Origin: a phage
DNA: 64,000 nucleotides
Reading direction: 5' to 3' (one strand)
Sequence record: NC_100371.1
Shown here: positions 1 through 64,000 of the stretch, one piece after another
How the letters are laid out: each line of letters opens with the position of its first letter
Numbering within the stretch: position 1 is the first letter of the stretch
The notes under the pieces: generated by a model
What the model was told of the DNA's origin: nothing
The model's input: only the letters and a program-made list of their open reading frames with translations
Databases searched by the model: none
Made by a program: the position numbers and the translations under genes

Positions 1-832
1 ACTTGTTAGGGTCGTATTTGTTCTTGAAGGTCTGAACCTCGTTAGCCTGTTTTGTCAAGAAAACCTGCGTATCTGTAAAGATTGCAGGATTTACTCTCGC
101 CTGACGTTGAGGGTACCCTGTCGATTGGTTAAACCACTGATTACAAGAGTAATCTCTCATATAGTCATAATCAGAGTATTTGTTTGCATCTTCGTTCCAA
201 CACATATTTAGGTTGGTACCGCCCATGCACACAATGTATTCTGCGATATACTTATCGCTTCTGGTAGGAATACCTATGAACCATCTATTAACAGGCTCAT
301 CCCAAGCTGTGCGCTCATCTTTAACGCAGATAGCAATCCAGTCATGTGTTCCTGTTTTCTTGCATACATCTCGCTTCATACCGTAGTAGAACTCTTTAGT
401 ATTCGGCTCAGGTGCATTTATCAGGTAACTCCATGCCTGATTTGCATAAGTTCCATTGGTTCGCGGGTCATGATCAAAGGCATACATGATGATCCTTTCC
501 CCACCAAGATGTTCGCCAAGAGTAACTTTGACATTCACATCGCCGTAACCATTGCGAACAACATCCATATTATCAATAGAGATGCCCCTAGGGGTGTAGG
601 CAATTTTCAGAGAGCTATCTTCACTGGTGCCTCCAAGTGTAATCCCTATGTTGTTTGTTGTCCCGTCGGCATATCTTACTGTGGCTTCCCAGCGTATTCC
701 GAAATATCCTGCATCATGGCTGACAATTTTCAGTGTACGAGCACCTGGGTGAGGTTTTCCAGGATCAGGCCAAGGGTCTGGGTGTTCGTGGACAGTCAAC
801 GACGTTCCGTTTTGCTCGTTAACCTGCAACAT
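1..832 (-). CDS. tail fibre-like structural protein, partial (runs off window start)
   Basis: Minus-strand frame has no stop codon from 934 down to 1; ATG at 832-830 preceded by GAGGCGG Shine-Dalgarno. Missing from ORF track because no stop lies inside the window; plus ORF 344..886 is its shadow. Confidence 0.5.
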   Translation of the reverse strand, partial: MLQVNEQNGTSLTVHEHPDPWPDPGKPHPGARTLKIVSHDAGYFGIRWEATVRYADGTTNNIGITLGGTSEDSSLKIAYTPRGISIDNMDVVRNGYGDVNVKVTLGEHLGGERIIMYAFDHDPRTNGTYANQAWSYLINAPEPNTKEFYYGMKRDVCKKTGTHDWIAICVKDERTAWDEPVNRWFIGIPTRSDKYIAEYIVCMGGTNLNMCWNEDANKYSDYDYMRDYSCNQWFNQSTGYPQRQARVNPAIFTDTQVFLTKQANEVQTFKNKYDPNK

Positions 833-934
833 TTTACCGCCTCTGCCGTTAGGGTTGAACTCCCATACGGCCTGTGTCTGCACTAAGTTGTTGTAGGTAT
901 TTCGTCTCTGATCATAAATCTCTTGGGTAACATC

Positions 935-2785
935 CTAGGTGACTGATCCAGCATCCATTCTGTGGAGTCGGACCATATACGATGTATCTCCTTCTACCGC
1001 AGGCTGAGTCCCATTCAGCCCGAAGTATACAGTATCGTTAACATGGAACTGCTTGTTTCTACCAACGGTATGCCACTTACCGTCAGAAGGATACGCAGGA
1101 ACTATGGTGTTCCAGTTCAAAGTCCTTGTCGTGTGAGTTCTTCCTGTGCCATGTTTGTCATGATAGGTTATTTTTACAGAGTACAGGCCACGTCTGTTAA
1201 CATTCCTGTTATACTGAGTAACAACAACTTCGTTGGCCCCGCCGTGGTTCCAGTTGGTGGAGAATTGGTAATTTGCATCTGTAACAACCGTACCCGCAGC
1301 ATTTACCAGTTCAATCTTGTCAATAATGAACGTAGCCCCCTCTGGCTGAGGCTTCAATTTCATCTTGACCGTGTCACCAATGTAAATATTGCTAACACTG
1401 CTAACACCGTTAACGTCAAAAATATCATCAACACCCCAACTGTCTACTGGGACATTTTTATACCAATTCTCAGGAACCTCTGTGAACCCCTGACTATTAA
1501 GTCTTCCGCCAAACAGGTTGTTAGAGCCTGCAAAACTTCCCCTTGGGATGCCTGACCACCAAAGTTTACCATTAACAACAGTAAAGGTACCTAAAAAACC
1601 TTCTCTGTGAATGCCCTGGAAATAAACACTCTCTGTCCAGCTAACTGGGAGGCGTTGCTCAACGTATTTGGCTGTGGCAAGAGCTTGATAGTGGATAAAA
1701 TTGGCCCTAGGGTTATTGTTTGCAGATTGTGCGCCAATATCATTACATAAGTTGCGAGAGAATCCGCGATACTGCTTAGTGCCATTATTGAAGAAAATGC
1801 CACTTGTTCCGTACCCACGAGCCATTATTACTTCATGGGTGTAGGTAATATTTAAGGAACGCCATGTATCATCTCCCCAGACATCTTGCCCGTAGAATAC
1901 GTTAACAAGCTGCTGATCATTAGGCTTGTGCATCCTCTGCGTTGCAATTATCGCCCCGTTCGGACCACACATGAATCCTTTCCACTCCTCATCTGCAGGA
2001 ATGCCTTTCAAATCGTTGCGAGTAATCTGAGCAGGGGGCCAAACAAGGTCGTTTCTACTGTTGTTTCTCAGAAAGTCGTATCCAGCAATCCAAAAACCTC
2101 TGGGCCCACCGAAAATAACAGAGTTGTCATGCACCTCGCAGTTGATACTTGGGTTTTTCCAAGGGCCTGTTTCAGGATTTTCCGATGTTTCACCAATCTT
2201 TACAGGGGTTGCATGCTGGTTCTTATCTACATGTAAAGATCCGTAGGTGTTGTTACCAGACCCGTACAGGTGTAAAATGCCGTCACCCTCAGCCTCTGCC
2301 ATAACCCAAACAGTGTTGTTAATACCGCCCATTACCTCGATAAGGCGCTCTGGGTGGGTGTCAAGGTGCAATCCTTGAACAATCTGTTCCGGAAGAGGTG
2401 TCCACTCGTTTACGCAAACATCGTTACCACCTGCCGCAGTGGATCCGATAAGACCTGCAGTGCAGCCGATGTAGAAAAACTGGTTATCAAAAGTCCGGAT
2501 CACAAACGCACGGTCTGCTCTCCACACATGATCAACATTCCAGGCCGTCTCGCTCGGGTAGTTTATAGGGTTACGATCCCCAGTGCGACACTCCCCGAAC
2601 TTGTTATAGCCAGTAATATTAAGCTGACCATCGTCAAAAAGTATAGCTAAGCTATTTACATAAGCTACTGTAGTGCTTGTACCGTCACTGTTGTCTATTG
2701 GGTATGACAGAACAGCAAGTTCCTTAACTCCACCCCTCTTATCGAGGAAATGACGACCAAGTTTTAGCAAAGGGATTGGAAGCAT
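935..2785 (-). CDS. tail fibre or tailspike-like protein (616 aa)
   Basis: Long ORF with GGAG RBS upstream; Gly/Asn/Thr/Trp-rich beta-type composition; sits in a run of fibre-like genes. Function from context only. Confidence 0.4.
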   Translation of the reverse strand: MLPIPLLKLGRHFLDKRGGVKELAVLSYPIDNSDGTSTTVAYVNSLAILFDDGQLNITGYNKFGECRTGDRNPINYPSETAWNVDHVWRADRAFVIRTFDNQFFYIGCTAGLIGSTAAGGNDVCVNEWTPLPEQIVQGLHLDTHPERLIEVMGGINNTVWVMAEAEGDGILHLYGSGNNTYGSLHVDKNQHATPVKIGETSENPETGPWKNPSINCEVHDNSVIFGGPRGFWIAGYDFLRNNSRNDLVWPPAQITRNDLKGIPADEEWKGFMCGPNGAIIATQRMHKPNDQQLVNVFYGQDVWGDDTWRSLNITYTHEVIMARGYGTSGIFFNNGTKQYRGFSRNLCNDIGAQSANNNPRANFIHYQALATAKYVEQRLPVSWTESVYFQGIHREGFLGTFTVVNGKLWWSGIPRGSFAGSNNLFGGRLNSQGFTEVPENWYKNVPVDSWGVDDIFDVNGVSSVSNIYIGDTVKMKLKPQPEGATFIIDKIELVNAAGTVVTDANYQFSTNWNHGGANEVVVTQYNRNVNRRGLYSVKITYHDKHGTGRTHTTRTLNWNTIVPAYPSDGKWHTVGRNKQFHVNDTVYFGLNGTQPAVEGDTSYMVRLHRMDAGSVT

Positions 2786-2796
2786 TGTGTTCTCCA

Positions 2797-2824
2797 GATA
2801 AGAAAACCGCCCCGTCAGGAGCGG
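2797..2824 (-). terminator. intrinsic terminator-like hairpin (minus strand)
   Basis: On minus strand CCGCUCC-UGAC-GGGGCGG (7 bp stem incl. one G-U) followed by UUUUCUUAUCU; lies between stop of 2834..4579 and start of 935..2785. Confidence 0.5.
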
Positions 2825-2833
2825 TCAGATATA

Positions 2834-4579
2834 TTAACGTTGTGCAATAACCACATCCACAATATCACCAACACCACAATATGTCAATTGTAGCAAGGTG
2901 ACACTGTTGGCTTTGTTGTTAATAACAGGAGTAGCCGACAGTATGGCATATTTATCGTGTAAAGTCACGTTGTGGCCTACAGCATCCTGAATGACATAGA
3001 TGATTGCAGTGAACGGGTAAGGTTTATCTTCAGCCGATGTTCCAGGCCATTGCCCTATTGTAAAATCCCCTTTCGCGTGGACAACATACATATTGGCCTG
3101 CCCGTTAGGTGTCCATGTCCCACTAGATGCGTCAGCCTCCTCTAAGTCAAACTCCACCTTCCCTGCATGGAAAGCAGGGGCAGTAATAGTTTTACCAGCT
3201 TCAATTTCTTGAGAGGTGGTTATCTTGCCACTAGAGTTAATGCCATTACAGACAAAGTTGACATTAGAGAAGTCTGGCAGCCACCCAGTCACTGTACCTG
3301 ATATTTCAAGGTTGTGAAGGTGGGTGGTGCCAGTCCCTGCTGCGTTTAAACTAACATCTCCATTTACCTGCAAGTTTCTGGTAACGTTGCAGTTTTCAGA
3401 GTTTGCAGTTGTTGCAGTTAAAGTGGTGGTTGTCAGCTCGGTAATTACACCTTTGTTGGCTGTAAGTCCTTCTCCTTCAAAAGTGGCACGCTCATTCACC
3501 CTCAGAGTATTTAAAGATATGTTCTGGACAGATGCTGTGCCACGAATGACTATAGATCCTCCAACCTCTAAATCTCCATTGATCAGTGCATCTCCCGTGC
3601 TTTCAATATAGCTAGGGTAGATCATGGTGCCATCTACAGAGTAGGTTATCCCTGTAACGGTGCCTGTCACCTCAAGGTTCTTAACCCTAGTGGTCCCATC
3701 AACCTGCAATGTCGGTTCGGTGGCTGCCTTCATGGCATTACCGCGAATGTACACGTAGTCAAAAAAGTTATTACCTAGACCATCAAAATGCACATCGTTG
3801 TTATTAGCCACTGGTTTCCCAGAAGTTATAGTGTCAGCTATAACTCTGTGAGTTGATACTTCATGAGGTTGCAGCTCTGTGCTCCTCCAGTCTGCATGCT
3901 TAGGATCGCTCCACGCAAAAGTCAGTGTAGAAGTATTTGCCGTAAGGATTAGGTTCCTGAAGCGTGCAGTAGAATCTGCTCCATTAACAGGTCCGTGTAA
4001 GGTAAGGGTACCCCCAACTATAGTGTTAGCAAGTTCTGTAAGACCTTTTACCACCAAAGATCCTACAGTAACTTTCATCCCCTCCATGGCTTTAAATATG
4101 CTATCCACATAGTCAACAACAAACTCTGTGTTTGCTATAGACTCGGACTTATCATCCATTGGAGGTGTAGGTACTCTCGGGTCACCTTCGAACCTTGGGC
4201 TGTTAAGTTTTGCGTAGTATTTTGCCATTACTGCAGAGTCGGTGTATAATCTCCAGTTCGGAGATTGTGAAGGATCTGCTGGCATCCTAACCGGGTTAGA
4301 TTTTGACGCTGCTGGAGCGTACCACCACTGAGGGCCTGTATCTCCTTTAAACTCATACAGCTGGTTAAAAACTGTTGTGGATGCACCATACGCCCAAGGG
4401 ATCGGTGGCGTTTTAAAATAAAGGTTGTCAAGCATGGCTTTTCGTACCGTAGGGATAGTGGTCCCATCCTCTACGACAACTTCATCCACAGCGTTACCGT
4501 TGACAACCAAGTGCAAACGTTCAGAATCAACAATTACTTGATCTACCGCCTGCTCGAAGCTTGTCATGTCTTGCGCCAT
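2834..4579 (-). CDS. tail fibre protein with repetitive beta-helix-like segments (581 aa)
   Basis: ORF; repeated V-x-G-x-V/T-G type segments typical of fibre/spike proteins; position in fibre module. Confidence 0.4.
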   Translation of the reverse strand: MAQDMTSFEQAVDQVIVDSERLHLVVNGNAVDEVVVEDGTTIPTVRKAMLDNLYFKTPPIPWAYGASTTVFNQLYEFKGDTGPQWWYAPAASKSNPVRMPADPSQSPNWRLYTDSAVMAKYYAKLNSPRFEGDPRVPTPPMDDKSESIANTEFVVDYVDSIFKAMEGMKVTVGSLVVKGLTELANTIVGGTLTLHGPVNGADSTARFRNLILTANTSTLTFAWSDPKHADWRSTELQPHEVSTHRVIADTITSGKPVANNNDVHFDGLGNNFFDYVYIRGNAMKAATEPTLQVDGTTRVKNLEVTGTVTGITYSVDGTMIYPSYIESTGDALINGDLEVGGSIVIRGTASVQNISLNTLRVNERATFEGEGLTANKGVITELTTTTLTATTANSENCNVTRNLQVNGDVSLNAAGTGTTHLHNLEISGTVTGWLPDFSNVNFVCNGINSSGKITTSQEIEAGKTITAPAFHAGKVEFDLEEADASSGTWTPNGQANMYVVHAKGDFTIGQWPGTSAEDKPYPFTAIIYVIQDAVGHNVTLHDKYAILSATPVINNKANSVTLLQLTYCGVGDIVDVVIAQR

Positions 4580-4588
4580 GATTTCTCC

Positions 4589-4780
4589 TTAAGCTTTTTG
4601 CTCTTCGTTTTTAACGTGGTCAGGGTGCTGGCAACCCCACCGGAGCGAGATGAATTTGCTAATAAGCTGGGGGCAGGCTACTGAAGGTGCGTATATCCAC
4701 GCATACCATTCAGGAAGCGTATCATTGTACCCCATATGAATAAACACCCCAGTCATCACTGCCATGCCTATGTAGACCAT
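4589..4780 (-). CDS. hypothetical small protein (63 aa), possible fibre accessory
   Basis: Short ORF directly downstream of fibre gene 4864..5910; no motif recognised. Confidence 0.25.
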   Translation of the reverse strand: MVYIGMAVMTGVFIHMGYNDTLPEWYAWIYAPSVACPQLISKFISLRWGCQHPDHVKNEEQKA

Positions 4781-4863
4781 AGCTTAGATTGGGACACTTT
4801 CGTAGGGTCATCCGATGCCGCAACCAACCCCCATAAAAACTGAGTTAATTTCATTTACCCTCT

Positions 4864-5910
4864 TTAAGCATAAGATATAGTGATCCATTGACCGTTTACA
4901 AATTTTTGAATGGCACCAGTCCAATAGTCGCCTTGATACGGGTGTTTATAGGCGTAATTGCCGGAGCACATTACATGCCCAGGGTATACTCTTGATTCTC
5001 TGTAGGTGGTTCTGAAACGGTTTGCTATCCTTACATCTTCAACACCCCTACTAGGCATAGGAATAGTAAGGTTACCACTGCTATCTGCGCTACTACCATT
5101 TACCCTGCGGACCACGTTTCTCCCACCAACTGTTGCATATTGACCCCTGGCGGTGTTATCGTTACAATCCACTCTTCCACCTATTTGAGCGCTGCCGCAG
5201 GATTGTTGTCCATTAACAGTGGCTCTTGGTATCGTTACCGCATTAGCATTTGCAGAGGAGCTTTTTGCATCATTGCATTCAAGATTCCCTTGGATAGCCA
5301 GTCTTGCACGGTTGGCAGTTATAGCATTAAGCTTCATAGCCGAAAACACAGGCTGCCCACCAGAAGGTTGAAATCTCCAACGGAAACCGTCTATTTGGTG
5401 AGAAGGATCATCAAGGTCTGTGCCGTCAGCGCCGCCGATGTTGTCCATAATCCAGAAATCCATCATCGTTTTGTCTGGAGTTATGGTGGTGTATATCGCT
5501 GCATTGTCTGTTGACGCGGATGCAAACTCGATTCTTTGAAGACCCAAAGTTTGAGTCTGGGTCATTGTGTCTCCAGTCTTGTCAACATACAGGTCATCCA
5601 TTTCTTCAGGCGAGTATACATTGAGGACTTTACGTGCAGCAGCTTTGTCTGGAACGTCTGCCAGATTATTAGTGACCCTTAAGAATCTATTATCCCATCC
5701 AGGGACAACATCTTCTGTTAAATGCTTTAGCCACGCAGAGAGCATGTGGAGTTCAAAGTTAACAACTTCACATGCTATCCTTTGTGTCATATCCCAACCT
5801 TTCAATCTCTCTTCTTTGTTCGGTTGAGACTTGTTCAACTCTCCTGTATTTTCAAGCACAACATCCTGATTGGCCCAAATATCGAGAGGGATAACTGGTT
5901 TAGTCATCAC
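4864..5910 (-). CDS. tail fibre protein, paralog A (348 aa)
   Basis: N-terminal (PLDIWA...KGWD) and C-terminal (KFVNGQWITISYA) segments shared with 6923..7963; contains VDKTGDTMTQ. Confidence 0.5.
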   Translation of the reverse strand: MMTKPVIPLDIWANQDVVLENTGELNKSQPNKEERLKGWDMTQRIACEVVNFELHMLSAWLKHLTEDVVPGWDNRFLRVTNNLADVPDKAAARKVLNVYSPEEMDDLYVDKTGDTMTQTQTLGLQRIEFASASTDNAAIYTTITPDKTMMDFWIMDNIGGADGTDLDDPSHQIDGFRWRFQPSGGQPVFSAMKLNAITANRARLAIQGNLECNDAKSSSANANAVTIPRATVNGQQSCGSAQIGGRVDCNDNTARGQYATVGGRNVVRRVNGSSADSSGNLTIPMPSRGVEDVRIANRFRTTYRESRVYPGHVMCSGNYAYKHPYQGDYWTGAIQKFVNGQWITISYA

Positions 5911-5997
5911 ATTCTCCTGAGAAAATTCCTTAAGGACTATTTTAACACTTTAGAGAACAAAATGCAAGAACGGCATCCTTACCGTTCTTACCTTTGT

Positions 5998-6312
5998 TTA
6001 CCTTTTACTATGCTCTACAAGCATGTGCAAAATCTTTTGTACATCAGCTCGGATACCGGAGACATCTGTCCTGACATCTTGCTTAAGGTCGTTAATATCG
6101 GCCTCTAGCTTACTTAACCGGGTCTCGATAATGGAATCAAGTCTATCTTTTGTAACCATGCTATTTTTCACTAAAATGAGGTCTTTCTCCAGCTCATCCA
6201 ACCTCTTGGAAATGCCTTTCCATTTGGTGTGCCACTGGTTGAAAGCCCATACACAGATCGGGACAACGGTACCCATGCAGATACCGTACAATGCCGCCAA
6301 ATCCAACTCCAC
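5998..6312 (-). CDS. small membrane protein with N-terminal TM helix and coiled coil (104 aa)
   Basis: Hydrophobic segment ALYGICMGTVVPICVWAF followed by heptad-like charged region (LDELEKDLILVKN...LSKLEADINDLKQDV). Confidence 0.4.
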   Translation of the reverse strand: MELDLAALYGICMGTVVPICVWAFNQWHTKWKGISKRLDELEKDLILVKNSMVTKDRLDSIIETRLSKLEADINDLKQDVRTDVSGIRADVQKILHMLVEHSKR

Positions 6313-6323
6313 AACACCTCCTC

Positions 6324-6908
6324 TTAGAGGGTAGGTCGTTCCGGGAAGAAAATGTCAGGGGCTTTAGATGTATCTATTTCAAGAAGTTTTACCCTGTACA
6401 TTTTCAAATCTCTGATGTTGCGTTTTTGGTCATCAGTAAGATCGTATTCAAGGTCAATCATGTCTTGATAGGCACCAATTCTAGCAGTAGCCCAAGCAAG
6501 TTCTGTCTCTATGACACCCTCTGCCTGTTGAACAAAGAATTCATTGTCTGTGACAAATTCATCACCAACTAAACGCAAAGCGTCGTGGTGGAGCATAATG
6601 TTTTCTGGTACCTCTTCTTTTTTGGCGATAACCACACGAAGACCTGGAGCAGGCCACAAGGCATCAGGTTCTTCTGTAGATGTCTTAAGAATACCCTTCT
6701 CGTCAACAAGTAAGAAGATACAGCCGGGATTTTCTTGTCGCAGTGTTCGTGATTGCACATACCAATCGCCATCATCATTACGTAAAAAATATCCAGTGTA
6801 TGCTGTGTAATCCTCAACCTCCTGAGGAGTCAGCTCCTTGGTCTCCTTGTTGGTGTAGTATTCGCCAGATCCCGGTTGGTAAAGTTTAAACTCTTGAAGT
6901 ATTTTCAT
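6324..6908 (-). CDS. hypothetical protein (194 aa), possible fibre assembly/accessory
   Basis: ORF immediately downstream of fibre paralog B; acidic; no motif recognised. Confidence 0.3.
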   Translation of the reverse strand: MKILQEFKLYQPGSGEYYTNKETKELTPQEVEDYTAYTGYFLRNDDGDWYVQSRTLRQENPGCIFLLVDEKGILKTSTEEPDALWPAPGLRVVIAKKEEVPENIMLHHDALRLVGDEFVTDNEFFVQQAEGVIETELAWATARIGAYQDMIDLEYDLTDDQKRNIRDLKMYRVKLLEIDTSKAPDIFFPERPTL

Positions 6909-6922
6909 GCTAGTCCTCCGAT

Positions 6923-7963
6923 CTACGCATAATTAACAGTGATCCATTGACCATTTACAAGTTTTTGTAAAGGTCCTGCCCAGTAGGTTGAACCACGCAT
7001 CTCTTTTTTATCACCAAAATGCCAACCTGTGACAACGTAGCCGTTGCGAACTGGAGATTCAGAAACACCATCAACAAGTCTTGCACCGATTCTGATATCC
7101 TGTACCCCTGTCTGCGGGATGGTGATCGTTACATCTCCGTTACCGTTAGCCGTCACTCCATTCACAGAGCGCACCACATTTCTGTTACCGACAACACAAT
7201 GCTGGCTTCTTACAACCATACTGTCACAACTTGCACCGCCATTAACATATACGGACCCAGCGGTCAACTGACTAGCCACATTACAGTTGGTGAATGTTGC
7301 TGTGCTGCTGATGGTAAGGTTGTTACACCGCATGTTATCGACAACTTCAACATTACCTACCACTTTCAACAGCGCACGGTTAGCCGTGATCGCGTTCAGG
7401 TACATCAAAGTGAACTCTGGATTAATGTCTGGCTGAGTTGGCTGGAATCTCCAACGAAACGCATCTACTGTAGATGTGCCACCATCATCAAACGCCCCAG
7501 TGTTATCACTTAACCCAAAGTCGAGAGTTGTCTTATCTGGACCAATAGTTGTCTCTATCCAAGCCTTATCTGTCTCGGCAGCTTTAAAGTTGATACGCTG
7601 CAAACCTAAGGGGCCTGTCATTGTATCGCCTGTAACTTTTACATACCTGGCGTCTGCCTCTTCCTTAGTGATAATCCCAAGGTTTCTACGGGCAACAGGA
7701 ATGTTCAAAAGATCGCTCAGGTTATTATCACGTACCAGATAACGGCCCTCTTGGGCAGGGATCTGCTCGTCAGCAATATATTTTGCCCAAGTCCCGAGCA
7801 TATTGAAAATATAGTTAAGTTCTTCACATGACGGCTTTTGACCAAGATCCCAACCTTTTCTCCACAAATCATCAATCGGGCGTAGCCTGTTCTGTCTGTG
7901 GGTGTTAGGCAGAACCTGATCCTCCTCTGCCCAAATCTCTAATGGAAAACTAGGTTTTGACAT
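6923..7963 (-). CDS. tail fibre protein, paralog B (346 aa)
   Basis: Shares N-terminal (PLEIWA...KGWD) and C-terminal (KLVNGQWITVNYA) segments and VKVTGDTMTG with 4864..5910; central region divergent. Confidence 0.5.
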   Translation of the reverse strand: MSKPSFPLEIWAEEDQVLPNTHRQNRLRPIDDLWRKGWDLGQKPSCEELNYIFNMLGTWAKYIADEQIPAQEGRYLVRDNNLSDLLNIPVARRNLGIITKEEADARYVKVTGDTMTGPLGLQRINFKAAETDKAWIETTIGPDKTTLDFGLSDNTGAFDDGGTSTVDAFRWRFQPTQPDINPEFTLMYLNAITANRALLKVVGNVEVVDNMRCNNLTISSTATFTNCNVASQLTAGSVYVNGGASCDSMVVRSQHCVVGNRNVVRSVNGVTANGNGDVTITIPQTGVQDIRIGARLVDGVSESPVRNGYVVTGWHFGDKKEMRGSTYWAGPLQKLVNGQWITVNYA

Positions 7964-7975
7964 TTTATCTCCTGA

Positions 7976-10048
7976 TTATGAGAAGTCTGGCGGAACAACA
8001 TCTTCTACATACCCTTTCAGAGCAACCTGCCCCATATGCAGAACAGTAGAATCTCTGGCGGTAACAGTGATGCTGTCAGACATTACTTGCGGGTATGCCC
8101 ACACATACTGTTTTACCTCAGGGTATCTATACTCTATGGTTGCCATGTTTCCGCAAATACATCTCCATAAAAATTCTTGGTAATTCCTGGTTGGGTCGTA
8201 GCCATATACCGGAGCAAGCTCTTTGCTAGGAACGAACCCTGCAAGGTATTGTATTTCAGACGGTTTCCAACCTAACTTAACGATAGGTATGTTTACAGAC
8301 TCTTTTGCCTTTTCAATACCTCCCTGCATCACCCAATCGTAGCACTCAGTGCAGAAGAAATCAAGAGCACCTGCTTCCTTTTTATATTGGTCAGCAAGGT
8401 TCAGTTTTTGCGTAAGCTCGGTTTCCATAATAGTGGGGAAAAACAGTAAAGCTGTCATCTGAGCCGATGCAGCGTGTGCTTTTATTGCCTTTGAAATGGC
8501 TGCAATACGAGCGCCAAGCTTACCACGACAAAATGCTACATACTTGTCATAAACACCGCCAGTTTTAGGATCGTCAATAGTCCCAATGTCTAGTGCATAT
8601 TCACCAGTCTCATCATAAAACGCCTGCTTTGTAGGGTAGTCATAAATACAAGGCTTACGAGTATCGGTATTGAACCACCACCACGGTTCACCAATCTGCA
8701 TAATCACTGGCAGGTTGTTTCTCATAGCGGCTGATGCAAAATTCTTAAATACTGCAGTAAGGAAATTCATGCCCTCTTCAATGGTTGGAGACAGGAGGTA
8801 ACTACAAGGCGTATAGCCTGTTTTAGCATAGTTATCGTTCCAGTCTCTCTGGGTCCATTCCAACGGACAGGCATCGCTATAAAGCTCAAAGCTTACAGAC
8901 TGCATAACGTCGAAGTCATGTCGTTTGGCATTGTACATAAAATCATCATGCCATTTATAAGCTGCAGCGTTTAGAGCTCCTGTTTTGTTTATAGACCATT
9001 GGGTTCCTGACCATGTGTAGTCATAATAATGGCTCATACCAACATAATGGTTTATGGTTCCTGTATAGCCCAGACGCTTGATATTGCTCAACACCCTTAA
9101 AGGGGATACGTTCCACATATCGTCATATGCTGTGCAGATCCCAACATCGTGTTCTTTCACCTGAATATTGTTAAGTTGCATCATTTTCCAGCCTGTGTCC
9201 GGCTGAAGAAGATCTAGACGCAACTCACACTCTACATTTTCCGTTCTCGGGTCTGTGCTATTACCTACCCAATCTTTAGGCATAAGTGGTATTAGAATCC
9301 TTCTCACCTGCCGAGGATCAACACCCATCATGTTGTTGTTCTGGTCCATCCCGACGCAGTCCTCGAAATCAATATGAATTTCTGCAACATTCTTATCCTC
9401 TGAGATGCTGACAGCATATTGAGCTAAAGGAACATAGATGATTGTACCATCAACAAGGTCTACAGTCATAATCATCTTTTCAGGGGTGGAGAAGTTGCTG
9501 GCATTGGTTATTGACATTCTGAACCAAAGCTTGGTGTTTCTCATCTCGTAGTGATCATCAAATCCAATGCCGAAATGGTCATACTTGTCAACTGTTTCCC
9601 AAATGCACCCAGCCATGCCCCCATATGTTCTTGACACTAAACGGTTAATACAGCAGTTATTATCCGCAACAATACAGGTGCTTTCAGTCTGCTGTGTGGT
9701 TGTAACCCAGTATCTTGGGTGAAACATTCTCTCCTCAACTGTATCCCAAGATATTCTGTCAAGATTCTCATCTGAAACTATTGTACATTTCGCTCTTTGT
9801 GTTCCAATCATAACCCCTTGGGAGTTTGATGAAAACTCCATAAAGAAGCTCCTTGGCAACCTGTTTGGCAATTTGTCAACAATTTCTACAGGGATCTCGA
9901 TACTGGTTGCCCCAACCGGGATAGTTACATCGCCCTCAACATGATCATAATCCCTACCCGGAACTGCAGTATCCTGAACTGTGCGGTAATGAAACCGTGC
10001 AGCCATTGTAGAGTAATCACGGTAAGGTTTAAAAACAGCTGTTGCCAT
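7976..10048 (-). CDS. large tail-associated protein, possible carbohydrate-active enzyme (690 aa)
   Basis: Long ORF rich in Trp/Tyr/Asp, embedded in fibre module; enzymatic role is a guess from composition only. Confidence 0.3.
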   Translation of the reverse strand: MATAVFKPYRDYSTMAARFHYRTVQDTAVPGRDYDHVEGDVTIPVGATSIEIPVEIVDKLPNRLPRSFFMEFSSNSQGVMIGTQRAKCTIVSDENLDRISWDTVEERMFHPRYWVTTTQQTESTCIVADNNCCINRLVSRTYGGMAGCIWETVDKYDHFGIGFDDHYEMRNTKLWFRMSITNASNFSTPEKMIMTVDLVDGTIIYVPLAQYAVSISEDKNVAEIHIDFEDCVGMDQNNNMMGVDPRQVRRILIPLMPKDWVGNSTDPRTENVECELRLDLLQPDTGWKMMQLNNIQVKEHDVGICTAYDDMWNVSPLRVLSNIKRLGYTGTINHYVGMSHYYDYTWSGTQWSINKTGALNAAAYKWHDDFMYNAKRHDFDVMQSVSFELYSDACPLEWTQRDWNDNYAKTGYTPCSYLLSPTIEEGMNFLTAVFKNFASAAMRNNLPVIMQIGEPWWWFNTDTRKPCIYDYPTKQAFYDETGEYALDIGTIDDPKTGGVYDKYVAFCRGKLGARIAAISKAIKAHAASAQMTALLFFPTIMETELTQKLNLADQYKKEAGALDFFCTECYDWVMQGGIEKAKESVNIPIVKLGWKPSEIQYLAGFVPSKELAPVYGYDPTRNYQEFLWRCICGNMATIEYRYPEVKQYVWAYPQVMSDSITVTARDSTVLHMGQVALKGYVEDVVPPDFS

Positions 10049-10734
10049 TAACCCTCCTGTCTAGTTGCGTTTACTGTAATACTTTCACAATAAATGGTTG
10101 TAGTGTCCCAATCAAGTCTTACGTCAGGAACATATAACAAAGTAGCCAGCCCACCAACCCCGAACTGATTTTCTTCCCACACTGATCCAAAGCCGAGAGC
10201 TGTAGAGTCCCCTTCAAAACCAAAAGCTTGTCCTTGCGACTCCGTAAGACGCAAATGACAAGGCAATGGCAGCATATCTAAGATTTGGTCGATAGACTGC
10301 AATATGTCAAAGCAAGTTTTTCTAATGTTTATGTCAAACCTGAAATTGTCACCTTTCCACGTATCGAAATTATCTCTTCCGAACAACTGTCGTAAGGTGG
10401 AGATGACATCTTCGCGAGTACCACCTCTTGATGATGCTGCCTGCTGAATAATCAGCGTAGCACGAAAATCCGCGTCTGAAAGACCATTCCTAAGAATACC
10501 AAGTTGATTACCAACTTCGTCAAGGTATCTCCCGCTGGCATTGTTAAGCAATCTTCCTTCAGCCAAGCCTACCAGCATTTTATCAACATTCTCCAACCTT
10601 TTAAGGTACACGGTTAAGAATGTGACTAAATTAACCTTCTCAGCCAGAAAATCCCCAGAGAGGTAATCAAGACCTCCCTGAACAAAATCTGGCAGAGTGT
10701 GGATGTGGTTGACATCCGACTTAATCTCTGCCAT
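10048..10734 (-). CDS. hypothetical structural protein (228 aa)
   Basis: ORF with start overlapping stop of upstream gene (translational coupling) within tail module. Confidence 0.3.
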   Translation of the reverse strand: MAEIKSDVNHIHTLPDFVQGGLDYLSGDFLAEKVNLVTFLTVYLKRLENVDKMLVGLAEGRLLNNASGRYLDEVGNQLGILRNGLSDADFRATLIIQQAASSRGGTREDVISTLRQLFGRDNFDTWKGDNFRFDINIRKTCFDILQSIDQILDMLPLPCHLRLTESQGQAFGFEGDSTALGFGSVWEENQFGVGGLATLLYVPDVRLDWDTTTIYCESITVNATRQEG

Positions 10735-10745
10735 ATCTCACCGCC

Positions 10746-12236
10746 TTAAATAGTTTGTTGGAAAGTTATATTACTTTCGTCTAGATCAAACACCTCAGTC
10801 ATGTTTGCAACAATATCGTTTGTGGTGTAAGCTTCATCAGAGGCCCCCACAGGTTTGACTTGAATTACAAGTCTGTTAAATCTGCCTATTGACACAGCAG
10901 CCGATGCAGCACCAACCAATTGGATATTGTACAATGTATCTGCAACATCCAGTCCGTTAACAACCTGCAAAAGAGCCTCTACAATGGCATCTTTTTCGGT
11001 TGTAGAAAGCGCAGCACCTGAGTAGGTAATTCTTACATCTAGGCGGTAGGTATTTGCCTTGGAGTAATAAATCCTTTCAGTCTGACCGTCTGATGTGGTA
11101 ATATCGTAGAAGATATTCCCATAAGTTCTGTTTGTGCAAGCTATGGTTTGATACAGCGCCTGACAGATATCCTCTGTTGCACCACCAAACACCACCACTT
11201 GAAACTTATAAGGTGGTATACCTTTCGCATCCGTTTTATCGGTGTTGTTAGAGAACACTCTTACTTTCTCAACACCCTTCACCTCGCTTACAGCGCTAAG
11301 GATTGCAGGACGGGTAGCTTTAGATGTCAACTGTTTAGTGCTGGAAGCTCTTAGGCGATACTCAGAGTCTTTCTCAACATCCCTGCCCTCATTGAATCTT
11401 TCTCGGTTGGTAAGCTTGATAAATCCACTGGGAGTAGGTGACATTGTTGTCACGGTTTCTGCCTCTCTTGACAGCTCACCCGCCTCGTTAGCGATAACAT
11501 CTAGGGTGATAGTTCTTTCCCCTACAATCGGGGATACTCTGAAATCTACCCTGCTATTAAGTCCAACTTGATCAAGATTCGAATTGTACCCTATCCACAA
11601 CGTCCCTGTCAACATATCTATCTGAATTAAATCATCATTCAGCAGGGTTGTATTATCGACAATGAATTGCTTAATCTCGCCGTAAAAGCTTGGCAAATCA
11701 GAAGAGTCCAGAGCCTTATCTGTTAAAACCAGACTTTTTGTTTTGATACTTCCGTCTGTCTGGTTGGTAATTTGAAAGTTGTATTTCCCAATTCTTAGGT
11801 CTGGAGCGTTTATTCTGTGAGCAATAAGATTTCCCGCCACCTGCACATCGTTGCTAAGAACAAAGTTGCCACTGTCCAGCGTATAAGTTTTGGAATCATA
11901 AATCATATTGTACGGCACAGTTGTATTGATTGTCAACTGGCAGGTACCTGATGATTTAGAACGGCCTCTTCGGTAAATACCCTGTCTTCCAAGAAGCTCA
12001 TCCAGGTAAATACCTTCTGCCCCATATAGCGTCTGTGATGCGTATACAGATGCTGCCATAAGAATAAGTTGATATTCTCGCTCGTTGAAAATAGTGGTCA
12101 GCTTATCTGCAACTGAGTTACTTTGTACGTTGAAGTTTTCGCCAAAAGCACGGATCAGGCTTTGCTTAGTTTCAACGATTAGGTCATTTAGGGTTGGTAT
12201 AACGAAACCAGCCTCTGTCAATCCATACTTAGCCAC
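10746..12236 (-). CDS. hypothetical tail/fibre-associated protein (496 aa)
   Basis: ORF downstream of J-like gene; Thr/Ser/Asn-rich. Confidence 0.3.
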   Translation of the reverse strand: MAKYGLTEAGFVIPTLNDLIVETKQSLIRAFGENFNVQSNSVADKLTTIFNEREYQLILMAASVYASQTLYGAEGIYLDELLGRQGIYRRGRSKSSGTCQLTINTTVPYNMIYDSKTYTLDSGNFVLSNDVQVAGNLIAHRINAPDLRIGKYNFQITNQTDGSIKTKSLVLTDKALDSSDLPSFYGEIKQFIVDNTTLLNDDLIQIDMLTGTLWIGYNSNLDQVGLNSRVDFRVSPIVGERTITLDVIANEAGELSREAETVTTMSPTPSGFIKLTNRERFNEGRDVEKDSEYRLRASSTKQLTSKATRPAILSAVSEVKGVEKVRVFSNNTDKTDAKGIPPYKFQVVVFGGATEDICQALYQTIACTNRTYGNIFYDITTSDGQTERIYYSKANTYRLDVRITYSGAALSTTEKDAIVEALLQVVNGLDVADTLYNIQLVGAASAAVSIGRFNRLVIQVKPVGASDEAYTTNDIVANMTEVFDLDESNITFQQTI

Positions 12237-12305
12237 GTCACTCCTCCGGTATGAAAATCTCTACAAGGTATTTTACCAAATTTTGTAACAATAGTCAATC
12301 TGAGC

Positions 12306-12334
12306 ATAAAAATAAACCCCGCCGAAGCGGGGCT
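12306..12334 (-). terminator. intrinsic terminator (minus strand) after J-like gene
   Basis: CCCCGC-UUCG-GCGGGG hairpin followed by UUUAUUUUUAU on minus strand. Confidence 0.6.
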
Positions 12335-12341
12335 TTAAAGG

Positions 12342-15300
12342 TTAGTCGTGAGACTCGTTCCAAGGTCCCTGGAAGCTTGAGTTAGAACGACTAACGATCA
12401 CAGTGGGACAGGAGATTGTGACACCTGTCACGCTAGACGTTGACCACGGTGTGTAAATCTCGATAACAATGTCTATAGTTTGTTCACCCAGACCTGTTAT
12501 CCCTACCGCACACATGCCGTTGTTGTCGTTAAAATACTTCTTGCCAGCAAGGATCTGATGACCAGCTATCCATGCATTCAGCTGGGAGCTGGCAAGAGTA
12601 CCATTCAGTTTAAAGAAGAATGTTACGTTCTTACCCTGACCTGAAACGTTATCTACGTATCTCCACCTCCAACGGCAAACCCTTTGCTGGGAGTTATATA
12701 CTGGAGCACAATCTCCGTAAGTCCTGTGTGCAACGATTGCACCTTCGAACTGGTTAGCACGGATAACGGAAGCTTCTACACGTCCACGGAATGTACCTCC
12801 TGTTGCATCTATGGTCCCTCTAAAGCTACCGTTGTTGGCATAAACATCCCCACGGAAGGTACCACTGGTGGCGTTAACTGCCCCTGTGAAGTTACCTGCA
12901 CTAGCGTTAATGTTACCTTTCACCCACACATCCATAAACTGGGCGTGCCCGTTCTTGTTAATATACCAACCGTATTTGTGGTACCCATTGCCATCGTAGT
13001 TGTTTGACGAAATTTCTTGCGCGATCTTGGCAGAAGAGATCGTGCCGTTCTCTATAAAAGCGTCTTTCAAGAACGCTTGGTTGTTCTTGATTGCGAAAGC
13101 AAGGGTTGCTGTCCCATTGCCCGGGTTGTATACCGCAAAGTTGTTTGCGCTAACCATGAAATATGACTGAACTTGGCCTCCAGAGCCTTCCATGCCTAAC
13201 TGGATACCTGCCACATACTTATTCCCTGCGGAGTCTACCTGTATTTTTGTGCCCCATTGAGCATTTACTTTGCCCTCTAAGTCGGTCACAGCCTTAGATG
13301 TTGTAGCCACTGCAGCTCTGAGCTCTGACACATCCCCAACATCATCAATGATCTCCTGCTTAGCAACAGCAAGTTCTTGACGAATAGCTGACGCTGTGCC
13401 GTTAATAAGATCCACGGTTGCTTTGTTGGTATCGGAAATTGTAGCATCCAGAGCTGTCTTTGTGGAGGTCAGTTTACCATCTAAATCCTTAATCGCCTGT
13501 TTGTTGGTAGAAATCTCCCCACGTGCAGAGGTTATCTGCTCTGACAGTGCAGAGGTTTTCTGATTCAACAAATCGGTGGTGGCCTTGTTGGTATTGGCAA
13601 TCAAGGTATTGAGATCAGTTTTTGCGGTAGTTATCTTACCATCAAGGGTGGTATAGTTTTTAGATACCGTCGCGTTTGTCTGACTAATCTTTTGATCCAG
13701 GGTCTCAGAGGTCTTGTTCAAAAGATCCACTGTCGCTTTGTTGGTGCTCAGGATGCTTGCATCAAGTTCCGTTCTCTGGGTGTTGATCTTGCCATCCAGA
13801 GTTTTATCTCCGGCAAGGTATCCGCTCTCCACACCATCTATTTGTTCTACCAACTCCCCTTTGGCTGCAACCAATTTCTCGTCTAAAGCCTCTGTCTTTT
13901 TGTTCAGAAGATCAGTGGTTGCTTTATTGGTTGTCTCGATCAGGGATGCCAGTCTTCCACTTTCAGTGTTCAGATCGTTGGTGAACTTGTTCTGTGCAGC
14001 AACAAGTTTCCTATCCAGAGCTGTGATATTTCCATTGACATCCTCAAACTTCTGAGTTGTCTCTGTAACTACCGCACCTATCCTATCTCCAAGTTGTTGG
14101 AATGCCTCATCTACCCTTCCGTCCATGTACTTGTTAAGCTCTGTGACACGATTTTCAACCTCCTCGATAGAGGAATCTAAAGTGCTCATCAACTCTTTAT
14201 AAGTTTCTGTCTTTTTAAATTCAGCATCTATCTGAGGCATCAAATCTTCAATAGAGGTGTAGCAGCGTGCAGCGCATTCTACAAACTGAGAACTACCAAA
14301 AGCGTTTGTGGTTCGAATATACCAATAATAAATCTTATCGTTCTGCAGACCTTCAGATGTCCAAGTTGAACCAACACCCATACGGGTGGCTTTTGAAGTA
14401 ACGGTTGCATCACTTGTGTCCGGCAACCTTGTCATACCAGATGTCCAAAAATCATACTGGGTGCTTACACTTGCTAAGTCCCTGCTGTGCGGAATCAAGG
14501 TGATAGCAAAGTATCCCTGCTTAACTTCTACAGAAACAGGAGCTTCAGGTGCTTGAATGTTGAACTCGCAGTAGGCTTCTGGAGATACACCACCTTTATA
14601 AGATGTTGCAACCACGGTTGCTGTGTATGACCCTTTGGTCAATCCTTCTACGCGGACAAACTGCTCGACTGTTTGTGCTGTCCAAATAATCTCTCCGTTC
14701 TTTCTTACCTGCACAATATTTTGAGCATAAGTTCCAACGTTGTCCCAAGCCAAAACACCATGAGTTACTTCCCCAGCTTGAAGAACAGAGTATCTGAAGT
14801 TTTGCGGTTGAGCTACGCCGGACGGGGATATCGGAATATCCACATCTCCAGAATCCGGAAGTTGCCCTGTGGCATCATTCCACTCTTTAGCATCTTGACG
14901 GAGTTTTACCTTGACACCGCCCTTTTTGGTGAACTCCCATTCAAGAACCCTCATTTCTTGGCCCACTATACCAATACTTGGAAGGTCCATCGTAACGTAA
15001 CGCCCAGGCTTAAATTTAAAACCCCGCATATTGCAGGTTACTTCAATAATCCTGCCAGCTCTGGCACGTCTTAAGAATATTGCGGAAACACGCTGAGCCT
15101 GATAAGGACTGGTAACAAAACGATAATCTATATCAATTATCTTTCTTTCTCCGTCCTTCTCTACCCATTCAGGTACGAACACCGACGGGAAGTCTGTTTC
15201 AGAATACCCTTTGGTTGGACTGGTGAATCTTCCGGTTATTGTGTTTGATCTTTTGTCGAAGGAGGCTTCAGGATAGATCTTAACCTCACCGCAAACACAG

Positions 15301-16181
15301 TCCTCACTCAGTGTCATTGTTGCCGGGCCATAGTATGCACCTACCAGTAGACCATATTTGCCAGCCACATAGCTAAGGTCTGCACCACAAGCCTTCAGCA
15401 TCTCTGCCATAATACTTGCTGGTGCTTCGTCCATGTCGAACTCGCCATTAATGGTGTAACGGCGCTCACTGGTTCCGTCCGCGTTTTTTACAGCCTCGTC
15501 GCATATGTTGGCAGCTTCCTTGAAGGACTCCCAGTTGATGGTTTCGTCAGGACATTTAAGGTACGTTCTTAGATAGTCCAGAATCACCAAGGCAGCGTTA
15601 TTGGTATACATCTCTTTACTGATACGAGGATCATAACATTTTTTACCAACCTTGACAAGTGTAACGTTTGGCAACCCAAAAGGAAACTTGTTAGGGTCAA
15701 ACTTAAAGCTGGCACGTAGCCAACTGATACCTCTACCTATCATGTCTGGTGACCACGAAGGGCAGTGTGTTCCCATGAAAGGATCAGAGGTTTTCCTGTC
15801 GTTATGTAACTCCCACGATACCAAATCCCCATACGAGGAAATAGGATTACCGTCGATAAGTATATCTTCTATACCTTCCAAGGGATGATTGGCAAGAACA
15901 ATAGCACAATGAAGGGTTCTGTCCCTGTCCTGCTCCAAAAACGCAAGCAACCCAGATGTGCGTGTCTTCCCATACACTACAGAGCAAGGTGCAGCAGAAG
16001 ATCTGAGAAGTTTTTGTCTATCTTGCTGACTCCTGTAAGATTTGTTTCCTTCGAAAATCTTATCCAGGGTTCTGGTGGTAACAGTGTTCAGGCTGTCAGC
16101 CAGAGCTGCCTTGGATGCGTTCCAGTCATAGCTCGAAGATCTTGCAGAAGCAACGATGTTATCAATCATTGCAATTGGCAT
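12342..16181 (-). CDS. central tail fibre / host specificity protein, lambda J-like (1279 aa)
   Basis: Segments KQGYFAITLIPH, YYWYIRTTNAFGSSQFVE and VAGIQLGMEG...FMVSANNFAVYNPGNG resemble the fibronectin-type region and C-terminal part of lambda gpJ as I recall it; size fits. Confidence 0.55.
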   Translation of the reverse strand: MPIAMIDNIVASARSSSYDWNASKAALADSLNTVTTRTLDKIFEGNKSYRSQQDRQKLLRSSAAPCSVVYGKTRTSGLLAFLEQDRDRTLHCAIVLANHPLEGIEDILIDGNPISSYGDLVSWELHNDRKTSDPFMGTHCPSWSPDMIGRGISWLRASFKFDPNKFPFGLPNVTLVKVGKKCYDPRISKEMYTNNAALVILDYLRTYLKCPDETINWESFKEAANICDEAVKNADGTSERRYTINGEFDMDEAPASIMAEMLKACGADLSYVAGKYGLLVGAYYGPATMTLSEDCVCGEVKIYPEASFDKRSNTITGRFTSPTKGYSETDFPSVFVPEWVEKDGERKIIDIDYRFVTSPYQAQRVSAIFLRRARAGRIIEVTCNMRGFKFKPGRYVTMDLPSIGIVGQEMRVLEWEFTKKGGVKVKLRQDAKEWNDATGQLPDSGDVDIPISPSGVAQPQNFRYSVLQAGEVTHGVLAWDNVGTYAQNIVQVRKNGEIIWTAQTVEQFVRVEGLTKGSYTATVVATSYKGGVSPEAYCEFNIQAPEAPVSVEVKQGYFAITLIPHSRDLASVSTQYDFWTSGMTRLPDTSDATVTSKATRMGVGSTWTSEGLQNDKIYYWYIRTTNAFGSSQFVECAARCYTSIEDLMPQIDAEFKKTETYKELMSTLDSSIEEVENRVTELNKYMDGRVDEAFQQLGDRIGAVVTETTQKFEDVNGNITALDRKLVAAQNKFTNDLNTESGRLASLIETTNKATTDLLNKKTEALDEKLVAAKGELVEQIDGVESGYLAGDKTLDGKINTQRTELDASILSTNKATVDLLNKTSETLDQKISQTNATVSKNYTTLDGKITTAKTDLNTLIANTNKATTDLLNQKTSALSEQITSARGEISTNKQAIKDLDGKLTSTKTALDATISDTNKATVDLINGTASAIRQELAVAKQEIIDDVGDVSELRAAVATTSKAVTDLEGKVNAQWGTKIQVDSAGNKYVAGIQLGMEGSGGQVQSYFMVSANNFAVYNPGNGTATLAFAIKNNQAFLKDAFIENGTISSAKIAQEISSNNYDGNGYHKYGWYINKNGHAQFMDVWVKGNINASAGNFTGAVNATSGTFRGDVYANNGSFRGTIDATGGTFRGRVEASVIRANQFEGAIVAHRTYGDCAPVYNSQQRVCRWRWRYVDNVSGQGKNVTFFFKLNGTLASSQLNAWIAGHQILAGKKYFNDNNGMCAVGITGLGEQTIDIVIEIYTPWSTSSVTGVTISCPTVIVSRSNSSFQGPWNESHD

Positions 16182-16618
16182 TAATACCTCCAGACATCAA
16201 CAACGATAGAATCTTTCATGTCGAACATAAAGATCCCTTTATCACCTTTCGCCCAAATCTGGTTGTTCCAGAACACACCAGCGGTTAGCCCGTTCAGACC
16301 TTTGAAAATAACAATATCACCACGCTGAACCTGTTTAGGAGTATCCAGTCGAGTCAAAAAGAGATCAAAAATAGTAGGCAGGTGTGTGGTTTTGAAACGA
16401 AGCATGCACCATCTCTTGCTTTCCAACTCTGTTTTATATGTTCCTTCAAAGTTAGAAATAAAATCTGTTCCGTATTGGGCATCAACACACTTAGCCGCAA
16501 AGGTGCAGCAATCGTGGAATCCCCATTCAAACGGGACGGTGGCTTCTTCGTCAAACACTTTCCACAATCTTTCTTGCCAGTCTACTAAACGAGGGTGTGT
16601 GCTCATTAAACCTCCCAA
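16181..16618 (-). CDS. tail tip assembly protein (145 aa), possible Cys/His peptidase-like
   Basis: Start overlaps J-like gene start region; contains FHDCCTF; placement like lambda I/K. Confidence 0.3.
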   Translation of the reverse strand: MGGLMSTHPRLVDWQERLWKVFDEEATVPFEWGFHDCCTFAAKCVDAQYGTDFISNFEGTYKTELESKRWCMLRFKTTHLPTIFDLFLTRLDTPKQVQRGDIVIFKGLNGLTAGVFWNNQIWAKGDKGIFMFDMKDSIVVDVWRY

Positions 16619-17172
16619 ATGATCGGGCGGCTTGCCACCTGATCCACATATTTAAAAAATCTGTCATTATCGTTTCTTGAGCTATGGCTTTCCTCTGTGT
16701 ATCGATAAGGAAAACCTCTTAACCAGCTGTTGAAGATGGAAGAGATGGATATAGACAAAGCACTATTCTCCCCTGTCTGAATAGCCATGTCTGTTATAAG
16801 GCCGTCAAACAAGCCATTAGTTGTAACAGGTAAACCATTCTCCATAGCGGTGATATATAACGTGGCACGGCAACCAGAATACTCCGTCTTCAGCAGATCA
16901 CCTACATACTTGGGATCAAACCCGTTCAATGTTGCTACCACAGATCCGAAGTTGGTGGCATCTTTCTCAGACACAGCAGTCAATGTTGCTGATCCACCTA
17001 TTCCTATAAAATGTTGCCCCTCAATCACCACAACACCAGTGCCTGAGCACACCCTGACAGTTCCTGTTGGCAGCTCTAGCTTTGCAGCAATTAAGATCTC
17101 AACACTATCAAGCTCTAGCTTTTCAAGAAATAAATTATCTAATGGCGCTCTTATCATCTTAGAAATCCTCAA
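16606..17172 (-). CDS. tail tip protein (188 aa)
   Basis: ORF overlapping neighbours in an M-L-K-I-J-like run; no motif recognised. Confidence 0.3.
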   Translation of the reverse strand: MRISKMIRAPLDNLFLEKLELDSVEILIAAKLELPTGTVRVCSGTGVVVIEGQHFIGIGGSATLTAVSEKDATNFGSVVATLNGFDPKYVGDLLKTEYSGCRATLYITAMENGLPVTTNGLFDGLITDMAIQTGENSALSISISSIFNSWLRGFPYRYTEESHSSRNDNDRFFKYVDQVASRPIIWEV

Positions 17173-17749
17173 AGAAGTTGATAACTATATTGTCACCTTT
17201 CTGCATAGCATCAACCTTTTGCTTAATCTTATAGAGATCCCTGATATGAAATCTACCCTTCGGAGATTGAGTTATTATCTTCATAGTATCTCCTGCGGCA
17301 ATAGGTTTCCTAAGTCTTGGTGATATGTTTATAACAGCTGCCCCCACACCATCACTTCGCACTGAGGATGTTACAACTTTCAACTCATCATTGACAGATA
17401 TTTTATCCCCAGCCCTGACTATATCTCTGTTCGGTTCCCAACCAACCGTCTTCAAAAAATCGTCATTACCAGTTGGTCCTAGAGCGATTGGCTCATTGGA
17501 AGTAACTGAATGACCATAGGCCTTGATAAGAAAAATGTTTCCATCTTTGTAAACCTGATCAACAAAACTTTTAAGCTCCAATAGCTGGGACTCACTTATA
17601 TTGGAAACCGTCAAAGTTCCTTTCCAGTTGGGCGTGGCATAGGTTACTTTTTGCGTCTTACCTGTAAACGGGCTTTTAAACGTAACAATATCTGCCAGCA
17701 ACTCCAATCTAATATCTGGAAGATATCTAGGTCTTTCCCATAAAAACAT
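17159..17749 (-). CDS. minor tail protein (196 aa)
   Basis: ORF in tail-tip run; size resembles lambda gpL-class proteins; weak. Confidence 0.3.
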   Translation of the reverse strand: MFLWERPRYLPDIRLELLADIVTFKSPFTGKTQKVTYATPNWKGTLTVSNISESQLLELKSFVDQVYKDGNIFLIKAYGHSVTSNEPIALGPTGNDDFLKTVGWEPNRDIVRAGDKISVNDELKVVTSSVRSDGVGAAVINISPRLRKPIAAGDTMKIITQSPKGRFHIRDLYKIKQKVDAMQKGDNIVINFFEDF

Positions 17750-17810
17750 TATGCCTCCAGGTTAAACAATTATGATAGTTATTTTACCAGATTTTAAGTT
17801 AATACGCAAT

Positions 17811-17841
17811 ACAAACAAAAAGCCCTCGCCGAAGCGAGGGC
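17811..17841 (-). terminator. intrinsic terminator (minus strand)
   Basis: GCCCUCGC-UUCG-GCGAGGGC hairpin followed by UUUUUGUUUG on minus strand, just downstream of 17855..18187. Confidence 0.6.
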
Positions 17842-17854
17842 AATACTTTATACT

Positions 17855-18187
17855 TTAAAGTGCTTCCAAGGTAGATACTGATGGGTCGAACATGTTCAAC
17901 CTTATCGGATCTACAATTTTTCCGCTTTTAGAGATGATATTTTCTGCATCTTCGTCCAGAGCCAGAACGTTGACATAAAACAATTTACTTTTCTCGCAAA
18001 CTGGGTAGACAACCATGTTGCCAAACTCATCCTCGGCCTCATAAGTGTCTTCAGTTTCTGTGTAAATGAACCCGACAACCTCTACAAGAAGGGTGTTTTG
18101 CAACACCTCATTCTCGTAAAAGCCGATTTCGTCCATGAAACCGTTAAAATCCTCCCTACCAGTAAACCCAAGGGTAAAAGTATTCAT
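17855..18187 (-). CDS. minor tail protein (110 aa)
   Basis: Small acidic ORF overlapping stop of the 1479-aa gene; size like lambda gpM. Confidence 0.3.
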   Translation of the reverse strand: MNTFTLGFTGREDFNGFMDEIGFYENEVLQNTLLVEVVGFIYTETEDTYEAEDEFGNMVVYPVCEKSKLFYVNVLALDEDAENIISKSGKIVDPIRLNMFDPSVSTLEAL

Positions 18188-21100
18188 TATTCAACACTCT
18201 CCATCATAAGCTGGGTGTCGGTCAATGCAGAGTTCCAAACTCTTACATCTTTAATATGACCAAACAAATGTCTTTCACCTGTCGCCGTTTGACCTCCGAG
18301 ACGGATGAGAGCGCCTCCTGCCAGGAATTCCCAAGAAGATTGCGTTTCCGTACTCACCAATCCGTTAGCAAAAGAGCAGGTTTTACCGTCATCTTTTATC
18401 CTGAACCCAATTTTCAATTTACGTGTTTTAGCCATCTCATAGACACGTCTGTTTGAACCGCCAATATCACAATATGGATAACCATCTTCTGCAATATTTG
18501 CTGCAGAGCCAAATCCCATGATAAATGCAGCACCGTATTGGTGGCCCTCTGTATCAATAACTCTAGGAGCTGCGTTAGGAGCTTTTCCCCAACCTCTCCA
18601 GTTGGCATCCACCGTAGCGGCGATGGTGAACGGTCTAGGTGCTAAATTATCAGTCATTGGGAATTTACAAAGGTCTGCTGCCCTAGTCACTGGTGAAGAC
18701 CCTGTAGGGATAAACGAGGACTCACAAGATCCTAACTCGAACTGAGGTATTGCGACGTCAACCCAATCCCCTACGGCATGTTGAGAACCATCCGGTGGGG
18801 CAATCTGGAACTGGCACCCAATATTCATGTCAGAGTCCACTGCCTCAAACGTAGCAACAACTCTTATCCAAGCAGGTCCGGCTGTTTGCCATCTCTCAGC
18901 TTTTACTTTAATTCTCCCAGCTGCAACACCTGTTGTTTTAACTTCAAGTGTTGACAGGTTAACATAGGCATCACCTTGGAATACTGTGGTGGATCCGTTA
19001 TACATGTCAAATCTTACACGCAGTCTCTGGTGAGCTTTACCACCTCTTGCAATAATAGACCCAGTACAAAATTTCTCAGCACCTGTTACATCTGCACCAC
19101 GGGTGGCTGGAACTGTAGCCAGGTTTAACGCTGTTGTTTCTACACCGGATACGTTGCTTACTGTAAATCTTGCACCTTTTGTGCCGTTGGTGTTTGTTAC
19201 AGTGTTACCGACCGTAATCTGTGACTGGGCTCCCCATTTGCTCGGATCTTCACTGTTAAGCATCAGATTTGTCCTTTGACCTTCAATGAGCAGACCATCT
19301 CTTTCGAAACGTGGTTGGTTTGCCTGTGCAACAGCCATGACACCGCGCTTAGTGAAATAGGTTGCGGTAGAAGGTCTGGAGAAGATCATCTCCCCCTCAC
19401 CTAACACAGGTTTCAGGTTAGAGGTTAAAGGTAGCCACAGATCTGGCATAACTGGGGCAGTTGTACTTTCTGGGAAGCTAGTTCTCTTCCAAGGGCTCCA
19501 GTTCATTCCACTGCCAGTGTTATTATAATACCTTTCCCACGTTCCACCAAGATACATTTTATATATCTGGACACACCCTGTACCCTCGTTGGCAGAGTTT
19601 CTAAGCACGATAAGCGTACCAGCCATCTGCTGTCCTGGTGGGTAGTGTCTCTCCGCTGTGGCGTTGGCATTTGCCTCTTGATGGTAAATACCTTCGCGAT
19701 CCGCTTTGTAATCGTTAAGGTCGCTAGTTCCCAACCCTTGTCCACGGTGCTGAATAACTTTGTTCCACGCTCTGTGGTTACCCTGCTCTATGGAACGGGT
19801 GTACAGCTGATCTAAACGACCTGCCATCTGGAAAGCATAGTTTCCAGAAAATGCCACAGACAACCCACCAACAACCATTGAACCTTCAGGCCCGTTGACG
19901 TTGCCAGCCAGTATTTTGGACGGATTATTATTTCCGAACTGGTTGTTCCAGTCTGCACCTGTGTGGCATACAAAACCACCTGGGGCCGAGAAAGTACCGT
20001 CTTTGTTGAAATTGTAGAATCTGTGAGCTGTGCCAACAACATCGCGAACAATAACTTGACCCGCTTCTGGAGTAGATCTGAACTCTGCCTGACCTTTGAG
20101 ACCAGCACCATTGCCGCATTTAGAGGTAAATGTGCCGTTAGTCAGATCCTCTGTCCCATCTGATGCACACTGGAATCCTGCATTAGAGAATAACGCCTTT
20201 CTAGGACTGCTGTAGCACAAATAGTCAATACCGTCTGCCCATAGCTCGACTTTCGGCATGTTCATTTTGCTCATCACTGCATAGCGTTCAGCAGTGCCTA
20301 TATAGTGCCACTGTGTGCCGCCGCCAGTGTAGAACCCAGAAGTACCTTTGAAGTCAACAATAGGTCTGGTGTTTGTATTGTTATCTCCAAGAACAGCAAG
20401 ATTCAAGTCTGCCGACTGGAGAGGTGAAACGAACTTAACACCGTCCTGATTGTTTGTTACAGAGCCGACCTGATAATCTTGCTCTCTGGTAAACACTTCG
20501 ACAACATTTCTACTTGCGTATATGCTAACAGGGAAAGCACGAGCCTCTACATAGAAAGCAACATACTCTTGTTTACCCCTTGTTGGAGCAACCATCCCAA
20601 GAATTGCTTTTTCATTCTGGTAGAAATTTACTACCCCGTAGAAAGAGTCTCCTCTGTCTGTCCAACCACCAGTTCTATAGTGACACTGCAAGGTGGCGCA
20701 GTTCATAGGGTCACCGCCAGATGAAGATCTGGTAACTATGGTAATATCAGTGCCAGTTGCTGGAGCATAGTACGGATCTGTTCTGACGATGATCGGGTAG
20801 TATTTCCCATCTTCCATTCCTGCGGTTCTTGGCAGTGTTAAGAAGTCTTTTACACCTGCTGCTATAGGAACTTTGAACAGATTCTGAGCATCTGCTAAAG
20901 TTGTAGCCCCAGTGCCGCCTGCGGCTTGAGGTAAAGGTTCCCACTTGGCCTTCCGGTTGTTATACACACCCCATTCCAGAGTGCCGTTACCGGATTCATC
21001 CATCCCTCCATCCCAAACGACCATTTTTGCGGCTTTCTTGGATCCCCAGAACCCTCTTTCTGCTCCTGAACTACGGATCCATTCCCCAAGTCCCCAGTTT

Positions 21101-22626
21101 GTCAGCTGACCAGTGAGATCCCCAACCTGCATGTATTTAGGACAATCTAATACGCCATCCTCACGGAATCCTAAATATCTATGAGTTTCAGATCCTTTTG
21201 CACCTTTGTGGAGGTGAATTGTTAACCAAGCCTTATTATCGTTTCTTACCTCGGAGTAGATCCTATACCCATGCTCAAGAACACCGTCGGTGTCATATTT
21301 ATCCCCATGGAGAATACCTGAAGCAGATTTAACATCTCCTGAGTATTGAGCCAAGTAAAGGTGCCCGAAAGCAGGGGAGTTGTTTTTACCAAGGCCGATA
21401 TGAGATCTGAAGGTGTCATCATTCCGAGGTCTGACCATCGGCTGCCATGCAGTCCACTGGTTTGTGTTGGCCTGATAGGTTCTCAAATACCAAACATCTA
21501 CGTTAGAGAATGGATAGTATTCCTGACGACAGCCAGTGCCACCGTTAGCATTGTTCTGCCAAACAATCAGGTGACCAGCACCAGAACCTGCAGGGTAACC
21601 ATTTGCCTCAGTTGCATTAGCGGTTATCGGCTGGTAGTATATGCCGTCCTGATTACCAGTCAAGTTATTGATATTGAAATTTGCCTCAAGGGCTGCACGT
21701 TGCTTATAGAAAGCACCGATATTGATACGGACTCCAGCGGCATCTCTAGCTCCTGTACCGCCTTGCTCTATAGCAAGAGGTTGCCACGAGGCTGTTTGTT
21801 GGTTCCACATGCCCCAACGGCCTGCTGCATCAAGCTGCAAATACCCTGCCGTGTTTAAATCATCTCCGGCACGGATAACTGTTCTTGTTGGGTTGTTTGC
21901 CTCTAGGCGTTTAAATTCATCACGAAGTGCTATTCTTTTTGTTGTTGCCACACCGTTGGTCACTGCAATGGTGTACATGGCTCCGGAGGTAGCGCCACGG
22001 AAAATACCATCAACAGTTGTAGTATCACGACGAGATACCACACCGTTCAGAAATTTTTCACCAGCTGCTTCAGAAGGGTAGTTAGTAGTTCTTCCCTCTT
22101 CAATAACTGCAGGACCCACAAAGTTGACAAGGTGAATAACATCGCCTACAGTATGCACTGTACCAAAATCTACCCGCTGTGCAAGTGCTTTAGCATCGTT
22201 GGCTGTCTGAACAGTAACATCCATTACATCCTGGACAGACTGCCCTTCGGCTGTCATGATCATAGATGCGCCAATGGTAGATTCCAGCTCCTCCCTTAAG
22301 GACGGATCTGTATATACCATCCATGCAGCGTCAGTAATCCCCCCGTCGGAGTACGGTGAAGACAGTGCAGGAACAGTGTGTGGAAATTCGCCTTTCCAAC
22401 GCAGGTAGAGGTCTTCCTCTTCGAAGTAGGCAAAATCCATTGGGCCGTTTAACTTACCACCTTCCTTAAAGGAGATTACATGAGAAACAGTCCCATCCAC
22501 ATGGACAACATCGCCAATTTTTACACGACGGGTCAGGTCTGGTTGTTGAACAACCAGGTAATCATCCTCTGTCACTGCGGTAGTGGCAGGAAGAGATTCA
22601 ATTCTGACAACTTTAATATCAGCCAT
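18187..22626 (-). CDS. giant tail fibre protein (1479 aa) with internal duplication
   Basis: N-terminal ~100 aa homologous to N-terminus of 25263..25931; duplicated segments (ANATEANGYPAGSGAGHLIVWQNNANGGTGC vs ANANATAERHYPPGQQMAGTLIVLRNSANEGTGC; WQPLAIEQGGTGARDAAG vs WEPLPQAAGGTGATTLADA). Confidence 0.5.
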   Translation of the reverse strand: MADIKVVRIESLPATTAVTEDDYLVVQQPDLTRRVKIGDVVHVDGTVSHVISFKEGGKLNGPMDFAYFEEEDLYLRWKGEFPHTVPALSSPYSDGGITDAAWMVYTDPSLREELESTIGASMIMTAEGQSVQDVMDVTVQTANDAKALAQRVDFGTVHTVGDVIHLVNFVGPAVIEEGRTTNYPSEAAGEKFLNGVVSRRDTTTVDGIFRGATSGAMYTIAVTNGVATTKRIALRDEFKRLEANNPTRTVIRAGDDLNTAGYLQLDAAGRWGMWNQQTASWQPLAIEQGGTGARDAAGVRINIGAFYKQRAALEANFNINNLTGNQDGIYYQPITANATEANGYPAGSGAGHLIVWQNNANGGTGCRQEYYPFSNVDVWYLRTYQANTNQWTAWQPMVRPRNDDTFRSHIGLGKNNSPAFGHLYLAQYSGDVKSASGILHGDKYDTDGVLEHGYRIYSEVRNDNKAWLTIHLHKGAKGSETHRYLGFREDGVLDCPKYMQVGDLTGQLTNWGLGEWIRSSGAERGFWGSKKAAKMVVWDGGMDESGNGTLEWGVYNNRKAKWEPLPQAAGGTGATTLADAQNLFKVPIAAGVKDFLTLPRTAGMEDGKYYPIIVRTDPYYAPATGTDITIVTRSSSGGDPMNCATLQCHYRTGGWTDRGDSFYGVVNFYQNEKAILGMVAPTRGKQEYVAFYVEARAFPVSIYASRNVVEVFTREQDYQVGSVTNNQDGVKFVSPLQSADLNLAVLGDNNTNTRPIVDFKGTSGFYTGGGTQWHYIGTAERYAVMSKMNMPKVELWADGIDYLCYSSPRKALFSNAGFQCASDGTEDLTNGTFTSKCGNGAGLKGQAEFRSTPEAGQVIVRDVVGTAHRFYNFNKDGTFSAPGGFVCHTGADWNNQFGNNNPSKILAGNVNGPEGSMVVGGLSVAFSGNYAFQMAGRLDQLYTRSIEQGNHRAWNKVIQHRGQGLGTSDLNDYKADREGIYHQEANANATAERHYPPGQQMAGTLIVLRNSANEGTGCVQIYKMYLGGTWERYYNNTGSGMNWSPWKRTSFPESTTAPVMPDLWLPLTSNLKPVLGEGEMIFSRPSTATYFTKRGVMAVAQANQPRFERDGLLIEGQRTNLMLNSEDPSKWGAQSQITVGNTVTNTNGTKGARFTVSNVSGVETTALNLATVPATRGADVTGAEKFCTGSIIARGGKAHQRLRVRFDMYNGSTTVFQGDAYVNLSTLEVKTTGVAAGRIKVKAERWQTAGPAWIRVVATFEAVDSDMNIGCQFQIAPPDGSQHAVGDWVDVAIPQFELGSCESSFIPTGSSPVTRAADLCKFPMTDNLAPRPFTIAATVDANWRGWGKAPNAAPRVIDTEGHQYGAAFIMGFGSAANIAEDGYPYCDIGGSNRRVYEMAKTRKLKIGFRIKDDGKTCSFANGLVSTETQSSWEFLAGGALIRLGGQTATGERHLFGHIKDVRVWNSALTDTQLMMESVE

Positions 22627-22640
22627 TCTTTCTCCTGAAA

Positions 22641-22657
22641 GGGGGCAAACAGCCCCC
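22641..22657 (-). terminator. hairpin (attenuator-like) immediately upstream of RBS of 1479-aa fibre gene
   Basis: GGGGGC-UGUUU-GCCCCC on minus strand followed by UUUCAGGAGAAAGAAUG (RBS and start of 18187..22626). Confidence 0.4.
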
Positions 22658-22663
22658 TATATG

Positions 22664-25261
22664 TTAAAGGTACAATCCACGGTATTGAGCATAAAGACCC
22701 AGACCGCGAAGGATTTCGCCAGAGTGATAGCCAACCGGATCAGAAACTGCCCAGCAGCCGTTTAAAATATTATCCCCGTTAATGAAGTGGTGCTTTTGCA
22801 GTAACTTCACACAGGCCTCTACAACAATATCTATTTGAGGTATTGTCTCTGAATACCCGCAAAGACCTAGCCAGCAGCAACCTGCAAGCCATTCACCTAC
22901 CACCCACATCCTGTCACCTCTGTCTTGATAAGAGTATCCACCAGAGGTGTTAAAGTCTGTAGGCAAATTTCCTGAATGGGATGACTGGAATCTGTTGAGG
23001 AACCATGCCCATTTCTGGCAGAACAGGAATAGTCTTTCATCAACAGGCTCTTTATGTTTCTTGAGCTCATATATTGTGCGGCACGCAGCAACAAAAGATC
23101 TTGACTGGAGTTTAGAGTTATCTACCATCTCCCACCAACCAGTCAACCCTTCATTACCTCTCTGCCATACATAACGTGAGGCAACTGGACCCTCTGTCTT
23201 AAATGTATTGTTATACCAGACTTGAGAGTCATACAGAAAGCCTATTGTATTTGACAATCTATGGCGGTCTATGTTTTCTGCGCCCATGCAGTAGACTGCT
23301 GGGTATTGCATACCAGGGTAGGGCCAATTTGGCCTTTCCTCTAAGAGATAATTTTCCTTATCTATCACCTTTCCGGCAGGGAACACACCCGGCGTGTGCC
23401 TGTATGCACCTTGCTTGTAGTTTCTGACATAACAATCGCCAACCTTAGCGGTCGATTCTGTCTTGCTTGCCATCCATACACTAAACCAAATTAGGTAAGC
23501 ATCTCTATCTGCAACATAAAATTGCGGTAGCGTGTTGACGCAATACAGATCAAACAAGCCATTGCCTATCTGCCTGTCGCTCAGACTGAAATCTACAGAG
23601 GTGATCCCCTTGGTGTTAGCAAAGAAAGGTTTAATCTCCTCTTCGGTGTGATGAGGTTGTGTAGGGTCTAGTTTAAAATCTCCCAGAGTAAGAGTTTCTG
23701 TTATCCATTGTCCATTAGTGGCATATAGATCAGCATACCATAACCAACGGTCTTTGTCAAGAAATTTGACCCTTACCATCTCATCATCTGATCGATAAGT
23801 CACTGAGTTTAAAGAAATCTCTCTTCCAAAATTGAAAGTTACTTTGCCTTTTACTATATTGCAACGGGTGAAGTTGTCAGAGTGGTTGTAAATGTCGGTA
23901 TCATACTGCATACTAACACTAGCGCCACCGCTTACGGCAATGTTTTCCTCTTTTGGCAAGAGATATGGGTTACCGTCTTTACCAACCACCTCTACAAAAT
24001 CAGTAACCTTGGCAACTGTTTCTGTTACCTCTGCCCCTCCAAAAGGGACACCTATTCTGTACTGTTTTTTGTTATTGTTGCCATCATTAAGGATGAAATG
24101 TGGCTGGAACAGAACCCCTTCTCCTCCGAAATTCATAACAATTTCAGCATCTCTGCCTATTTTGTATGTAGTCCCTTTTTGGATTATTTCGCAAGGCTGG
24201 CGTGCGTTCATTCTAAAATTGATATATCCGTCACTATCCCTACTTATGACAGGTACTGTTCCTGCAACTAGACAAGTGCCATCTGTGAACGGGGCCTTAA
24301 TCAACGTGGTCTTTCTGAACAGCTTGTCGTAGGCATTTATATCACTAAAATTAAGCAACTTATTGTAAGACTGCTTAAACGCGGTGTAATACTTTTCCTC
24401 ACCTGTCAGGGTGTAGAGTTGATAACAAGCGTCACACCACATCTCTTCCCCATCTAACTCTGGGGCTTGATTGTCTGCAACCACGTTTATAGGATTTACA
24501 ATTACAGGGGATCCAGCAGGTATCACCGATCCGCCCTGCTCTTGAGGCAATCTCACACAATAGGTAACCTTGTGGTTGCCTGTAACACCCTTATCTTGCA
24601 GTTGGATTGTGCCGAACTCTGCAGACGTATGACCACTGTCGGCTATGCTACCGTTGGCCCAATAGCGGTTACCATCCCATGCTATATACCACTCAACCCA
24701 CCAACTTAATCCGGAAGTTGTCCAATTAGGATTAGCATCTGTGCCGCCGTAAACATCAGAGTCTACAGTGTTTCTTCCTAAAACACCGTTATACGCCTGA
24801 AAAGCCTTGTCCAAGTATTCTCCCCATGTCGGGGATCCTGCTGGTATTTTTCCTCTACCTTTGTTAAAAGACACAACCACATCTTTAAACCCACCATGTG
24901 ATGGAACTCCATCTGTGGATAACGGGTAGTGGGACAATCTTTGCATTTTACTTTCTACTGCATATACGCCCAGAAGATGACTGTTGTAGGCTTCCCAAGC
25001 CTCTTTGGCCCTGTCTAGATAAAAATCGCTTTTTGATGCCCTGTATGCCTCAATGTATCCCAGAATCAACACAGCTTGGGACTCATGCATTGCCCAATCA
25101 TTATTTATCTTACTCCCTGACCAACCTGACGCTATAAGTCCATCCTGGTTTACCAGTTTGTTCTGTGTAGGGAGATTGGTAATACCTGTGTTGTTATCGA
25201 GGCACTTCCTGTGCCCCTCGATCATCTGAAATACGTTATCAATGTTGTGTTGAATACGCAT
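22664..25261 (-). CDS. large tail-associated protein, possible glycan-degrading receptor-binding protein (865 aa)
   Basis: Long Trp/Tyr/Asn-rich ORF between baseplate-like genes and giant fibre; enzymatic role is a guess. Confidence 0.3.
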   Translation of the reverse strand: MRIQHNIDNVFQMIEGHRKCLDNNTGITNLPTQNKLVNQDGLIASGWSGSKINNDWAMHESQAVLILGYIEAYRASKSDFYLDRAKEAWEAYNSHLLGVYAVESKMQRLSHYPLSTDGVPSHGGFKDVVVSFNKGRGKIPAGSPTWGEYLDKAFQAYNGVLGRNTVDSDVYGGTDANPNWTTSGLSWWVEWYIAWDGNRYWANGSIADSGHTSAEFGTIQLQDKGVTGNHKVTYCVRLPQEQGGSVIPAGSPVIVNPINVVADNQAPELDGEEMWCDACYQLYTLTGEEKYYTAFKQSYNKLLNFSDINAYDKLFRKTTLIKAPFTDGTCLVAGTVPVISRDSDGYINFRMNARQPCEIIQKGTTYKIGRDAEIVMNFGGEGVLFQPHFILNDGNNNKKQYRIGVPFGGAEVTETVAKVTDFVEVVGKDGNPYLLPKEENIAVSGGASVSMQYDTDIYNHSDNFTRCNIVKGKVTFNFGREISLNSVTYRSDDEMVRVKFLDKDRWLWYADLYATNGQWITETLTLGDFKLDPTQPHHTEEEIKPFFANTKGITSVDFSLSDRQIGNGLFDLYCVNTLPQFYVADRDAYLIWFSVWMASKTESTAKVGDCYVRNYKQGAYRHTPGVFPAGKVIDKENYLLEERPNWPYPGMQYPAVYCMGAENIDRHRLSNTIGFLYDSQVWYNNTFKTEGPVASRYVWQRGNEGLTGWWEMVDNSKLQSRSFVAACRTIYELKKHKEPVDERLFLFCQKWAWFLNRFQSSHSGNLPTDFNTSGGYSYQDRGDRMWVVGEWLAGCCWLGLCGYSETIPQIDIVVEACVKLLQKHHFINGDNILNGCWAVSDPVGYHSGEILRGLGLYAQYRGLYL

Positions 25262-25262
25262 C

Positions 25263-25931
25263 TTAGATAGCTCCTGCGATGATCAGTGCCCCGTACCAAG
25301 TTAGTCCATTATCATATGTTTCCAACTTGAAAATGTCTGTTGCACCAGCTGTAAATGTTAGGATAGGATCTCTTCCGTAGGCCCATTTAACATTGTCAGG
25401 CCAATAAACTTTGTTACCACCAGAGGTCTGCGTTATGCATACAGTTATAGTTCTTGCCACTCCGTCGAGCCCTTCTGTTTGATTTTCAAAAGAGATTGTG
25501 GTGTTTGAAGTGAGCCGAACTTTAAACGTGTCTGCAACGTCAAGATCCATGTCAAGTTGACCACCAATAGAGCCGTAATCAACTATCCTACCTGAAGAAG
25601 TTGCAGCAAGCTCTCCAAAAACAGACCATGCTTTTGCAGACACACCTCCGGCACCCTCTACAGTGGAATCTGGGAGGATTATTTTAGGATAATCTCCATT
25701 CCATGTGTAGTAGCGCTTAGTTTCCGGATCATAAGCAAAATCCTTCTTGCTCTTAAGATAACCGCCCTCTGTGAAATAAACTATTTTAGTAATGCTAAGA
25801 TCATTGACAACATCATCAATCTTAGCCTTTCTTGTCCCGTCAGTCTGGTTGACAACCAAGAAGTCATCACTCAAGACTGTTTCTGCATCTTCAAGATCTG
25901 GGATTGGTATTGTAGGATAAGCTACAGCCAT
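25263..25931 (-). CDS. tail protein sharing N-terminal anchor domain with giant fibre (222 aa)
   Basis: Residues ~10-110 align with N-terminus of 18187..22626 (FLVVNQTDGTRKAKIDDVV vs YLVVQQPDLTRRVKIGDVV; FTEGGYLKSKKDFAY vs FKEGGKLNGPMDFAY). Confidence 0.45.
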   Translation of the reverse strand: MAVAYPTIPIPDLEDAETVLSDDFLVVNQTDGTRKAKIDDVVNDLSITKIVYFTEGGYLKSKKDFAYDPETKRYYTWNGDYPKIILPDSTVEGAGGVSAKAWSVFGELAATSSGRIVDYGSIGGQLDMDLDVADTFKVRLTSNTTISFENQTEGLDGVARTITVCITQTSGGNKVYWPDNVKWAYGRDPILTFTAGATDIFKLETYDNGLTWYGALIIAGAI

Positions 25932-25940
25932 GATTTCTCC

Positions 25941-26657
25941 TTAGTTAACATCAATAGCACGACCAGACTGGTTGGCAATAGCCTCATCATTAGAGGTAGC
26001 AATAACACCAGAATATTCGCGCTCATCTGGAGCAAGCGTCCAGGTATTGCGGTTAATGGTTTGTTCTGCATCAGTCATCAGCAGATCTTTATCCTGAGTC
26101 AACAGAGAACCTACAGGGATCGGGTTTTCCATCTCAGGACCAGCATACTGGTTCCACCACGTAGCATCCCCAGTTCTAGGCAATCTGAAATTGATCAGGT
26201 AGTACAGTTTATTAGCCCACTTAATCCAACCTTCATCATCACAAAGAGAGGTTGCCCCGTCATCAGGCTGTGGGTAGGTAAACTGATCAAGACCTACGAA
26301 AGCCAGCCTTACAATCTCGTTCTCCTTGGTAACAACCTCAAAGAACGCTTGGTATGTTCTCGATCTTCGATCCATAGTAGACTGGAAGTTTATGATGTTT
26401 AGCACATCTGGCTCTTGTCTTGCCACTTCCATAATCTTGTTATCAAGAACAGTCTTCATGACCTTCTTACTGAGAAAGTCCATATAAGGGAAACCAAACA
26501 ACTCATCAAAGTACCAGCTCCCCTTCCATGTATTAAACCTCATCCACAGGCGCTGGCGCAGACTTACTTGGTTTGAATCTATCAACTCAAGACCTTTGTC
26601 TATCGCCAAATCACCTGTCTGTGGGTCCATCAATATATCACTATAAAGCGTAGCCAT
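25941..26657 (-). CDS. baseplate-like protein (238 aa)
   Basis: Position just downstream of spike-like gene; no motif recognised. Confidence 0.3.
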   Translation of the reverse strand: MATLYSDILMDPQTGDLAIDKGLELIDSNQVSLRQRLWMRFNTWKGSWYFDELFGFPYMDFLSKKVMKTVLDNKIMEVARQEPDVLNIINFQSTMDRRSRTYQAFFEVVTKENEIVRLAFVGLDQFTYPQPDDGATSLCDDEGWIKWANKLYYLINFRLPRTGDATWWNQYAGPEMENPIPVGSLLTQDKDLLMTDAEQTINRNTWTLAPDEREYSGVIATSNDEAIANQSGRAIDVN

Positions 26658-26669
26658 TCAAGCCCTCTA

Positions 26670-27347
26670 TTAGTGCGGTCCACTTGTCTCGCCATCAGGG
26701 CAAGAGTGGGTATGACCTTTATATTCTGCATAGAATGAGTCCAAATCCACACCAGCAGCCGTTATAATTCTACCTGATGGGTCTATTGTGGCACCATTCA
26801 TTCTGATATTTCCATCCACAGCAGCTCGTAAATTGGCAGCCCCGTTGGTGAAAGAAAACTCCCCGCTACTGTCGCACCGTAATGTTCCACCAGGTGTTTG
26901 AAGCTCAAAATCACCAGAAGGTGTCAGCTTAAAATAAACCCTATCATTCCATAACTCCACATTATCAGGATCGATCTGTAAAGCGTTAGAGTCTGAATGA
27001 ACAGAGGTTATTGCCCACCCTGGAAACAGGCCGTGAGTTTGTTGATCATCATTATTGTTTTCATTTCTCTCTGAAAACTGCAATCCTACAACATCACCAG
27101 CCTTAATAGGAAGTGTTAACCTTGCCTTCCCGCTGTTTGCAGACATCACCTGGATTGGCACATCATAGATAAGAGGGTATCTCTCAACATCCCCGTCATC
27201 AAACGTGGTTTCAGCTATTGGCTGCACTGCTGCGGAGGGGATACTGTAATCTACACTGACAACTCTGGCCCTGATACTGGTGTGGTAGTCCCTCATTATT
27301 TTTTCTATAAAGGATCTTACAGCAGCATCTTTCCTATTAATTGCCAT
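26670..27347 (-). CDS. baseplate central spike-like protein (225 aa)
   Basis: Size and position like gpV/gp5-type spikes; C-terminus YKGHTHSCPDGETSGPH has an HxH motif as found at spike tips. Confidence 0.4.
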   Translation of the reverse strand: MAINRKDAAVRSFIEKIMRDYHTSIRARVVSVDYSIPSAAVQPIAETTFDDGDVERYPLIYDVPIQVMSANSGKARLTLPIKAGDVVGLQFSERNENNNDDQQTHGLFPGWAITSVHSDSNALQIDPDNVELWNDRVYFKLTPSGDFELQTPGGTLRCDSSGEFSFTNGAANLRAAVDGNIRMNGATIDPSGRIITAAGVDLDSFYAEYKGHTHSCPDGETSGPH

Positions 27348-28348
27348 TATACCTCCTCAGTTTTGTCAACAACTCCACCCACTGTTTCCCCAAGGCCAAG
27401 CTCTGTAGTGTAATCACCACCTTCTATGGTGCCCTTATGATGGACTGTGATCACCTTATAGAAGCCTGTGTATTGCCTACTTTTAAGATAAATGGTGGAC
27501 TCTGGGAGGATAGCCCCGTTAAGACATGTGGTTACAGTAAGACCAACATCCTCTCTCGGGTTTTTCTTTTTCTTCTTACTTGTGCCACCTTTCGCAGCAG
27601 CTTTAGCTTTTCGTTTTTTAGCAGGTTCTGGGTTTTTAGGTGTGGGTGAACCGTGCATCCCAGACTCTGCACTTATTTCAAACACAGAGTCCTTGAACCT
27701 TTTTCCAACCTTGGTCCAATATAAAGCCCCGTCCTGAACGCTAAATGTTGAGTTTGTCAGCCTTGCAAACCTGCGCAGGTTCTCTGCGGTGTTTCCGGAG
27801 AAAGCCATAGAGTATTGCAAAGTTTGGTTTCCAAAACCAACAACCCTCCCTTTTGGCAAGTTCATATCCTTCAGCAGGTCATTAAGCACAGAGTTCAGAG
27901 GTGTACCTTTCTGATAAGATCTTGTGCTTTGGCACTTAATGATGTTCTCAGTGCCATCCCCAAAGATGAACTTAGTTTTTCTGGTAGGGCCTTCCCATCT
28001 GTCCTCAACAAACTCTACAGTTCCGGAGAATATCAACTGGTTCTCATTATCATAGCCAGCCTCAAACATAACTGCAAGAGCATCAGCTTGATGCATATCT
28101 AGATAGTTAACTGTATCGTCAGACAGGTTGTAAACTGTCACATAGCCTTTGTTTGGCTCTTTGGTATTGTCCTTTTGTATGTCAAACTCTATATTGGCAG
28201 CACCAGTGTCCGAGCTAATCTCATAAACTCCGGAATCACTTTCTCCTTTCTTTTCAACAGATTTCGGGATATTGGTTTTTGATTTACCACCATGCTCTAC
28301 AGGGCGACCAAATAACAATCGCCATGTTCTACGTCTGTACTCTGCCAT
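27347..28348 (-). CDS. baseplate hub-like protein (333 aa) with Lys-rich linker
   Basis: ORF with PAKKRKAKAAAKGGTSKKKKKNP segment; position after tape measure as in P2/Mu-type baseplates. Confidence 0.3.
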   Translation of the reverse strand: MAEYRRRTWRLLFGRPVEHGGKSKTNIPKSVEKKGESDSGVYEISSDTGAANIEFDIQKDNTKEPNKGYVTVYNLSDDTVNYLDMHQADALAVMFEAGYDNENQLIFSGTVEFVEDRWEGPTRKTKFIFGDGTENIIKCQSTRSYQKGTPLNSVLNDLLKDMNLPKGRVVGFGNQTLQYSMAFSGNTAENLRRFARLTNSTFSVQDGALYWTKVGKRFKDSVFEISAESGMHGSPTPKNPEPAKKRKAKAAAKGGTSKKKKKNPREDVGLTVTTCLNGAILPESTIYLKSRQYTGFYKVITVHHKGTIEGGDYTTELGLGETVGGVVDKTEEV

Positions 28349-28728
28349 TATTCTAACCCTTGCTGTTCCTTGTAAAGATCAACTGGAGTACCGTATACAA
28401 GTTGCAACTCAGATCTTGCTCCAAGGTTGTATCTTCCAACTCTCCCCCAATATTGATCGTCTTTAAACGACAGCGCCATCAATCTACCTTTCGGTAAATC
28501 GTCTCTGTAATGCAGTCCGTCTAGAATATCTTGACAAGCTGTTACTTTTCTGGTTACTAAAGGGCTGTCACCTACCGGACCAAGAGATAACCACCAGGAC
28601 TCATCCCTCTCATTCCATTGCATACGCATTTCATACGTCTCATTGTCTAAAACAACACGCATGGTTTGATCAGGAAAGCCGTCAATGTCCCACACAAAGG
28701 TGATTATGCACCAATCTTTAAGCTCCAT
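28348..28728 (-). CDS. baseplate/tail assembly protein (126 aa)
   Basis: Small Trp-rich ORF with start overlapping stop of downstream gene. Confidence 0.3.
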   Translation of the reverse strand: MELKDWCIITFVWDIDGFPDQTMRVVLDNETYEMRMQWNERDESWWLSLGPVGDSPLVTRKVTACQDILDGLHYRDDLPKGRLMALSFKDDQYWGRVGRYNLGARSELQLVYGTPVDLYKEQQGLE

Positions 28729-28739
28729 TGCACGCCCCC

Positions 28740-29651
28740 TTATTTTCCGTTAACTTTGTTGTAGTTTCCCTGCTCAGATGGGACTATGGTAGAAGGTCTT
28801 CCATATTCCTGATAGTACCAATCCGCAGCAGATTGGGTGACACCGTTTTCATCTGTCCACATCATAGATTTGTATGGCTGCCACTCTTCTGCGGCATTTG
28901 TGGATGCAGTGTCTGCAAATGCCCCTGTGTCCCTCTTGTTACCTACGTTACTGCCATTCTTACAGTCGTTGACAGCACCTTTTTGCTGGGTCTTGCCTAC
29001 TTTCTTAGGGTTGCTGTATACAGTTGCATTAACAACCTTGTTCAAGTAGAATGTGCGGAACTCTGTAAGTTCTACATCAAACACCATCGCAGCACCTTCA
29101 CCAACAGACTTGTTGGCAGAAAGGCTGGTTATGATGTAGTTCTCAAGGAGTCTTTCCTCGGTAACCAAAGAAACCAACTGGCGCTTATTAATGATCTCAG
29201 TCAAAGCCTCCAGTGCAGCGCCTGGTCGCATAGATGCTGCAGGATTTTTAGAGTCAGTATTCCTGTCAATGTAGTTTTGCTCATAGATTATATGTGGTGA
29301 TGTATTTACCCTACCAGTAAAAGAAAATACACCATCTTTAATTACAGCGTGGTCTGACAGAGTAGATTTATCTTCCACCGCAAACCCAGTTTTATCAACA
29401 GAATGTTTGAAAGAGTAGTTCTCAACCTGATCGAAGATAATGGCAAGATCGTTAGTAAAGTTTTTACCCTTCATCTCCATATTGCGACCACCATAGTTAA
29501 GACCGCTGACAAACATAGTGTACTTTACATCGCTTTCAGTTTGCTGCTCTGCCTTTTCAGCCTTTGGAGATTTAACCTCTTGAGGCTTGTACAGGTCTTT
29601 TTCATCAACTATATTGCTTGGCATAACCTCTCCAGGACACTCCGATACCAT
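28740..29651 (-). CDS. tail protein downstream of tape measure (303 aa)
   Basis: ORF immediately after tape measure gene; function from position only. Confidence 0.3.
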   Translation of the reverse strand: MVSECPGEVMPSNIVDEKDLYKPQEVKSPKAEKAEQQTESDVKYTMFVSGLNYGGRNMEMKGKNFTNDLAIIFDQVENYSFKHSVDKTGFAVEDKSTLSDHAVIKDGVFSFTGRVNTSPHIIYEQNYIDRNTDSKNPAASMRPGAALEALTEIINKRQLVSLVTEERLLENYIITSLSANKSVGEGAAMVFDVELTEFRTFYLNKVVNATVYSNPKKVGKTQQKGAVNDCKNGSNVGNKRDTGAFADTASTNAAEEWQPYKSMMWTDENGVTQSAADWYYQEYGRPSTIVPSEQGNYNKVNGK

Positions 29652-29692
29652 CTAGATATTGTATCATAAAATAGCCGTTTTTACAACACCGA

Positions 29693-29717
29693 TAAAATAA
29701 AGGGGGCCGGAGCCCCC
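29693..29717 (-). terminator. intrinsic terminator (minus strand) after tape measure gene
   Basis: GGGGGC-UCCG-GCCCCC hairpin followed by UUUAUUUUAU on minus strand. Confidence 0.6.
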
Positions 29718-29730
29718 TATGTGCCGTTTA

Positions 29731-32067
29731 TTACCAAAGATCTGTTGACATAAAGTTAATATCTTTGTTGTTCTCCCACTCAAGTTTTGCATCAATTATT
29801 TTGTTAAACTCGCCCTCATTTATTGAAATAGTGATTTTCCCATCACTGATCTCTAAAGGTAGCATTTCCATAGTTCTTAATTGAGAAGCAAAACCAGGGC
29901 CACCTGGCAACGGAAGAGTACCGCCAAGTAAGGTGTCCAAAGGATCAACAAACCCGTTACCTCCCGATATGATATCTTTGCGAATCATATCGCTGATAGT
30001 ATCCAGTTGCTGATTTCTCTCACTCAGTGGGTTGAAACGGTCATTAAATAACTCTCCGGCGCTCAATATTGTACCGATAATACCCAGCTTACCAAGCAGG
30101 CCAACTTTACCACCAGGTGTCTTGAGGCCACCTCCACCTTTTCCTGCCGCGCCACCACCACCAGATCCTTCTGCAGTAGCTGCACCTGCTGCTCCAGCTG
30201 CGCCTCTTATAGAGCTAAGGAATTTAAAGGTTTTTACAAGCATAGATGCCATGACAAAACCTTTTGTTAGGGCGTTGACGACCAGCATGATGGCAGCAGC
30301 AAAACCTGCCCATTTAGCATAACTAAAGGTGTCATGAAGCTCTTCAGAATATTCCTTCGTCTTAGCTGTTATGAATCCCCATTTAATCCCCCATTCAAGG
30401 AAAAACAGGCGGATCTTGACTATGGTATTGTTTAGTTCACCAACTACCCAGTTGAGGCCTCTCACAAACCCGCTAACAAAATCACCAGAGGCATCCCACA
30501 CAAATTGCAAAGTCTCACCAGTGCGAATCAGTGTATAATAGAACTCTGTTAGTTCGTCAGCCCAACGGGTGAACAGTTTCTGACGGGACAGTTCGATGAA
30601 GGTTTTCAGCCTGTTTTCTGCCAACACGTTAGACTTCTGCATTCTCTCATAACCAGCTGCAGATGCCTCGTTCATGTACTTAGCCACATACTTCATGATC
30701 TTGGCTGTTTTAACCTCGCCTTTCTTCATCATGTCCATGAACTGATCCATGGAGAGTTCAGAAAGACCAAAAGCCTCTTTGGTGGCCTTGATAAAAGGTT
30801 CATATGCCCCAGGTAACGCTTCAGCAAGCTGTTGCTTAAGTTCTTCGGACATTACCTGCCCTTTACCGAGCATTTGCTGGATTGCCATAATACCGCGCTG
30901 GTATTTTACCTCATCAGCACCATAAGCAGCAGCATACTGGGAGTATGCAGAGAATAGCTCATGGACCTCTTGGTTTGTCATCTGGTTTTTGGCGTTTACC
31001 GCCATCTGGGCGTAACCTTGAAGACCAGATTTGAGATCAAAACCAAGACGCATAGCCTCTTGCTGGACAAACGCAACCTCACTGTTGGCTTTGTTTGGAT
31101 CTCCAGTAACAGCAGTAAGAGCAGCACTTGCCCCCTCCATCATGTGACCAGATCTGTTCACAGCAGTAAATCCAGAGAAAGCCGTATACGCAGCTGTTGC
31201 ATTAATAACAGATCTACGTAAGTCTCTCATGGCATCGCCTAGTGTAAGCGTTTGGCTGGTGGCGCTTTTAAATCCAGACTGCAGCGCTGACAGGTGGGCG
31301 TTAAAGGTTGACTTTTTCATCTCTCCGCGAGCAAACCTAGACTCTAACTCTGAGTATCCAGGCAAGCTTCCACGGAATCCGGCTCCATACTTGGCAGAAA
31401 GTCTTATTGCAGAGTTGTAGAGGTGGGTTCTCCTTGCCTCACGATCCGACATAAGCCTATTATCCATACCAGCTTTACTGTCCCTTCTTAGCTGTCTATG
31501 ATAACGATTCATAGCTGCTGTCTGAGCTTTCACAAGGTTAGGGTCGGAAGCCACACCACCCATATTAGGGTTACCGGGGATATACTTGAAAGATTTGGCA
31601 TTAGCCAAAACTCTTGCCTTAGGTGCCTTATAACCGCCGTAAGACACTGGTGCAGATTTGGCAACCTTTTTGGCCTCTTTAGCTTGCTGCTGGTAGAACT
31701 TACGCATCCTAGCCATTTCTGGATTTTTAGCGGTAAGATTACCTACAGCTTGTTTACGTCTCGCGTTCTCCCTACGTTCTATTGCAGCCCTTACTGCAGC
31801 CTCTTTCTTGGCTTGTGTTACGCTCTCCCTGTGCAGTTTAGCATTTGCCTGAGATTGCTGTCTGGCAACCCGCTGCATTGTTTGCTGGGTTTTAACAGCC
31901 ACTGCCTGCCATCTACTCATTGGGTTGGCTGAGTTAAAATCCTCGCCCAGTTTCCTGAACTCCCTCCCAATACTGCGAATTTTCTCTACAGCTTTTTTGT
32001 AGGAGGAGTTCTCTATCTCAAAGCCAATCTTGTTGACTGTTGTGGCAACTATTTTGTTTGTAGCCAT
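29731..32067 (-). CDS. tail tape measure protein (778 aa)
   Basis: Alpha-helical Ala/Gln/Lys-rich N-terminal half, hydrophobic segments, Gly-rich tract (GAAGAAGAATAEGSGGGGAAGKGGGG); preceded by chaperone pair. Confidence 0.7.
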   Translation of the reverse strand: MATNKIVATTVNKIGFEIENSSYKKAVEKIRSIGREFRKLGEDFNSANPMSRWQAVAVKTQQTMQRVARQQSQANAKLHRESVTQAKKEAAVRAAIERRENARRKQAVGNLTAKNPEMARMRKFYQQQAKEAKKVAKSAPVSYGGYKAPKARVLANAKSFKYIPGNPNMGGVASDPNLVKAQTAAMNRYHRQLRRDSKAGMDNRLMSDREARRTHLYNSAIRLSAKYGAGFRGSLPGYSELESRFARGEMKKSTFNAHLSALQSGFKSATSQTLTLGDAMRDLRRSVINATAAYTAFSGFTAVNRSGHMMEGASAALTAVTGDPNKANSEVAFVQQEAMRLGFDLKSGLQGYAQMAVNAKNQMTNQEVHELFSAYSQYAAAYGADEVKYQRGIMAIQQMLGKGQVMSEELKQQLAEALPGAYEPFIKATKEAFGLSELSMDQFMDMMKKGEVKTAKIMKYVAKYMNEASAAGYERMQKSNVLAENRLKTFIELSRQKLFTRWADELTEFYYTLIRTGETLQFVWDASGDFVSGFVRGLNWVVGELNNTIVKIRLFFLEWGIKWGFITAKTKEYSEELHDTFSYAKWAGFAAAIMLVVNALTKGFVMASMLVKTFKFLSSIRGAAGAAGAATAEGSGGGGAAGKGGGGLKTPGGKVGLLGKLGIIGTILSAGELFNDRFNPLSERNQQLDTISDMIRKDIISGGNGFVDPLDTLLGGTLPLPGGPGFASQLRTMEMLPLEISDGKITISINEGEFNKIIDAKLEWENNKDINFMSTDLW

Positions 32068-32085
32068 GCTTTCCTCATAATAAAA

Positions 32086-32117
32086 AGGGCCAGATCCCAG
32101 AAAAGGAATCCGGCCCT
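32086..32117 (-). terminator. hairpin/attenuator between chaperone genes and tape measure gene
   Basis: AGGGCC...GGCCCU stem with 20-nt loop followed by UUUUAUUAUGAGGAAAGC-AUG (tape measure RBS/start) on minus strand. Confidence 0.4.
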
Positions 32118-32121
32118 TAGA

Positions 32122-32370
32122 TTATCCTCTCCTGCGCTTAGCTTTCGCAGCAGCTGCGGCAGCCTTCTGCTCCCGCTCCATTTCCCTGTTTTGGACGGTA
32201 TCTAGGAATTCTTCGATATCAAGATACTCACAGAGCTTCAGGAAATACGCCATATCTGCAAGATTTAGCGATTCAAAATTTTCCCCTTTGAAATTCTTGA
32301 GCACCCTGCACCAAAGAAAGTCGAACCAGTTAAGTGAACTGTTCTTGGCTGCCCACTCACTGGCCCTCAC
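32122..32370 (-). CDS. tail assembly chaperone, -1 frame extension (T-like part of a G/GT pair)
   Basis: ORF in -1 frame relative to 32382..32855; its frame stays open upstream across the slippery site near 32481-32490; C-terminus Ala/Lys/Arg-rich. Confidence 0.5.
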   Translation of the reverse strand: MRASEWAAKNSSLNWFDFLWCRVLKNFKGENFESLNLADMAYFLKLCEYLDIEEFLDTVQNREMEREQKAAAAAAKAKRRRG

Positions 32371-32381
32371 AACAACCTTGC

Positions 32382-32855
32382 TTATTCCTGCTCTTCCGGA
32401 GTCTGATCCAGATTGTTCACCTGCTGGATCATACCCATCTGCTGTAACATCTCCAGAAGGCTTCCTAAACCGTCTTGTGTGAAAAAACAGCCGTAGTTAA
32501 CCTCCAGAACCTTACCTGCCAGCTTAATCATCTCCAGCAGATGCCCTGCAAACACAACATCAGGGTTAAGCTTATCCACACCATCCACGGTAATATCTTC
32601 GAACAAGATTTTAAATAACTCTTCAATAGAGTTATCATCAAGTTCTTGGAACAGGTAAGCCAGGGCTGTAGGAAGGACCTCTGCCATATTCTGACCGCCT
32701 GAGAGAATAGATCCACCGATAGCACCTAGTGGGACAGCCACAATCTTACCGATTTTAGGCATGTTTTTCATTGCTTTCATCGGTCCCCAGTGAGTGATCA
32801 CAAAGTTGTGCCCTGCTAAATCAATCTCTGTTGTAGGTCTAAAGTTTATAGCCAT
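32382..32855 (-). CDS. tail assembly chaperone (G-like, 157 aa)
   Basis: Acidic ORF between tube-like gene and tape measure gene; contains slippery UUUUUUC near its 3' end. Confidence 0.55.
   Translation of the reverse strand: MAINFRPTTEIDLAGHNFVITHWGPMKAMKNMPKIGKIVAVPLGAIGGSILSGGQNMAEVLPTALAYLFQELDDNSIEELFKILFEDITVDGVDKLNPDVVFAGHLLEMIKLAGKVLEVNYGCFFTQDGLGSLLEMLQQMGMIQQVNNLDQTPEEQE
32481..32490 (-). promoter_or_regulatory. candidate -1 programmed ribosomal frameshift site (U UUU UUC)
   Basis: Minus strand reads GGC UGU UUU UUC ACA in frame of 32382..32855; the -1 frame is open from here into 32122..32370. Confidence 0.45.
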
Positions 32856-33018
32856 TTTATAGCATCCTTATTAGTCATGTTGTGCACCATATTTGTGTAT
32901 TTTACCATGATTATAATGCATTGTCAATTTAACCTTTCAAGCAATCCAAAAATGGTGTGTCAAAACCATAAAAGCAAAAAGCCCCACCCGAAGGTGAGGC
33001 TTATACTAAAGTGTGCCC

Positions 33019-33492
33019 TTAGATAATGCCTGCAAGACCTGCGAGGCCAGTGAGAGCACCAGTGATGTTGTCACGGTTGAGCCATGCATCCAGAATACCG
33101 ATATCCCAGTCCAGCTGACCTACTTCGGTTCCGTAAGTGAGGTCAGGCTGTTTTTGGATCCAACCGATTGTAGCAATACCAGGACCCTGGCTACCTTCCA
33201 GCAGAACCGGGAAGAATACCAGACCAGTAATAGATGCCTGTTTCTGCCAGTCAGAAAGGTAAGCGTTCCATACAGAAGTGTTCTGCAAAGACACAGTCAT
33301 AACACCGGATTGGTTACGAGACAGGGCCGCAGACATTTCGCCATCCACACCAACATGAGGGTAGATGTTGTCTTCGTTTCTTGAAACAACGATCTTGGTG
33401 TCAGCAGCGAAGCCAGTGACACGCTGCTGCATCAGGTACAGTTTGACCTTTTTAGGGTCATAAGCATAAGGAGTTAAAATTTGAGTTTCCAT
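33019..33492 (-). CDS. tail tube-like protein (157 aa)
   Basis: Small ORF directly downstream of sheath-like gene and upstream of chaperones/tape measure; size typical of tube proteins. Confidence 0.45.
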   Translation of the reverse strand: METQILTPYAYDPKKVKLYLMQQRVTGFAADTKIVVSRNEDNIYPHVGVDGEMSAALSRNQSGVMTVSLQNTSVWNAYLSDWQKQASITGLVFFPVLLEGSQGPGIATIGWIQKQPDLTYGTEVGQLDWDIGILDAWLNRDNITGALTGLAGLAGII

Positions 33493-33502
33493 CTAGTCTT
33501 CC

Positions 33503-34879
33503 TTATTCAGTCATTGCAACAGCATTGGTGGATTTAGAACCAACTTTGTCCAGAAGGACGTTGATCCGGATACGAACGAAGTGCAGGGCGTTGTTATACA
33601 CCAGTTCTACTTTCACACCTTCCAGAACACGAGCAGCCAACTGATTGGTTGGGATCTCTGCACGTTTAGGAACTGTGATAATCGGGTCGTAGAACACATT
33701 GTTGTCTTCGTCAAAACCTGTCAGGATCGCGCCATTCTTAATGCCAGTATTGATCGGGTTGTTCATCAGAACAGACTTGATAACCGGAAGATCATCATCA
33801 GACATCTTCATGCTTAAACCCATATTGGAGCGGCGATGCATGTACCCAAACATGGATTCTTCAGATCTGAACTTGATCCAGTGTGCAAAACGAATAGCGT
33901 CTGCATACTGACCTGAAGCACACTTACCTTCCCAGAAAGCGCCAACACCGTTAATCATTCTGTAGAAGTTAACGTGGTTTTCCCAAATCGCCATACGCTG
34001 AGTTAAAGTCAGAGATGGTGCAATCACACCCGGCATCTGTTTTAAGTGCAAGCTGTCACCGTAGGACGGATCGTTGGATGCCATAGCACCTATGATACCA
34101 CCCTCCGGGAAGTCCTTATCTGCACGAGGATCGTACATGCCAACACTGTCATATTGTGCAGCTTTCAGTTTGGTAGCGATGTTGCTATCTTTGCCAGTCA
34201 CATCTTCTGCAGTAGAGTAGACGTGCAGCTTGTAGTTGGCCTGAGCCCACTTAGCACATGCTTCAATGTCGGTGTGGTCTTCATGGCACAGGAAGTACCA
34301 ATTGTCCCGCTCAGCATTGATCTTATCAACTACTGTAGAAGGTTTTTCAGAATTGGCGATATTCTTGATTGTATAGTTACCAGTATGATAACCAACAGTG
34401 CAGTTACCAGTGATGGTGATAACACCTTCTTCAGCCTCTACAGTGATACCGTCCAAATTATCATCTGCTTCGATTTTAGTCTTCATTGACTCTGCAATCT
34501 GAGTTGCACCTGTTCCACCAGAGATAGGCACTATCAGAGAGGTATTGTAGCCACCTTTTGCAATAGTCATTACGACATCGGTATCGGCTGCGGCAGCAAT
34601 ACCTTTAAAGTCTACAGTGGTTTTTTCTTTGGCCTGTCTGCCGATCATAACATATTGTGGAGGGAATACACCACCAAAAGCTTTTGCTGCAAACTCATAC
34701 GCTGCAGAGCCTTGTGCGAAACCATCTTCCACCATCTGATCCAGCTCCGCATATACGCGAGCTCGCTCAGTAAAGTTGTTGTGGATAGCGATGAACAGGG
34801 GAGTTTCGAAACCTACAGTGTCAATAGGTTGGGTTCCGAGGTTAACTGTAACATCTACCACTTTATCTAAATATGGCAT
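33503..34879 (-). CDS. tail sheath-like protein (458 aa)
   Basis: Size and position (neck genes, then this, then tube-like gene, chaperones, tape measure) match contractile-tail gene order; no motif confirmation. Confidence 0.45.
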   Translation of the reverse strand: MPYLDKVVDVTVNLGTQPIDTVGFETPLFIAIHNNFTERARVYAELDQMVEDGFAQGSAAYEFAAKAFGGVFPPQYVMIGRQAKEKTTVDFKGIAAAADTDVVMTIAKGGYNTSLIVPISGGTGATQIAESMKTKIEADDNLDGITVEAEEGVITITGNCTVGYHTGNYTIKNIANSEKPSTVVDKINAERDNWYFLCHEDHTDIEACAKWAQANYKLHVYSTAEDVTGKDSNIATKLKAAQYDSVGMYDPRADKDFPEGGIIGAMASNDPSYGDSLHLKQMPGVIAPSLTLTQRMAIWENHVNFYRMINGVGAFWEGKCASGQYADAIRFAHWIKFRSEESMFGYMHRRSNMGLSMKMSDDDLPVIKSVLMNNPINTGIKNGAILTGFDEDNNVFYDPIITVPKRAEIPTNQLAARVLEGVKVELVYNNALHFVRIRINVLLDKVGSKSTNAVAMTE

Positions 34880-34951
34880 TTGTTTCCTCTTAATATCTGT
34901 GCACGGATATCAAACACGCAGTGTAATCATTACACTACACAATTATAACGA

Positions 34952-35503
34952 TTACTGACCACTGTCTGTAACCGCTTTACCAGAATTGGGTGAAGGGAAG
35001 TGTGTGGTTATTTCAGCCTTAATTCCCTGAAGATCCTCAAAAGCCCCAATGTCTGTCTCAACAAACCTTACGTTAAATGTCAGCATTACGGTGGCTCTAT
35101 TTTCATACGTCTGCTTATTCAACGGCACCCTTTGAGGTGAAATTGTTGAATTGTTAGAGTAGGCAAAGCACGATCCCAGAGGGAAATACTTGTCATAAAA
35201 CATTGGAAGGTTTATTGCTTGCAATACTCTGCTAAGTGCAGCATATGCCCTGCCGCGATAAGCTGTTAACAGATAAGAAACAGTGTAACTGTGGGTGACG
35301 TAAGCATTACCCTCCGCATCTTGAAACTCATTATCTTCCCAAGTGGTGGGATTGATCGCCAGGGTTTGCAAAAGTACAAACTCACCTTCCGGCTTCGGTA
35401 TGGTAGAGCTTTCTGCCAGAACTACAGTTCTTCCTGTGGCAACCTTGACAAGCTTAGCGATGGTTGTTTCAAGATCAGAAAAAACTTTTTCGAAAGCTTC
35501 CAT
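34952..35503 (-). CDS. neck / tail completion protein (183 aa)
   Basis: ORF between head and tail modules. Confidence 0.3.
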   Translation of the reverse strand: MEAFEKVFSDLETTIAKLVKVATGRTVVLAESSTIPKPEGEFVLLQTLAINPTTWEDNEFQDAEGNAYVTHSYTVSYLLTAYRGRAYAALSRVLQAINLPMFYDKYFPLGSCFAYSNNSTISPQRVPLNKQTYENRATVMLTFNVRFVETDIGAFEDLQGIKAEITTHFPSPNSGKAVTDSGQ

Positions 35504-35928
35504 CAGTTTTCTCCTTCAGGCTCTTCTACCACAAAAAATCTATATCTTCCACCACCAGACGTGACATAAGCATCACATTTTAAAACGGTAAACCACTTCA
35601 GGTCACCACGGATGTCAGGCAGTTGAATTTGATCAGCCATTGCATATGTTCCTTCGTCTGGACTATACAACCTGGTTGAGGAGTAAACTGTAAAAGCCTC
35701 GTACTGTCTGTCACCCTCAGGATTTATTTGAGAGGAGTAATCTTTAGCTGCCCTTCCTGTCAACGGCTGCACAACACATTCTAAGACATCAAACTCTTCA
35801 TACTCAAGTTCTAACCCCTCGTTAGCAAAAGGACCACCAACTGTTTTGTTATACACTCTGTGGCGACCTTTGAATGTTTTGCGAGGTATTAGCCTGTTCT
35901 TTCCTATCAGCTTATAACCTGCTGCCAC
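35503..35928 (-). CDS. neck / head-tail joining protein (141 aa)
   Basis: ORF with overlapping start/stop with neighbour, between head and tail modules. Confidence 0.3.
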   Translation of the reverse strand: MAAGYKLIGKNRLIPRKTFKGRHRVYNKTVGGPFANEGLELEYEEFDVLECVVQPLTGRAAKDYSSQINPEGDRQYEAFTVYSSTRLYSPDEGTYAMADQIQLPDIRGDLKWFTVLKCDAYVTSGGGRYRFFVVEEPEGEN

Positions 35929-35943
35929 TCAACCCCCTTATTT

Positions 35944-36414
35944 TTACTGTCCAATTTTAAAGGTTGCAGATTCAAGCAGCACATCGTAATGCCGCATAGC
36001 CTCGTTGAAGCCCTTCTCTTGTGCCCACTGCTCACTAACAGTGGGGTTACTAAACTGACCAGCCTCAATAACAAACTGGATAGCTTTGGCCCCTGTATCC
36101 CCCATCTGCCTAAGAACAGCCTCTGCACTTGATCCTCTAGCCATAGCTCTCAACAATTTTTCTGTTAAGGTCTGCAGTTGCGTGCTGTGAAATGCAAAGG
36201 CCGTCTCCATGAAATTGCGAACAGGCAGCCCGTTCCAACCGAAGTTGTGAATAGCTGCCAATGTTGCCATATTTAAGCCTGACGGGTGAGGTTCATCATA
36301 AAAGCCGTAGGTTATTGTTTTGCTTTCAAGTTTCACAAGGTCTTTATAAAAGCGATCTAAACGCTTTAGGTTGAACCTTGTTTGACATTTAACCTTTAGC
36401 ATTATATTCCTCAC
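35944..36414 (-). CDS. head completion / neck protein (156 aa)
   Basis: ORF between head and tail modules. Confidence 0.3.
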   Translation of the reverse strand: MRNIMLKVKCQTRFNLKRLDRFYKDLVKLESKTITYGFYDEPHPSGLNMATLAAIHNFGWNGLPVRNFMETAFAFHSTQLQTLTEKLLRAMARGSSAEAVLRQMGDTGAKAIQFVIEAGQFSNPTVSEQWAQEKGFNEAMRHYDVLLESATFKIGQ

Positions 36415-36455
36415 TAATGTATTTTACCACAAAGATACATCAAAAGCAACAATTT

Positions 36456-37133
36456 TTAAAAACTGCGTTTGCGTCTTGGGTGGCGAGGAGGTTGATTATT
36501 TAGACCACTGATAGGTGTAATCCCTTGAACATCGAACGGGCCGTTACTGTTTTCATTAAATTTAACCCGAATTCCCTCGTCTACACGAACACCGCCGATG
36601 ATAATCATTCTGCTATAAGCATCTAGCTCAGAGTCTACATAATCTGGGTGTGCCAGCAGCCAATCAAGAAAATCTTTCCACTGGGCGTAGGAAGATCCAC
36701 CACGAATCTCTATGGTCTCATCACCTATTTTTTCCAGACGAGAAGTTATACTTGCATTACCACTAGAAACTTCCTGCATCATCAGCCACCGCACAAGCTG
36801 CACAAGCACATTGTACTTAAGCAGGGGTAGCTTATCGGGGTCTGCCGGATAGTTTAGTTTCAGCTTCTCCATGTCAAGGAATGTTTTAATTACCTCATCA
36901 GGGAGTGTTTCCTCATCAACATTGCCAAGCAATAACCTCATAATATCGATAAGAGGTTGGTCTGGATCAGGTTCCGGAGGCACAGGATCTTCTTTTGGTG
37001 GTTCTTCTGGGGTATCGACTACACCATCATGGTTAGGCGGTGACGGGATAATCTCTTCATCTTCATACCATGCCATTTGAAAATACCTCGTAAAAATAAA
37101 GCCCCATTCCTGATTTGGAAGGGGCCTTAACAA
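36456..37133 (-). CDS. hypothetical head-associated protein (225 aa)
   Basis: Acidic Pro-rich ORF downstream of capsid gene. Confidence 0.3.
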   Translation of the reverse strand: MLRPLPNQEWGFIFTRYFQMAWYEDEEIIPSPPNHDGVVDTPEEPPKEDPVPPEPDPDQPLIDIMRLLLGNVDEETLPDEVIKTFLDMEKLKLNYPADPDKLPLLKYNVLVQLVRWLMMQEVSSGNASITSRLEKIGDETIEIRGGSSYAQWKDFLDWLLAHPDYVDSELDAYSRMIIIGGVRVDEGIRVKFNENSNGPFDVQGITPISGLNNQPPRHPRRKRSF

Positions 37134-37135
37134 AA

Positions 37136-37990
37136 TTATGCCAGTGCAGCCTCAAAATCTTTCATCATATTTTGGAAAGTTTTTGCCTTACTTAAGGTAA
37201 CACCGTGCTCTTTAGCGAAGGTTTGGAGTGCATCTTTCGAACCACTCTTGTCATCTTCGTTGTTAAGAGCTGCGGCTTGCTGCAGTATGGCATCAACATC
37301 GCCGTGAGAAGATCTTGATTCTTGTGCCTGTTCAGGATCCTGCTCAGTACCTTCCGTACCCTCCGGTGCGGTCGGACCCGGTGATTCCTCACTGCCACCA
37401 CCAGGTTCAGTAGGGCCTACAGGTGGCTCCGGCTCTGGTTCAGGTTCTGGGGCTACTGTAGAAGTCAGACCAAGATTTACAACCTGAGAACGTTTCTTAG
37501 GCCACTCAATGGTGAAAGTCTGGGTATCTTCTGCATAAGCAACATCGCATTGCTCATCGTTTATGGTCACTTTTTTGGGCATCCCTTCAGGGTCCCACAG
37601 ATGACCTTCTGCCACTGAAACTTTGAAAGCGGCATCTACCTCTTTAAACACTGACGGGGTGAGTGTGATATTGACATCACCGCTTTGCAGTGTTAAAGTG
37701 CTTTCATCAAGGTTCTCTGTGAAGAACAGAAGAATAACACCCATACGGATAGTTGAGATACCAGTATCAATTGGCAGGCCTGTGTGTTTTGCAATCTTCT
37801 CGAAGAAGTCTACAATCGTTCTGCACGGATAGTGAACACTGCCAATAACGAATTCTGTTGGTGGCAGCAGGGCTGATAAACCAACATTGATTTCTGGATT
37901 GTATTGTGCTAAAAATTGATAAAAACTTAACTGATTGTTGAAAACTCTTAATAGAGGATCATACTCGACTGGATATACGGCTCTCTTCAC
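37136..37990 (-). CDS. hypothetical head-associated protein with PEPEPEPEP linker (284 aa)
   Basis: ORF downstream of major capsid gene; low-complexity Pro/Glu linker and acidic tail. Confidence 0.3.
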   Translation of the reverse strand: MKRAVYPVEYDPLLRVFNNQLSFYQFLAQYNPEINVGLSALLPPTEFVIGSVHYPCRTIVDFFEKIAKHTGLPIDTGISTIRMGVILLFFTENLDESTLTLQSGDVNITLTPSVFKEVDAAFKVSVAEGHLWDPEGMPKKVTINDEQCDVAYAEDTQTFTIEWPKKRSQVVNLGLTSTVAPEPEPEPEPPVGPTEPGGGSEESPGPTAPEGTEGTEQDPEQAQESRSSHGDVDAILQQAAALNNEDDKSGSKDALQTFAKEHGVTLSKAKTFQNMMKDFEAALA

Positions 37991-38016
37991 GGGACACTCC
38001 TGTTAAACCCTAATAA

Positions 38017-38046
38017 GTAAAAAGGGGAGGGGAGAACCCCCTCCCC
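38017..38046 (-). terminator. strong intrinsic terminator (minus strand) after major capsid gene
   Basis: GGGGAGGGG-AGAA-CCCCCUCCCC hairpin (written as on plus strand) followed on minus strand by UUUUUACUU. Confidence 0.65.
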
Positions 38047-38070
38047 ATATGGGATGAATCACATTAGTGA

Positions 38071-39093
38071 TTATTCACTTTTCAGAGTTACTTTAACAAC
38101 CAGCTCTGGGCGGGTGTTAACTGCCAGCATGGAAGTTTCAGATTCGATTTTCTGTTCTCTCAGGTAGGCAGAGTGTTTATACCACATATACAGCTCTTGA
38201 GCTGGGGTATTTGCATCTTCCAGAGTGTCAGCCGGAGCAAAGTGCAGCTGGAACATCTGATCGATACCCATAGGCATCAGACGAGCCTCACCGTCCGGAA
38301 TGTTGCCAGAGATGTCTTCGATGAAGGTCATACCCTTGTGTTCAAACACACGGTAAATGCTCTGTTCACCACCTGCACCCAGACGACGACGCAGCGGTTC
38401 CTGAGAAGAGCTGTAGTAGGTGTAAGCCAGCTCTACCAGCGGGTGATGAACCAGTGCTGAGAAGAATTTCGGAGAGCACAGCGCGATGATGTTGTAAGCA
38501 CCAGCGTTGTCACCAGCCTGCAGAGCAATGTGCAGACGTGCATCTTCGATTACTTCCATCGGGTCCTGTGCTGCATTTTTAGGATCGATTTCGATAGATT
38601 TCTGGGAAACGCCCCACAGTTTGTAATAGTCATACTGACAGGTGGTGTCGCCAGGGGCATATGATTTACCCAGAACTGCAGCAAACAGTGCTTTTTCACG
38701 CAGAGTTTCGTGGGTCAGACGGATACGACGAACCACACGGGTAACTACGTCCTGAACAGTTTTCGGTGCATCAGGGGTGAAGTAGCGACGGAAGTTCTGA
38801 ACATCCGCAGCGGTGATGCCTTTATCCAGCGGGAAGAACGGGATGTTCAGGTTTTTGATCTGAGCACGTTCGCTACCAACGTAGTTACGTTCACCACCAC
38901 GGCGACGTGCAGCAATATCACCAACCACTTCATCTACACGTTCAATCTGTGCGATTGTTGAGGTGCCTAGATGAGTTTCAAACAGATCCATACCAGTGAT
39001 CAGTCGGAATTGGCGCGGAACCAGTTCAAGAGTAGCACCTAAATCAACAATACCAAAATCATCTTTACGGGTGTTAGCCATTATTTTCTCCAA
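38071..39093 (-). CDS. major capsid protein (340 aa)
   Basis: Order scaffold-decoration-this gene as in lambda Nu3-D-E; size like HK97-fold capsid proteins; strong terminator follows. Confidence 0.6.
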   Translation of the reverse strand: MEKIMANTRKDDFGIVDLGATLELVPRQFRLITGMDLFETHLGTSTIAQIERVDEVVGDIAARRRGGERNYVGSERAQIKNLNIPFFPLDKGITAADVQNFRRYFTPDAPKTVQDVVTRVVRRIRLTHETLREKALFAAVLGKSYAPGDTTCQYDYYKLWGVSQKSIEIDPKNAAQDPMEVIEDARLHIALQAGDNAGAYNIIALCSPKFFSALVHHPLVELAYTYYSSSQEPLRRRLGAGGEQSIYRVFEHKGMTFIEDISGNIPDGEARLMPMGIDQMFQLHFAPADTLEDANTPAQELYMWYKHSAYLREQKIESETSMLAVNTRPELVVKVTLKSE

Positions 39094-39127
39094 ATAACTT
39101 TAAAATTTATTTCCCAAAGATCTAGGA

Positions 39128-39502
39128 TTATTCCTGAACTTTGTTGCCTTTGGCTTCAAGCTCTGCCAGAACTGCTTCAGCTGCCGCTGTGCCGCCAGCA
39201 ACTTTCAAATGAGCTTTAGCGAAGGTTACACCGCGAACAGCAACAACCAGCTTGTACTTCTCGCCAACTTTCAGCGGTTCTGCAAGATTTACACGACCAG
39301 CAGAGTCGGGCAGAAGCGCACGGTCAACCAGCACACCAAAGGTGTCTGAACCATCTTGATTAGCCAGAGTACCGGTTTTGGTAACTACTGCGCCAGCAAC
39401 GTGATCAGCAGTGAGAGTGATTTCAATTTCTTTAAAGTTGAAACCTGCATCGCTAGAATCAACTTTGCCGAGCACGATATCAGAATATTGAGTGGTGATC
39501 AT
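39128..39502 (-). CDS. head decoration protein-like (124 aa)
   Basis: Small Gly/Ala/Val-rich ORF between scaffold and capsid genes. Confidence 0.45.
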   Translation of the reverse strand: MITTQYSDIVLGKVDSSDAGFNFKEIEITLTADHVAGAVVTKTGTLANQDGSDTFGVLVDRALLPDSAGRVNLAEPLKVGEKYKLVVAVRGVTFAKAHLKVAGGTAAAEAVLAELEAKGNKVQE

Positions 39503-39523
39503 TATTTTCCCCTATTAAACAAA

Positions 39524-40504
39524 TTATTTATTGGATTCTTTACGTGCGCGAGCCAGAGCTTTAGCGACGTTTTCAGCAATAATGTCTTCAGCAGATTTAG
39601 CAATGTCGTCCACCACGACATCACCATCTTTACCTTGCTCTGTGGTTGCGAACTCTTCTTTAGCTTTTTCAACTTTAGCTTCCAGTTCAGCAATACGAGC
39701 TTGAGCTTTTTCCAGCAATTCAACAACAGGGGCGTTAGCTTTATCCAGCATGAATTCGACCAGAGATGCGTGGTCTTCTTCAGTGGTGAAGCTTAACGCC
39801 TGAGCTTTTTCCAGCATTTTAGCTTTTTCAACTTCTACCTGAGCCTTGATGATTTCTTCAGCTTTTTCATTGGTAGCTTTCAGTTCTTCGAACTGTTTCA
39901 GCAGGTCCAGGTACTCTTGAGACTTGGTTACGTCTTCCACCGGATTCTCCTCGGTATTTGCGGATTTATCAACATTGTCCACAGCGTCTGTAACAACTTC
40001 TTCTGTGGTTTCCTGTGCCGCTTTAATAAGTTTCCCTTCTTCATCGAAGAGATCAGCGGTCATCTGCTCAAAAACTTGTTGGGTTTTCAGCAGAGTGTAT
40101 TGGTCAACAATACTTAAATCTTTACCTTCTTTAGCAGCTTTGTGAATGGTTACGTTATCACAACGTTCTTCTAACCACTGCACACAAGCCTCTGCATCAG
40201 CCTGTGCCCACTCCCAATCTGGGTGTTCTTTTGCCCAAGCTTCTTCCTCAATCTCGAACCCAAGCAGGTGAGCCAGTGCCTTAGCATCGTCATACCACAT
40301 ATCGAAAAAACGACGCAGGTATTCTTCAAAGCTAAGTTCAACAGTAACTTGGCGAAGAGCCTTAACGATATCCTCTGTTAACTGCTCAGGCTTAAGATCG
40401 CTCTTCATTAAAAGAGATACAGGTCTGTTGTTAGCGCTATAACCTTGCGCCTTATGGCACAGGGCAATCCCCTTCTCTTTAATAGTGATTGTTTTTTCAG
40501 ACAT
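39524..40504 (-). CDS. capsid scaffolding protein (326 aa)
   Basis: Highly acidic, heptad-rich Glu/Lys/Ala C-terminal half (ELEAKVEKAKEEF...); position between portal-side genes and capsid gene. Confidence 0.55.
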   Translation of the reverse strand: MSEKTITIKEKGIALCHKAQGYSANNRPVSLLMKSDLKPEQLTEDIVKALRQVTVELSFEEYLRRFFDMWYDDAKALAHLLGFEIEEEAWAKEHPDWEWAQADAEACVQWLEERCDNVTIHKAAKEGKDLSIVDQYTLLKTQQVFEQMTADLFDEEGKLIKAAQETTEEVVTDAVDNVDKSANTEENPVEDVTKSQEYLDLLKQFEELKATNEKAEEIIKAQVEVEKAKMLEKAQALSFTTEEDHASLVEFMLDKANAPVVELLEKAQARIAELEAKVEKAKEEFATTEQGKDGDVVVDDIAKSAEDIIAENVAKALARARKESNK

Positions 40505-40923
40505 TATTCATTGCCCTCTTCTACAACACTGATCCCGAAATTTACGTTGGTAATTTCGCCCGTCTCTTCATCAACATTGCCTGTTGCCTGAATGCTTAGG
40601 CCACCAACAATGCCAGCCTTCTTAGCTTCCCATAATTCAGGATTATTGTATTTAACTTTAGCAACCCAAGAGCCAGCCTTGATGACCTGCTCAGTACCAA
40701 TTACTACAACATCAAACTCTTCTTGAATCCACGTCTTTTCAATAGTGAAAGCATCTGTAGAGGTCAAGTGGAAAAGGTTTTCAGAAACTAGGCCTGCGGC
40801 GTATGCTGCGTCCCAATTATCTTTAGCCTTTTTGATGGTGTCTTTACTCATCCACTCACCGTGAGCGTCTTTAGTGTCCGGTTCGTAGATGATTTCGTAG
40901 GAAATCATTTCTTCCTGTGGCAT
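40504..40923 (-). CDS. head morphogenesis protein, possible prohead protease (start uncertain)
   Basis: ORF track start at 41076 overlaps portal; internal ATGs at 40935/40923/40905 have better RBS (GGGGA, AGGAAG). No protease motif seen. Confidence 0.3.
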   Translation of the reverse strand: MPQEEMISYEIIYEPDTKDAHGEWMSKDTIKKAKDNWDAAYAAGLVSENLFHLTSTDAFTIEKTWIQEEFDVVVIGTEQVIKAGSWVAKVKYNNPELWEAKKAGIVGGLSIQATGNVDEETGEITNVNFGISVVEEGNE

Positions 40924-40990
40924 CTTATTCCCCATGTGGATTATTTTATCACGCCAAAGGAGGTTTTGCAACCCCCTGTGTTGATAATTT

Positions 40991-42547
40991 TTAATTTTCC
41001 ATGTTGGATATGGAATTATCTCTGGTTGATGACATCTTAGAAGTGCCGTTGCCAGTGGATCCTGCAGCCATTCCATCGCCAGCTCTACTGATGTCCTGGC
41101 CCAAGAGCTTCATTAGCTCTTCCTGATCCATGTCCTCGTCAAATCTTTCATCAAACCCACCTACTTCAAGAATCTTATTAATTACTGCAGGAGTTTTTGG
41201 CAAGTAACCTACAGCACCGATCCTCTGGACAAACTTGGAGAAGCTCTCCATGTCCACCTCTTCAATCAGGCCAGGTTTCAGTTTAGGCATATCATCATCT
41301 TCAAGGATGATACCATTCAATGCCAGAAGCTGTGGAATAAGATCTTTATTGAAGGCCTCAGTGATAATATCTATATCACGCTGAACAAAATGACCATGGA
41401 TAGACTGTTTTGACTCAGACAGAGAGAAGGATCCAACGTTATCGTTACCGAGGTTAATAAAGCCAGCACCGAAACGGTCAAGAATCGCCTTCTTACGGGC
41501 ATCAATCAAATCTTTAGTGGAATACTGCTTACCCATACCGTCAACCCCCTTCAGGGTCATGGAGTAAAGCTCTTTACCAGACTTATCTCTATCAGACGGA
41601 AGTATAAAGAAACTTTGCTCCCCACTATGGGCGTTTGCTGCGTCCAACATAAGATCTGCAACCATTCTCCCTTCCATCGAATTCGGGTCAATGCTGGCCT
41701 TGTTCAAAATATTGGAAGGAATTTTCAGCTCAAGCACACCACCAAGGTCTTTGGAGCAGCCAACAACCTCAAGGTTTTCAATCAAAACTTTCTCACGGAA
41801 AGATCTGTAGCAACCTATCATCGGTGACACACCTGCAGGATTAGATTCTGTTCCTGACAGAGTCATGAGCATAAGCTTTTTAGCAGGGATGAAAATTTCA
41901 GGCTCATTAAAGCCTTTTGAAGGCATTGCAGCGAGAGGTCCAGCCCAGCGTGCATTCTGAGTGTTTAGAAATGCATTAGGTGACTGATAAATACCTGTCA
42001 GTGTTCTGCTATTCTTGTCAAAGACAAACGGCTCTGATCTGGACAAACTGGCCTGTGGTCGGAATGCAATTTTATCAATAAGAAGCATCCCGGCATATTT
42101 ACCTTCTTTCTCTCTGCGGTATACTTTCTCAAACAGTGAAAAACCATACTCGTTAAAGGTAGCTGCGCTTCTTGCAATATCTCGAAGAGTTTGTTGGTTT
42201 GCCAAATTACGCAAAGAATACTCTATAAGCTCGGCGGCTTTCTTAGAGTCTTCACTTTTAACATTATAAAGGATCTTAAAATCATTGAATGCTTTCGTGA
42301 TGAAAACATATTTTGTATCTAAGGCAGTAGCAACTGTGGAATCACATTTCATAGTCTCCACTGTGGCAATCAGCTGAGGCCAACGCAATTCCTCAACCAT
42401 CATAGATTGTGATTCTGCCATAATTTGGGAAAGTGCGCCAGAACCGATCTCACTCATACGAACATTATGAGTTGGTGCGCCTGCGTTCCCAGATTTATTC
42501 ACAGTTTTGGCTGTGGCGTTGTGTTTCCTGCGGTTCTTTTTGGACAC
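40991..42547 (-). CDS. portal protein (518 aa, GTG start)
   Basis: Large ORF immediately downstream of terminase large subunit; GAGGGG RBS 9 nt upstream of GTG. Confidence 0.55.
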   Translation of the reverse strand: MSKKNRRKHNATAKTVNKSGNAGAPTHNVRMSEIGSGALSQIMAESQSMMVEELRWPQLIATVETMKCDSTVATALDTKYVFITKAFNDFKILYNVKSEDSKKAAELIEYSLRNLANQQTLRDIARSAATFNEYGFSLFEKVYRREKEGKYAGMLLIDKIAFRPQASLSRSEPFVFDKNSRTLTGIYQSPNAFLNTQNARWAGPLAAMPSKGFNEPEIFIPAKKLMLMTLSGTESNPAGVSPMIGCYRSFREKVLIENLEVVGCSKDLGGVLELKIPSNILNKASIDPNSMEGRMVADLMLDAANAHSGEQSFFILPSDRDKSGKELYSMTLKGVDGMGKQYSTKDLIDARKKAILDRFGAGFINLGNDNVGSFSLSESKQSIHGHFVQRDIDIITEAFNKDLIPQLLALNGIILEDDDMPKLKPGLIEEVDMESFSKFVQRIGAVGYLPKTPAVINKILEVGGFDERFDEDMDQEELMKLLGQDISRAGDGMAAGSTGNGTSKMSSTRDNSISNMEN

Positions 42548-42564
42548 AAGCTTTACCCCTCAAA

Positions 42565-42599
42565 ACAGTATAACAAAATAGCCCTCGTGTCAGAGGGCT
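42565..42599 (-). terminator. hairpin between terL and portal gene (terminator/attenuator-like)
   Basis: AGCCCUC-UGACAC-GAGGGCU on minus strand followed by AUUUUGUUAUACUGUUUUG. Confidence 0.4.
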
Positions 42600-42649
42600 A
42601 GTATCTCCGATTACTCTATTCTACCACATCTAATTAAGATTGGCAACAC

Positions 42650-43741
42650 TTAGATAAAACGCTTGAACATAGAAGGTGATGAGATTGATGGAATCACACA
42701 AGGCAGCGCTACCTCCTCTTTCTCCAGGAAATTAATCGCAGAAGCTACACAGTCGGCCCAGTCGTCTTTTCTGTTAAATGTTGATCTTTCCCCGTTGAAC
42801 TTTTCAAGTTCAGTCAGAAATGCTTCCAGAGTGTCAGGATGGAAACTGGATTTTACAATCCTCACCATTCCTTGTTGGGCAAGATTGGCAAAAGGTGAGA
42901 ACCTTGTCAGTTTAGATTTGTTGGAAGGCATTGGATCTTCTTCAACCCTGAACCCTTCGGCGAGCAAGGATCTGGACGAGGTTAAGAATTCACTCTTACC
43001 TGCCTGACCGGGGTCCACAGAAAATACGATTATGCAATCATCTCCATCAAACTGCGCCTGTTTCCTGATGATCACATCTCGTTCCCCAGCCTTTTTACAG
43101 AACTTACCTTCCAGACCTGTGGAATACCTACCGTCATCCACGTTCTCAGGACAATAATCTCCGGACAGGTAATAAAAGCCGTCGCTATCTTTACTTACCT
43201 TAACACTGGCGGTAAAGTCAGGAAATTTATTACCGGAAGTTCTCTCGGTTCCTGCTTTATCCCATGCCCTGCAAGATACTGATCCAAGAGGTACTCTATC
43301 GGCATCACGAAGGAAAGATCTTTGGAAATAGTTTGCACCCTCAGGTTTGGCAAACCAGTTGCCATGAAGAAGCTGGGCTTTTTCAAGCTCTGGCAGACCT
43401 TCAAGGAAAGCAAGGTATTCTGGGTTGTCTCTCAAGCAGACAGGGTTATCGAAAATTGTTGCTCCTATAAACGAGAATGACAACGGTCTTGGCTTGATCT
43501 CCACACCCAGTCCGTTAACCGTGGTGTATTTCTCTATTAACTCTTCTTTAGAGTCTCCCCAAATAAATTCACCGTCGCGTCGGATAAAATATCTTTTCTT
43601 ACCACATTTCTCCGGATCTGGATACCCTTCATCGTCCAACCACCACCTGACCAGTTTGGCAAGCATGTGTTCTGAGTCGGGGTTACAACTGATAACCATT
43701 CTTGATGGATACTTTGACTGAGATCGCAGACGAGACATCAA
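42650..43741 (-). CDS. terL: terminase large subunit, exon 2 (C-terminal part; 5' boundary approximate)
   Basis: Begins near SRMVISCNPD (motif III-like) and continues through a nuclease-type region; reading frame is open upstream into the intron, exact 3' splice site not determined. Confidence 0.65.
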   Translation of the reverse strand: MMSRLRSQSKYPSRMVISCNPDSEHMLAKLVRWWLDDEGYPDPEKCGKKRYFIRRDGEFIWGDSKEELIEKYTTVNGLGVEIKPRPLSFSFIGATIFDNPVCLRDNPEYLAFLEGLPELEKAQLLHGNWFAKPEGANYFQRSFLRDADRVPLGSVSCRAWDKAGTERTSGNKFPDFTASVKVSKDSDGFYYLSGDYCPENVDDGRYSTGLEGKFCKKAGERDVIIRKQAQFDGDDCIIVFSVDPGQAGKSEFLTSSRSLLAEGFRVEEDPMPSNKSKLTRFSPFANLAQQGMVRIVKSSFHPDTLEAFLTELEKFNGERSTFNRKDDWADCVASAINFLEKEEVALPCVIPSISSPSMFKRFI

Positions 43742-44654
43742 ATAGTCTATCTGCTCCCATTCGAATTGCGTCGTTTATGTTCGGGCAAGGTCGCTAGTCT
43801 TGCCCCGCCATTTTCAGGCAGCTGCATGTCTCCATGCAGACCAGACTATATCTTATGAATGTGCAAATACTCTGCTGCTCTAAGAATGGTTTCCTCATCC
43901 TCTTGGAAGAAACCTAAAGCTCTGTTGCATTTATCACAAAGCAACCCTCTTACAGCACCAGTTTTATGGTCATGATCAACACAAAAGAAATCTCTGTACC
44001 CTTGCGTCCTATACTCATCAAGAGATATTCTACAAATGGCACACTTATGATCTTGATCTGAGAGTAAGCGATAGTATTCATCTTTTGTTATGTGAAATTT
44101 CTTCTCAATCTGATAAAACTTTTCACACATCTTACACCTGTTCGTAACCAGATACACTTTACCATAGTCACGTTTTGTGTAAAAACTATCAGCAAGCATA
44201 CTTTCATGACAAGATTTACATTCAAAAAGCTCACCTTTCTTCAGTAAGTCTTGAATAAAAGATGCTGCATCATCTCTCTTAACCATATTTTTGTTTCTAC
44301 GAGATCCATTCTTCCTGTAGTACATATAGCATTCCTTGCATGTACCGGAGTATCCATCCTTGCTCTTAGATGATAAAAAGAAATCATCAAGAGGTAGAAC
44401 TCTTTGGCAATCCATACATTTTTTAGTATTACACATTCACCCTCCCGTTTCGAATCGCTTGATTCTACGTCTTTCGACTAGTCGTTGAACGTTCATCCTT
44501 TCGGATGCTTCGCTGCGGATTATCTAAATTAACACACTGTTACCATACCTTCGATCTCTCTTCGAAGCCTCTATCATGTTACCATGACAGGTTGGTGGTG
44601 TCAATAATAAAGATTTCCCCGCAATTAGGGAGGTTTTACGAGAGCTACAAATTA
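43742..44654 (-). mobile_element. group I intron (td-like) in terL, carrying HNH homing endonuclease ORF
   Basis: Minus strand begins UAAUUUGU... right after exon codon GGU (in-frame UAA); contains P-like AAUUGCGGGGAAA, Q-like AAUCCGCAGC, R-like GUUCAACGACUAGUC and S-like AAGAUAUAGUCU in canonical order. Confidence 0.7.
43846..44436 (-). CDS. HNH homing endonuclease (intron-encoded, 196 aa)
   Basis: Own GGGAGGG RBS; several CxxC zinc-finger pairs and HNH/EndoVII-type motif CVDHDHKTGAVRGLLCDKCNRALG; stop codon UAG lies inside the S element. Confidence 0.7.
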   Translation of the reverse strand: MCNTKKCMDCQRVLPLDDFFLSSKSKDGYSGTCKECYMYYRKNGSRRNKNMVKRDDAASFIQDLLKKGELFECKSCHESMLADSFYTKRDYGKVYLVTNRCKMCEKFYQIEKKFHITKDEYYRLLSDQDHKCAICRISLDEYRTQGYRDFFCVDHDHKTGAVRGLLCDKCNRALGFFQEDEETILRAAEYLHIHKI

Positions 44655-45080
44655 ACCCTCATCGAAGCAAACCATGGTGTACTCAAGTCCTTGATGGTTA
44701 AGCTTATCTTGGACATACTCCATGTGGCAGTATTTTACAACAGCTCCTTTTTTGCTCCTGTCCCACTTGCCAGTGCTCGGATCAAACCGTGGAAAAATAA
44801 ACTTATGATCCTTCTCTCTGAACTTTGGTTTAATGTTTTCAGGCAGATCACTGTAAATAGCTACTGCTTTAGGCCATAGCCCACCCTCACCTTCCAACTG
44901 TGGAGTTGTTCTTCGGAACATAACCACAGAGCTGTGTGGGTCATCAATAATTTTAAGCGGCATCAACTGCAGGAGGAACGACTTACCTGACCCAGCCGCA
45001 CCACCAATGACAAGAATGTCTGCATCGTTTTCCAGGATCATCTTCTGCTTTTCAGAACACGGTCCGTAAATCTTAGACAT
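44652..45080 (-). CDS. terL: terminase large subunit, exon 1 (N-terminal ATPase part)
   Basis: Walker A ILVIGGAAGSGKSF and Walker B MVCFDEG; ORF ends at TAA directly after DEG, which I read as the first intron codon. Confidence 0.7.
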   Translation of the reverse strand: MSKIYGPCSEKQKMILENDADILVIGGAAGSGKSFLLQLMPLKIIDDPHSSVVMFRRTTPQLEGEGGLWPKAVAIYSDLPENIKPKFREKDHKFIFPRFDPSTGKWDRSKKGAVVKYCHMEYVQDKLNHQGLEYTMVCFDEG

Positions 45081-45367
45081 TAACCTCTCTCCTTTGGAAA
45101 CAGTGTTCTAATATAGTCTTGCAAAATGATCAATTTAGCCCTATCATTACTGCAAGACAGGTTATTATCCCTCATAATGCCAGAATTCACCGCATCAGGC
45201 GCACCTTTCTTTAAAGGTATAGCTTTAGCAGGAGGCTTCATAGCACCCTCGGGAGGTTTAACAATCAACCTTCCTACATCCGGAGGGTCAATCTTGTATT
45301 CTCTCTCAACGCTGGTTGCACACCCACACAATAACAAGCACAAAACAACCAGTGCAGTAACTCTCAT
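45080..45367 (-). CDS. o-spanin-like outer-membrane lipoprotein (95 aa)
   Basis: Signal peptide with Cys-containing lipobox-like LLLCGC; Pro-rich (PPDVGRLIVKPPEGAMKPPAKAIP); overlaps i-spanin stop by 4 nt. Confidence 0.5.
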   Translation of the reverse strand: MRVTALVVLCLLLCGCATSVEREYKIDPPDVGRLIVKPPEGAMKPPAKAIPLKKGAPDAVNSGIMRDNNLSCSNDRAKLIILQDYIRTLFPKERG

Positions 45368-45762
45368 CGAACCTCCTGATTGATACTCTCATTATAAATA
45401 TCTATTAGCTGATCAGGAAGTGTTGACTTCTTACCTTCAGGAGATTGGAGGTAGATAATCTGCTTTTCTTTGCCTGCCTTCTCAGCCATATTTAATTTAT
45501 CCTGTAGATCAGAAAGAGATTTTTCAAGGTTTTTAACCTCCTCTGCGTGGCCCATTTTAATTTTGTCGGCCTGCTTTTGTTGTTGGTCAAGGATCCGTTC
45601 CCACTTTAACTCTGTTGCTGACACACCTTCTTGATAAGCATCATTGAGCTTAGAGTTAAACCAATACACGGCCCCAAGATAAGCCATACCTATAGCCGCT
45701 GCAAAAACTAAACCTTTTATGATCCCTCTGTGTTTACTCATCAATGTTAAAACTGAAATCAT
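45364..45762 (-). CDS. i-spanin-like protein (132 aa)
   Basis: N-terminal TM helix (GIIKGLVFAAAIGMAYLGAVYWF) followed by coiled-coil region; GGAG RBS. Confidence 0.5.
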   Translation of the reverse strand: MISVLTLMSKHRGIIKGLVFAAAIGMAYLGAVYWFNSKLNDAYQEGVSATELKWERILDQQQKQADKIKMGHAEEVKNLEKSLSDLQDKLNMAEKAGKEKQIIYLQSPEGKKSTLPDQLIDIYNESINQEVR

Positions 45763-45781
45763 TTTTAAGGCTCCAGAAACG

Positions 45782-45812
45782 AAAAAACCCCGCAGCTATA
45801 CAGCTAACGGGG
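45782..45812 (-). terminator. intrinsic terminator (minus strand) downstream of tRNA cluster
   Basis: CCCCG...CGGGG stem with inner AGCU/AGCU pairing followed by UUUUUUCG on minus strand. Confidence 0.55.
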
Positions 45813-45868
45813 CGGGTTAAAATTGAGTAACCTAAATAGATCGAAACTAACTAAAAGGAGACTAATAC

Positions 45869-46138
45869 TTATCGAGGCACTCGGTGGATGATTCTGACAG
45901 TAACCGCATTCTCATTCATCAAGTAAGCATCCACATCTCTGTAAATATAAAACTTCTGCTCGCTATCAACAACACAAGCTACTGCCCCTTCAGAGTTGTC
46001 TTCAAAGAAGACCACAACTGCATCGCAGCTTAGTTCATGATACGACTCTCGAAGATTTACAGCAAGAGGGTTGAAATCGTCACGAAGATCTAAAGTATGG
46101 GTTGGATTTACACGTTCTACAATTTTAAGTGTATACAT
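45869..46138 (-). CDS. hypothetical protein (89 aa)
   Basis: ORF between tRNA cluster and terminator. Confidence 0.35.
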   Translation of the reverse strand: MYTLKIVERVNPTHTLDLRDDFNPLAVNLRESYHELSCDAVVVFFEDNSEGAVACVVDSEQKFYIYRDVDAYLMNENAVTVRIIHRVPR

Positions 46139-46184
46139 TTTAAAGGTTCCTTTTGTGTGTATATATTTAAAGTATAACTAAAGG

Positions 46185-46261
46185 TGGTCTCCACGGAGTG
46201 ATTCGAACACTCGACCTCCTGATCCCAAATCAGGCGCTCTACCAAGCTGAGCTACGCGGAG
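46185..46261 (-). tRNA. tRNA-Pro (anticodon UGG)
   Basis: Manual fold: acceptor CUCCGCG/CGUGGAG, anticodon arm CCUGA-UUUGGGA-UCAGG, T-arm GAGUG-UUCGAAU-CACUC, encoded CCA. Confidence 0.75.
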
Positions 46262-46272
46262 TATTTATTATT

Positions 46273-46347
46273 TGGTGGCCCTGGGTGGAATTGAACCACC
46301 GTCTGGCGATTATGAGTCGCTTGCTTGAACCTTCCAGCTACAGGGCC
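46273..46347 (-). tRNA. tRNA-Met (anticodon CAU; could be Ile-lysidine type)
   Basis: Manual fold: acceptor GGCCCUG/CAGGGCC, anticodon loop CUCAUAA, T-arm GGUGG-UUCAAUU-CCACC, CCA. Confidence 0.7.
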
Positions 46348-46348
46348 A

Positions 46349-46424
46349 TGGTGCTGATGGCAGGACTTGAACCTGCAACCTATTGATTACAAATCAATTG
46401 CACTGCCAATTGTGCTACATCAGC
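46349..46424 (-). tRNA. tRNA-Thr (anticodon UGU)
   Basis: Manual fold: acceptor GCUGAUG/CAUCAGC, anticodon arm AUUGA-UUUGUAA-UCAAU, T-loop UUCAAGU, CCA. Confidence 0.7.
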
Positions 46425-46430
46425 AAAAGG

Positions 46431-46527
46431 TGCTAGGTGATGGAATCGAACCATCTATGTATTCAACGACTACCTCGTCTATTTTCAGGATTAAAAATCC
46501 TCGCCCTTGCCAAAGGGCTTACCTAGC
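46431..46527 (-). tRNA. atypical tRNA-like gene (97 nt; Lys-like UUUUUAA loop; identity unresolved)
   Basis: Perfect 7-bp acceptor GCUAGGU/ACCUAGC, D-arm GCCC-UUUGGCAA-GGGC, T-arm GAUGG-UUCGAUU-CCAUC, but 46 nt between D- and T-arms; no encoded CCA. Confidence 0.4.
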
Positions 46528-46625
46528 TCAGCATGTTGACCATGTTGCTAGTCGGCGATGACGACTGTAACATTTGATAATCCGGTTCTGCTTCCGGCTT
46601 TCGCTTAATTACAAGGTCAACAATA

Positions 46626-46716
46626 TGGCAGAGGATAATGGAATCGAACCATCATCGAGTCATCCTCAACGGGACGGTTTTCAAGACCGCTTGAGCACCA
46701 TTGCTCCCTACCCTCT
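46626..46716 (-). tRNA. tRNA-Ser (anticodon UGA), class II
   Basis: Manual fold: acceptor AGAGGGU/AUCCUCU, anticodon arm GCGGU-CUUGAAA-ACCGU, long variable arm, T-loop UUCGAUU, CCA. Confidence 0.7.
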
Positions 46717-46830
46717 TTTATAAACAATACTGATAATGACACTGATTTTCGAGCAGTTAGTGACTAGTATAAACGACGATAAATATCAATGCCATTATCT
46801 GTATGATTTATGCATTTAAAAATATAAATT

Positions 46831-46918
46831 TGGTGGTGAGTGATGGAGTCGAACCACCCGAATCGCAATGATAACAGATTTACAGTCTGCCCCGCTACCC
46901 CTACGGAATTAACTCACC
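46831..46918 (-). tRNA. tRNA-Tyr (anticodon GUA), class II
   Basis: Manual fold: acceptor GGUGAGU/ACUCACC, anticodon arm GCAGA-CUGUAAA-UCUGU, long variable arm, T-loop UUCGACU, CCA. Confidence 0.7.
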
Positions 46919-47048
46919 TAAATACTAATATTTAAATTCTTTTTAAAATAGCTAGTGTTCTAACCACTAACTATGAGGTATCGGTAAAGTGGTTACCGCC
47001 ACTTGCCGAAGATTTACTCTGCTAAAGTAAGCTACATTAAAAAGAACT

Positions 47049-47123
47049 TGGCACCCCGTACTGGACTCGAACCAGTGTCAACGGCTTAGAAGGCCGCTGC
47101 TTTATCCACTAAGCTAACAGGGC
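47049..47123 (-). tRNA. tRNA-Arg (anticodon UCU)
   Basis: Manual fold: acceptor GCCCUGU/ACGGGGU (two G-U pairs), anticodon arm GCGGC-CUUCUAA-GCCGU, T-arm ACUGG-UUCGAGU-CCAGU, CCA. Confidence 0.65.
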
Positions 47124-47181
47124 ACTGGGTGGCTTTCTTTTACACCTGAGCCGCCAGAAAAGGTGGGAGACCATGTTTATA

Positions 47182-47210
47182 ATATTACACTGTTAGGCAA
47201 AGTTTGTCAA
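47182..47210 (-). promoter_or_regulatory. sigma70-like promoter for tRNA cluster (minus strand)
   Basis: Minus strand TTGACA, 17 nt spacer, TAATAT, about 55 nt upstream of tRNA-Arg 5' end. Confidence 0.5.
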
Positions 47211-47219
47211 GAAAATATT

Positions 47220-47558
47220 TTAACTATTGCCAACAGGCTGTATTTCTGTGGTAAATGGCATAAAAGGTGCTGGTTTTTCAGCCTCTTCCACTACCACCTC
47301 TTCCTCTTCACCAAACATCTCATCATATTCTTCCTGCATTCTGTCTGCCTTATCAAGAACATACTCTGCAATGCTTTGACGAATATTTTGTTTGGTTTTC
47401 GGGTCCAACATCAGCTCTCTTAAAACTTTGTGAGCTTCTGGAACCATCGCTATAAAAGATTCCTTCATATCAAGAATGTTCTTCTCTAGCTGAATGGCGT
47501 TGGACTCCTCTTTCAGAGGTCTGCCTCTACGGCGACGCTTTTTAGTTGTATCCGCCAT
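47220..47558 (-). CDS. hypothetical basic/acidic DNA-binding-like protein (113 aa from internal ATG)
   Basis: Protein starts MADTTKKRRRRGRPLK (AT-hook-like RGRP) and ends with acidic EEEEVVVEEAE; ORF track start at 47678 likely too far upstream. Confidence 0.35.
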   Translation of the reverse strand: MADTTKKRRRRGRPLKEESNAIQLEKNILDMKESFIAMVPEAHKVLRELMLDPKTKQNIRQSIAEYVLDKADRMQEEYDEMFGEEEEVVVEEAEKPAPFMPFTTEIQPVGNS

Positions 47559-47903
47559 GTTTCCTCCATTATCACGTGATAGGTGGATTTTATCACGGCA
47601 AATACTGATTGTCAAGTTCGCCGCAGGGTGGTATTCCCTGCGACTTGCCCAGCGTCCTGGACCAGCAAGACCCAACAAGTGGGTTACCAGATACCCATTA
47701 CCGCGCTCTGGCTCGACCTTATTACAGGTTGGCTGGGGTCACATCGTCATGTGCTGGCTGCCCCTACCATTTTAAGTGTGGTGCACTATCAAGCCCTCTA
47801 AGGGGAACTCAGCCTTCTCCGAACCCTGTTTCAAAGCATCCGGAGATAAAGCCATCAAACTCATCTTTAAATTGGATATTCATCATGATACACGAAAACA
47901 ACC

Positions 47904-48146
47904 TCATTGTAAAGCACAAATAAATAAAACATACTTAATTTGTTTGTTATCAGGCTCAGGGTAGAAGTAGAAGATCTTGCTATCACCGATCTGAACACCA
48001 CCATCCCAACAGCATAACCCATAACCAGTATTCATACAAGCTAAGTCGTTGGCAAAATCTATTGCATCATCTAGTGCACGAAATTCACCTTCATCTTCTA
48101 AATAATCCTCATTCATGGAACGGAAAACGAGCTTAACCTTAAACAT
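47904..48146 (-). CDS. hypothetical protein (80 aa)
   Basis: ORF only. Confidence 0.3.
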   Translation of the reverse strand: MFKVKLVFRSMNEDYLEDEGEFRALDDAIDFANDLACMNTGYGLCCWDGGVQIGDSKIFYFYPEPDNKQIKYVLFICALQ

Positions 48147-48222
48147 AGCATTACCTGTAGACCTCGTAAGTTAAAATTGTATCACATCATATTGCAGATC
48201 TTATCAGGTAACATTATTTTTG

Positions 48223-48411
48223 TCAACAGATTCCGGCCTTATCCCTCCTGTCTGCGTATTCTTTAATCGCAACCTCACCTGCATTGGTAACCAGATCTTC
48301 AAAGTAATTCTCAAGCTCCTCGTCAATGTCCGGTGACCAGCTCTTTTTCCTGTCAGTGTGAATTGCAGACTTGTTGAACTTATTACAATTCTTTGCTACC
48401 GGATTGTTCAT
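48223..48411 (-). CDS. hypothetical protein (62 aa)
   Basis: ORF only. Confidence 0.25.
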   Translation of the reverse strand: MNNPVAKNCNKFNKSAIHTDRKKSWSPDIDEELENYFEDLVTNAGEVAIKEYADRRDKAGIC

Positions 48412-48421
48412 TAAGCTCTCC

Positions 48422-49000
48422 TCAACGTTCGTAGTAAATCTTATTCAACATTACCTCATCGTTTGCAGAAAGGATATCAAGATATGCATCACCAAATCTG
48501 CCTGCAACAACCTCTGCATGATACATCACTTCGTTAACATCGTCAAGAGTGATAACCGGATGACCATATCTTTCTGAATATTGTCTCAGTGTGCGATGTA
48601 ACGAGTCGTCATCATATGCAGACTTTTTAATATCACAAACACGACGAATGGCCTTGATGTCGAAAAAACCTGTGCGATACCACCCAAGAAAAAAGTTCCG
48701 TGTAGTGTCAACATCTACATCAATACCATTAAGAACCTTATCTACAAGATAGCTGTCATCCTTTGGACTAGCGTCCTTAGTGCGAATGTAGTTGCCATCT
48801 TTTCCAGGTGATAGCTCCTTCTCATCACCAACCTGCATGCCATCATTTGGCGGTGTTAGCCACTTATCAGGATGCTTACGATCACGAGCGTTAGAATGAT
48901 TACGCTGGAAACCTGGCTTCCACTTGAAAGTTTTCTCCATCTGTTCTTCATTCTGATAACGTTTTGCAATCTTTTCACTGGCATCTTTGCGTGAACTCAT
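48422..49000 (-). CDS. hypothetical protein (192 aa)
   Basis: ORF with start overlapping upstream ORF stop; no motif recognised. Confidence 0.35.
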   Translation of the reverse strand: MSSRKDASEKIAKRYQNEEQMEKTFKWKPGFQRNHSNARDRKHPDKWLTPPNDGMQVGDEKELSPGKDGNYIRTKDASPKDDSYLVDKVLNGIDVDVDTTRNFFLGWYRTGFFDIKAIRRVCDIKKSAYDDDSLHRTLRQYSERYGHPVITLDDVNEVMYHAEVVAGRFGDAYLDILSANDEVMLNKIYYER

Positions 49001-49140
49001 AGCAGACTCCTCTTCAAGTTATAGAAAAACTCACTGTATCGCTTTGTAACGAGCTTTTCTATCAAACTGGTGCGATTGCCTTACTTGGTATAGTTTATAT
49101 AGCTGTGGAGCGATTTAGGGGCCTTCTTGTCAGTTTCCAC

Positions 49141-49375
49141 ACATAAACTTTATCCGAACTCGCGCGGGAGGCTCTCAACCGACTCCTTCCGGCGCTGGCA
49201 AGCTTTCGTCGGTGGTCCACATTAGTGCTCGGCCTTTGGCCTGCGCTATCGCTTCGCTCCCACACATGTTAACAGTCCTGCATGTATGCACTTCTGTTAT
49301 TGTGTGCACTATGGAGGCCCGGCATCTCGCCCCTCGTAGGCGAGTGCCAATGAAGGGCCGACACTACCCATAATA
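49141..49375. other. GC-rich hairpin-dense island in intergenic region
   Basis: Composition shift versus AT-rich flanks; multiple local dyads (CCGAC...GUCGG, GGCC-UUU-GGCC, CUCGCC-CCUCGUA-GGCGAG); no ORF of 60 aa or more. Confidence 0.3.
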
Positions 49376-49505
49376 AGTAATAAATTTAAAACATGGTACT
49401 TAGGATCTAGTATATTCTACATAAGTTAAGTATATGTACTTTAGTACCATAAGTACTAGATCTTTTATTTTTTATTATTTAGTTATTTTAGTTATATTCT
49501 TTATG

Positions 49506-49587
49506 TGTCCGTATCACGGACAGTTAGTGTCCGTATTACGGGCAGATGTGTCCGCGTGACGGACAGTAGTGTCCGTATCACGGACAG
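49506..49587. repeat. four tandem 21-22 bp iteron/operator-like repeats with internal dyad symmetry
   Basis: TGTCCGTATCACGGACAG at 49506 and 49570 (identical), variants at 49528 (TGTCCGTATTACGGGCAG) and 49549 (TGTCCGCGTGACGGACAG); period 22/21/21 bp; AT-rich tract with inverted repeat AGATCTAGTA at 49402-49462 just upstream. Confidence 0.6.
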
Positions 49588-49661
49588 TTACTAACCTCTG
49601 TTCCAGAGTGAACATAAAACATACAAATCCTTATAGTACAGATGTTTAAGTTTTTACTGGT

Positions 49662-50012
49662 CTAACCAGTTGTTGACATTCGAATAACTTCTTCTGGTGG
49701 CAAAACTTTGGAAAATGTGCATCTTTTACCTCTCCCTTGTGTGGATATTTCAACCACTCCTGCACATTCTAAAGTTTTAACGCACGCTGCTGCTTTTGTT
49801 TTCTTTATCCCAACATCTGCTGCAATTTTCCTGGTGCTGGGTGTGAAGCGTGAATTTTCTCCAAGCTTATACCAGTTGTGCAGGTAGCAGTATACGATCT
49901 TGTCATATAAGTCAAGAACAATAACCTCCCCAGTTGTGCCATTCAAAACTTTTGACATAGACAGTATTTCAAGGGGGACTTTAAGATATAGCAGCTTATC
50001 CCCATCTTTCAT
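49662..50012 (-). CDS. helix-turn-helix DNA-binding protein (116 aa)
   Basis: Segment FTPSTRKIAADVGIKKTKAAACVKTLECAGVV resembles a winged-helix/HTH; adjacent to the repeat array. Confidence 0.4.
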   Translation of the reverse strand: MKDGDKLLYLKVPLEILSMSKVLNGTTGEVIVLDLYDKIVYCYLHNWYKLGENSRFTPSTRKIAADVGIKKTKAAACVKTLECAGVVEISTQGRGKRCTFSKVLPPEEVIRMSTTG

Positions 50013-50059
50013 ATCTCCTGATTCTCCTTGTGTGGCAATTTTCTTTAAAATAGCAGGGA

Positions 50060-50614
50060 TTACTCCCCGCTGTCAATAGCAAGACTCATTGCAATACGGT
50101 ATGCCTCTTCTAATGGTAAGAGTCTCCCCCACACATCCCAACCGACATCAAACTGCCTGCCAAACAACTGCTGTGTGGTTCCGTGAGCATGACCGAACAG
50201 TTGGACTGATCCGTGAGGCTTTCTGTTCCACTTTGCAAACTGGTAATGGCTCATACAGATCAAATTCTTGTTGTGGCGAAGCTCGTAATAATCTACAACC
50301 TCATGACCGAACTCTTTCATAATTCTGACAGTCGTCCTTGTGTCATGGTTACCACGAACAAGAATAATATGTCCGTTCAACATATTTAGAACATCTGGAA
50401 GCAATTTGTTGATATTCTTATCATTAGTGCACGCAATATCCCCCAAGTGAAACACAGTGTCTGCAGGTGACACAACAGAGTTCCACTTGGTGATGATTCC
50501 CGCATTCATACTGTCAAGATTGTGATCATACTGAGATCTGTGTTTTTGACATGAGTCGAACTCCATTACCCGCTGGTGGAGAAAGTGTGTGTCGCTTGTT
50601 ACAAAGTATTTCAT
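50060..50614 (-). CDS. calcineurin-like metallophosphoesterase (184 aa from ATG at 50614)
   Basis: Motifs SDTHF, GDI, GNHD, GHAHG; start with GAGGAA RBS; ORF-track start at 50719 would overlap the kinase. Confidence 0.6.
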   Translation of the reverse strand: MKYFVTSDTHFLHQRVMEFDSCQKHRSQYDHNLDSMNAGIITKWNSVVSPADTVFHLGDIACTNDKNINKLLPDVLNMLNGHIILVRGNHDTRTTVRIMKEFGHEVVDYYELRHNKNLICMSHYQFAKWNRKPHGSVQLFGHAHGTTQQLFGRQFDVGWDVWGRLLPLEEAYRIAMSLAIDSGE

Positions 50615-50621
50615 ACATTCC

Positions 50622-51032
50622 TCATTTAAGTTTAATGCAGTTTTTAAGCTGGCGTTCCATACGATCCACAACCCTGTCTGGAACATCATGAATGCTTTTA
50701 TTACCATGGCGGTTTTCAACCACGATCACGGTATAACTATATCCATGACTGATCGCCATGTCAATATATTCTTGCACATATTTTTCTTTTGTAAACGTAT
50801 TACTTACCACGATACGGTCGTAGCCCATACGCATCATATCTTCTACGTTATCTTTGCACCATTTTGCTGCAAGTGTTACTTTACTTGCATCCCAATTGTA
50901 ATTGCCGTCATCGTCGTACCAGAACATATCGTTCTCAAAATGTGGATACAGACCTTCTAAAGATAGCGCATTTGCCAGTGTTGATTTGCCAGACCCTGGT
51001 AGACCACGCACGATATATAGCATTTTAGACAT
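50622..51032 (-). CDS. P-loop polynucleotide-kinase-like kinase (137 aa from ATG at 51032)
   Basis: Walker A IVRGLPGSGKSTLA near N-terminus; GGAGAG RBS upstream of ATG at 51032. Confidence 0.5.
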   Translation of the reverse strand: MSKMLYIVRGLPGSGKSTLANALSLEGLYPHFENDMFWYDDDGNYNWDASKVTLAAKWCKDNVEDMMRMGYDRIVVSNTFTKEKYVQEYIDMAISHGYSYTVIVVENRHGNKSIHDVPDRVVDRMERQLKNCIKLK

Positions 51033-51150
51033 AGTAACTCTCCGTTTTAATTTTAATGATAGTATACCTAACTGTTTTGTTAATTTCAAGTGTTGACACC
51101 AGGTTATTTGTGTGGCAGAATAAAGGGACAAAATGACAAATGAGGAATGT

Positions 51151-52068
51151 ATGATGAAGTATTTTAATGCAGACGACCTGGTTGACAAAGGTCTTGTAAC
51201 CAGCAGATATTACCCAGATCTTGGATTAAAGATCTACAAATATGCCAGAAAAGTATTCTACAACAATTTATGGCATTTGTCTCCGCGTTTACTAGAGTGC
51301 CGAGGCATTGTTGTCGGTAATGAAGGAAATGTTGTGGCATGGCCCTTCACAAAAGTGTTTAATTTGGGAGAAAACTCCACCAACCTGCCTGACAATAAAC
51401 TTGTGACGGCGGTAGAGAAAAAGAACGGATTCCTTGGTGTGGTATCATCTCATAAAGGTGAACTATTGTTTTCAACAACCGGGTCTCTTGATTCTCCATA
51501 TTGTAACCTTGCAAAGGAAACCATCCAGGAGCAATGTGGTAATTTAGATCTTATCAAGAAGGTTATGGGCCATGAAAACATGACATTCATGTTTGAAATT
51601 TGTCACCCTTCAGATCCGCATATTGTTCAGGAAGATCATGGCGCATATTTGATAGGTTGCAGATATAATGATTCTGGAATAATGCTACCAGAAGCAGCTT
51701 TAGATGGGATTGCCAAATACCTTGGTGCAAAACGTCCTCACACTGTGCGTGAAATTCCGTTCAGCTATGCAAAAGAATTAGCTGCAGAAACAAGGGGTGA
51801 AGGGTATATGATCCGTAAGCCTTACTACCCTTATGACCTGCAACTAAAGATCAAGTCTCCCTACTATCTGGCACGGAAGGCCGTAATGAGGTGTAGAGCT
51901 TGGAAGATTTGGGATGATGATATCTTTAAACGTGTTGACGAAGAGTTTTACGGCATGGTAAACTTCATTCGTAGGAACTACACAGAAGATGTGTGGAATT
52001 GCCTCCTGGAGCAGGAACGCCGTGAGATACTTGACTGCTATTTCCACAACGAGGACTATATGCAATGA
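51151..52068 (+). CDS. RNA ligase-like nucleotidyltransferase
   Basis: Motif I-like VEKKNGFLG (KxNG as in Rnl1/tRNA-ligase type); GAGGAA RBS before ATG 51151; divergent from kinase/phosphatase pair. Confidence 0.5.
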   Translation: MMKYFNADDLVDKGLVTSRYYPDLGLKIYKYARKVFYNNLWHLSPRLLECRGIVVGNEGNVVAWPFTKVFNLGENSTNLPDNKLVTAVEKKNGFLGVVSSHKGELLFSTTGSLDSPYCNLAKETIQEQCGNLDLIKKVMGHENMTFMFEICHPSDPHIVQEDHGAYLIGCRYNDSGIMLPEAALDGIAKYLGAKRPHTVREIPFSYAKELAAETRGEGYMIRKPYYPYDLQLKIKSPYYLARKAVMRCRAWKIWDDDIFKRVDEEFYGMVNFIRRNYTEDVWNCLLEQERREILDCYFHNEDYMQ

Positions 52069-52415
52069 AGAAGTTGATTGTGTGGCTTGATGATTTTAGA
52101 GATCCGTCAGATTATGGACTACCAGACGCTCTGTGGCTGAAGAATTCTTCTGAGTTTATGGATTTTCTTAATGATAAGAGAAAGCTCTACAGACGCGTAT
52201 CTGAGTGGTATTTTGACAATGATCTAGGGGAAGTGCTTGAAGGGTACGACTGCTTCTCTGCGCTAGAGGAGAAACTTGTATTCGGAAAGCCACCACTTAT
52301 TGACAACGTGATTATTTTCGTGCATACTTCTAATCCATCGGCAGCTCGTAAATTTATGCTTGCTGCTGACTCATTCAAGAAGTTTGGAATAGAGATCAAA
52401 CAAAACATCTACTAA
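52065..52415 (+). CDS. hypothetical protein (116 aa), translationally coupled to RNA ligase
   Basis: ATGA start/stop overlap with RNA ligase gene; no motif recognised. Confidence 0.35.
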   Translation: MKKLIVWLDDFRDPSDYGLPDALWLKNSSEFMDFLNDKRKLYRRVSEWYFDNDLGEVLEGYDCFSALEEKLVFGKPPLIDNVIIFVHTSNPSAARKFMLAADSFKKFGIEIKQNIY

Positions 52416-52423
52416 GGACATTT

Positions 52424-53185
52424 ATGCGACGACTTATTGTTATTTCTGGTGCTGGCTTGAGCGCAGAATCTGGGATCCCAACTTTTCGTTCTGGTCAAAC
52501 TGCAATGTGGGAGAATTTCAGCATCGATGAGGTGTGTAACATCCACACCTTTGCCAAGAACTACTATAAGGTGCATGACTTTTACAATGCACGGCGTGTA
52601 GCTCTGGGCAGTGTTGATCCTAACCTTGCACATCTCCGGATCGCTGAGTGGTATTCACGTTGGTCTGGTCGTGTGATCAACCTGACAACCAATGTAGATG
52701 ATTTGCTGGAGCGTGCTGGTGTTAAACATGAAGATATCTTACATGTCCACGGGTATTTGCCTGAAATCACCTACGAAGATGCTGAAGGTAATGATGTAAT
52801 TAAAAATATCGGATACACGGAGGTAGATACAGGCAAGTATACTTGGGTTAAGCCCAATGTGGTGTTCTTCGGTGAGGTTGCTCCTAAGTATACAGACATG
52901 TATGACCTATTGACATCTCTTACCAGCAATGATATGGTGATCCTGGTGGGTTGTTCTAACACAGTTATTAATTTTAACTGGGAATTGTTTCCTGCTACTT
53001 GTAAAGGCACAAAACTACTGATTGTAAACAAGTATGATTCGCAGAGTGCAGATGGAAGCGGCATTTCACGTAGCGACCTTTATCAATATGAGGATCGCGG
53101 GATCCCGGTTTGGTTTAACGGGGCGGTTGATGCTTTCTCTGATAAAACATTCATTGAGACCGTAGAAAACTTTATGGAACTTTAA
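52424..53185 (+). CDS. Sir2 (sirtuin-fold) family protein lacking zinc-ribbon cysteines
   Basis: Motifs GAGLSAESGIPTFR, NLTTNVDDL, catalytic-type HG (LHVHGYL), VGCSNT; no CxxC pairs where the sirtuin Zn module would be. Confidence 0.6.
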   Translation: MRRLIVISGAGLSAESGIPTFRSGQTAMWENFSIDEVCNIHTFAKNYYKVHDFYNARRVALGSVDPNLAHLRIAEWYSRWSGRVINLTTNVDDLLERAGVKHEDILHVHGYLPEITYEDAEGNDVIKNIGYTEVDTGKYTWVKPNVVFFGEVAPKYTDMYDLLTSLTSNDMVILVGCSNTVINFNWELFPATCKGTKLLIVNKYDSQSADGSGISRSDLYQYEDRGIPVWFNGAVDAFSDKTFIETVENFMEL

Positions 53186-53198
53186 AAGGAGACCTTTA

Positions 53199-53912
53199 AT
53201 GCTGAATACCAAATTAATTGACAACCTGGAAAAACTGTCCCAGCCTGAAAACTACCTTTGGTCTGCCAACTGGGTGGAAAACTGGAACCGTGTAGCAGCT
53301 AAAGTGAAAAAATCATACACACCATTCGAACTTCAGCTGAGTTTCATTGAGGAAGAGTTCAATGAGGTTTTGGAAGAGTTGGAGAAAGGTGATGGTGGGG
53401 ATCATCTCCTAAAAGAGGCCTGCGATCTTCATGTTGTCACAAGTTATGCCGCTTATCTTGTTAACGATAACCATGAAAAGTGGTCAAACCTGTTTGATAA
53501 TCCGCGAGGTCTTAAGTTTAAGATCGGTGAATTTTATGATACACTGATCGCTGCGAAAAATACCTCTAAGCAAAGAGCGTCTGCTTACCGCTTAGCAGAG
53601 TTGTCAACAGCTTTGCTGTTCCAGCTTCGCGGTGATGTGTGCGGGATGATGCGGAAGGTTCTAAAATCTAATGACAGCAAGTTTGCACGCGTCAACCATC
53701 TGCGGTATTCACACGGTGCCAGTGCAGATATGCCTGCTGAACAACTCATCGAGTTGGAGATTAAAGATCTTGAGCGACGCTTTGATGGTCGCTATGAAGG
53801 TTTTGTTGCTAAAGAAGAATTCTACAACGGAAATAAAGTTATCATATTCCTTGACAGTAAAGGTAAGATTATGAAGCCTTCAAGCTTCAAAGATGTAACA
53901 GAATATATTTAA
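53199..53912 (+). CDS. MazG-like nucleotide pyrophosphohydrolase domain protein (237 aa)
   Basis: N-terminal EEEFNEVLEELEKGD...EACD matches the MazG/HisE E-x2-E...E-x2-D pattern; C-terminal half unassigned. Confidence 0.4.
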   Translation: MLNTKLIDNLEKLSQPENYLWSANWVENWNRVAAKVKKSYTPFELQLSFIEEEFNEVLEELEKGDGGDHLLKEACDLHVVTSYAAYLVNDNHEKWSNLFDNPRGLKFKIGEFYDTLIAAKNTSKQRASAYRLAELSTALLFQLRGDVCGMMRKVLKSNDSKFARVNHLRYSHGASADMPAEQLIELEIKDLERRFDGRYEGFVAKEEFYNGNKVIIFLDSKGKIMKPSSFKDVTEYI

Positions 53913-53918
53913 TAACAT

Positions 53919-53947
53919 AGCCGGGGCGATCCCGGCTTTACTTGTTT
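53919..53947 (+). terminator. intrinsic terminator (plus strand)
   Basis: AGCCGGG-GCGAU-CCCGGCU hairpin followed by UUACUUGUUU, 7 nt after stop of 53199..53912. Confidence 0.6.
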
Positions 53948-53976
53948 CGGAAAGTATGCAAGTGAGGTAGAAAGTT

Positions 53977-54285
53977 ATGTACAAGCACTCCAGAGATCTT
54001 GAAAACGATGATGTGTTTGGGGATCAGATGAAAGAATTGGTTAAACTTATAGGTAGGATAGAGGATAAGTTTGACACTAAGATCTACATCGACAGTAAAG
54101 TATTCAACCACAAAATATGGACAAATCTGTGTGTTGGACTGCATGGAGATAAAGATGTGGTAAATTTGGTTGTAATTAAGTTCATAGTGTGGCAGAATAA
54201 AACTATAAATTATTACGATCCACACCCACTTGTTTACCCGATAAAAGACCTATTAGAGAAGGAGGACTGCAATGCAGTTATTTAA
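53977..54285 (+). CDS. hypothetical protein (102 aa)
   Basis: ORF only. Confidence 0.3.
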   Translation: MYKHSRDLENDDVFGDQMKELVKLIGRIEDKFDTKIYIDSKVFNHKIWTNLCVGLHGDKDVVNLVVIKFIVWQNKTINYYDPHPLVYPIKDLLEKEDCNAVI

Positions 54286-54541
54286 TCTTGCTAAACCTGT
54301 AGAAGCACACCAGTTTGACGGAAGCTCTTCATCAGTATCTGATCTGCAACGGTGGATTGATACAGGTGTGTTTACACCGTCACCTGTTCGGACCAGAGAT
54401 ATTCTTCGCATGTGTGAGCTTGTCGAGCCGTTTGGTAACCTGGTCTTGTACCAAGGGGATTGGTTAGTTGACTTTATGGGAGACTGGTTGGTAATTAGCA
54501 AAGAAGAGATGTTTAAAATTTTTAAGGAAGAGGCTGAGTAA
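54272..54541 (+). CDS. hypothetical protein (89 aa)
   Basis: ORF with overlapping start/stop with neighbours. Confidence 0.3.
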   Translation: MQLFNLAKPVEAHQFDGSSSSVSDLQRWIDTGVFTPSPVRTRDILRMCELVEPFGNLVLYQGDWLVDFMGDWLVISKEEMFKIFKEEAE

Positions 54542-55824
54542 TGCATCAGATCAAAACAACACTGTACGCACTGAACAAAGATGGCAGCTACCAACAGTGG
54601 AAAGTATTCACGGATGGTGATAAGGTTATCGTAGAGTTTGGCAAGCTTGATGGTAAACTGCAATACAAAGAGACGATCTGCACACCTAAGAACGTGGGTC
54701 GTGCCAATGAAACTACAGCTGAGCAACAGGCTGAGCTGGAAGCGATCAGTAAGTGGGAAAAACAAGTCCGTCTGGGGTATGTTGAAAATATGGAAGATTG
54801 CGAGCAGGGTGTTGACCTTTTACCCATGTTGGTGCATGACTACCTGAAGCGTGGAAAGGCACTTAAATTACCTTGCTGGATTTTGCGTAAGTTAGATGGC
54901 CTTCGTCTACTGGTTGTTTTCCAAAACGGTGAGCCTAAATTTATTTCCCGTGGTAATAAGTCCTACCCTATTCAAGGAAAGCTTCTGGAGCAACTTCGTT
55001 CTTTCCACTTCACCACCGGGATTAAACAGCTCGACGGAGAGATCTATATTCATGGTCTGCCTCTGCAGAAAATAGTGTCTCTTGCTAAACGGTGGCGCAC
55101 ACAGGAAGAGATTCAGGCCGAGATCGATAAAGACTACGAGGCAGATAAAAAACGCCGTCATGCCGCAATTAAGGCAGGCTTATCAACATACAAAAACTTC
55201 AATAAGGTAGATATTCCTGTTGATGTTGAGCCTGTTCGTGATGATTTGCGTTACGGAGGGTACTGTAGCTATGACTTAGAGTATCATATTTTCGACATCC
55301 CTAGTGACAAGGTATGGTGGGATCCAGAAACAGAATCTGGACGATGCAAGGATCTTATGGATGCAGAAGATACCATTACCACCCTGATGCTTGACCATAT
55401 CAAGGTTGTTGACGCAGAGCTTGCGTACACAGTTGATCATTGCGAAGAATCTGTTGGTGTATTCATGTCCGAAGGATATGAAGGTACTATCATGCGTAAC
55501 TTCTGTGGTAAATATGAATATGGTCAGCGAACATCTGAAGCATTGAAATGGAAAAAGTTCAACGATGCTGAGGTGAAAGTTATTGACGTTGAGAAAGATA
55601 AGAATGATGAAGGTGTTCTTATCTGCGTTGACAAGGAAGGTATCGTTGTTAAAATGAAGATGAAAGGCACGCACGAGGAGCGTAGCTATGACAGGATGCA
55701 GGAAATGATCGGCAAGTTTATCACCTTCAAATATCAAGCAAGGACAGAAGACAACAACTACCAATTCCCTGTCGGCATCTGCGTCCGAAATGTTAACCCT
55801 GACACTTGGGAGGTTCTGGAATGA
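54541..55824 (+). CDS. ATP-dependent DNA ligase
   Basis: Motif I KLDGLR (KxDGxR) at about residue 118; size compatible with phage ATP ligases. Confidence 0.55.
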   Translation: MHQIKTTLYALNKDGSYQQWKVFTDGDKVIVEFGKLDGKLQYKETICTPKNVGRANETTAEQQAELEAISKWEKQVRLGYVENMEDCEQGVDLLPMLVHDYLKRGKALKLPCWILRKLDGLRLLVVFQNGEPKFISRGNKSYPIQGKLLEQLRSFHFTTGIKQLDGEIYIHGLPLQKIVSLAKRWRTQEEIQAEIDKDYEADKKRRHAAIKAGLSTYKNFNKVDIPVDVEPVRDDLRYGGYCSYDLEYHIFDIPSDKVWWDPETESGRCKDLMDAEDTITTLMLDHIKVVDAELAYTVDHCEESVGVFMSEGYEGTIMRNFCGKYEYGQRTSEALKWKKFNDAEVKVIDVEKDKNDEGVLICVDKEGIVVKMKMKGTHEERSYDRMQEMIGKFITFKYQARTEDNNYQFPVGICVRNVNPDTWEVLE

Positions 55825-55948
55825 TGTAGGAATGTTTAGTAGATAATGGTAGCCAATTGAATGATGGTTTTTCAATTGGCACCTACATAACCACATTATG
55901 CAGTGTTGTTGATCTGGTTAGTTATGAGTAAACTGGAGAGTATGAAAA

Positions 55949-56419
55949 ATGAAACTTGATAAAAATGTTCAACGAAAAGCTTTCTTGGATATGATCGCAT
56001 ATTCAGAAGGTACAGATAATGGTAGACAACCTACCAAGGATCGGGGCTATGATGTCATAGTCGGTGGCAAGCTGTTTAGCGATTACAGTAAGCATCCAGG
56101 TGTTTACGTTAAGCTAAATGCTAAACTTACCTCCTCTGCTGCTGGGCGTTACCAGATTTTGGAGAAGTTTGCTAAACACTATATGGAACAGTTAGGATTA
56201 CCAGATTTTGGCCCTGCCAGTCAGGACAAGATTGCATTGCAACTGATCCGTGAGTGTAAGGCTCTCACTGACATTGACGAAGGTCGCATCCACGAAGCTA
56301 TCCGCAAATGCCGTTCCCGCTGGGCTTCGTTACCCGGTGCCGGATACGGTCAGCATGAACAGAAGATTGAGAAGTTGATCGAGGTGTTTAAAAAGGCAGG
56401 CGGCATTGTCCTAGATTAA
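55949..56419 (+). CDS. endolysin, lambda R-like lytic transglycosylase
   Basis: Near-identical blocks to lambda R as I recall it: QRKAFLDMIAYSEGTDNGRQ, GYDVIVGG, AGRYQ, WASLPGAGYGQ. Confidence 0.8.
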   Translation: MKLDKNVQRKAFLDMIAYSEGTDNGRQPTKDRGYDVIVGGKLFSDYSKHPGVYVKLNAKLTSSAAGRYQILEKFAKHYMEQLGLPDFGPASQDKIALQLIRECKALTDIDEGRIHEAIRKCRSRWASLPGAGYGQHEQKIEKLIEVFKKAGGIVLD

Positions 56420-56482
56420 TCATTGACATGACCACATGGACGTGGTATTGTTACCTAGTAAAATGTTAAGAAGGGTTTAACC

Positions 56483-56689
56483 ATGAAAGATTTTCTGTTG
56501 GCAATTTTGTTCATGGCAGCATGTCTGGCCTGTGGTGTCGTGTTTGCAGGTGAAACAGCGTATCTTGTCGATGTATATCGGGACAATGGTAAACGTATTT
56601 GCCTTTATGAAACAAGCCAAGGTGAGCTCTACGAGCTTGTTAAACAAGGCGAGGCTGGATCTTGTCCTCGGACTCACTTCTTCGAATAA
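56483..56689 (+). CDS. small membrane protein, candidate holin or lysis accessory (68 aa)
   Basis: Single N-terminal hydrophobic segment FLLAILFMAACLACGVVFA; directly downstream of endolysin. Confidence 0.3.
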   Translation: MKDFLLAILFMAACLACGVVFAGETAYLVDVYRDNGKRICLYETSQGELYELVKQGEAGSCPRTHFFE

Positions 56690-56699
56690 GGTTGGTAGT

Positions 56700-56918
56700 A
56701 TGGCTTTAGAAGGCACTGATTATATTCACGATTACCGTGGGAGTGCAGTGTATGTGGGCGATACTGTTGCAGTATACTACGGTTATGGTTCCCTAGAAAC
56801 AGCGAAGGTCATACAGATCAAGAATGACCGTGCTAAGCTTGAAGTTTATTACTCTAATGGTGAAAGATCGATTTCTAAGTGGAAAGATGGTCATTGTATG
56901 GTCAAATTGGAGGGCTGA
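56700..56918 (+). CDS. hypothetical protein (72 aa)
   Basis: ORF from ATG 56700; ORF-track start at 56532 probably too far upstream. Confidence 0.3.
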   Translation: MALEGTDYIHDYRGSAVYVGDTVAVYYGYGSLETAKVIQIKNDRAKLEVYYSNGERSISKWKDGHCMVKLEG

Positions 56919-57382
56919 TGGAAGACGGACGTTTAATGAAGTCTGAACGCAGGCTTATTGTGCAGCTGATCCCAGAAACAGCTTGGTATAATAATCTCCG
57001 AAACGCTGTGAAGAAGAGTGAGTGGGATAAGATCCGTAAGAAGTGCTACAGAGAAGCCAACTATACTTGTGAGGTGTGCGGCGGTAAAGGCAGCAAACAT
57101 CCGGTGGAGTGTCATGAACTTTACACTTTCGAAGAGGGAGTGATCCGGCTTGTCGGACTGATAGCGTTGTGCCCAGATTGTCACACATCGGTGCATCCTG
57201 GGTTAGCAAATATCCGTGGAAAGTATGCTCAGGCAGTTAATCAGTTGGCTAAGGTGAATAAGATCACCAAGGGTATGGCAGAGGCCTATTACCGAGACTG
57301 CTTTGCAGAATGGCGGGAGCTTAGCAAAGTTCCTGAATGGAGAACTGACTTTTCGTGGATAGAGGGTTACCTTGATGGCTAA
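56918..57382 (+). CDS. HNH-like zinc-finger nuclease family protein
   Basis: CEVCGG...ECHELY...LCPDCHTSVH pattern; GGAGGG RBS; ATGA overlap with upstream ORF. Confidence 0.35.
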   Translation: MEDGRLMKSERRLIVQLIPETAWYNNLRNAVKKSEWDKIRKKCYREANYTCEVCGGKGSKHPVECHELYTFEEGVIRLVGLIALCPDCHTSVHPGLANIRGKYAQAVNQLAKVNKITKGMAEAYYRDCFAEWRELSKVPEWRTDFSWIEGYLDG

Positions 57383-57665
57383 GAAACCTGTAAAAGAGAA
57401 ATTTGATAAGACAGCTTTTGTATTCGATACACCTCTGGACGACATTATTAGAGGTATGCAAGCACTGTATCGAAAGGCTGAATCTGAGCAGTTGTCTGAA
57501 TCAGAACTTTACTGGCTTGGTTGGTGGGAGTTAAACCTGCCTAAAGCTGAAAGTTCTTGTCTGAGAACTGTTAAAACGTGCGCCCAAGAAAACGCCGCAC
57601 TTGGAATCTACCACAAAAGGAAAAGATCAACAAAAAGCTCTCCAAGAAAGACTAAAAAGTCTTGA
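57372..57665 (+). CDS. hypothetical protein (97 aa)
   Basis: ORF only; basic C-terminus. Confidence 0.3.
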   Translation: MMAKKPVKEKFDKTAFVFDTPLDDIIRGMQALYRKAESEQLSESELYWLGWWELNLPKAESSCLRTVKTCAQENAALGIYHKRKRSTKSSPRKTKKS

Positions 57666-57691
57666 CAAAAGTGCTATTAATCTGATATTAT
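57662..57691 (+). promoter_or_regulatory. sigma70-like promoter
   Basis: TTGACA (57662-57667), 18 nt spacer, TATTAT (57686-57691); GGAG RBS and ATG of 57725..58033 follow. Confidence 0.5.
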
Positions 57692-57724
57692 CAGTCAGAT
57701 ATTTATAAACTAGGAGAACTAGAC

Positions 57725-58033
57725 ATGCTTAAAATTTTTATTGTTGAAGATAAAGATATTGTCCAGTTGTATGCAAACGAGAATCATAAAGGTATGATCC
57801 TGAAGAAGGCAAGCAACCTTCATGAAAACACCATTCAACCTGGCGATGTAATTAAGATCTGTGGCTATCTGATACCAGACTCCTTGATGAAAATAACCCA
57901 CCACTGGGGGTCTAATCCGTTCCTTTTTGAAAAATATTGGGATGTTGAGTCGCTTATTGCAGAGAGTGATGATGCATTCCATTACAGCATCCAACCATCT
58001 TGCAGAGTAACTAACAGGAGGGTCTTTGAGTAG
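57725..58033 (+). CDS. hypothetical protein (102 aa)
   Basis: ORF with RBS downstream of promoter-like site. Confidence 0.35.
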   Translation: MLKIFIVEDKDIVQLYANENHKGMILKKASNLHENTIQPGDVIKICGYLIPDSLMKITHHWGSNPFLFEKYWDVESLIAESDDAFHYSIQPSCRVTNRRVFE

Positions 58034-59165
58034 AGAATATCCGCTTATTGAGTCCATAGATTGTCTAGCTGATCTTCTTGAACCTGACGCTATAGTTTAT
58101 TATGACTTCGATCAGGTTGCATACCAAGCTGCAGCAAGCTGTGAAAAAAGGACAATTGAGGTAACACATAAAGCCTCCGGACGTAAGAAGGTGTTTAAAA
58201 CACGAACAGAGTTTTGGGGGAGGCAGAAGAACGCAGTTGGCGGCTGGTTAAAGGCTGAGAACACCAACCGTGAAGCTGCATGTAAAAAAGCTGGCAAGGA
58301 GTTTATTCCGTGGACACGAGAAGATTTCGATGTCTTGGATATCCAAACCCCTGATCCTGTAGAGAACTGCTTGCACACAATTAAGTGTAAAGCTAATGCA
58401 GTCCTTAACTATCTCGGTATTCCTGAAGATCGGTGCGTAGGGGTGCTTGGAGGAACAGGCAATTTCAGACTAGATCTTCCCATGCCGGAACGATATAAAG
58501 CCAACCGTAACAATACTCTTCGACCACTGTTGCTTGAAGATGCAAGACAGTATCTACAAAAGCAATATAACGCTCAAGTGATCAACGGTATTGAAGCTGA
58601 CGACTGGTTAGCTATCCAGCAATTTGAAGGTTGGAACCACTACCAGAAAACAGGAAAGTTCAACAAGTTTATTATCTCTATAGATAAGGACCAGCGAACA
58701 CTTCCTGGGCTTGTATTCGATCCGATGAGGAACGATAAAGGTGATTTTGTAAGAGAGACACCTATGCTCATTGATAACGGTATGGGTAACATATTCATGA
58801 AACCAAACGGCGATGTTGGTGGGTATGGAATGTTGTTCTTCGGTTATCAAATGCTGTGTGGTGACTCGGCTGACAATATTAAGCCTTACCAAGGGCTTAT
58901 TGGTAAAGGAAAGTTTGGAGATGCATCTGCATTCTCCTTACTGTCTCAGTGCAGCACACCGAAAGAGATGTGGTTAGCAATTATTGATCAGTATAAAAAA
59001 TGGTTTCCGAAAGGTGCCGTTAAGTATACTGATTTCAATGGTATCGACCGTAGGATTTCCGTAGGCCAGTGGATGAGTATAATTTTTGACTGTTTGTATA
59101 TGAAGCGAACATTCAATGATCAAACAAAACTTGTTAACGTTCTTAGAAATGTTGGAGCAATTTGA
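58026..59165 (+). CDS. 5'-3' exonuclease / flap endonuclease (T4 RNase H, T5 D15 family), TTG start
   Basis: Motifs INGIEADDWLAIQ and LCGDSADNIKPYQG typical of FEN/5' nuclease family; AGGAGG RBS before TTG. Confidence 0.6.
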   Translation: MSREYPLIESIDCLADLLEPDAIVYYDFDQVAYQAAASCEKRTIEVTHKASGRKKVFKTRTEFWGRQKNAVGGWLKAENTNREAACKKAGKEFIPWTREDFDVLDIQTPDPVENCLHTIKCKANAVLNYLGIPEDRCVGVLGGTGNFRLDLPMPERYKANRNNTLRPLLLEDARQYLQKQYNAQVINGIEADDWLAIQQFEGWNHYQKTGKFNKFIISIDKDQRTLPGLVFDPMRNDKGDFVRETPMLIDNGMGNIFMKPNGDVGGYGMLFFGYQMLCGDSADNIKPYQGLIGKGKFGDASAFSLLSQCSTPKEMWLAIIDQYKKWFPKGAVKYTDFNGIDRRISVGQWMSIIFDCLYMKRTFNDQTKLVNVLRNVGAI

Positions 59166-59488
59166 TGACTAAAAATTCTGTAGATAATGCAATTATGGAA
59201 GCTGTTTTTGAGGATGATCATACAACAGGGACCCTTAAAACAAAAAATACATTTATTGTTGCTACAGGTATGTGGCGGTTGTATGAAGATGACACTATTG
59301 CATACATCCTGTATACTGATGATTACGCAGATGATCGTGTATGGTCTGCTGTTTTAAAAGAAGATTGCGAGCTGATTGAGGGCGAGCGGTTATGCATGTT
59401 TACCAGCGTGGAAACAGACGTTAAGCTTTGCTCTCTTGTGCTATTCAAAGACAAAGCTTATTCTCCAGATGAAGAGGAAACAGCATGA
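59162..59488 (+). CDS. hypothetical protein (108 aa)
   Basis: ORF with overlapping start/stop with neighbours. Confidence 0.3.
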   Translation: MMTKNSVDNAIMEAVFEDDHTTGTLKTKNTFIVATGMWRLYEDDTIAYILYTDDYADDRVWSAVLKEDCELIEGERLCMFTSVETDVKLCSLVLFKDKAYSPDEEETA

Positions 59489-60114
59489 GAGAAAGACTGC
59501 TGTCTATAGACCAGTCTCTTACCCACACAGCCTGTGTTGTATGGGACGATGGTAAGCCTGTTCATAAGATTGTGTTACGCACACAAAGCTCATCTGCAAA
59601 AGAGAAGAAACCAGGGACGGTTTCTTTTGCAACAGCTGCTGAGCGTATTGACTGGATCTGCAAACAGGTTAGATATTATATCCACACGCACGGAGTCGAT
59701 ACTGTGGTTATGGAAGGGCTTTCCTTTGGATCGCGAGGTGATGCCACACGTGAGCTGGCTGGGTTGTTTTACGGTCTTGAAGTTATGCTTTGGGATGCTT
59801 TAGCAGATTGTGAAAATGACGGCCTGTTTAAGGTTCACACAGTGACACCAACAACTGCCAAAAAGTTTGCTCGTAGTCATCTTCCTGAAGAACTTGCTTT
59901 TGAGGAGAAGAAAAAGCTTGACAAAAGGACAGGTAAAGAGCATACTGTGAAGAAACCTGTTACGATGGATAAAAAGTTGATGGTTAAGGCCTGCGAAGTA
60001 TCTGAACCCGGGTTCCTGGATGGGATCAACTTGGTACAAGGTAAGGCCGATCTCGCAGATGCTTATTGGATAGGCAGGGCGCATCTGGAGGGATTATCGC
60101 AAAGCGTAAAATAA
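59485..60114 (+). CDS. RuvC-like Holliday junction resolvase
   Basis: N-terminal LSIDQSLTHTACVVWDD, MEGLSFG and C-terminal DAYWIGRAH acidic-residue pattern consistent with RuvC/RNase H fold resolvases. Confidence 0.45.
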   Translation: MRERLLSIDQSLTHTACVVWDDGKPVHKIVLRTQSSSAKEKKPGTVSFATAAERIDWICKQVRYYIHTHGVDTVVMEGLSFGSRGDATRELAGLFYGLEVMLWDALADCENDGLFKVHTVTPTTAKKFARSHLPEELAFEEKKKLDKRTGKEHTVKKPVTMDKKLMVKACEVSEPGFLDGINLVQGKADLADAYWIGRAHLEGLSQSVK

Positions 60115-60201
60115 GAAAGAAAGCTGTCAAAGCCCCCGTTCATAGCGGGTGGCTAAAAGATTCTAAGGACATAGCTAACTTTCGGAAAGAATTGTCAGAA
60201 G

Positions 60202-60671
60202 AGCAGGATGGTCTTGATCCGATCTTGTGCGAACCACTTCGTAAGCCTTGTTTAGATCATGATCATCTGACTGGTCGTTGCAGGGGTGTTTTGTCCCAAT
60301 GCACTAATACCTTTGAGGGGTATGTGCTTAAATACTGGATGAAATACTGTAACGAGTATACAGATTGCAGTTTATCAGAGGCGTTACGCCGGATGGCTGA
60401 CTATCTGGAGAAAGACTACAGCGACTTCCCGCTCCACAAAAACTACAGAGATGATATGACAAAGTTCTTGAGGAGATGCTCTAAAGCTACGATTATTGCA
60501 CGTGCAGAATCAGATCTCGGTCTTGTCATTAATTCAGAGTATACCAAGCATGAGGCTATTGAGGCCTACATGCAGGAGTTTATAAAGAAAACTGAGGAGA
60601 GAGATTTCTATGGGGACGAAAAAGGTATTCAATCCTTGCGATTCAGTTCTGATCAGGATGAAATACCGTAA
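60202..60671 (+). CDS. endonuclease VII-like (T4 gp49-type) HNH nuclease; start uncertain (TTG 60202 or 60066)
   Basis: CEP...CLDHDHLTGRCRGVLSQCTN matches EndoVII core as I recall it; no in-frame ATG near 5' end. Confidence 0.5.
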
Positions 60672-60831
60672 CTGGAAAGGTGTTGTTGCAGATCGCTGCG
60701 TTACTGAGCCTAATTTATGGTTTGGCTCTACAGAGTATCATAAAGAAGAGCAGTGGTTGATGCATGCATTTGACGTAGATAAGGGCGAATACCGTGACTT
60801 CGCTTTAAAAGACATTCTTCAGTTTTACTAA
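60658..60831 (+). CDS. hypothetical small protein (57 aa)
   Basis: ORF from ATG 60658 overlapping end of EndoVII-like gene. Confidence 0.2.
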   Translation: MKYRNWKGVVADRCVTEPNLWFGSTEYHKEEQWLMHAFDVDKGEYRDFALKDILQFY

Positions 60832-60843
60832 GGAATCTTAACG

Positions 60844-61827
60844 ATGATGACAAAGTTAACTCTTGAGCAAATTTTAACACTAAAGCAACAGGGATACACT
60901 AATAGACAAATTGCTCGTGAATTTTTAGGGCGTGAGTCGCGTGAGAGCTGGATCCGACTACAGCTTAAACGTGCACAAGAGAATATGTCAGAGATTGTAG
61001 GAGAGGCAACGGAGCGCTTCCTTGAAGAACACAAAGGCGCTAAAGTTTGGGTGTATGATACAGAGACATCCCCAACAAACGGCTGGTTCTTTGGGCACTA
61101 TAAGACCAACATTCAAACCTGCGGTATTGAAATTATGCCTTATATGCTAACTTTCGCAGGTAAATGGTTAGACAGCCCTAGTGTGGTCGACTGTGCTCTT
61201 CCTGATTACAAAATGTGGGGCGAGGATATCCACAACGATCTTGAACTGATTCAAGATTTGTGGTATTATCTGGATAAATGTGATGTTGCAGTAGCGCACA
61301 ACTCTGGTTTTGACTGTGGATGGGCCAACCAACGATTTGCATTTCACGGTTTACCACCAACAAGTCCATACAAAGAGGTTGACACCCTCAAGATGATTAA
61401 AAAGGCATTCCGTTTGAATGCAAACACGTTAGAGTATGCATGTAAATACTTCCAACTGGCCCGACAGAAGCTGATTGACCACACATTTGAAATGTGGATC
61501 AAGTGTGTTCATGGTGATCTTGAGGCGTTTAAACAGATGCGGGAGTATAATGTTGGGGACATCTTGTCTCTTGAAGGCCTGTATTTGCTGGCGCGTCCGT
61601 TTGCTAAGCAGCACCCTAACATGTCGTTGTACTACCAAGATGAGGAGTCAAAAGTTCGTTGCCCACGTTGTGGTGGAGAACACCTTCACGAGGAAGAAGC
61701 TTTGGCGTATACTCAGCTGAGTGCATTTAAAACATACCGCTGCGAAGGTTGTGGATCTGTTGTTCGTGATCGTAACAACATCCGTACTAGGGAAGAGATG
61801 AAAAACACCCTTATTCAGATAATCTAA
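60844..61827 (+). CDS. DEDD-type 3'-5' exonuclease with C-terminal Cys4 zinc finger
   Basis: Exo I-like VWVYDTETSP and Exo II-like VAHNSGFD motifs; CPRCGG...CEGCG near C-terminus. Confidence 0.5.
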   Translation: MMTKLTLEQILTLKQQGYTNRQIAREFLGRESRESWIRLQLKRAQENMSEIVGEATERFLEEHKGAKVWVYDTETSPTNGWFFGHYKTNIQTCGIEIMPYMLTFAGKWLDSPSVVDCALPDYKMWGEDIHNDLELIQDLWYYLDKCDVAVAHNSGFDCGWANQRFAFHGLPPTSPYKEVDTLKMIKKAFRLNANTLEYACKYFQLARQKLIDHTFEMWIKCVHGDLEAFKQMREYNVGDILSLEGLYLLARPFAKQHPNMSLYYQDEESKVRCPRCGGEHLHEEEALAYTQLSAFKTYRCEGCGSVVRDRNNIRTREEMKNTLIQII

Positions 61828-61833
61828 CAAATA

Positions 61834-61863
61834 GAGGGAGGCTTGCGCCTCCCTTTTCCTTTT
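61834..61863 (+). terminator. intrinsic terminator (plus strand)
   Basis: GAGGGAGGC-UUGC-GCCUCCCUU hairpin followed by UUCCUUUU; directly after stop of exonuclease gene. Confidence 0.55.
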
Positions 61864-61872
61864 GGAGGCACT

Positions 61873-62679
61873 TTGAGCAAGAAAGAGTCCAACGACAAAT
61901 ATTACACAGACCCCGAGTATGCAGAATATCTTGTTGGTAAAGTAAAAGGTAAGTATGGGAATTGTGCATACGTTGAGCCTTCTGCTGGAAAGGGTTCTTT
62001 TTCAAAACTATTTTCAGAGATACTGTCGTATGATTTGGTACCAGATCCTGAATTTGAAGGCCCAACCCCGTGTATTAAGGCAAACTTCTTAGAGGTGTAC
62101 CCCAAGGCCGATGTATTCATAGGTAATCCTCCATTCGGCAAAAATTCGTCTTTAGCTTGCAAGTTCTTTAACCACTGTGCATCATTGCTAGAGCCTGGTG
62201 GAGCTATAGCCTTCATCTTGCCACGGACTTTTGAAAAAATATTTTTTGCAAACAAACTGGACATGTCGATGCACCTTATTTACAGCGAAAGGTGCCCCAA
62301 GAACTCGTTTTTACTTAACGGCAAACCTTATGACGTGCCATGTGTTTTCCAAATTTGGGAGAAAAAGGTGTGCAATAGGGACCCTGTAGAGATCGGGGAG
62401 AATAAGTTATTTTCTTTTAGCACACCGGACGATTACGACTTCTGTATAAGACGTGTTGGGTATAATGCTGGGAAAGTATTGGGAGAGGATGACCCAAAAT
62501 CTGAAGAATCAACATATTTCATAAAATCTTTAGTTGATGGTGTTGACAGAGTGTTTGCTGAGTGCTATTCTTCTTTTCAAGAAGAAGCAGGTAAGACTGC
62601 TGGAATGAAGAGTATAGGCAAGAAAGAACTACAATACATTTTGGAGACCAGGTATGATCAAAAGTATAGACTTGACTAA
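61873..62679 (+). CDS. DNA N6-adenine methyltransferase (TTG start)
   Basis: Motif I EPSAGKGSF and motif IV FIGNPPFG; GGAGG RBS 4 nt before TTG 61873, downstream of the terminator. Confidence 0.55.
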   Translation: MSKKESNDKYYTDPEYAEYLVGKVKGKYGNCAYVEPSAGKGSFSKLFSEILSYDLVPDPEFEGPTPCIKANFLEVYPKADVFIGNPPFGKNSSLACKFFNHCASLLEPGGAIAFILPRTFEKIFFANKLDMSMHLIYSERCPKNSFLLNGKPYDVPCVFQIWEKKVCNRDPVEIGENKLFSFSTPDDYDFCIRRVGYNAGKVLGEDDPKSEESTYFIKSLVDGVDRVFAECYSSFQEEAGKTAGMKSIGKKELQYILETRYDQKYRLD

Positions 62680-63112
62680 AGAGCTTACTGATGCAAAAGC
62701 TTTTGGTGAGACAGCTGTGCAAAGGGGGCAGGCTATGGGGCTGGCACTACCTTTTGTCTTAAAAGAGCATTTTACAGATTTTCAGCTTATCCGTGGTGAA
62801 AAGGGGATGCTTATTCTGGAGCATAAGCTGAGTAAGAAACGTTATAAAGTTGTTTTTAATTCTAAAGCTCCAACAAAACTTGGATTCAGAACTTACAATC
62901 TCAACCCTTCTTATACTAAGGGTGTTGGAAGAGTGGAACAGCAACATCTCAGTGCTAGAGCTTCTTTAGCCCCTTTGATGCTAAATTTCTCAGGTGTTGC
63001 TTTGGGATACCTGGATAAGAAAAGAGTTCTTCATGTTCGTTTTACAGACTTCGTAACGCTTTTAGCTAACAACGAAGTAGATGAAAAGGGACGTGTAAAA
63101 ACAAACTTCTAA
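62654..63112 (+). CDS. hypothetical protein (152 aa)
   Basis: ORF only. Confidence 0.3.
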   Translation: MIKSIDLTKELTDAKAFGETAVQRGQAMGLALPFVLKEHFTDFQLIRGEKGMLILEHKLSKKRYKVVFNSKAPTKLGFRTYNLNPSYTKGVGRVEQQHLSARASLAPLMLNFSGVALGYLDKKRVLHVRFTDFVTLLANNEVDEKGRVKTNF

Positions 63113-63127
63113 TAACGTGCAGTATGA

Positions 63128-63331
63128 TTGGAGACCGCAATGACACCAGAGTTAACAATTCCAGACAGCTTTTCAGAAAGCTTTATCCCAGAAATGATGA
63201 AGAAGATGCAATCACTGCTTGATCAGATTGAGGAGGCTGTTTGGGAAGACGATGCTGTAGTAGCTAACGAGCTGGTAGATAAGTGTAAAAGTATTATTGA
63301 TGCAATTGAAGAATACCACGGAGGTTTTTAA
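63128..63331 (+). CDS. hypothetical acidic protein (67 aa)
   Basis: ORF only. Confidence 0.3.
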   Translation: METAMTPELTIPDSFSESFIPEMMKKMQSLLDQIEEAVWEDDAVVANELVDKCKSIIDAIEEYHGGF

Positions 63332-63933
63332 TGGATATTATTGTTCTTAATGCTCCACCAAGTTCTGGAAAAGACCATATCGCAGATCTTTTGTTGGAAG
63401 CCATTCCAAACTCGCATCACCGCGAGGTAAAGGAAATGCTATTCAGTGTGGCAATTAAGGCAGCGGGTATTTCACCACAGTTGTGGAATGCACTCTATGA
63501 TCGCCGCTACAAAGAAGAACCGTGCCCGTTCTTAATGATAGACGGCAAGCATGTTTCTCCGCGAGAATGGATGATCCATTGTAGTGAAAATCTGATTAAA
63601 CCTATCTTTGGTGAAGACGCTTTCGGTAAGGCCGCAGTCGCATCCTTGAAGAAAGATTTCCCTGAAGGTAAAGGGGTTGTTGTTTACTCCGATGGTGGCT
63701 TCAAAGAGGAGCTGGCATGCCTTGGCGAGTACGCATACAGCACAGGTGGCGATCTTCTACTGTTCCGTATCCACCGTGCAGGATATGATTGGGGAAATGA
63801 TTCCAGAACTTACCTTAGCCTAGAGAAGAACGGGATAAAAGGTATCGAGTTTGATGTTGTTAACCCTGAGGGGTCTCCTTGGGAGTGCGCATCTGAGATT
63901 GTGTGCAAGTATATTGATGCTAAAGAGGTCTGA
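63331..63933 (+). CDS. P-loop nucleotide kinase, dNMP kinase-like
   Basis: N-terminal IVLNAPPSSGKDHIADL resembles the glycine-rich loop of T4 gp1-type dNMP kinases; weak. Confidence 0.4.
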   Translation: MDIIVLNAPPSSGKDHIADLLLEAIPNSHHREVKEMLFSVAIKAAGISPQLWNALYDRRYKEEPCPFLMIDGKHVSPREWMIHCSENLIKPIFGEDAFGKAAVASLKKDFPEGKGVVVYSDGGFKEELACLGEYAYSTGGDLLLFRIHRAGYDWGNDSRTYLSLEKNGIKGIEFDVVNPEGSPWECASEIVCKYIDAKEV

Positions 63934-64000
63934 GAACAATGCTGATCGGAACTGATGTAGATTTAACACTGGTAGACTCAGGAACAGCATGGTGGGAGTG

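Follow-up and report, generated by a model that had tools for sequence, protein, structure and literature searches.

A Vequintavirus terminase large-subunit gene interrupted by a probable mobile group I intron with an Endo VII-type homing endonuclease gene

The terL gene in the window (the whole 64-kb stretch of DNA that was analysed) is, with very little doubt in our minds, interrupted by a mobile, td-like group I intron of 883 nt (44654-43772, minus strand), which carries a gene for a predicted DHHRN/Endo VII-type homing endonuclease in its P8 loop and belongs to a Vequintavirus. The central claim of the initial annotation, that a group I intron with an endonuclease of the HNH superfamily interrupts terL, was thus borne out, with the refinement that the endonuclease has the Endo VII motif; the evidence comes from covariance-model matches, from P1, P10 and the terminal G, from in-frame excision, and from alleles that lack either the intron or its ORF.

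When region 42600-45100 was compared with other phages by megablast, it matched 122 phage records at about 96% identity, nearly all of them Vequintavirus. The minus-strand gene order, tRNA cluster, i-spanin, o-spanin, terL and portal, was the same as in rV5, and from its sequence we assign the source of the window to Vequintavirus, as an rV5-like E. coli myovirus. A permissive Rfam scan of the whole window found no introns besides the one in terL; at gathering thresholds, the Rfam scan of the window gave tRNAs only. The interrupted gene is laid out as follows (in junctions, a slash marks the splice or insertion point).

44655 to 45080, minus strand: terL exon 1, 142 codons, with Walker A GGAAGSGKS and Walker B CFDE; the final codon is GGT, for Gly142
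43772 to 44654, minus strand: td-like group I intron, 883 nt, starting UAAUUUGU with an in-frame UAA and ending ...AACAUAAACG with the terminal G at 43772; placed by the RF00028 match and the intron-less alleles
44640 to 44660, minus strand: P1 hairpin, in which exon GAGGGU plus intron UA (44660-44653) pair with the internal guide UAGCUCUC (44647-44640), from the Rfam alignment
43846 to 44436, minus strand: predicted homing endonuclease ORF, 196 aa plus stop, from Pfam PF02945, PHROG and PDB matches
42650 to 43771, minus strand: terL exon 2, 373 codons plus stop, starting TQFEWEQIDYLMSRLRS, with the motif ISCNPD and an RNaseH-like nuclease domain

Splice junctions and the restored terL frame

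The initial annotation had described a TerL ORF with the Walker A sequence GGAAGSGKS that ends in CFDEG and runs directly into TAA, and an insert that starts UAAUUUGU with this in-frame stop at the 5' splice site. Both features were present on the minus strand: the exon-1 ORF (45080-44652) encodes 142 aa with the C-terminus MVCFDEG and is followed by TAA, and the TerL frame reopens over 43774-42650, with the first codons of exon 2, beginning at 43771, reading ACG CAA TTC (TQF). The close relatives EmilHeitz, 12A_SA_NWU and A112b have an uninterrupted terL, which reads GAT GAG GGC ACG CAG TTC (DEGTQF) over the site; the intron-less EmilHeitz sequence there is GATGAGGGCACGCAGTTCGAATGG. Conceptual removal of 44654-43772 gave a 515-aa TerL identical at 515 of 515 positions to the uninterrupted EmilHeitz protein, so that the comparison suggested in the initial annotation came out as it had anticipated, and because of this complete identity we take the junctions 44655/44654 and 43772/43771 as fixed. 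The intron lies between the codons for Gly142 and Thr143, 3 nt (one codon, G) past the Asp-Glu codons of Walker B.

The protein profiles gave the same picture. The exon 1 piece matched positions 2-104 of the Pfam profile Terminase_6N, and the exon 2 piece matched positions 110-211 plus Terminase_6C. The unspliced halves scored 26 and 32 bits, whereas the spliced TerL gave one Terminase_6N match, over residues 25-294, with 72.6 bits. Excision of the intron restores an intact host gene, as seen both in this single match and in the identity to EmilHeitz TerL. Since each exon holds half of the ATPase domain, and Terminase_6N forms a single stretch only once the exons are spliced, it is reasonable to infer that packaging would depend on terL splicing.

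The ends of the insert agreed with what is required of a group I intron. U44655, the last base of exon 1, lies opposite G44645 and forms a U.G wobble within an 8-bp P1, a pair that was invariant across 10 copies; as this is the canonical wobble of P1, it places the 5' splice site at 44655/44654. Intron-less alleles have C where intron-bearing exon 1 ends in U. At the other end, the last intron base is the terminal G, G43772. A possible P10 of 7 bp could form between intron bases 2-8 (44653-44647, AAUUUGU) and exon-2 bases 43771-43764, ACG(C)AAUU, with one bulged C; its bases are an alternative to P1, in that intron bases 44653-44647 could pair either way. This P10 was fully paired through the exon variants of other phages, and among copies P1 and P10 were each 100% paired, versus 17-57% with the partners slid.

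The span first proposed for the insert, 43742-44654, was correct at its 5' end (44654) and had to be corrected at its 3' end to 43772, as 43742 is already 30 nt into exon 2. A 3' junction at 43742, beside the first TTG (43741), was rejected because the intron-less alleles and the terminal G give 43772/43771, and a junction after G43769 was rejected because Thr143 would be lost, yet this residue is kept in all uninterrupted homologs.

Ribozyme core and its variation among phages

A search with the Rfam group I model RF00028 matched 44664-43822 over model positions 1-253, end to end, with 47.9 bits (E 1.1e-10 in a 1.6-kb region, and E 4.2e-9 for the same match over the whole 64-kb window), far better than chance would give. 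As the gathering cut-off for RF00028 is 50 bits, the window intron falls about 2 bits below it and is seen only with E-value thresholds; the covariance-model match that the initial annotation had looked for was therefore obtained, though under the gathering score. The low score can be attributed to a 585-nt segment in the P8 loop, which holds most of the endonuclease ORF, since the ORF-less allele in phage HMD-6 (318 nt) scored 81.4 bits (E 4.4e-20), above the cut-off.

In the RF00028 alignment the elements follow one another as P1, P3, P4 ('P', UGCGGG), the P5 extension, P4' ('Q', CCGCAG), P6/P6a, 'R' (GUUCAACGACUA), two small hairpins, P3', P8, 'S' (AAGAUAUAGUCU) and P9. The P-, Q-, R- and S-like elements are in the canonical order reported in the initial annotation, and the conserved group I core, P3 to P8 with these four elements, is present by RF00028. 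By both the Rfam alignment and RNAfold, the intron has no P2 hairpin, six nt linking P1 to P3. The two hairpins between P7 and P3' were predicted by RNAfold at 44478-44469, with a GAAA loop, and at 44465-44452; both were invariant among copies, and so without covariation. We consider the layout, with putative P7.1/P7.2 and no P2, to be td-like and probably of IA2 type. Further parts of the fold are listed here.

44522 to 44614, minus strand: P5 with a large three-hairpin extension (P5a/b/c-like), predicted by RNAfold of the sub-domain; the site of all compensatory substitutions seen
43844 to 43848, minus strand: 3' strand of P7, UAGUC, inside the 'S' element AAGAUAUAGUCU, pairing with GACUA at 44483-44479
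43783 to 43842, minus strand: P9 (GNRA loop GAGA), a small hairpin and P9.1, predicted by RNAfold

The structure was examined in an alignment of the intron cores, P8 left out, of eleven other phages, which gave 10 distinct sequences including that of the window. A structure of 91 pairs drawn by hand, with the P3/P7 pseudoknot among them, was 99.7% paired in the 10 distinct copies, versus 34-38% when the partners were slid by 1-3 columns. Compensatory changes were found at three pairs. Two of these are in P5a of HMD-6 (U-A to C-G, and A-U to G-C), and the third, in P5b, goes from C-G to U-A by way of a U.G intermediate; several one-sided substitutions were compatible with G.U pairing. The core helices P3, P4, P6 and P7 never varied, and thus give no covariation evidence either way, as expected at a mean column identity of 99%; informative variation was confined to the P5 extension. 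The stem of P8 was GAAUGUG/CACAUUC in ORF-containing alleles and AAGCGA/UCGCUU in ORF-less ones. As these sequences are unlike and yet both are complementary, P8 provides independent structural support.

The arrangement might instead have arisen if a free-standing endonuclease gene had split terL, with the two polypeptides translated apart and assembling after translation, and with no RNA splicing. Such a split gene is reportedly found in nrdA of Aeromonas phage Aeh1, with mobE and no RNA splicing. Many GenBank records do annotate terL as two CDSs, each called 'terminase large subunit', beside a gene for 'endonuclease VII', exon 2 contains in-frame TTG/ATG codons at 43741/43738, and one HNH-containing insertion described in the paper on the Pectobacterium phage CB7 did not splice (PMC7344957). 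We nevertheless regard this origin as very unlikely, because a complete ribozyme core surrounds the ORF and persists, at 81 bits, in alleles that have no ORF; because the ends of the insert obey splice-site rules, matching the U.G pair of P1 and the terminal G, and the TerL obtained by removing the insert is 100% identical to homologs that are uninterrupted; and because the 30 nt from the 3' splice site to the TTG encode the conserved TQFEWEQIDY, which a separate second polypeptide would lose. In addition, no well-spaced Shine-Dalgarno sequence lies ahead of 43741/43738. Least credible is that the insert is a decayed, splicing-defective remnant in a non-functional terL allele (a defective-genome assembly or a sequencing artefact), as the Rfam score under the gathering threshold and the missing P2 hairpin might suggest, since identical or near-identical copies of intron and ORF are present in 29 independent records, including the plaque-forming BASEL phages DrSchubert and HeinrichReichert, so that normal packaging with this allele is already implied by cultured isolates, and since the P8 insertion accounts for the score, the substitutions among copies keep pairing, and the endonuclease ORF is intact.

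For the group I intron that we favor, we propose that terL is transcribed as a precursor on which ribosomes would halt at the UAA formed by the first three intron bases. The precursor RNA would fold into the P1-P9 core, and exogenous guanosine would attack after U44655, held in the U.G wobble of P1. The freed exon 1 would then attack after the terminal G43772, with P10 presumably aligning exon 2, and the product of splicing would be the mRNA for the 515-aa TerL.

The intron ORF, its allelic states and its expression

The zinc fingers and HNH motif that had been read from the ORF proved to be four N-terminal CxxC motifs (at residues 7, 33, 73 and 101) and a complete C-terminal Endo VII/DHHRN motif of the HNH-like superfamily, consisting of C132xxC135, D154-H155-D156-H157, R163 and C167xxC170-N171. 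The protein matched Endonuclease_7 in Pfam (PF02945, E 2.1e-21), the PHROG 'endonuclease VII' families (best E 2.4e-33) and, among PDB structures, the restriction enzyme Hpy99I (1.6e-5) and T4 Endo VII (7e-4). By sequence, therefore, the 196-aa ORF is a predicted DHHRN/Endo VII-motif endonuclease of the His-Me-finger (HNH-like) superfamily. In the phage collection, proteins at least 95% identical to it occurred in 29 records, all of them within the same terL intron; the next relatives were below 60% identity, and among the matches listed they were at about 27-46%. Annotated distant relatives were seen in T7-like and actinophage genomes, mostly labelled 'endonuclease VII'. A 1-nt deletion truncates the ORF in the copy of phage Gotham; the ORF of the window is intact.

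About 120 records have a terL at least 95% identical to that of the window, and 52 of these contain the intron; the ORF is present in 29 and absent from 23, rV5 among the latter, and the remaining records are intron-less. In near-identical phages terL therefore exists in three states: uninterrupted, with the ORF-less intron, or with an intron that contains the ORF. The window intron is 100% identical to that in the unannotated record OX460980, 'Vequintavirinae sp. EcoIv14a_Aya'. The exon sequence at the junction reads GGT/ACACAA in intron-containing alleles (ACACAG in HdK5) and GGC/ACGCAG in intron-less ones, the differences being synonymous; the T at -1 is the base that P1 requires. In the window the junction is a mosaic, GGT/ACGCAA. 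This pattern is consistent with flanking exon sequence having been co-converted during homing, over tracts that would have varied in length. A second terL intron, of 979 nt and with a different HNH gene, is found further downstream in rV5, HdK5 and others; the site of this second rV5 intron (43454/43453) is unoccupied in the window.

We propose that the endonuclease cuts intron-less terL, presumably at GAGGGC/ACGCAG, in mixed infections, and that repair would copy the intron in. Indirect support for such homing comes from near-identical terL genes, which differ in whether the intron is present, and from the synonymous differences that flank the site.

The ORF and the ribozyme share several sequences. 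Two elements bear on expression of the endonuclease.

44440 to 44446, minus strand: GGGAGGG, the Shine-Dalgarno sequence of the endonuclease ORF, of which 44446-44441 form the 3' strand of P3 and pair with CCUCCC at 44633-44628
44576 to 44604, minus strand: candidate sigma-70-like promoter in the intron, TTGACA-17-TAACAT with TG, matching 10 of 12 consensus positions, in the P5 extension upstream of the endonuclease ORF

The initial annotation had rightly given the ORF its own GGGAGGG ribosome-binding site (44446-44440), ahead of the 196-aa frame, and had placed its UAG inside the S element, where it was found at 43848-43846 within the P7 3' strand UAGUC (43848-43844). The AUG (44436-44434) lies inside the 5' strand of P8 (44438-44432), and the last sense codons, HIH, form the 3' strand of P8 (43863-43857). 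Because the Shine-Dalgarno sequence is also the P3 3' strand and the AUG is within the P8 stem, translation of the endonuclease and folding of the ribozyme should exclude each other on any one RNA molecule: the folded ribozyme would hide the endonuclease start, and P3, P8 and P7 would be unable to form while a ribosome translates the ORF.

In a scan of promoters and terminators, 9 promoter-like sites were found, versus 6.2 +/- 2.1 in shuffled sequences, with no enrichment, and we therefore treat the promoter within the intron as a lead only. Its -35 hexamer was intact in 6 of 6 ORF-containing copies versus 1 of 6 ORF-less copies examined. A truncated RNA started there would be a translatable endonuclease mRNA, since P3 could not form. 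It is a speculative idea, to which we give rather low odds, that endonuclease expression and ribozyme folding make up a mutually exclusive switch, with the intron promoter yielding a truncated endonuclease mRNA, and, separately, that the need for GTP ties TerL synthesis and packaging to the energy state of the cell. Sensitivity to the energy state through the GTP requirement of splicing has been proposed for Bastillevirinae introns.

Relatives of the intron and its place in the Vequintavirus lineage

The first terL intron of rV5/V5 (NC_011041) shares the insertion point DEG/TQF with the window intron, and outside P8 the ribozymes are about 98-99% identical; unlike that of the window, the rV5 intron has no ORF, is 319 nt long and has a short hairpin as P8. 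DrSchubert (MZ501060) and JES2013 (NC_022323) have the same 883-nt intron with the 196-aa ORF and show point differences only, with a few amino-acid differences in the DrSchubert endonuclease. The first codon of exon 2 is ACG in the window, as in intron-less alleles, and ACA in DrSchubert and JES2013.

The T4 td intron, of class IA2 and encoding I-TevI, has an in-frame UAA at its 5' splice site after GGGU, P7.1/P7.2 between P7 and P3', and the S element AAGAUAUAGUCU. The window intron is like td in this UAA after GGGU, in the position of its putative P7.1/P7.2, in the S element AAGAUAUAGUCU, in residing in a phage, and in being a presumably mobile intron that encodes an endonuclease. By blastn, its positions 802-880 (P7', P9 and P9.1) matched the 3' end of the td intron over 79 nt with 82.3% identity (E 1e-11). 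It differs from td in its host gene, in the location of the ORF (P8 rather than P6), in the type of endonuclease (Endo VII-motif rather than GIY-YIG), in having no P2, and in its large P5 extension.

For CB7, a Pectobacterium phage of the genus Certrevirus, splicing of a terL intron was demonstrated in vivo by RT-PCR and Sanger sequencing (PMC7344957), which sets an experimental precedent in a related phage. CB7 belongs to the same subfamily as the source of the window, and its group I intron (RF00028, 35 bits), which also contains an HNH-type gene, interrupts the Walker B region of the orthologous terL. We rejected the possibility that the two are the same element, because the CB7 site is 6 nt upstream (VD/EGTQF versus DEG/TQF), the two introns are unrelated in sequence, and CB7 encodes another endonuclease, of 166 aa.

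The DHHRN branch was defined with F-CphI by Fang et al. 2018 (PMC6083498), who classed an Endo VII-motif sequence of 'Escherichia phage 2 JES-2013' as intron-encoded and placed it in the endonuclease clade. This sequence is very probably an ortholog of the window endonuclease, since intron and ORF are both found in the JES2013 record, with 96% identity. The C-terminal CxxC...DHDH...R...CxxC-N of the F-CphI family is present in full in the window protein. F-CphI is free-standing beside an intron, whereas the window protein is encoded inside one and has two extra N-terminal CxxC pairs.

The initial annotation had put the intron forward as a possible discovery; this did not hold, as the intron is already known, published for rV5 in 2013 and annotated in public genomes. 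The 'Introns in terminase' section of Kropinski et al. 2013 (PMC3606486) describes rV5 terL as split into three parts, of which one contains a homing endonuclease, and thanks D. Shub for the intron location; the rV5 RefSeq record gives terL as a join of three exons. The BASEL records join two terL exons as well: the DrSchubert join spans a 'putative homing endonuclease' and that of JohannBauhin spans the ORF-less intron, comparative annotation having been used to set intron boundaries (PMC8594841). A terL intron is also attributed to Lactobacillus phage LL-H, as cited in PMC3606486, and splicing of Bastillevirinae terL introns has been demonstrated in vitro and in vivo (PMC11878797). Literature searches found no RNA-level study of this Vequintavirus intron. 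In view of the 2013 report for rV5 and the public annotation, we consider the intron ordinary rather than novel, and its scientific weight small: it is a mobile group I intron of the textbook kind, its host gene is conserved among phages, and it had already been reported for this lineage. Its use is partly in annotation, as pipelines split terL into two 'terminase' CDSs and a 'recombination endonuclease VII', and the exact junctions permit the correct join. Because the three allelic states coexist in near-identical phages, together with a second optional intron site, terL of Vequintavirus would be a convenient natural system for the cycle of homing-endonuclease gain and loss and for co-conversion of the flanking exons.

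Candidate promoter and Gotham copy of the 883-nt intron

Within the P5 extension of the td-like group I intron in terL, about 140 nt 5′ of the endonuclease AUG, lies a sequence resembling a sigma-70 promoter.

Window 44576-44604, minus strand: candidate sigma-70-like promoter, TTGACA-17-TAACAT, with a TG upstream

A predicted promoter is also annotated at about the same place in the record of phage Gotham (MT682716). The candidate −35 was unchanged in all six ORF-containing copies of the intron examined, whereas in five of the six ORF-less copies it was changed, in ways compatible with pairing; this pattern could be explained by kinship of the copies. In Gotham itself the intron is 882 nt long, and its endonuclease ORF is one A short in the run of A residues that follows codon 4 (locus positions about 1419-1440). 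Because this A is absent, the annotated Gotham ORF begins at the internal Met8 and is without the first Cys, which means either that the homing endonuclease gene has begun to decay or that the homopolymer was misread in sequencing.

tRNA-like sequences upstream of terL

Two sequences upstream of terL were recognized by the Rfam tRNA model.

Window 46429-46527, minus strand: 99-nt tRNA-like sequence between tRNA-Ser and tRNA-Thr, 37.5 bits
Window 46834-46918: tRNA by Rfam, 39 bits, missed by ARAGORN

In the 99-nt sequence the variable arm is long and the anticodon loop irregular, and ARAGORN reported this sequence as "tRNA-???" with a 4-base anticodon or as tRNA-Gln(ttg) with a 5-nt "intron". 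In rV5, no tRNA-like sequence is annotated at the matching position.

Intron insertion sites in terL

A second intron site, empty in the window, was located in exon 2 of terL.

Window 43453-43454, minus strand: empty target site of the second terL intron, ...GGAGCAACAATT|TTCGATAACCCT...

Exactly at the equivalent of this site, rV5, HdK5, A142, and phiWec193 contain a 979-nt insert, the 3′ part of which (HdK5 copy) scored 34.9 bits on RF00028, the Rfam group I intron model; its HNH gene differs from the endonuclease gene of the window intron. We conclude that there are at least two independent optional introns in terL of the Vequintavirus lineage. A142 belongs to a set of 18 MG0656xx records (A142, A141, C15, and others) titled "UNVERIFIED: Campylobacter phage"; they are assigned to Vequintavirus and share ~96% identity with the E. 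coli Vequintavirus region in the window, and their Campylobacter host labels look unreliable.

A further terL intron, whose splicing has been shown experimentally, is that of Pectobacterium phage CB7.

KY514263, locus positions 385-1345: CB7 terL intron, inserted after VD, GAU|UGACUAACC...

The CB7 site is 6 nt upstream of that of the Vequintavirus intron. The two introns are unrelated, yet in orthologous terL genes both target the codons for the Walker B motif, which suggests that these codons are a hot spot for homing endonucleases.

Ribozyme segments in other phages

When the 3′ stretches of the window intron (window 43772-43853) and the T4 td intron (e.g., M12742 1700-1777) were compared, intron positions 802-880 were 82% identical to the td 3′ end. 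Shorter core matches were to introns of phiKZ-like Pseudomonas phages, Vibrio phages, and Twort-like Staphylococcus phages. Together these sequence similarities suggest that ribozyme segments are shared modularly across unrelated phages.

Follow-up and report, generated by a model that had tools for sequence, protein, structure and literature searches.

Two small open reading frames lie one after the other on the minus strand, immediately upstream of the terminase large subunit gene (terL), in the 64,000 nt of phage DNA analysed here, which we refer to as the window. We call them the i-spanin gene and the o-spanin gene, names that reflect a prediction discussed below. The locus comprises the following features.

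45782..45813, minus strand: strong, terminator-like hairpin with a U-run, GCCCCGUUAGCUGUAUAGCUGCGGGG-UUUUUUCGUUUC, found by folding and ending 20 nt before the i-spanin ATG
45364..45762, minus strand: candidate i-spanin gene, 132 aa, from the open reading frame and its translation
45080..45367, minus strand: candidate o-spanin gene, 95 aa, from the open reading frame and its translation; predicted outer-membrane lipoprotein precursor
44655..45080, minus strand: terL exon 1, its ATG overlapping the o-spanin stop codon and its reading frame ending after 142 codons
43772..44654, minus strand: putative group I intron of terL, 883 nt, with breakpoints set by comparison with the intact terL of phage ECP2303 (1548 nt)
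43846..44436, minus strand: endonuclease VII/HNH-type open reading frame within the terL intron, 196 aa (PF02945, 2e-21)
42650..43771, minus strand: terL exon 2, from comparison with ECP2303 terL

The gene for the i-spanin overlaps that for the o-spanin by 4 nt (ATGA), and the stop codon of the latter shares 1 nt with the terL start codon (TAATG), the ATG of which lies at 45080. Shine–Dalgarno sequences precede both spanin genes (GGAG and AGGAGG). An earlier reading of the same DNA, made from the letters alone (the sequence-only reading), had placed the two frames at these positions with a 4 nt overlap between them and an end 1 nt into the terL start; its positions and overlaps were exact. The minus-strand location of the pair was left unstated there.

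The two proteins were compared with the criteria for two-component spanins of Summer 2007 and Kongari 2018, among them at least one periplasmic Cys. The i-spanin displayed a single, N-terminal transmembrane domain (TMD): a hydrophobic helix spans approximately residues 14–35 (GLVFAAAIGMAYLGAVYWF; best 19-residue Kyte–Doolittle mean of 1.94, residues 14–32), residues 1–16 supply three Lys or Arg residues ahead of it (K10, R12 and K16), and the hydrophobicity scan returned no second TMD in this protein. The remaining 97 residues after the helix are 34 % charged and free of Cys. AF2 models of both spanins were single-sequence models of modest confidence. That of the i-spanin (pLDDT 72.9) comprised a helix at residues 2–99, a disordered stretch at 100–114 and a second helix at 115–131, and hydrophobic residues were moderately enriched at heptad a/d positions between residues 60 and 99 (0.64 vs 0.17). 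In the predicted layout, therefore, a membrane helix at the N-terminus is followed by a long helix in the periplasm, then by a linker and finally by a conserved C-terminal helix with a DIYNES motif. This bears out the earlier description of the protein as i-spanin-like with a transmembrane segment and a coiled coil, in that a TMD is followed by a mainly helical domain with a linker, the heptad periodicity being only moderate.

The o-spanin begins MRV-TALVVLCLL-LLCG-C, ending in the lipobox LLCG-C, in which Cys16 is the predicted lipidated residue under a PROSITE PS51257-type rule. The +2 residue is Ala, without Asp, in agreement with sorting to the outer membrane. The mature protein of 80 aa contains nine Pro residues, eight of them within its first 45 residues, so that the earlier description of an o-spanin-like, Pro-rich protein with a lipobox Cys was well founded. 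In the window, seven of the 405 six-frame open reading frames of at least 40 aa passed the lipoprotein rule, and the o-spanin was the sole genuine gene among them, the other six being short antisense or out-of-frame frames. One further Cys (C72), predicted to be periplasmic, lies nearer the C-terminal interface and is the only periplasmic Cys of the pair, the i-spanin having none. A periplasmic Cys is available for a homotypic disulfide in 507 of 528 spanin systems (Kongari 2018, PMC6139136), and in pairs with a single periplasmic Cys this residue lies nearer the C-terminal interface (Kongari et al. 2018, PMC6139136), a description with which the placement of C72 agrees. The AF2 model of the o-spanin was of low confidence (pLDDT 60.8) and, given this, was taken for secondary structure only; it comprised a signal helix at residues 2–14, a long coil and a helix at 75–89. 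The C-terminal helix is predicted to be amphipathic and the Pro-rich region extended.

Over the 1.6 kb around the spanin pair, 119 phage records showed 94–98 % identity to the window. Almost all belong to Vequintavirus, the rV5-like E. coli myophages, and many of the 119 annotate an i-spanin, an o-spanin and a terminase large subunit. The counterparts in the rV5 RefSeq record are gp068 (i-spanin), gp067 (o-spanin) and gp065 (terL). Searching with tblastn and the o-spanin recovered 191 phage records. The i-spanin matched phrog_4297, annotated ‘Rz-like spanin’ (1.4e-48; residues 1–130 of the 130-position profile), and the o-spanin matched phrog_1267, also annotated ‘Rz-like spanin’ (4.3e-22; residues 2–93). 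Scans of both proteins against Pfam (E≤0.01) and NCBIfam (E≤0.001) returned no family, Rz and Rz1 included, and homology to lambda Rz/Rz1 therefore cannot be claimed.

Conservation was assessed across five lineages, namely Vequintavirus, Seunavirus, Henunavirus, Avunavirus and a Klebsiella relative. The membrane helix of the i-spanin was conserved across five genera, and the lipobox residues G15-C16 of the o-spanin were invariant in six sequences from the five lineages. Invariant motifs were also found at both C-termini in the five lineages, DIYN-S in the i-spanin and K-L..LQ.Y....F in the o-spanin. A C-terminal interaction between i-spanin and o-spanin is known from lambda Rz/Rz1, and the co-conserved C-terminal motifs seen here fit such an interaction. 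Cys72 is a Vequintavirus feature, absent outside that genus in the sequences compared. Measured against rV5, dN/dS was 0.24 for the i-spanin and 0.11 for the o-spanin, indicative of purifying selection. That the two frames are open by chance, or are functionless leftovers of decayed genes, has practically no likelihood of being correct; their small size alone speaks for it, and it is effectively refuted by the conservation data, given the dN/dS values of 0.11–0.24 and the retention of both frames in more than 190 phage genomes with key motifs intact down to 30–44 % protein identity. The ribosome-binding sites GGAG and AGGAGG are likewise good ones.

Taken together, the signal and topology, predicted structure, PHROG families, cross-genus conservation, and GenBank annotation and literature point to a two-component spanin encoded by these two open reading frames in a Vequintavirus (rV5-like) phage, a reading to which we assign a probability of approximately 0.9. 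The spanin annotations of the rV5-type family themselves all trace back to sequence features. Small phage lipoproteins with a role in superinfection exclusion or receptor blocking exist, and the lipoprotein might instead be one of these (Cor/Llp-like), with the membrane protein an unrelated partner and neither of them lytic; a position outside the lysis cassette would suit such proteins. We regard this as very unlikely, as a TMD-plus-helix protein followed by an overlapping Pro-rich lipoprotein is the defining spanin signature, the C-termini of the two proteins are co-conserved, and the pair heads the late block and does not lie among early genes. Furthermore, the hydrophobicity and lipoprotein scan of the window returned no second spanin candidate, and relatives annotate none elsewhere.

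Downstream of the predicted spanin pair, terL is split. The gene portion adjoining the o-spanin, called simply terL in the sequence-only reading, is exon 1 only (44655..45080). Joining 45080..44655 to 43771..42650 in silico yielded a TerL of 515 aa that was 100 % identical to that of ECP2303. Rfam family RF00028 matched 43822..44664 over the full model length (47.9 bits, E 4e-10), the gathering score of 50 lying just above this value. As expected for a group I intron, U is the last nucleotide of the 5′ exon and G that of the intron. Introns in rV5-type terL have already been reported (LL12 genome announcement; rV5 paper, PMC3606486). The terL of ECP2303 has no intron, that in the window has one and that of rV5 has two. 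The rV5 intron at the same site is 320 nt long and lacks the endonuclease VII/HNH-type open reading frame, whilst the second rV5 intron, of 979 nt with a different HNH gene, is absent from the window.

The proximity to terL also raises the question of whether the two small proteins serve packaging as accessory factors, standing in, for instance, for the small terminase subunit. The pair occupies the usual terS slot, overlaps terL by the 1 nt of TAATG, and no terS is annotated beside terL in rV5 or its relatives. However, a membrane helix and an invariant lipobox would place both proteins outside the cytoplasm, and neither showed a DNA-binding or terS family match in PHROG, Pfam or NCBIfam. In other genera, 95–130 nt separate the o-spanin from terL, and the coupling is therefore not conserved. 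A packaging role is thus extremely unlikely, and the spanin assignment is retained in what follows.

The remaining lysis functions were sought in the rest of the window, where two further open reading frames are relevant.

55949..56419, plus strand: lambda-R-type endolysin with a lytic transglycosylase fold (phrog_90, 7.6e-56; PDB 1AM7, lambda lysozyme, E 4e-56 over the whole length)
56483..56689, plus strand: open reading frame of 68 aa with one hydrophobic segment (residues 4–22) and a lipobox-like FMAAC (phrog_4641)

The first of these is annotated as endolysin or lysozyme in relatives and lies at the end of a nucleotide and DNA metabolism block (ligase, exonuclease, polymerase). A distance of 10.2 kb separates it from the start of the i-spanin gene, which lies on the other strand, and the sequence-only reading, which had proposed a lambda R-like endolysin approximately 10 kb away on the other strand, was correct on the match to 1AM7, the distance and the strand. 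The protein, a soluble homologue of lambda R, has no N-terminal hydrophobic segment or signal-anchor and therefore should need a holin. The 68 aa frame beside it had been put forward as a holin candidate, a proposal that gained no support. Its family, phrog_4641, carries no assigned function; none of 120 relatives annotates it as a holin, the only descriptions being ‘hypothetical’ or ‘putative membrane protein’; and with its one hydrophobic segment it displayed neither a match to a known holin family nor the alternative holin layout of at least two TMDs and a C-terminal tail that is charged and cytoplasmic. It could still be an unusual holin with a single TMD. A hydrophobicity scan of the window for other holin candidates returned one small membrane open reading frame on a real coding strand (5998..6312, minus strand; phrog_5345, function unassigned). 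The rV5 paper proposes as holin gp129 (78 aa, two TMDs), which is encoded at a third locus (PMC3606486), and the LL12 genome announcement states that a holin could not be identified.

The earlier proposal that lysis functions are split across two loci accordingly survives in part: it stands for the spanins relative to the endolysin, and the place it gave to a holin beside the endolysin is unsupported. Its further claim of two transcription units holds trivially, because the endolysin is on the strand opposite to the spanins. The lysis genes probably occupy at least three loci, resembling those of T4, in which e, t and pseT.2/pseT.3 are unlinked (PMC6139136).

Upstream of the i-spanin, the hairpin at 45782..45813 falls within an intergenic region of 106 nt (45763–45868). 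This region was 100 % identical to those of rV5 and ECP2303, whereas the flanking genes differed by 6–8 % from rV5; with an identity of 99 % or higher in 113 of 118 records, it is close to invariant in the genus. Several intergenic regions are free of mismatches, this one being the longest, and intergenic regions were in general more conserved than genes (95.6 % vs 93.5 %). The region was considered as an exceptional element and dropped as such, since intergenic conservation is general and other mismatch-free regions exist. When scanned for promoters, the 106 nt contained neither a site resembling the sigma-70 consensus nor the rV5 ‘late’ motif TGGTAAAATA, and an Rfam search (E≤0.1) returned nothing there. 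Table S4 of the rV5 paper likewise lists neither a promoter nor a terminator at this region. The order of hairpin, ribosome-binding site and start codon is repeated at other late-gene junctions.

The hairpin is more likely to be one of several intra-operon attenuators or mRNA stabilisers than part of a dosage or timing device. The latter would combine the hairpin, the conserved 106 nt and the ATGA/TAATG coupling to tie outer-membrane competence to the onset of packaging, and we consider it improbable. If true, it would constitute a regulatory link between lysis and packaging not previously described, with read-through or an unrecognised promoter as the sole source of spanins and terminase. Genes 27–81 of rV5 are treated as one minus-strand unit (PMC3606486), and we infer that expression of the spanins and terL depends on read-through or on a promoter that escaped recognition; the timing of spanin expression is deduced from gene position only.

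Under the spanin assignment, a mechanism can be proposed by analogy with lambda Rz/Rz1 and T4 PseT.3/PseT.2. It starts from the sequence features, family membership, synteny and conservation described above, from which we infer where the proteins are located, that they form a complex and fuse membranes, and when they are expressed. The N-terminal helix of the i-spanin would anchor it in the inner membrane, with a helical rod projecting into the periplasm. The o-spanin would be exported, lipidated at Cys16 and sorted to the outer membrane via the Ala at +2, from where its Pro-rich extended segment would reach inward. The two proteins would then bind each other through their conserved C-terminal helices, creating a bridge that spans the periplasm and is threaded through the peptidoglycan, and Cys72 of the o-spanin probably forms a homodimer disulfide. 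Once the remote endolysin, let out by a holin, had degraded the wall, the spanin complexes would be freed and would disrupt the outer membrane, its fusion with the inner membrane being the probable route. The minus-strand block of packaging and head genes has this pair, located after the terminator-like hairpin, as its first protein-coding element, and the ATGA and TAATG overlaps appear to couple the pair translationally to terL. From this position and coupling it would follow that spanin production goes with the late morphogenesis genes, separately from that of the plus-strand endolysin.

The arrangement described here has precedents in the literature. The rv5 i-spanin family has been filed under the ‘separated’ architecture, and the rv5 o-spanin family has seven members (Kongari et al. 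2018, PMC6139136). The LL12 genome announcement names an endolysin, an i-spanin and an o-spanin, and the location of the spanin pair beside terL and outside the lysis cassette has been noted for rV5, PVP-SE1 and CB7, with a similar spanin arrangement in SP6 and VP4 (Buttimer et al. 2020, PMC7344957). In sum, a spanin pair beside terL and remote from the endolysin is already published, conserved in the rV5-like group and ordinary. It has little significance beyond correct annotation, scattered lysis genes of the T4 kind being the rule in rV5-like phages. The pair does confirm that spanins are recognisable from raw sequence alone. The question it touches is where the holin is located in rV5-like phages, which are used therapeutically, and to this the window gives no answer.

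Among known systems, the closest counterparts are rV5 gp068/gp067 (ORF 67/66) and their Vequintavirus orthologues, with 91–94 % protein identity to the spanins in the window. In rV5 the overlaps are the same, the order is i-spanin, o-spanin and terL, and the opposite-strand endolysin lies approximately 10 kb away, with no difference as far as the spanins are concerned. The o-spanins of EduardKellenberger and B9-1 were 100 % identical to that in the window. More distant pairs were found in SSE121 (Salmonella, Seunavirus), Hena1 (Erwinia, Henunavirus), K54_rec4 (Klebsiella) and Av-05 (Escherichia, Avunavirus), which display the same gene order and 4 nt i-spanin/o-spanin overlap with terL next, yet share only 27–44 % protein identity with the spanins in the window. 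These four phages differ from the window in two further respects: their o-spanin and terL are separated by the 95–130 nt gap, as opposed to the TAATG overlap, and an open reading frame of 269–485 aa (phrog_16176, function unassigned) overlaps the i-spanin start, where the window has the hairpin-containing intergenic region. Neither subunit of SSE121, Hena1 and the Klebsiella phage has a periplasmic Cys, whereas Av-05 has one, in the i-spanin. In Certrevirus (CB7_252/253) and PVP-SE1, a spanin pair of the same families as in these four phages and the window likewise lies just upstream of terL and outside the lysis cassette (PMC7344957).

At E≤1e-3, tblastn with the o-spanin returned only Vequintavirinae-type phages, with no similarity to T4 detected. 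Scattered lysis genes have their classic precedent in T4. Its i-spanin, PseT.3, and its o-spanin, PseT.2, likewise come from two ‘separated’ genes unlinked to the endolysin gene e and the holin gene t, and they likewise comprise a Cys-less i-spanin and an o-spanin for which a C-terminal helix is predicted (PMC6139136). Two Cys residues are essential in the T4 o-spanin, as against the single Cys of the o-spanin in the window, and the T4 spanin genes, unlike those in the window, do not adjoin terL. Lambda Rz/Rz1 belong to the same functional class, with the same predicted topology and a lambda-R-type endolysin as partner. In lambda, however, the S-R-Rz/Rz1 cassette contains both genes, with Rz1 embedded in Rz, whereas the predicted spanins in the window are encoded by separate genes remote from the endolysin.

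The spanin pair is preceded on the minus strand by a short intergenic region, with predicted tRNA genes further upstream:

45763-45868, minus strand: intergenic region of 106 nt directly upstream of the i-spanin gene
45782-45813, minus strand: strong terminator-like hairpin within this intergenic region
46429-46527, minus strand: tRNA-like gene of 99 nt with a 4-base anticodon (ARAGORN; Rfam tRNA model, 37.5 bits)
46834-46918, minus strand: further tRNA gene (Rfam)

Alignment of the intergenic region with rV5 revealed zero mismatches, while the flanking genes differed by approximately 7 %. Among 118 records, 113 showed an identity of 99 % or more across this region. No recognizable promoter was found within its 106 nt, and the hairpin is absent from the listing in the rV5 paper. 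Comparable layout and conservation were observed at other late intergenic regions of the window. The rV5 'late' motif TGGTAAAATA, allowing at most one mismatch, was present in 16 copies compared with 5.9 expected by chance. These copies, 13 of which lay on the minus strand, spanned positions 4218-42626, and several fell within late intergenic regions (e.g. 32898, 36420 and 42617); none of the 16 was located upstream of the spanin genes. The tRNA gene at 46834-46918, which was not detected by the ARAGORN scan, corresponds to rV5 tRNA-Tyr, whereas rV5 has no tRNA annotated at the position matching 46429-46527.

On the other side of the spanin genes, terL was found to be interrupted:

43772-44654, minus strand: predicted group I intron of 883 nt in terL
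43846-44436, minus strand: endonuclease VII/HNH-type ORF inside this intron

The TerL protein obtained by joining the exons was 100 % identical to that of ECP2303, the terL gene of which has no introns. rV5 shares the intron present in the window but without the endonuclease VII/HNH-type ORF, and its terL contains an additional intron in which a different HNH gene resides. Judging from these three sequences, predicted intron content in terL varies within the genus.

A further variable region adjoins the endolysin gene. Matches of most relatives ended at around position 56691, just past the 68-aa ORF (56483-56689, plus strand), and the stretch that follows, 56690-57382 (plus strand), was common to only 5 of 120 records. 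We interpret this stretch as a putative variable insertion hotspot, containing:

within 56690-57382, plus strand: phrog_2112 ORF
56879-57382, plus strand: free-standing HNH endonuclease gene (phrog_5200)

The 68-aa ORF itself had been proposed as a holin candidate in the sequence-only reading. It belongs to phrog_4641, a family without functional annotation. Its product has a single hydrophobic segment, located at the N-terminus and including a lipobox-like FMAAC (Cys14), followed by a 45-aa tail containing Cys; this layout seems closer to that of small exported proteins or lipoproteins than to that of typical holins. Another small membrane ORF was identified in the tail-fibre region:

5998-6312, minus strand: 104-aa ORF (phrog_5345, a family without functional annotation)

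Its N-terminal membrane helix and subsequent charged helical region correspond to a predicted i-spanin-like or holin-like topology, and no lipoprotein partner was found downstream.

Eighteen GenBank records (MG0656xx) are titled 'Campylobacter phage', with C. jejuni as the stated host. These records were approximately 94 % identical to positions 44600-46200 of the window, an E. coli Vequintavirus sequence, and their host labels look doubtful.

Cys72 of the o-spanin was specific to Vequintavirus. Neither spanin subunit of SSE121 (Seunavirus), Hena1 (Henunavirus) or Klebsiella phage K54_rec4 contained a periplasmic Cys, and these systems therefore belong to the Cys-less minority, which accounted for 21 of 528 in the survey of Kongari et al. 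(2018; PMC6139136). In other Vequintavirinae genera (L003-L006, comprising these phages and the Avunavirus Av-05), the i-spanin start is overlapped by 4 nt by a 269-485 aa phrog_16176 protein with a weakly nucleotidyltransferase-like N-terminus, whereas Vequintavirus has an 89-aa ORF and then the hairpin region in its place.

Follow-up and report, generated by a model that had tools for sequence, protein, structure and literature searches.

A Vequintavirus tRNA operon with six decoding tRNAs and a seventh, probably non-decoding tRNA-like RNA

The window analyzed here, a 64,000-nucleotide stretch of phage DNA (sequence record NC_100371.1), belongs, judged by its sequence, to a Vequintavirus, an rV5-like Escherichia coli myovirus with 99.6% identity to known phages. 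Many deposited genomes match the window at 96–99.6% identity, and a 2-kb region shares 99.6% identity with Vequintavirus genomes that carry annotations for the tRNAs described below. Seven tRNA-shaped genes lie at 46185–47123, all on the minus strand (Table 1). An earlier note on this DNA had described them as a co-oriented set behind a promoter and before a terminator, and their tRNA shape and positions are confirmed by ARAGORN and Rfam; the order in which they had been listed, however, is the reverse of the order of transcription, which runs Arg, Tyr, Ser, the atypical gene, Thr, CAU and Pro. ARAGORN calls six of the seven genes on the minus strand, exactly where the earlier note had placed them, and the remaining one, Tyr(GUA), is recovered by the Rfam tRNA model. 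Neither ARAGORN nor the Rfam tRNA model finds a further tRNA elsewhere in the 64-kb window.

Table 1. Features of the tRNA locus in order of transcription. Bit scores of individual tRNA genes refer to the Rfam tRNA model, and z compares a fold with those of shuffled controls.
Feature	Coordinates	Strand	Basis and remarks
Sigma-70-type promoter (predicted)	47182..47210	-	Consensus scan; hexamers identical in 12 related loci
Promoter elements	47210-47205 (-35 TTGACA); 47187-47182 (-10 TAATAT)	-	17-nt spacer
5' leader, ~52 nt	47124..47181	-	98-100% identity in 11 related loci
tRNA-Arg(UCU), reads AGA and AGG	47049..47123	-	ARAGORN; Rfam 67.8 bits
Arg-Tyr insertion, 130 nt	46919..47048	-	11-bp closing stem around three hairpins; z = -4.3
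tRNA-Tyr(GUA), class II	46834..46918	-	Rfam only, 39.0 bits (gathering score 29)
Tyr-Ser spacer	46717..46833	-	~15-bp hairpin; z = -4.6; conserved within genus
tRNA-Ser(UGA), class II	46626..46716	-	ARAGORN
Ser to tRNA-like spacer	46528..46625	-	~9-bp closing stem; z = -2.3; conserved within genus
tRNA-like RNA (atypical or seventh gene)	46429..46527	-	ARAGORN tRNA-???(atcc); Rfam; model R1
tRNA-Thr(UGU), reads ACA	46349..46424	-	ARAGORN; Rfam 77.1 bits
tRNA(CAU), Ile2 type	46273..46347	-	ARAGORN as Met(cat); Rfam 60.0 bits
tRNA-Pro(UGG)	46185..46261	-	ARAGORN; Rfam 66.4 bits
89-aa ORF	45869..46138	-	ORF list; PHROG 8729 (unknown function), E = 7e-43
Intrinsic terminator (predicted)	45782..45813	-	Fold z = -4.0; stem kept, loop variable in relatives

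Six of the genes qualify as canonical elongator tRNAs, judged by a score above the gathering score of RF00005 (Arg, Tyr, Thr, CAU and Pro) and a call by ARAGORN with a 7-nt anticodon loop (all but Tyr). The anticodon loops of Arg, Tyr, Ser, Ile2 (the CAU gene, see below) and Pro are identical to those of their E. coli K-12 counterparts, and that of Thr has a single difference, at position 32. Over its whole length, tRNA-Arg(UCU) is 74% identical to E. coli argU, while tRNA-Pro(UGG) is 82% identical to tRNA-Pro of phage T4. In Tyr(GUA) and Ser(UGA), the identity to E. coli tyrU and serT, respectively, extends from the loop to 4/5 pairs of the anticodon stem. The best match of Ser(UGA) in the Rfam tRNA clan is tRNA-Sec (39.4 bits, under the cut-off of that family). 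The Tyr(GUA) allele of the window has extra bases between the acceptor stem and the D stem and is not called by ARAGORN at default settings, while the different Tyr allele of phage ime is called.

The gene with the anticodon CAU, labeled Met by ARAGORN and in the earlier note, turns out to be of the Ile2 type. It was aligned with K-12 ileX, a second E. coli tRNA-Ile(CAU) allele, T4 tRNA-Ile and K-12 metT. Its best E. coli matches are annotated as tRNA-Ile; 5/7 acceptor pairs as well as the anticodon loop and 4/5 pairs of the anticodon stem match ileX and differ from metT, while the acceptor stem, the anticodon stem and the loop are all identical to the second allele, one E. coli tRNA-Ile(CAU) allele sharing 82% identity with the gene. 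E. coli ileX and ileY and T4 tRNA-Ile likewise have the anticodon CAU and an acceptor stem starting with GGCCC. Among the pairs shared with ileX are C4-G69 and C5-G68, which are recognized by TilS, in contrast to U4-A69 and A5-U68 of tRNA-Met. Differences to ileX are found in the D and T arms and at pair 27-43, which is A/C here and in the second E. coli allele, yet G/U in ileX. From these identity elements, C34 of the CAU tRNA is hence expected to be modified to lysidine, and the tRNA to read AUA; this modification has been found in a vibriophage tRNA(CAU) (PMC13191261). In the available passages of the rV5 paper, the Met tRNA of that phage is called “seemingly unwarranted” (PMC3606486), and with the gene assigned to the Ile2 type, no extra Met tRNA is left to explain in rV5-like phages.

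Codon usage supports this assignment and fits a role of the cluster in translation, which the earlier note had raised as one possibility. In samples of ORFs used as proxies, which are neither whole-genome nor expression-weighted (18,029 phage and 14,727 E. coli codons), AGA is used 16.6 times per 1000 codons in the phage vs 1.5 in E. coli, AGG 8.1 vs 0.8, AUA 13.0 vs 2.4 (a 5.3-fold enrichment) and ACA 24.6 vs 5.5. These are the four highest phage to E. coli ratios of all codons, and all four are read by tRNAs of the cluster. ATG is not enriched in the phage sample, and the codons of the Tyr, Pro (CCA) and Ser (UCA) tRNAs are enriched only 1.3- to 1.9-fold. The six tRNAs would thus top up the decoding of codons that the AT-richer phage uses well beyond E. 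coli, chiefly AGA/AGG, AUA and ACA. In this respect the six-tRNA operon is textbook, confirming the logic of codon supply and adding little to it.

The predicted promoter, TTGACA-17-TAATAT, matches the consensus at 10/12 positions. The consensus scan yielded 11 sites in 3.5 kb, with 7.4 expected by chance, so that the match alone is weak evidence for a promoter; both hexamers, however, are invariant in 12/12 related loci, in which the end of the adjacent ORF and the spacer vary. The promoter put forward in the earlier note is therefore retained as a prediction, with a predicted transcription start near 47175. Further upstream, the same strand has three sites that match the consensus equally well or better (first hexamers at 47615, 47913 and 48226), and as the scan revealed no terminator separating them from the cluster, transcription may also read through from there. 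The leader shows no significant fold (z = +0.7) and would presumably be cut off by RNase P. At the other end, a G+C-rich hairpin of 11 pairs with one bulge (45813–45787) is followed by U6; the 61-nt stretch folds with −20.3 kcal/mol, and variation among relatives is confined to the loop. The hairpin is missing from a simple terminator scan, probably because of the bulged base. The terminator of the earlier note is thus well supported by sequence and conservation, but it does not directly end the tRNA set: it lies ~370 nt beyond tRNA-Pro, with an 89-aa ORF (no Pfam match) in between, so that the transcription unit is not tRNA-only. Besides this ORF, it also holds three structured spacers, and the picture of an operon made up of tRNAs alone was given up. 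One conserved host-type promoter, possibly together with upstream read-through, would give a polycistronic transcript that would stop at the intrinsic terminator past the small ORF, and from which host RNase P and 3' exonucleases would excise the individual RNAs. Of the seven, only the seventh RNA would depend on the CCA-adding enzyme, as its gene encodes A-CC.

This seventh gene combines a 7-bp acceptor stem, a canonical T arm and A73, followed by CC, with an unusual interior. Its D arm can form a 6-bp stem (GNNNUU/AANNNC) with a tetraloop, resembling that of tRNA-Sec, and its anticodon-like arm reads AGGAU-UUUUA-AUCCU. The latter is followed on the 3' side by GAAAA, a variable hairpin and the invariant AAUACAUA, within a variable region of 31 nt. 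On the Rfam tRNA model the window copy reaches 37.5 bits (gathering score 29), while homologs from Seunavirus and Avunavirus stay under the gathering score. The gene is annotated as tRNA-Lys in BASEL genomes and other records, and it could be regarded as a working, if odd, tRNA-Lys(UUU), in which the innermost U-A pair opens, LysRS charges the RNA via U34-U35-U36 and A73, and AAA and AAG are read. The alignment to the Rfam tRNA model does display a UUUUUAA loop, but the anticodon-like arm has 15 nt instead of the usual 17, the minimum-energy fold leaves a loop of 3 to 5 nt, and ARAGORN can fit the gene only with a 4-base anticodon. A73, which the gene has, is the discriminator base of tRNA-Lys; orthologs of sister genera, however, have U73, an A at the position of U33 and the loops UUAUA, CAUCCA or AUCAA. 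AAG is 2.2-fold enriched in the phage sample, yet position 8 is A, the D arm consists of a 6-bp stem and a tetraloop, and we know of no tRNA-Lys with a variable region of 31 nt. A function as tRNA-Lys is hence considered quite unlikely, and the seventh RNA probably cannot read codons.

Comparison with homologs leads to the same view. The seventh gene is present in 127 phage records, in which it is labeled Lys, OTHER, ???(atcc), TERM or not at all, and homologs are spread across the Vequintavirinae (Avuna-, Seuna-, Mydo- and Henunavirus), with a further one in an Ithacavirus (N4-like, Schitoviridae). Family members score 89–120 bits on model R1, which sets them apart from ordinary tRNAs (at most 35 bits). 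The anticodon-like arm, in its paired reading, consists of a 5-bp stem and a 5–6-nt loop (UUUUA, UUAUA, CAUCCA, CCUCCA, CAGCCA or AUCAA); it measures 15–16 nt in 32/32 distinct members instead of the 17 nt with U33 of a canonical arm, and position 33 is A in the Seuna-, Mydo- and Henunavirus types. Likewise, the canonical U8:A14 and D arm (3–4-bp stem, 7–11-nt loop) are absent, and position 8 is A in every member. The atypical gene of the earlier note is therefore not an odd isoacceptor but a member of a conserved tRNA-like family, none of which has a canonical anticodon arm. Throughout the family the acceptor/T branch is 7/5, with both helices backed by covariation. Across the cloverleaf, 99.0% of the alignment cells are paired and 11/22 pairs show compensatory changes (slid controls, ≤45%), and on 32 distinct sequences the values are 98.6% and 14/21 pairs; this covariation supports the cloverleaf. 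Even the tertiary pair at the elbow covaries, as G19:C56 is replaced by U19:A56 in 6/18 sequences with the pair kept. The variable hairpin is flanked on each side by 8–10 conserved unpaired bases: AAUACAUA, an 8-nt single-stranded motif beside the long variable arm, is invariant in the family, and GAAAA is so except for GUAAA in the Ithacavirus copy.

These patterns also bear on whether the gene is a decaying pseudogene, that is, a class II or Sec-like remnant without function. Such decay would fit the non-canonical anticodon arm, the lack of a fully encoded CCA in the Vequintavirus and Avunavirus copies (most genera encode U-CCA) and the loss of the intact gene by deletion in phages V18 and JES2013. 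The viability of these two phages without an intact copy shows that the gene is dispensable, at least in the laboratory. Decay would not, however, account for four helices and a tertiary pair that are kept by compensatory changes across five genera and a member of the Schitoviridae, for an invariant AAUACAUA and a nearly invariant GAAAA in the midst of stems that turn over, for a variable hairpin that is retained although its sequence is replaced, or for the number of phage records in which the gene is present. A pseudogene is thus the least probable of the explanations considered. The region is instead likely to be a Vequintavirus tRNA operon in which six decoding tRNAs are accompanied by a non-decoding tRNA mimic.

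The family looks, from the sequence searches, to be restricted to phages. Representative genomes of 185,579 bacterial and archaeal species yielded no member, and a bacterial origin or homolog was rejected, as all 6 loci obtained by a pattern scan of these genomes fall outside the family. A search of IMG/VR with the anticodon-arm pattern returned seven additional loci with no member among them, and a second R1 match in the window (53857–53944, 18.9 bits) looks like an ordinary hairpin region rather than a tRNA. A conserved partner protein was considered as well, but the 215-aa ORF found upstream in other genera is unrelated to the upstream ORFs of the window; among the neighboring ORFs tested, no Pfam family of known function was matched, the only hit being DUF7230 on a 62-aa ORF. 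Allowing for at most one mismatch, 7 complements of the invariant AAUACAUAG are found in the window vs 16.7 expected, and a search for its exact complement matched solely the seventh gene itself, so that no antisense target emerged. An interaction between the loops of the short arm and of the variable hairpin, suggested by one paired change seen by eye (CAUCCA with UGGAG vs CAGCCA with UGGCG in locus L026), was dropped because the type with a 14-nt loop shows no complementarity. A literature search returned no description of the seventh-gene RNA and no Vequintavirinae transcriptome.

All three spacers are more stably folded than their shuffled versions (z = −2.3 to −4.6), and for the Tyr-Ser spacer 0/200 shuffles fold equally well. 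The Arg-Tyr insertion has no Rfam match; it is present in JES2013 and in the related loci L037, L046 and L051, and is unmatched in the other Vequintavirus loci compared, such as ime, in which the Arg and Tyr genes are 4–5 nt apart. Sister genera have unannotated, long-stemmed structured RNAs of ~185 nt beside the tRNA-like element, to which the spacers of the window show no sequence similarity. Together with the observation that the tRNA-like element always directly abuts another tRNA, these structured neighbors could suggest that element and spacers act in cis, as punctuation or stability elements recruiting RNase P and RNase III, rather than as free RNAs. RNase P sites, however, are already supplied every 75–90 nt by the genuine tRNAs nearby, and action in cis leaves unexplained the invariant 8-nt single-stranded motif, the encoded U-CCA of most genera and the conserved elbow pair, hence such a role seems improbable.

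If the seventh RNA is a free, non-decoding mimic, as preferred here, it would mature like a tRNA and then act as a non-translating, L-shaped molecule. The leading, if tentative, proposal is a decoy or sponge that would draw in a tRNA-binding protein, which could be an anticodon nuclease of the host or an enzyme that processes, modifies or charges tRNAs. Nucleases come to mind because tRNA variants of phage T5 are known to counter host defenses: its tRNA-Lys, tRNA-Thr and tRNA-Asn variants neutralize PARIS (PMC11464382, PMC12409363), and its tRNA-Tyr counters retron 78 (bioRxiv 10.1101/2023.03.15.532788). The AriB nuclease of PARIS cleaves at U36-A-A-U-C↓A41 (the arrow marks the cut), and two positions of this site, 39 and 41, are substituted in the resistant T5 tRNA-Lys (U39A and A41C; PMC12409363, which also gives the criteria for resistance). 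With these precedents, and with Thr(UGU) and Tyr(GUA) in the cluster, the locus as a whole could be mainly devoted to counter-defense, the tRNAs replacing those cut by PARIS AriB (Lys, Thr, Asn), retron Ec78 (Tyr), PrrC and colicin-type enzymes, and the tRNA-like RNA acting as a nuclease decoy. The UAAUC core of the AriB site (PMC12409363) recurs in the tRNA-like arm of the E. coli phages, beside Thr(UGU), and the loop of that arm varies between genera on a fixed scaffold, as an arms-race interface would. UAAUC, however, is only 5 nt long and absent from the Seuna-, Mydo- and Henunavirus copies, and loops of 5–6 nt with A33 mimic any anticodon loop poorly. Defense evasion by the tRNAs themselves, which the earlier note had raised, finds no backing as far as nuclease-resistant variants are concerned, as none are evident: anticodon loops that are host-like except for one Thr base lend no sequence support to it. 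Thr(UGU) reads UUUGUAAUCAAU and, in contrast to the resistant T5 variants, thus has an intact UAAUC↓A site that can be cleaved; UU is retained at 16–17 of its D loop, and it has none of the T5-type resistance substitutions relative to the host, be it in U36-A-A-U39-C40↓A41 or at U16. The choice of isoacceptors is moreover accounted for by the pattern of codon supply without any defense. A cluster serving mainly counter-defense is accordingly considered rather unlikely; extra tRNA copies may nevertheless act as a buffer, or the seventh gene as a decoy.

A broader proposal can be formulated for the mimic, in which it would represent an undescribed, phage-specific class of non-decoding tRNA mimics that combine a fixed scaffold with a lineage-specific short arm and act as decoys or inhibitors of host tRNA-targeting immunity, with the tRNA clusters of the Vequintavirinae being small-RNA counter-defense islands. 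This, too, is speculative and on balance doubtful. The scaffold would then consist of the Sec-like D arm, the core of GAAAA and AAUACAUA, the covarying variable hairpin and the mature CCA end. The proposal also takes in the ~185-nt structured RNAs of the sister genera and the UAAUC core, shared with the PARIS AriB site, in the arm of the E. coli phages.

Whatever its role, the seventh gene specifies a structurally conserved RNA that annotation pipelines label inconsistently or miss, and it is carried by more than 180 sequenced phages under development for therapy and biocontrol, with E. coli, Salmonella, Klebsiella, Cronobacter and Erwinia as targets. If it proved to be a mimic that engages host tRNA enzymes or tRNA-cleaving defense nucleases, it would constitute a new RNA-based form of counter-defense. 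V18 and JES2013, as natural deletion variants, would allow the seventh gene to be tested directly.

Among known systems, the closest is the set of tRNA genes at the same locus of rV5 and other Vequintaviruses, for which the same argument from AGA and ACA codon usage has been made (Kropinski et al., 2013; PMC3606486). In the available passages of that paper, six tRNAs (Arg, Tyr, Thr, Met, Pro and Ser) are reported, as compared to seven tRNA-shaped genes here, and the seventh gene is not mentioned (PMC3606486). With six of its tRNAs already on record, the cluster as such is unremarkable. Only some relatives share the Arg-Tyr insertion and the Tyr allele seen in the window.

The tRNA cluster of T4 is also a phage operon and has Arg(UCU), Ser(UGA), Thr(UGU), Ile(CAU) and Pro(UGG) in common with the one described here, while it lacks Tyr and contains a homing endonuclease. 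The T4 tRNA-Pro, -Ser and -Ile genes do not encode CCA either. Non-tRNA stable RNAs, C and D, are found in the T4 cluster as well; they are annotated merely as “small, stable RNA,” and to our knowledge no function has been assigned to them, so a role of the seventh RNA as mimic, if true, would offer a tractable parallel. Homology of the seventh gene to rnaC or rnaD was rejected, as R1 matches neither of the two and rnaC has only a tRNA-Sec-like Rfam match of 17.5 bits.

The discriminator of tRNA-Sec is G73, unlike that of the seventh-gene family, which is U or A. tRNA-Sec and the allo-tRNAs resemble the seventh gene in their long variable arm and in their D arm, whose long stem is capped by a tetraloop (PMC5389517). 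Allo-tRNAs, which have varied anticodons and occur in bacteria and their phages, have been suggested to be suppressors or regulatory RNAs (Mukai et al., 2017; PMC5389517). In contrast to the 7/5 acceptor/T branch of the family, tRNA-Sec has 8/5 or 9/4 and allo-tRNAs have 8/4 or 9/3, and the anticodon stem of both groups has 6 bp with a 7-nt loop instead of 5 bp with a 5–6-nt loop. The family further differs in the A at position 33 and in the conserved unpaired bases that flank the variable hairpin. On the Rfam tRNA-Sec model (gathering score 47), the Henunavirus copy reaches 40 bits and a Seunavirus copy 27 bits. The loop CAUCAAA of the Henunavirus copy resembles CUUCAAA; the loop of the window copy, UUUUA, lacks the 7 nt and the UCA anticodon of tRNA-Sec.

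With the defense-neutralizing tRNAs of T5, finally, the cluster shares the isoacceptor types targeted by nucleases, namely Thr(UGU), Tyr(GUA) and a Lys(UUU)-like loop. T5 tRNA-Lys, however, has substitutions in the cleavage site (PMC12409363), whereas Thr of the window has a host-type site and the other loops equal those of the host.

The cluster comprises six ordinary tRNA genes and a seventh, which is a conserved, L-shaped, phage-specific RNA gene lying among them. ARAGORN called six genes (Pro, "Met"(cat), Thr, an uninterpretable "tRNA-???(atcc)", Ser and Arg) at exactly the coordinates proposed in an earlier note, and the Rfam tRNA model (gathering score 29) added Tyr(GUA) at 39.0 bits and passed the atypical gene at 37.5 bits, all on the minus strand, so that the proposed seven-gene, co-oriented cluster stands. 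ARAGORN overlooked Tyr because additional bases separate the acceptor stem from the D stem in this allele; in phage ime, whose Tyr allele is different, it made the call. No further tRNAs were found by either tool in the whole 64 kb, and the cluster is transcribed from Arg to Pro. The 2-kb stretch around it shares 99.6% identity with rV5-like myoviruses of Escherichia, genus Vequintavirus, with at least 80% of the stretch covered in 115 phage records. Since a passage on the type phage rV5 lists "six tRNAs" (Arg, Tyr, Thr, Met, Pro, Ser; PMC3606486), the cluster as such was already known, and the six-tRNA operon is ordinary. The observation made in the earlier note is thus confirmed, while its interpretation, a role in translation, defence evasion or both, is supported in part only.

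The promoter claimed for the cluster was recovered by consensus scan, and both hexamers are constant across 12 related loci, in which the spacer bases and the third-codon positions just upstream vary. A consensus match on its own carries little evidential weight, as the scan returned 11 sites in 3.5 kb where chance alone would give 7.4. Further upstream on the same strand lie three sites of equal or better quality, in the orientation of the cluster and preceding small ORFs of unknown function, and no terminator was found in the scan between them and the cluster. The upstream region resembles a promoter-dense early region and may be read through into the tRNAs; the predicted cluster promoter is credible, but probably not the sole source of transcripts. 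The terminator, likewise anticipated, is conserved in relatives with changes confined to its loop, and on these sequence features appears to be real. An 89-aa ORF of unknown function sits between tRNA-Pro and the terminator, hence the unit comprises more than tRNA genes.

Coordinates of features in the window and in loci of related phages
Feature	Position	Strand	Details
Near-consensus sigma-70 promoter	48198-48226	minus	TTGACA-17-TAAGAT
Near-consensus sigma-70 promoter	47885-47913	minus	TTTACA-17-TATCAT
Near-consensus sigma-70 promoter	47587-47615	minus	TTGACA-17-TAAAAT
Predicted cluster promoter	47210-47182	minus	TTGACA-17-TAATAT
Insertion between tRNA-Arg and tRNA-Tyr	46919-47048		130 nt; z = -4.3
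tRNA-Tyr(GUA)	46834-46918	minus	
Inter-tRNA spacer	46717-46833		15-bp hairpin; z = -4.6 vs shuffled controls
Inter-tRNA spacer	46528-46625		9-bp closing stem; z = -2.3 vs shuffled controls
tRNA-like gene	46429-46527	minus	
89-aa ORF	46138-45869	minus	PHROG 8729
Intrinsic terminator (hairpin)	45813-45787	minus	11-pair bulged hairpin, then U6; fold z = -4.0
95-aa ORF	45080-45367		ime homologue (ime_4) L001:2581-2868
Terminase insertion	43772-44655		884 bp
Endonuclease VII/HNH-type ORF	43846-44436	minus	
tRNA-like gene, UTK0002	L010:1003-1109		
Tyr/tRNA-like fusion, V18	L004:1440-1555		
Tyr/tRNA-like fusion, JES2013	L005:1440-1535		
Structured RNAs, first group	L009:1110-1292, L012:1111-1293, L015/L016:1096-1278, L006:1111-1300		
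Structured RNAs, second group	L011:1096-1287, L002:2605-2796, L007/L008:1111-1305		

Long ORFs served as proxies for the codon counts, which covered 18,029 codons of the window and 14,727 codons of a 50-kb segment of E. coli K-12. By these proxies, the four highest phage-to-host ratios belong to AGA (16.6 vs 1.5 per 1000, ratio 11.1), AGG (8.1 vs 0.8, 9.9), AUA (13.0 vs 2.4, 5.3) and ACA (24.6 vs 5.5, 4.5), whose readers are Arg(UCU), Thr(UGU) and, if of the Ile2 type (an isoleucine tRNA expected to carry lysidine at C34 and to read AUA), the CAU tRNA. Codons of the Pro(UGG), Ser(UGA) and Tyr tRNAs are 1.3- to 2.8-fold enriched, and ATG is not enriched (26.3 vs 30.2 per 1000). Among 5,425 E. 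coli genomes, the CAU tRNA is matched best by genes that carry a tRNA-Ile annotation. It has in common with K-12 ileX the acceptor start GGCCC with pairs C4-G69 and C5-G68, the anticodon loop and four of five stem pairs, and both stems and the loop are identical in a second E. coli tRNA-Ile(CAU) allele, whereas both stems of K-12 metT are unlike it. Phage T4 has its own CAU tRNA annotated tRNA-Ile, and lysidine was found on a vibriophage tRNA(CAU) (PMC13191261). Judged by stems and loop, the tRNA appears to be of the Ile2 type rather than the Met(CAU) initially named, a useful correction by which the Met tRNA called "seemingly unwarranted" in a passage of the rV5 paper (PMC3606486) would no longer be a puzzle.

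The earlier note pointed to several of the isoacceptors as targets of host tRNA-cleaving toxins. Published escapes from tRNA-cleaving defences depend on variant tRNAs: resistance of T5 tRNA-Lys to the PARIS nuclease AriB involves changes at U39 and A41 of the U36-A-A-U-C/A41 site (slash, cleavage) and at U16, and T5 Thr(UGU) and Asn variants are needed too (PMC11464382, PMC12409363). In the present cluster, Arg, Tyr, Ser, Ile2 and Pro have the same anticodon loops as the K-12 genes, and the Thr loop differs at position 32 only and keeps UAAUC/A; therefore the sequence bears no sign of nuclease-resistant variants and lends no support to defence evasion by such variants. Extra copies may replenish cleaved tRNAs.

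Two inter-tRNA spacers, conserved within Vequintavirus only, could serve as sites for RNase III or represent additional small RNAs. The 130-nt insertion, predicted to fold into three hairpins within an 11-bp closing stem, is present or absent among near-identical phages, and the Tyr allele beside it differs from that in phages without it; it could be a decayed-tRNA remnant or a small mobile element. In comparison with phage ime, the terminase large-subunit gene is interrupted by an insertion. The ORF in it is of endonuclease VII/HNH type and suggests that the gene is split by a mobile intron or a free-standing homing endonuclease; no Rfam group I intron match was obtained. The 95-aa ORF has a lipobox (LLLCGC) and Rz-like spanin PHROG matches and is therefore assigned as o-spanin, while its ime homologue is annotated "putative large terminase subunit".

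The seventh gene encodes a tRNA-like RNA that is not in Rfam and is poorly annotated, GenBank records either leaving it without a label or naming it tRNA-Lys, tRNA-OTHER, tRNA-???(atcc) or tRNA-TERM; that it is a genuine, if unusual, tRNA-Lys is an unlikely reading. A literature search found no published description. BLAST matched 127 phage records with the window copy and 188 with a Seunavirus copy, the carriers being Vequintavirus, Avunavirus, Seunavirus, Mydovirus, Henunavirus and one N4-like Ithacavirus. The gene always lies within a tRNA cluster, and outside Vequintavirus it is annotated as RNA in almost no record. The full-length copy inside a tRNA cluster of Salmonella phage UTK0002 (Schitoviridae, Ithacavirus) points to horizontal movement of the gene across unrelated phage families. 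The gene is followed, in Henuna-, Mydo- and Seunavirus, by about 185 nt that fold into a structured RNA of one of two kinds, each with a long closing stem (compensatory changes in 16 of 66 predicted pairs for one kind and in 5 of 64 for the other); these RNAs are unannotated or, in some records, under short hypothetical-protein CDSs, and have no Rfam match.

Across 18 distinct copies, 99.0% of alignment cells are paired (four cloverleaf helices and one tertiary pair) and 11 of 22 pairs show compensatory double changes, compared with at most 45% paired when the partner is slid by 1-3 columns; with metagenomic copies (32 distinct sequences), the values are 98.6% and 14 of 21 pairs. The elbow pair G19:C56 becomes U19:A56 in six of the 18, hence the L-shape is under selection. 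This covariation across genera speaks against a pseudogene, the least probable of the readings considered. A family covariance model scores members at 89-120 bits and all ordinary tRNAs at 35 bits or less, and gave no match in the T4 tRNA region including rnaC and rnaD. No members were found by motif scan in representative genomes of 185,579 bacterial and archaeal species, nor further ones in IMG/VR; searches for a conserved adjoining protein and for antisense targets of AAUACAUAG also returned none.

All members have an anticodon-like arm of 15-16 nt, which can be read as a 5-bp stem closing a 5- or 6-nt loop. The loop is UUUUA in the window copy and UUAUA in Avunavirus; Seuna- and Mydovirus have CAUCCA, CCUCCA or CAGCCA, and Henunavirus and the one Ithacavirus have AUCAA. 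The base at the U33 position is A outside Vequintavirus and Avunavirus. The arm is followed by a near-invariant GAAAA (GUAAA in one copy), a 3-9-bp hairpin whose sequence is replaced between lineages, the invariant AAUACAUA and a canonical T arm. We infer that the RNA is incapable of normal decoding and is a non-translating tRNA mimic that would occupy a tRNA-binding protein. This decoy function is held tentatively: the scaffold is fixed while the short arm differs between phage lineages, and UAAUC, the core of the AriB site, occurs in E. coli-phage copies, but 5-6-nt loops are poor mimics. In V18 and JES2013, a deletion through near-identical T arms has joined the 5' portion of tRNA-Tyr to the 3' portion of the tRNA-like gene, with Ser and the intact gene gone; the gene is therefore not required under laboratory conditions, and both phages are ready-made null variants. 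The RNA would be cut out, as its neighbours, by RNase P and 3' trimming; that the gene is itself a cis-acting processing element seems improbable. Most genera encode U73-CCA, while the Vequintavirus copy has A73-CC, then UUUU, then tRNA-Thr. On the basis of established T4 biology, this end would require trimming and the host CCA-adding enzyme.

Position 8 of the tRNA-like RNA is A, and in its D arm a tetraloop can be closed by 6 bp (GNNNUU-UGGC-AANNNC). The Rfam tRNA-Sec model scores below threshold (40 vs 47 bits, on the Henunavirus copy). A 6-bp D stem with a tetraloop is likewise found in tRNA-Sec and allo-tRNAs (PMC5389517), but the acceptor/T branch is 7/5, in contrast to 8/5 or 9/4 in tRNA-Sec and 8/4 or 9/3 in allo-tRNA, and hence the RNA belongs to neither class.
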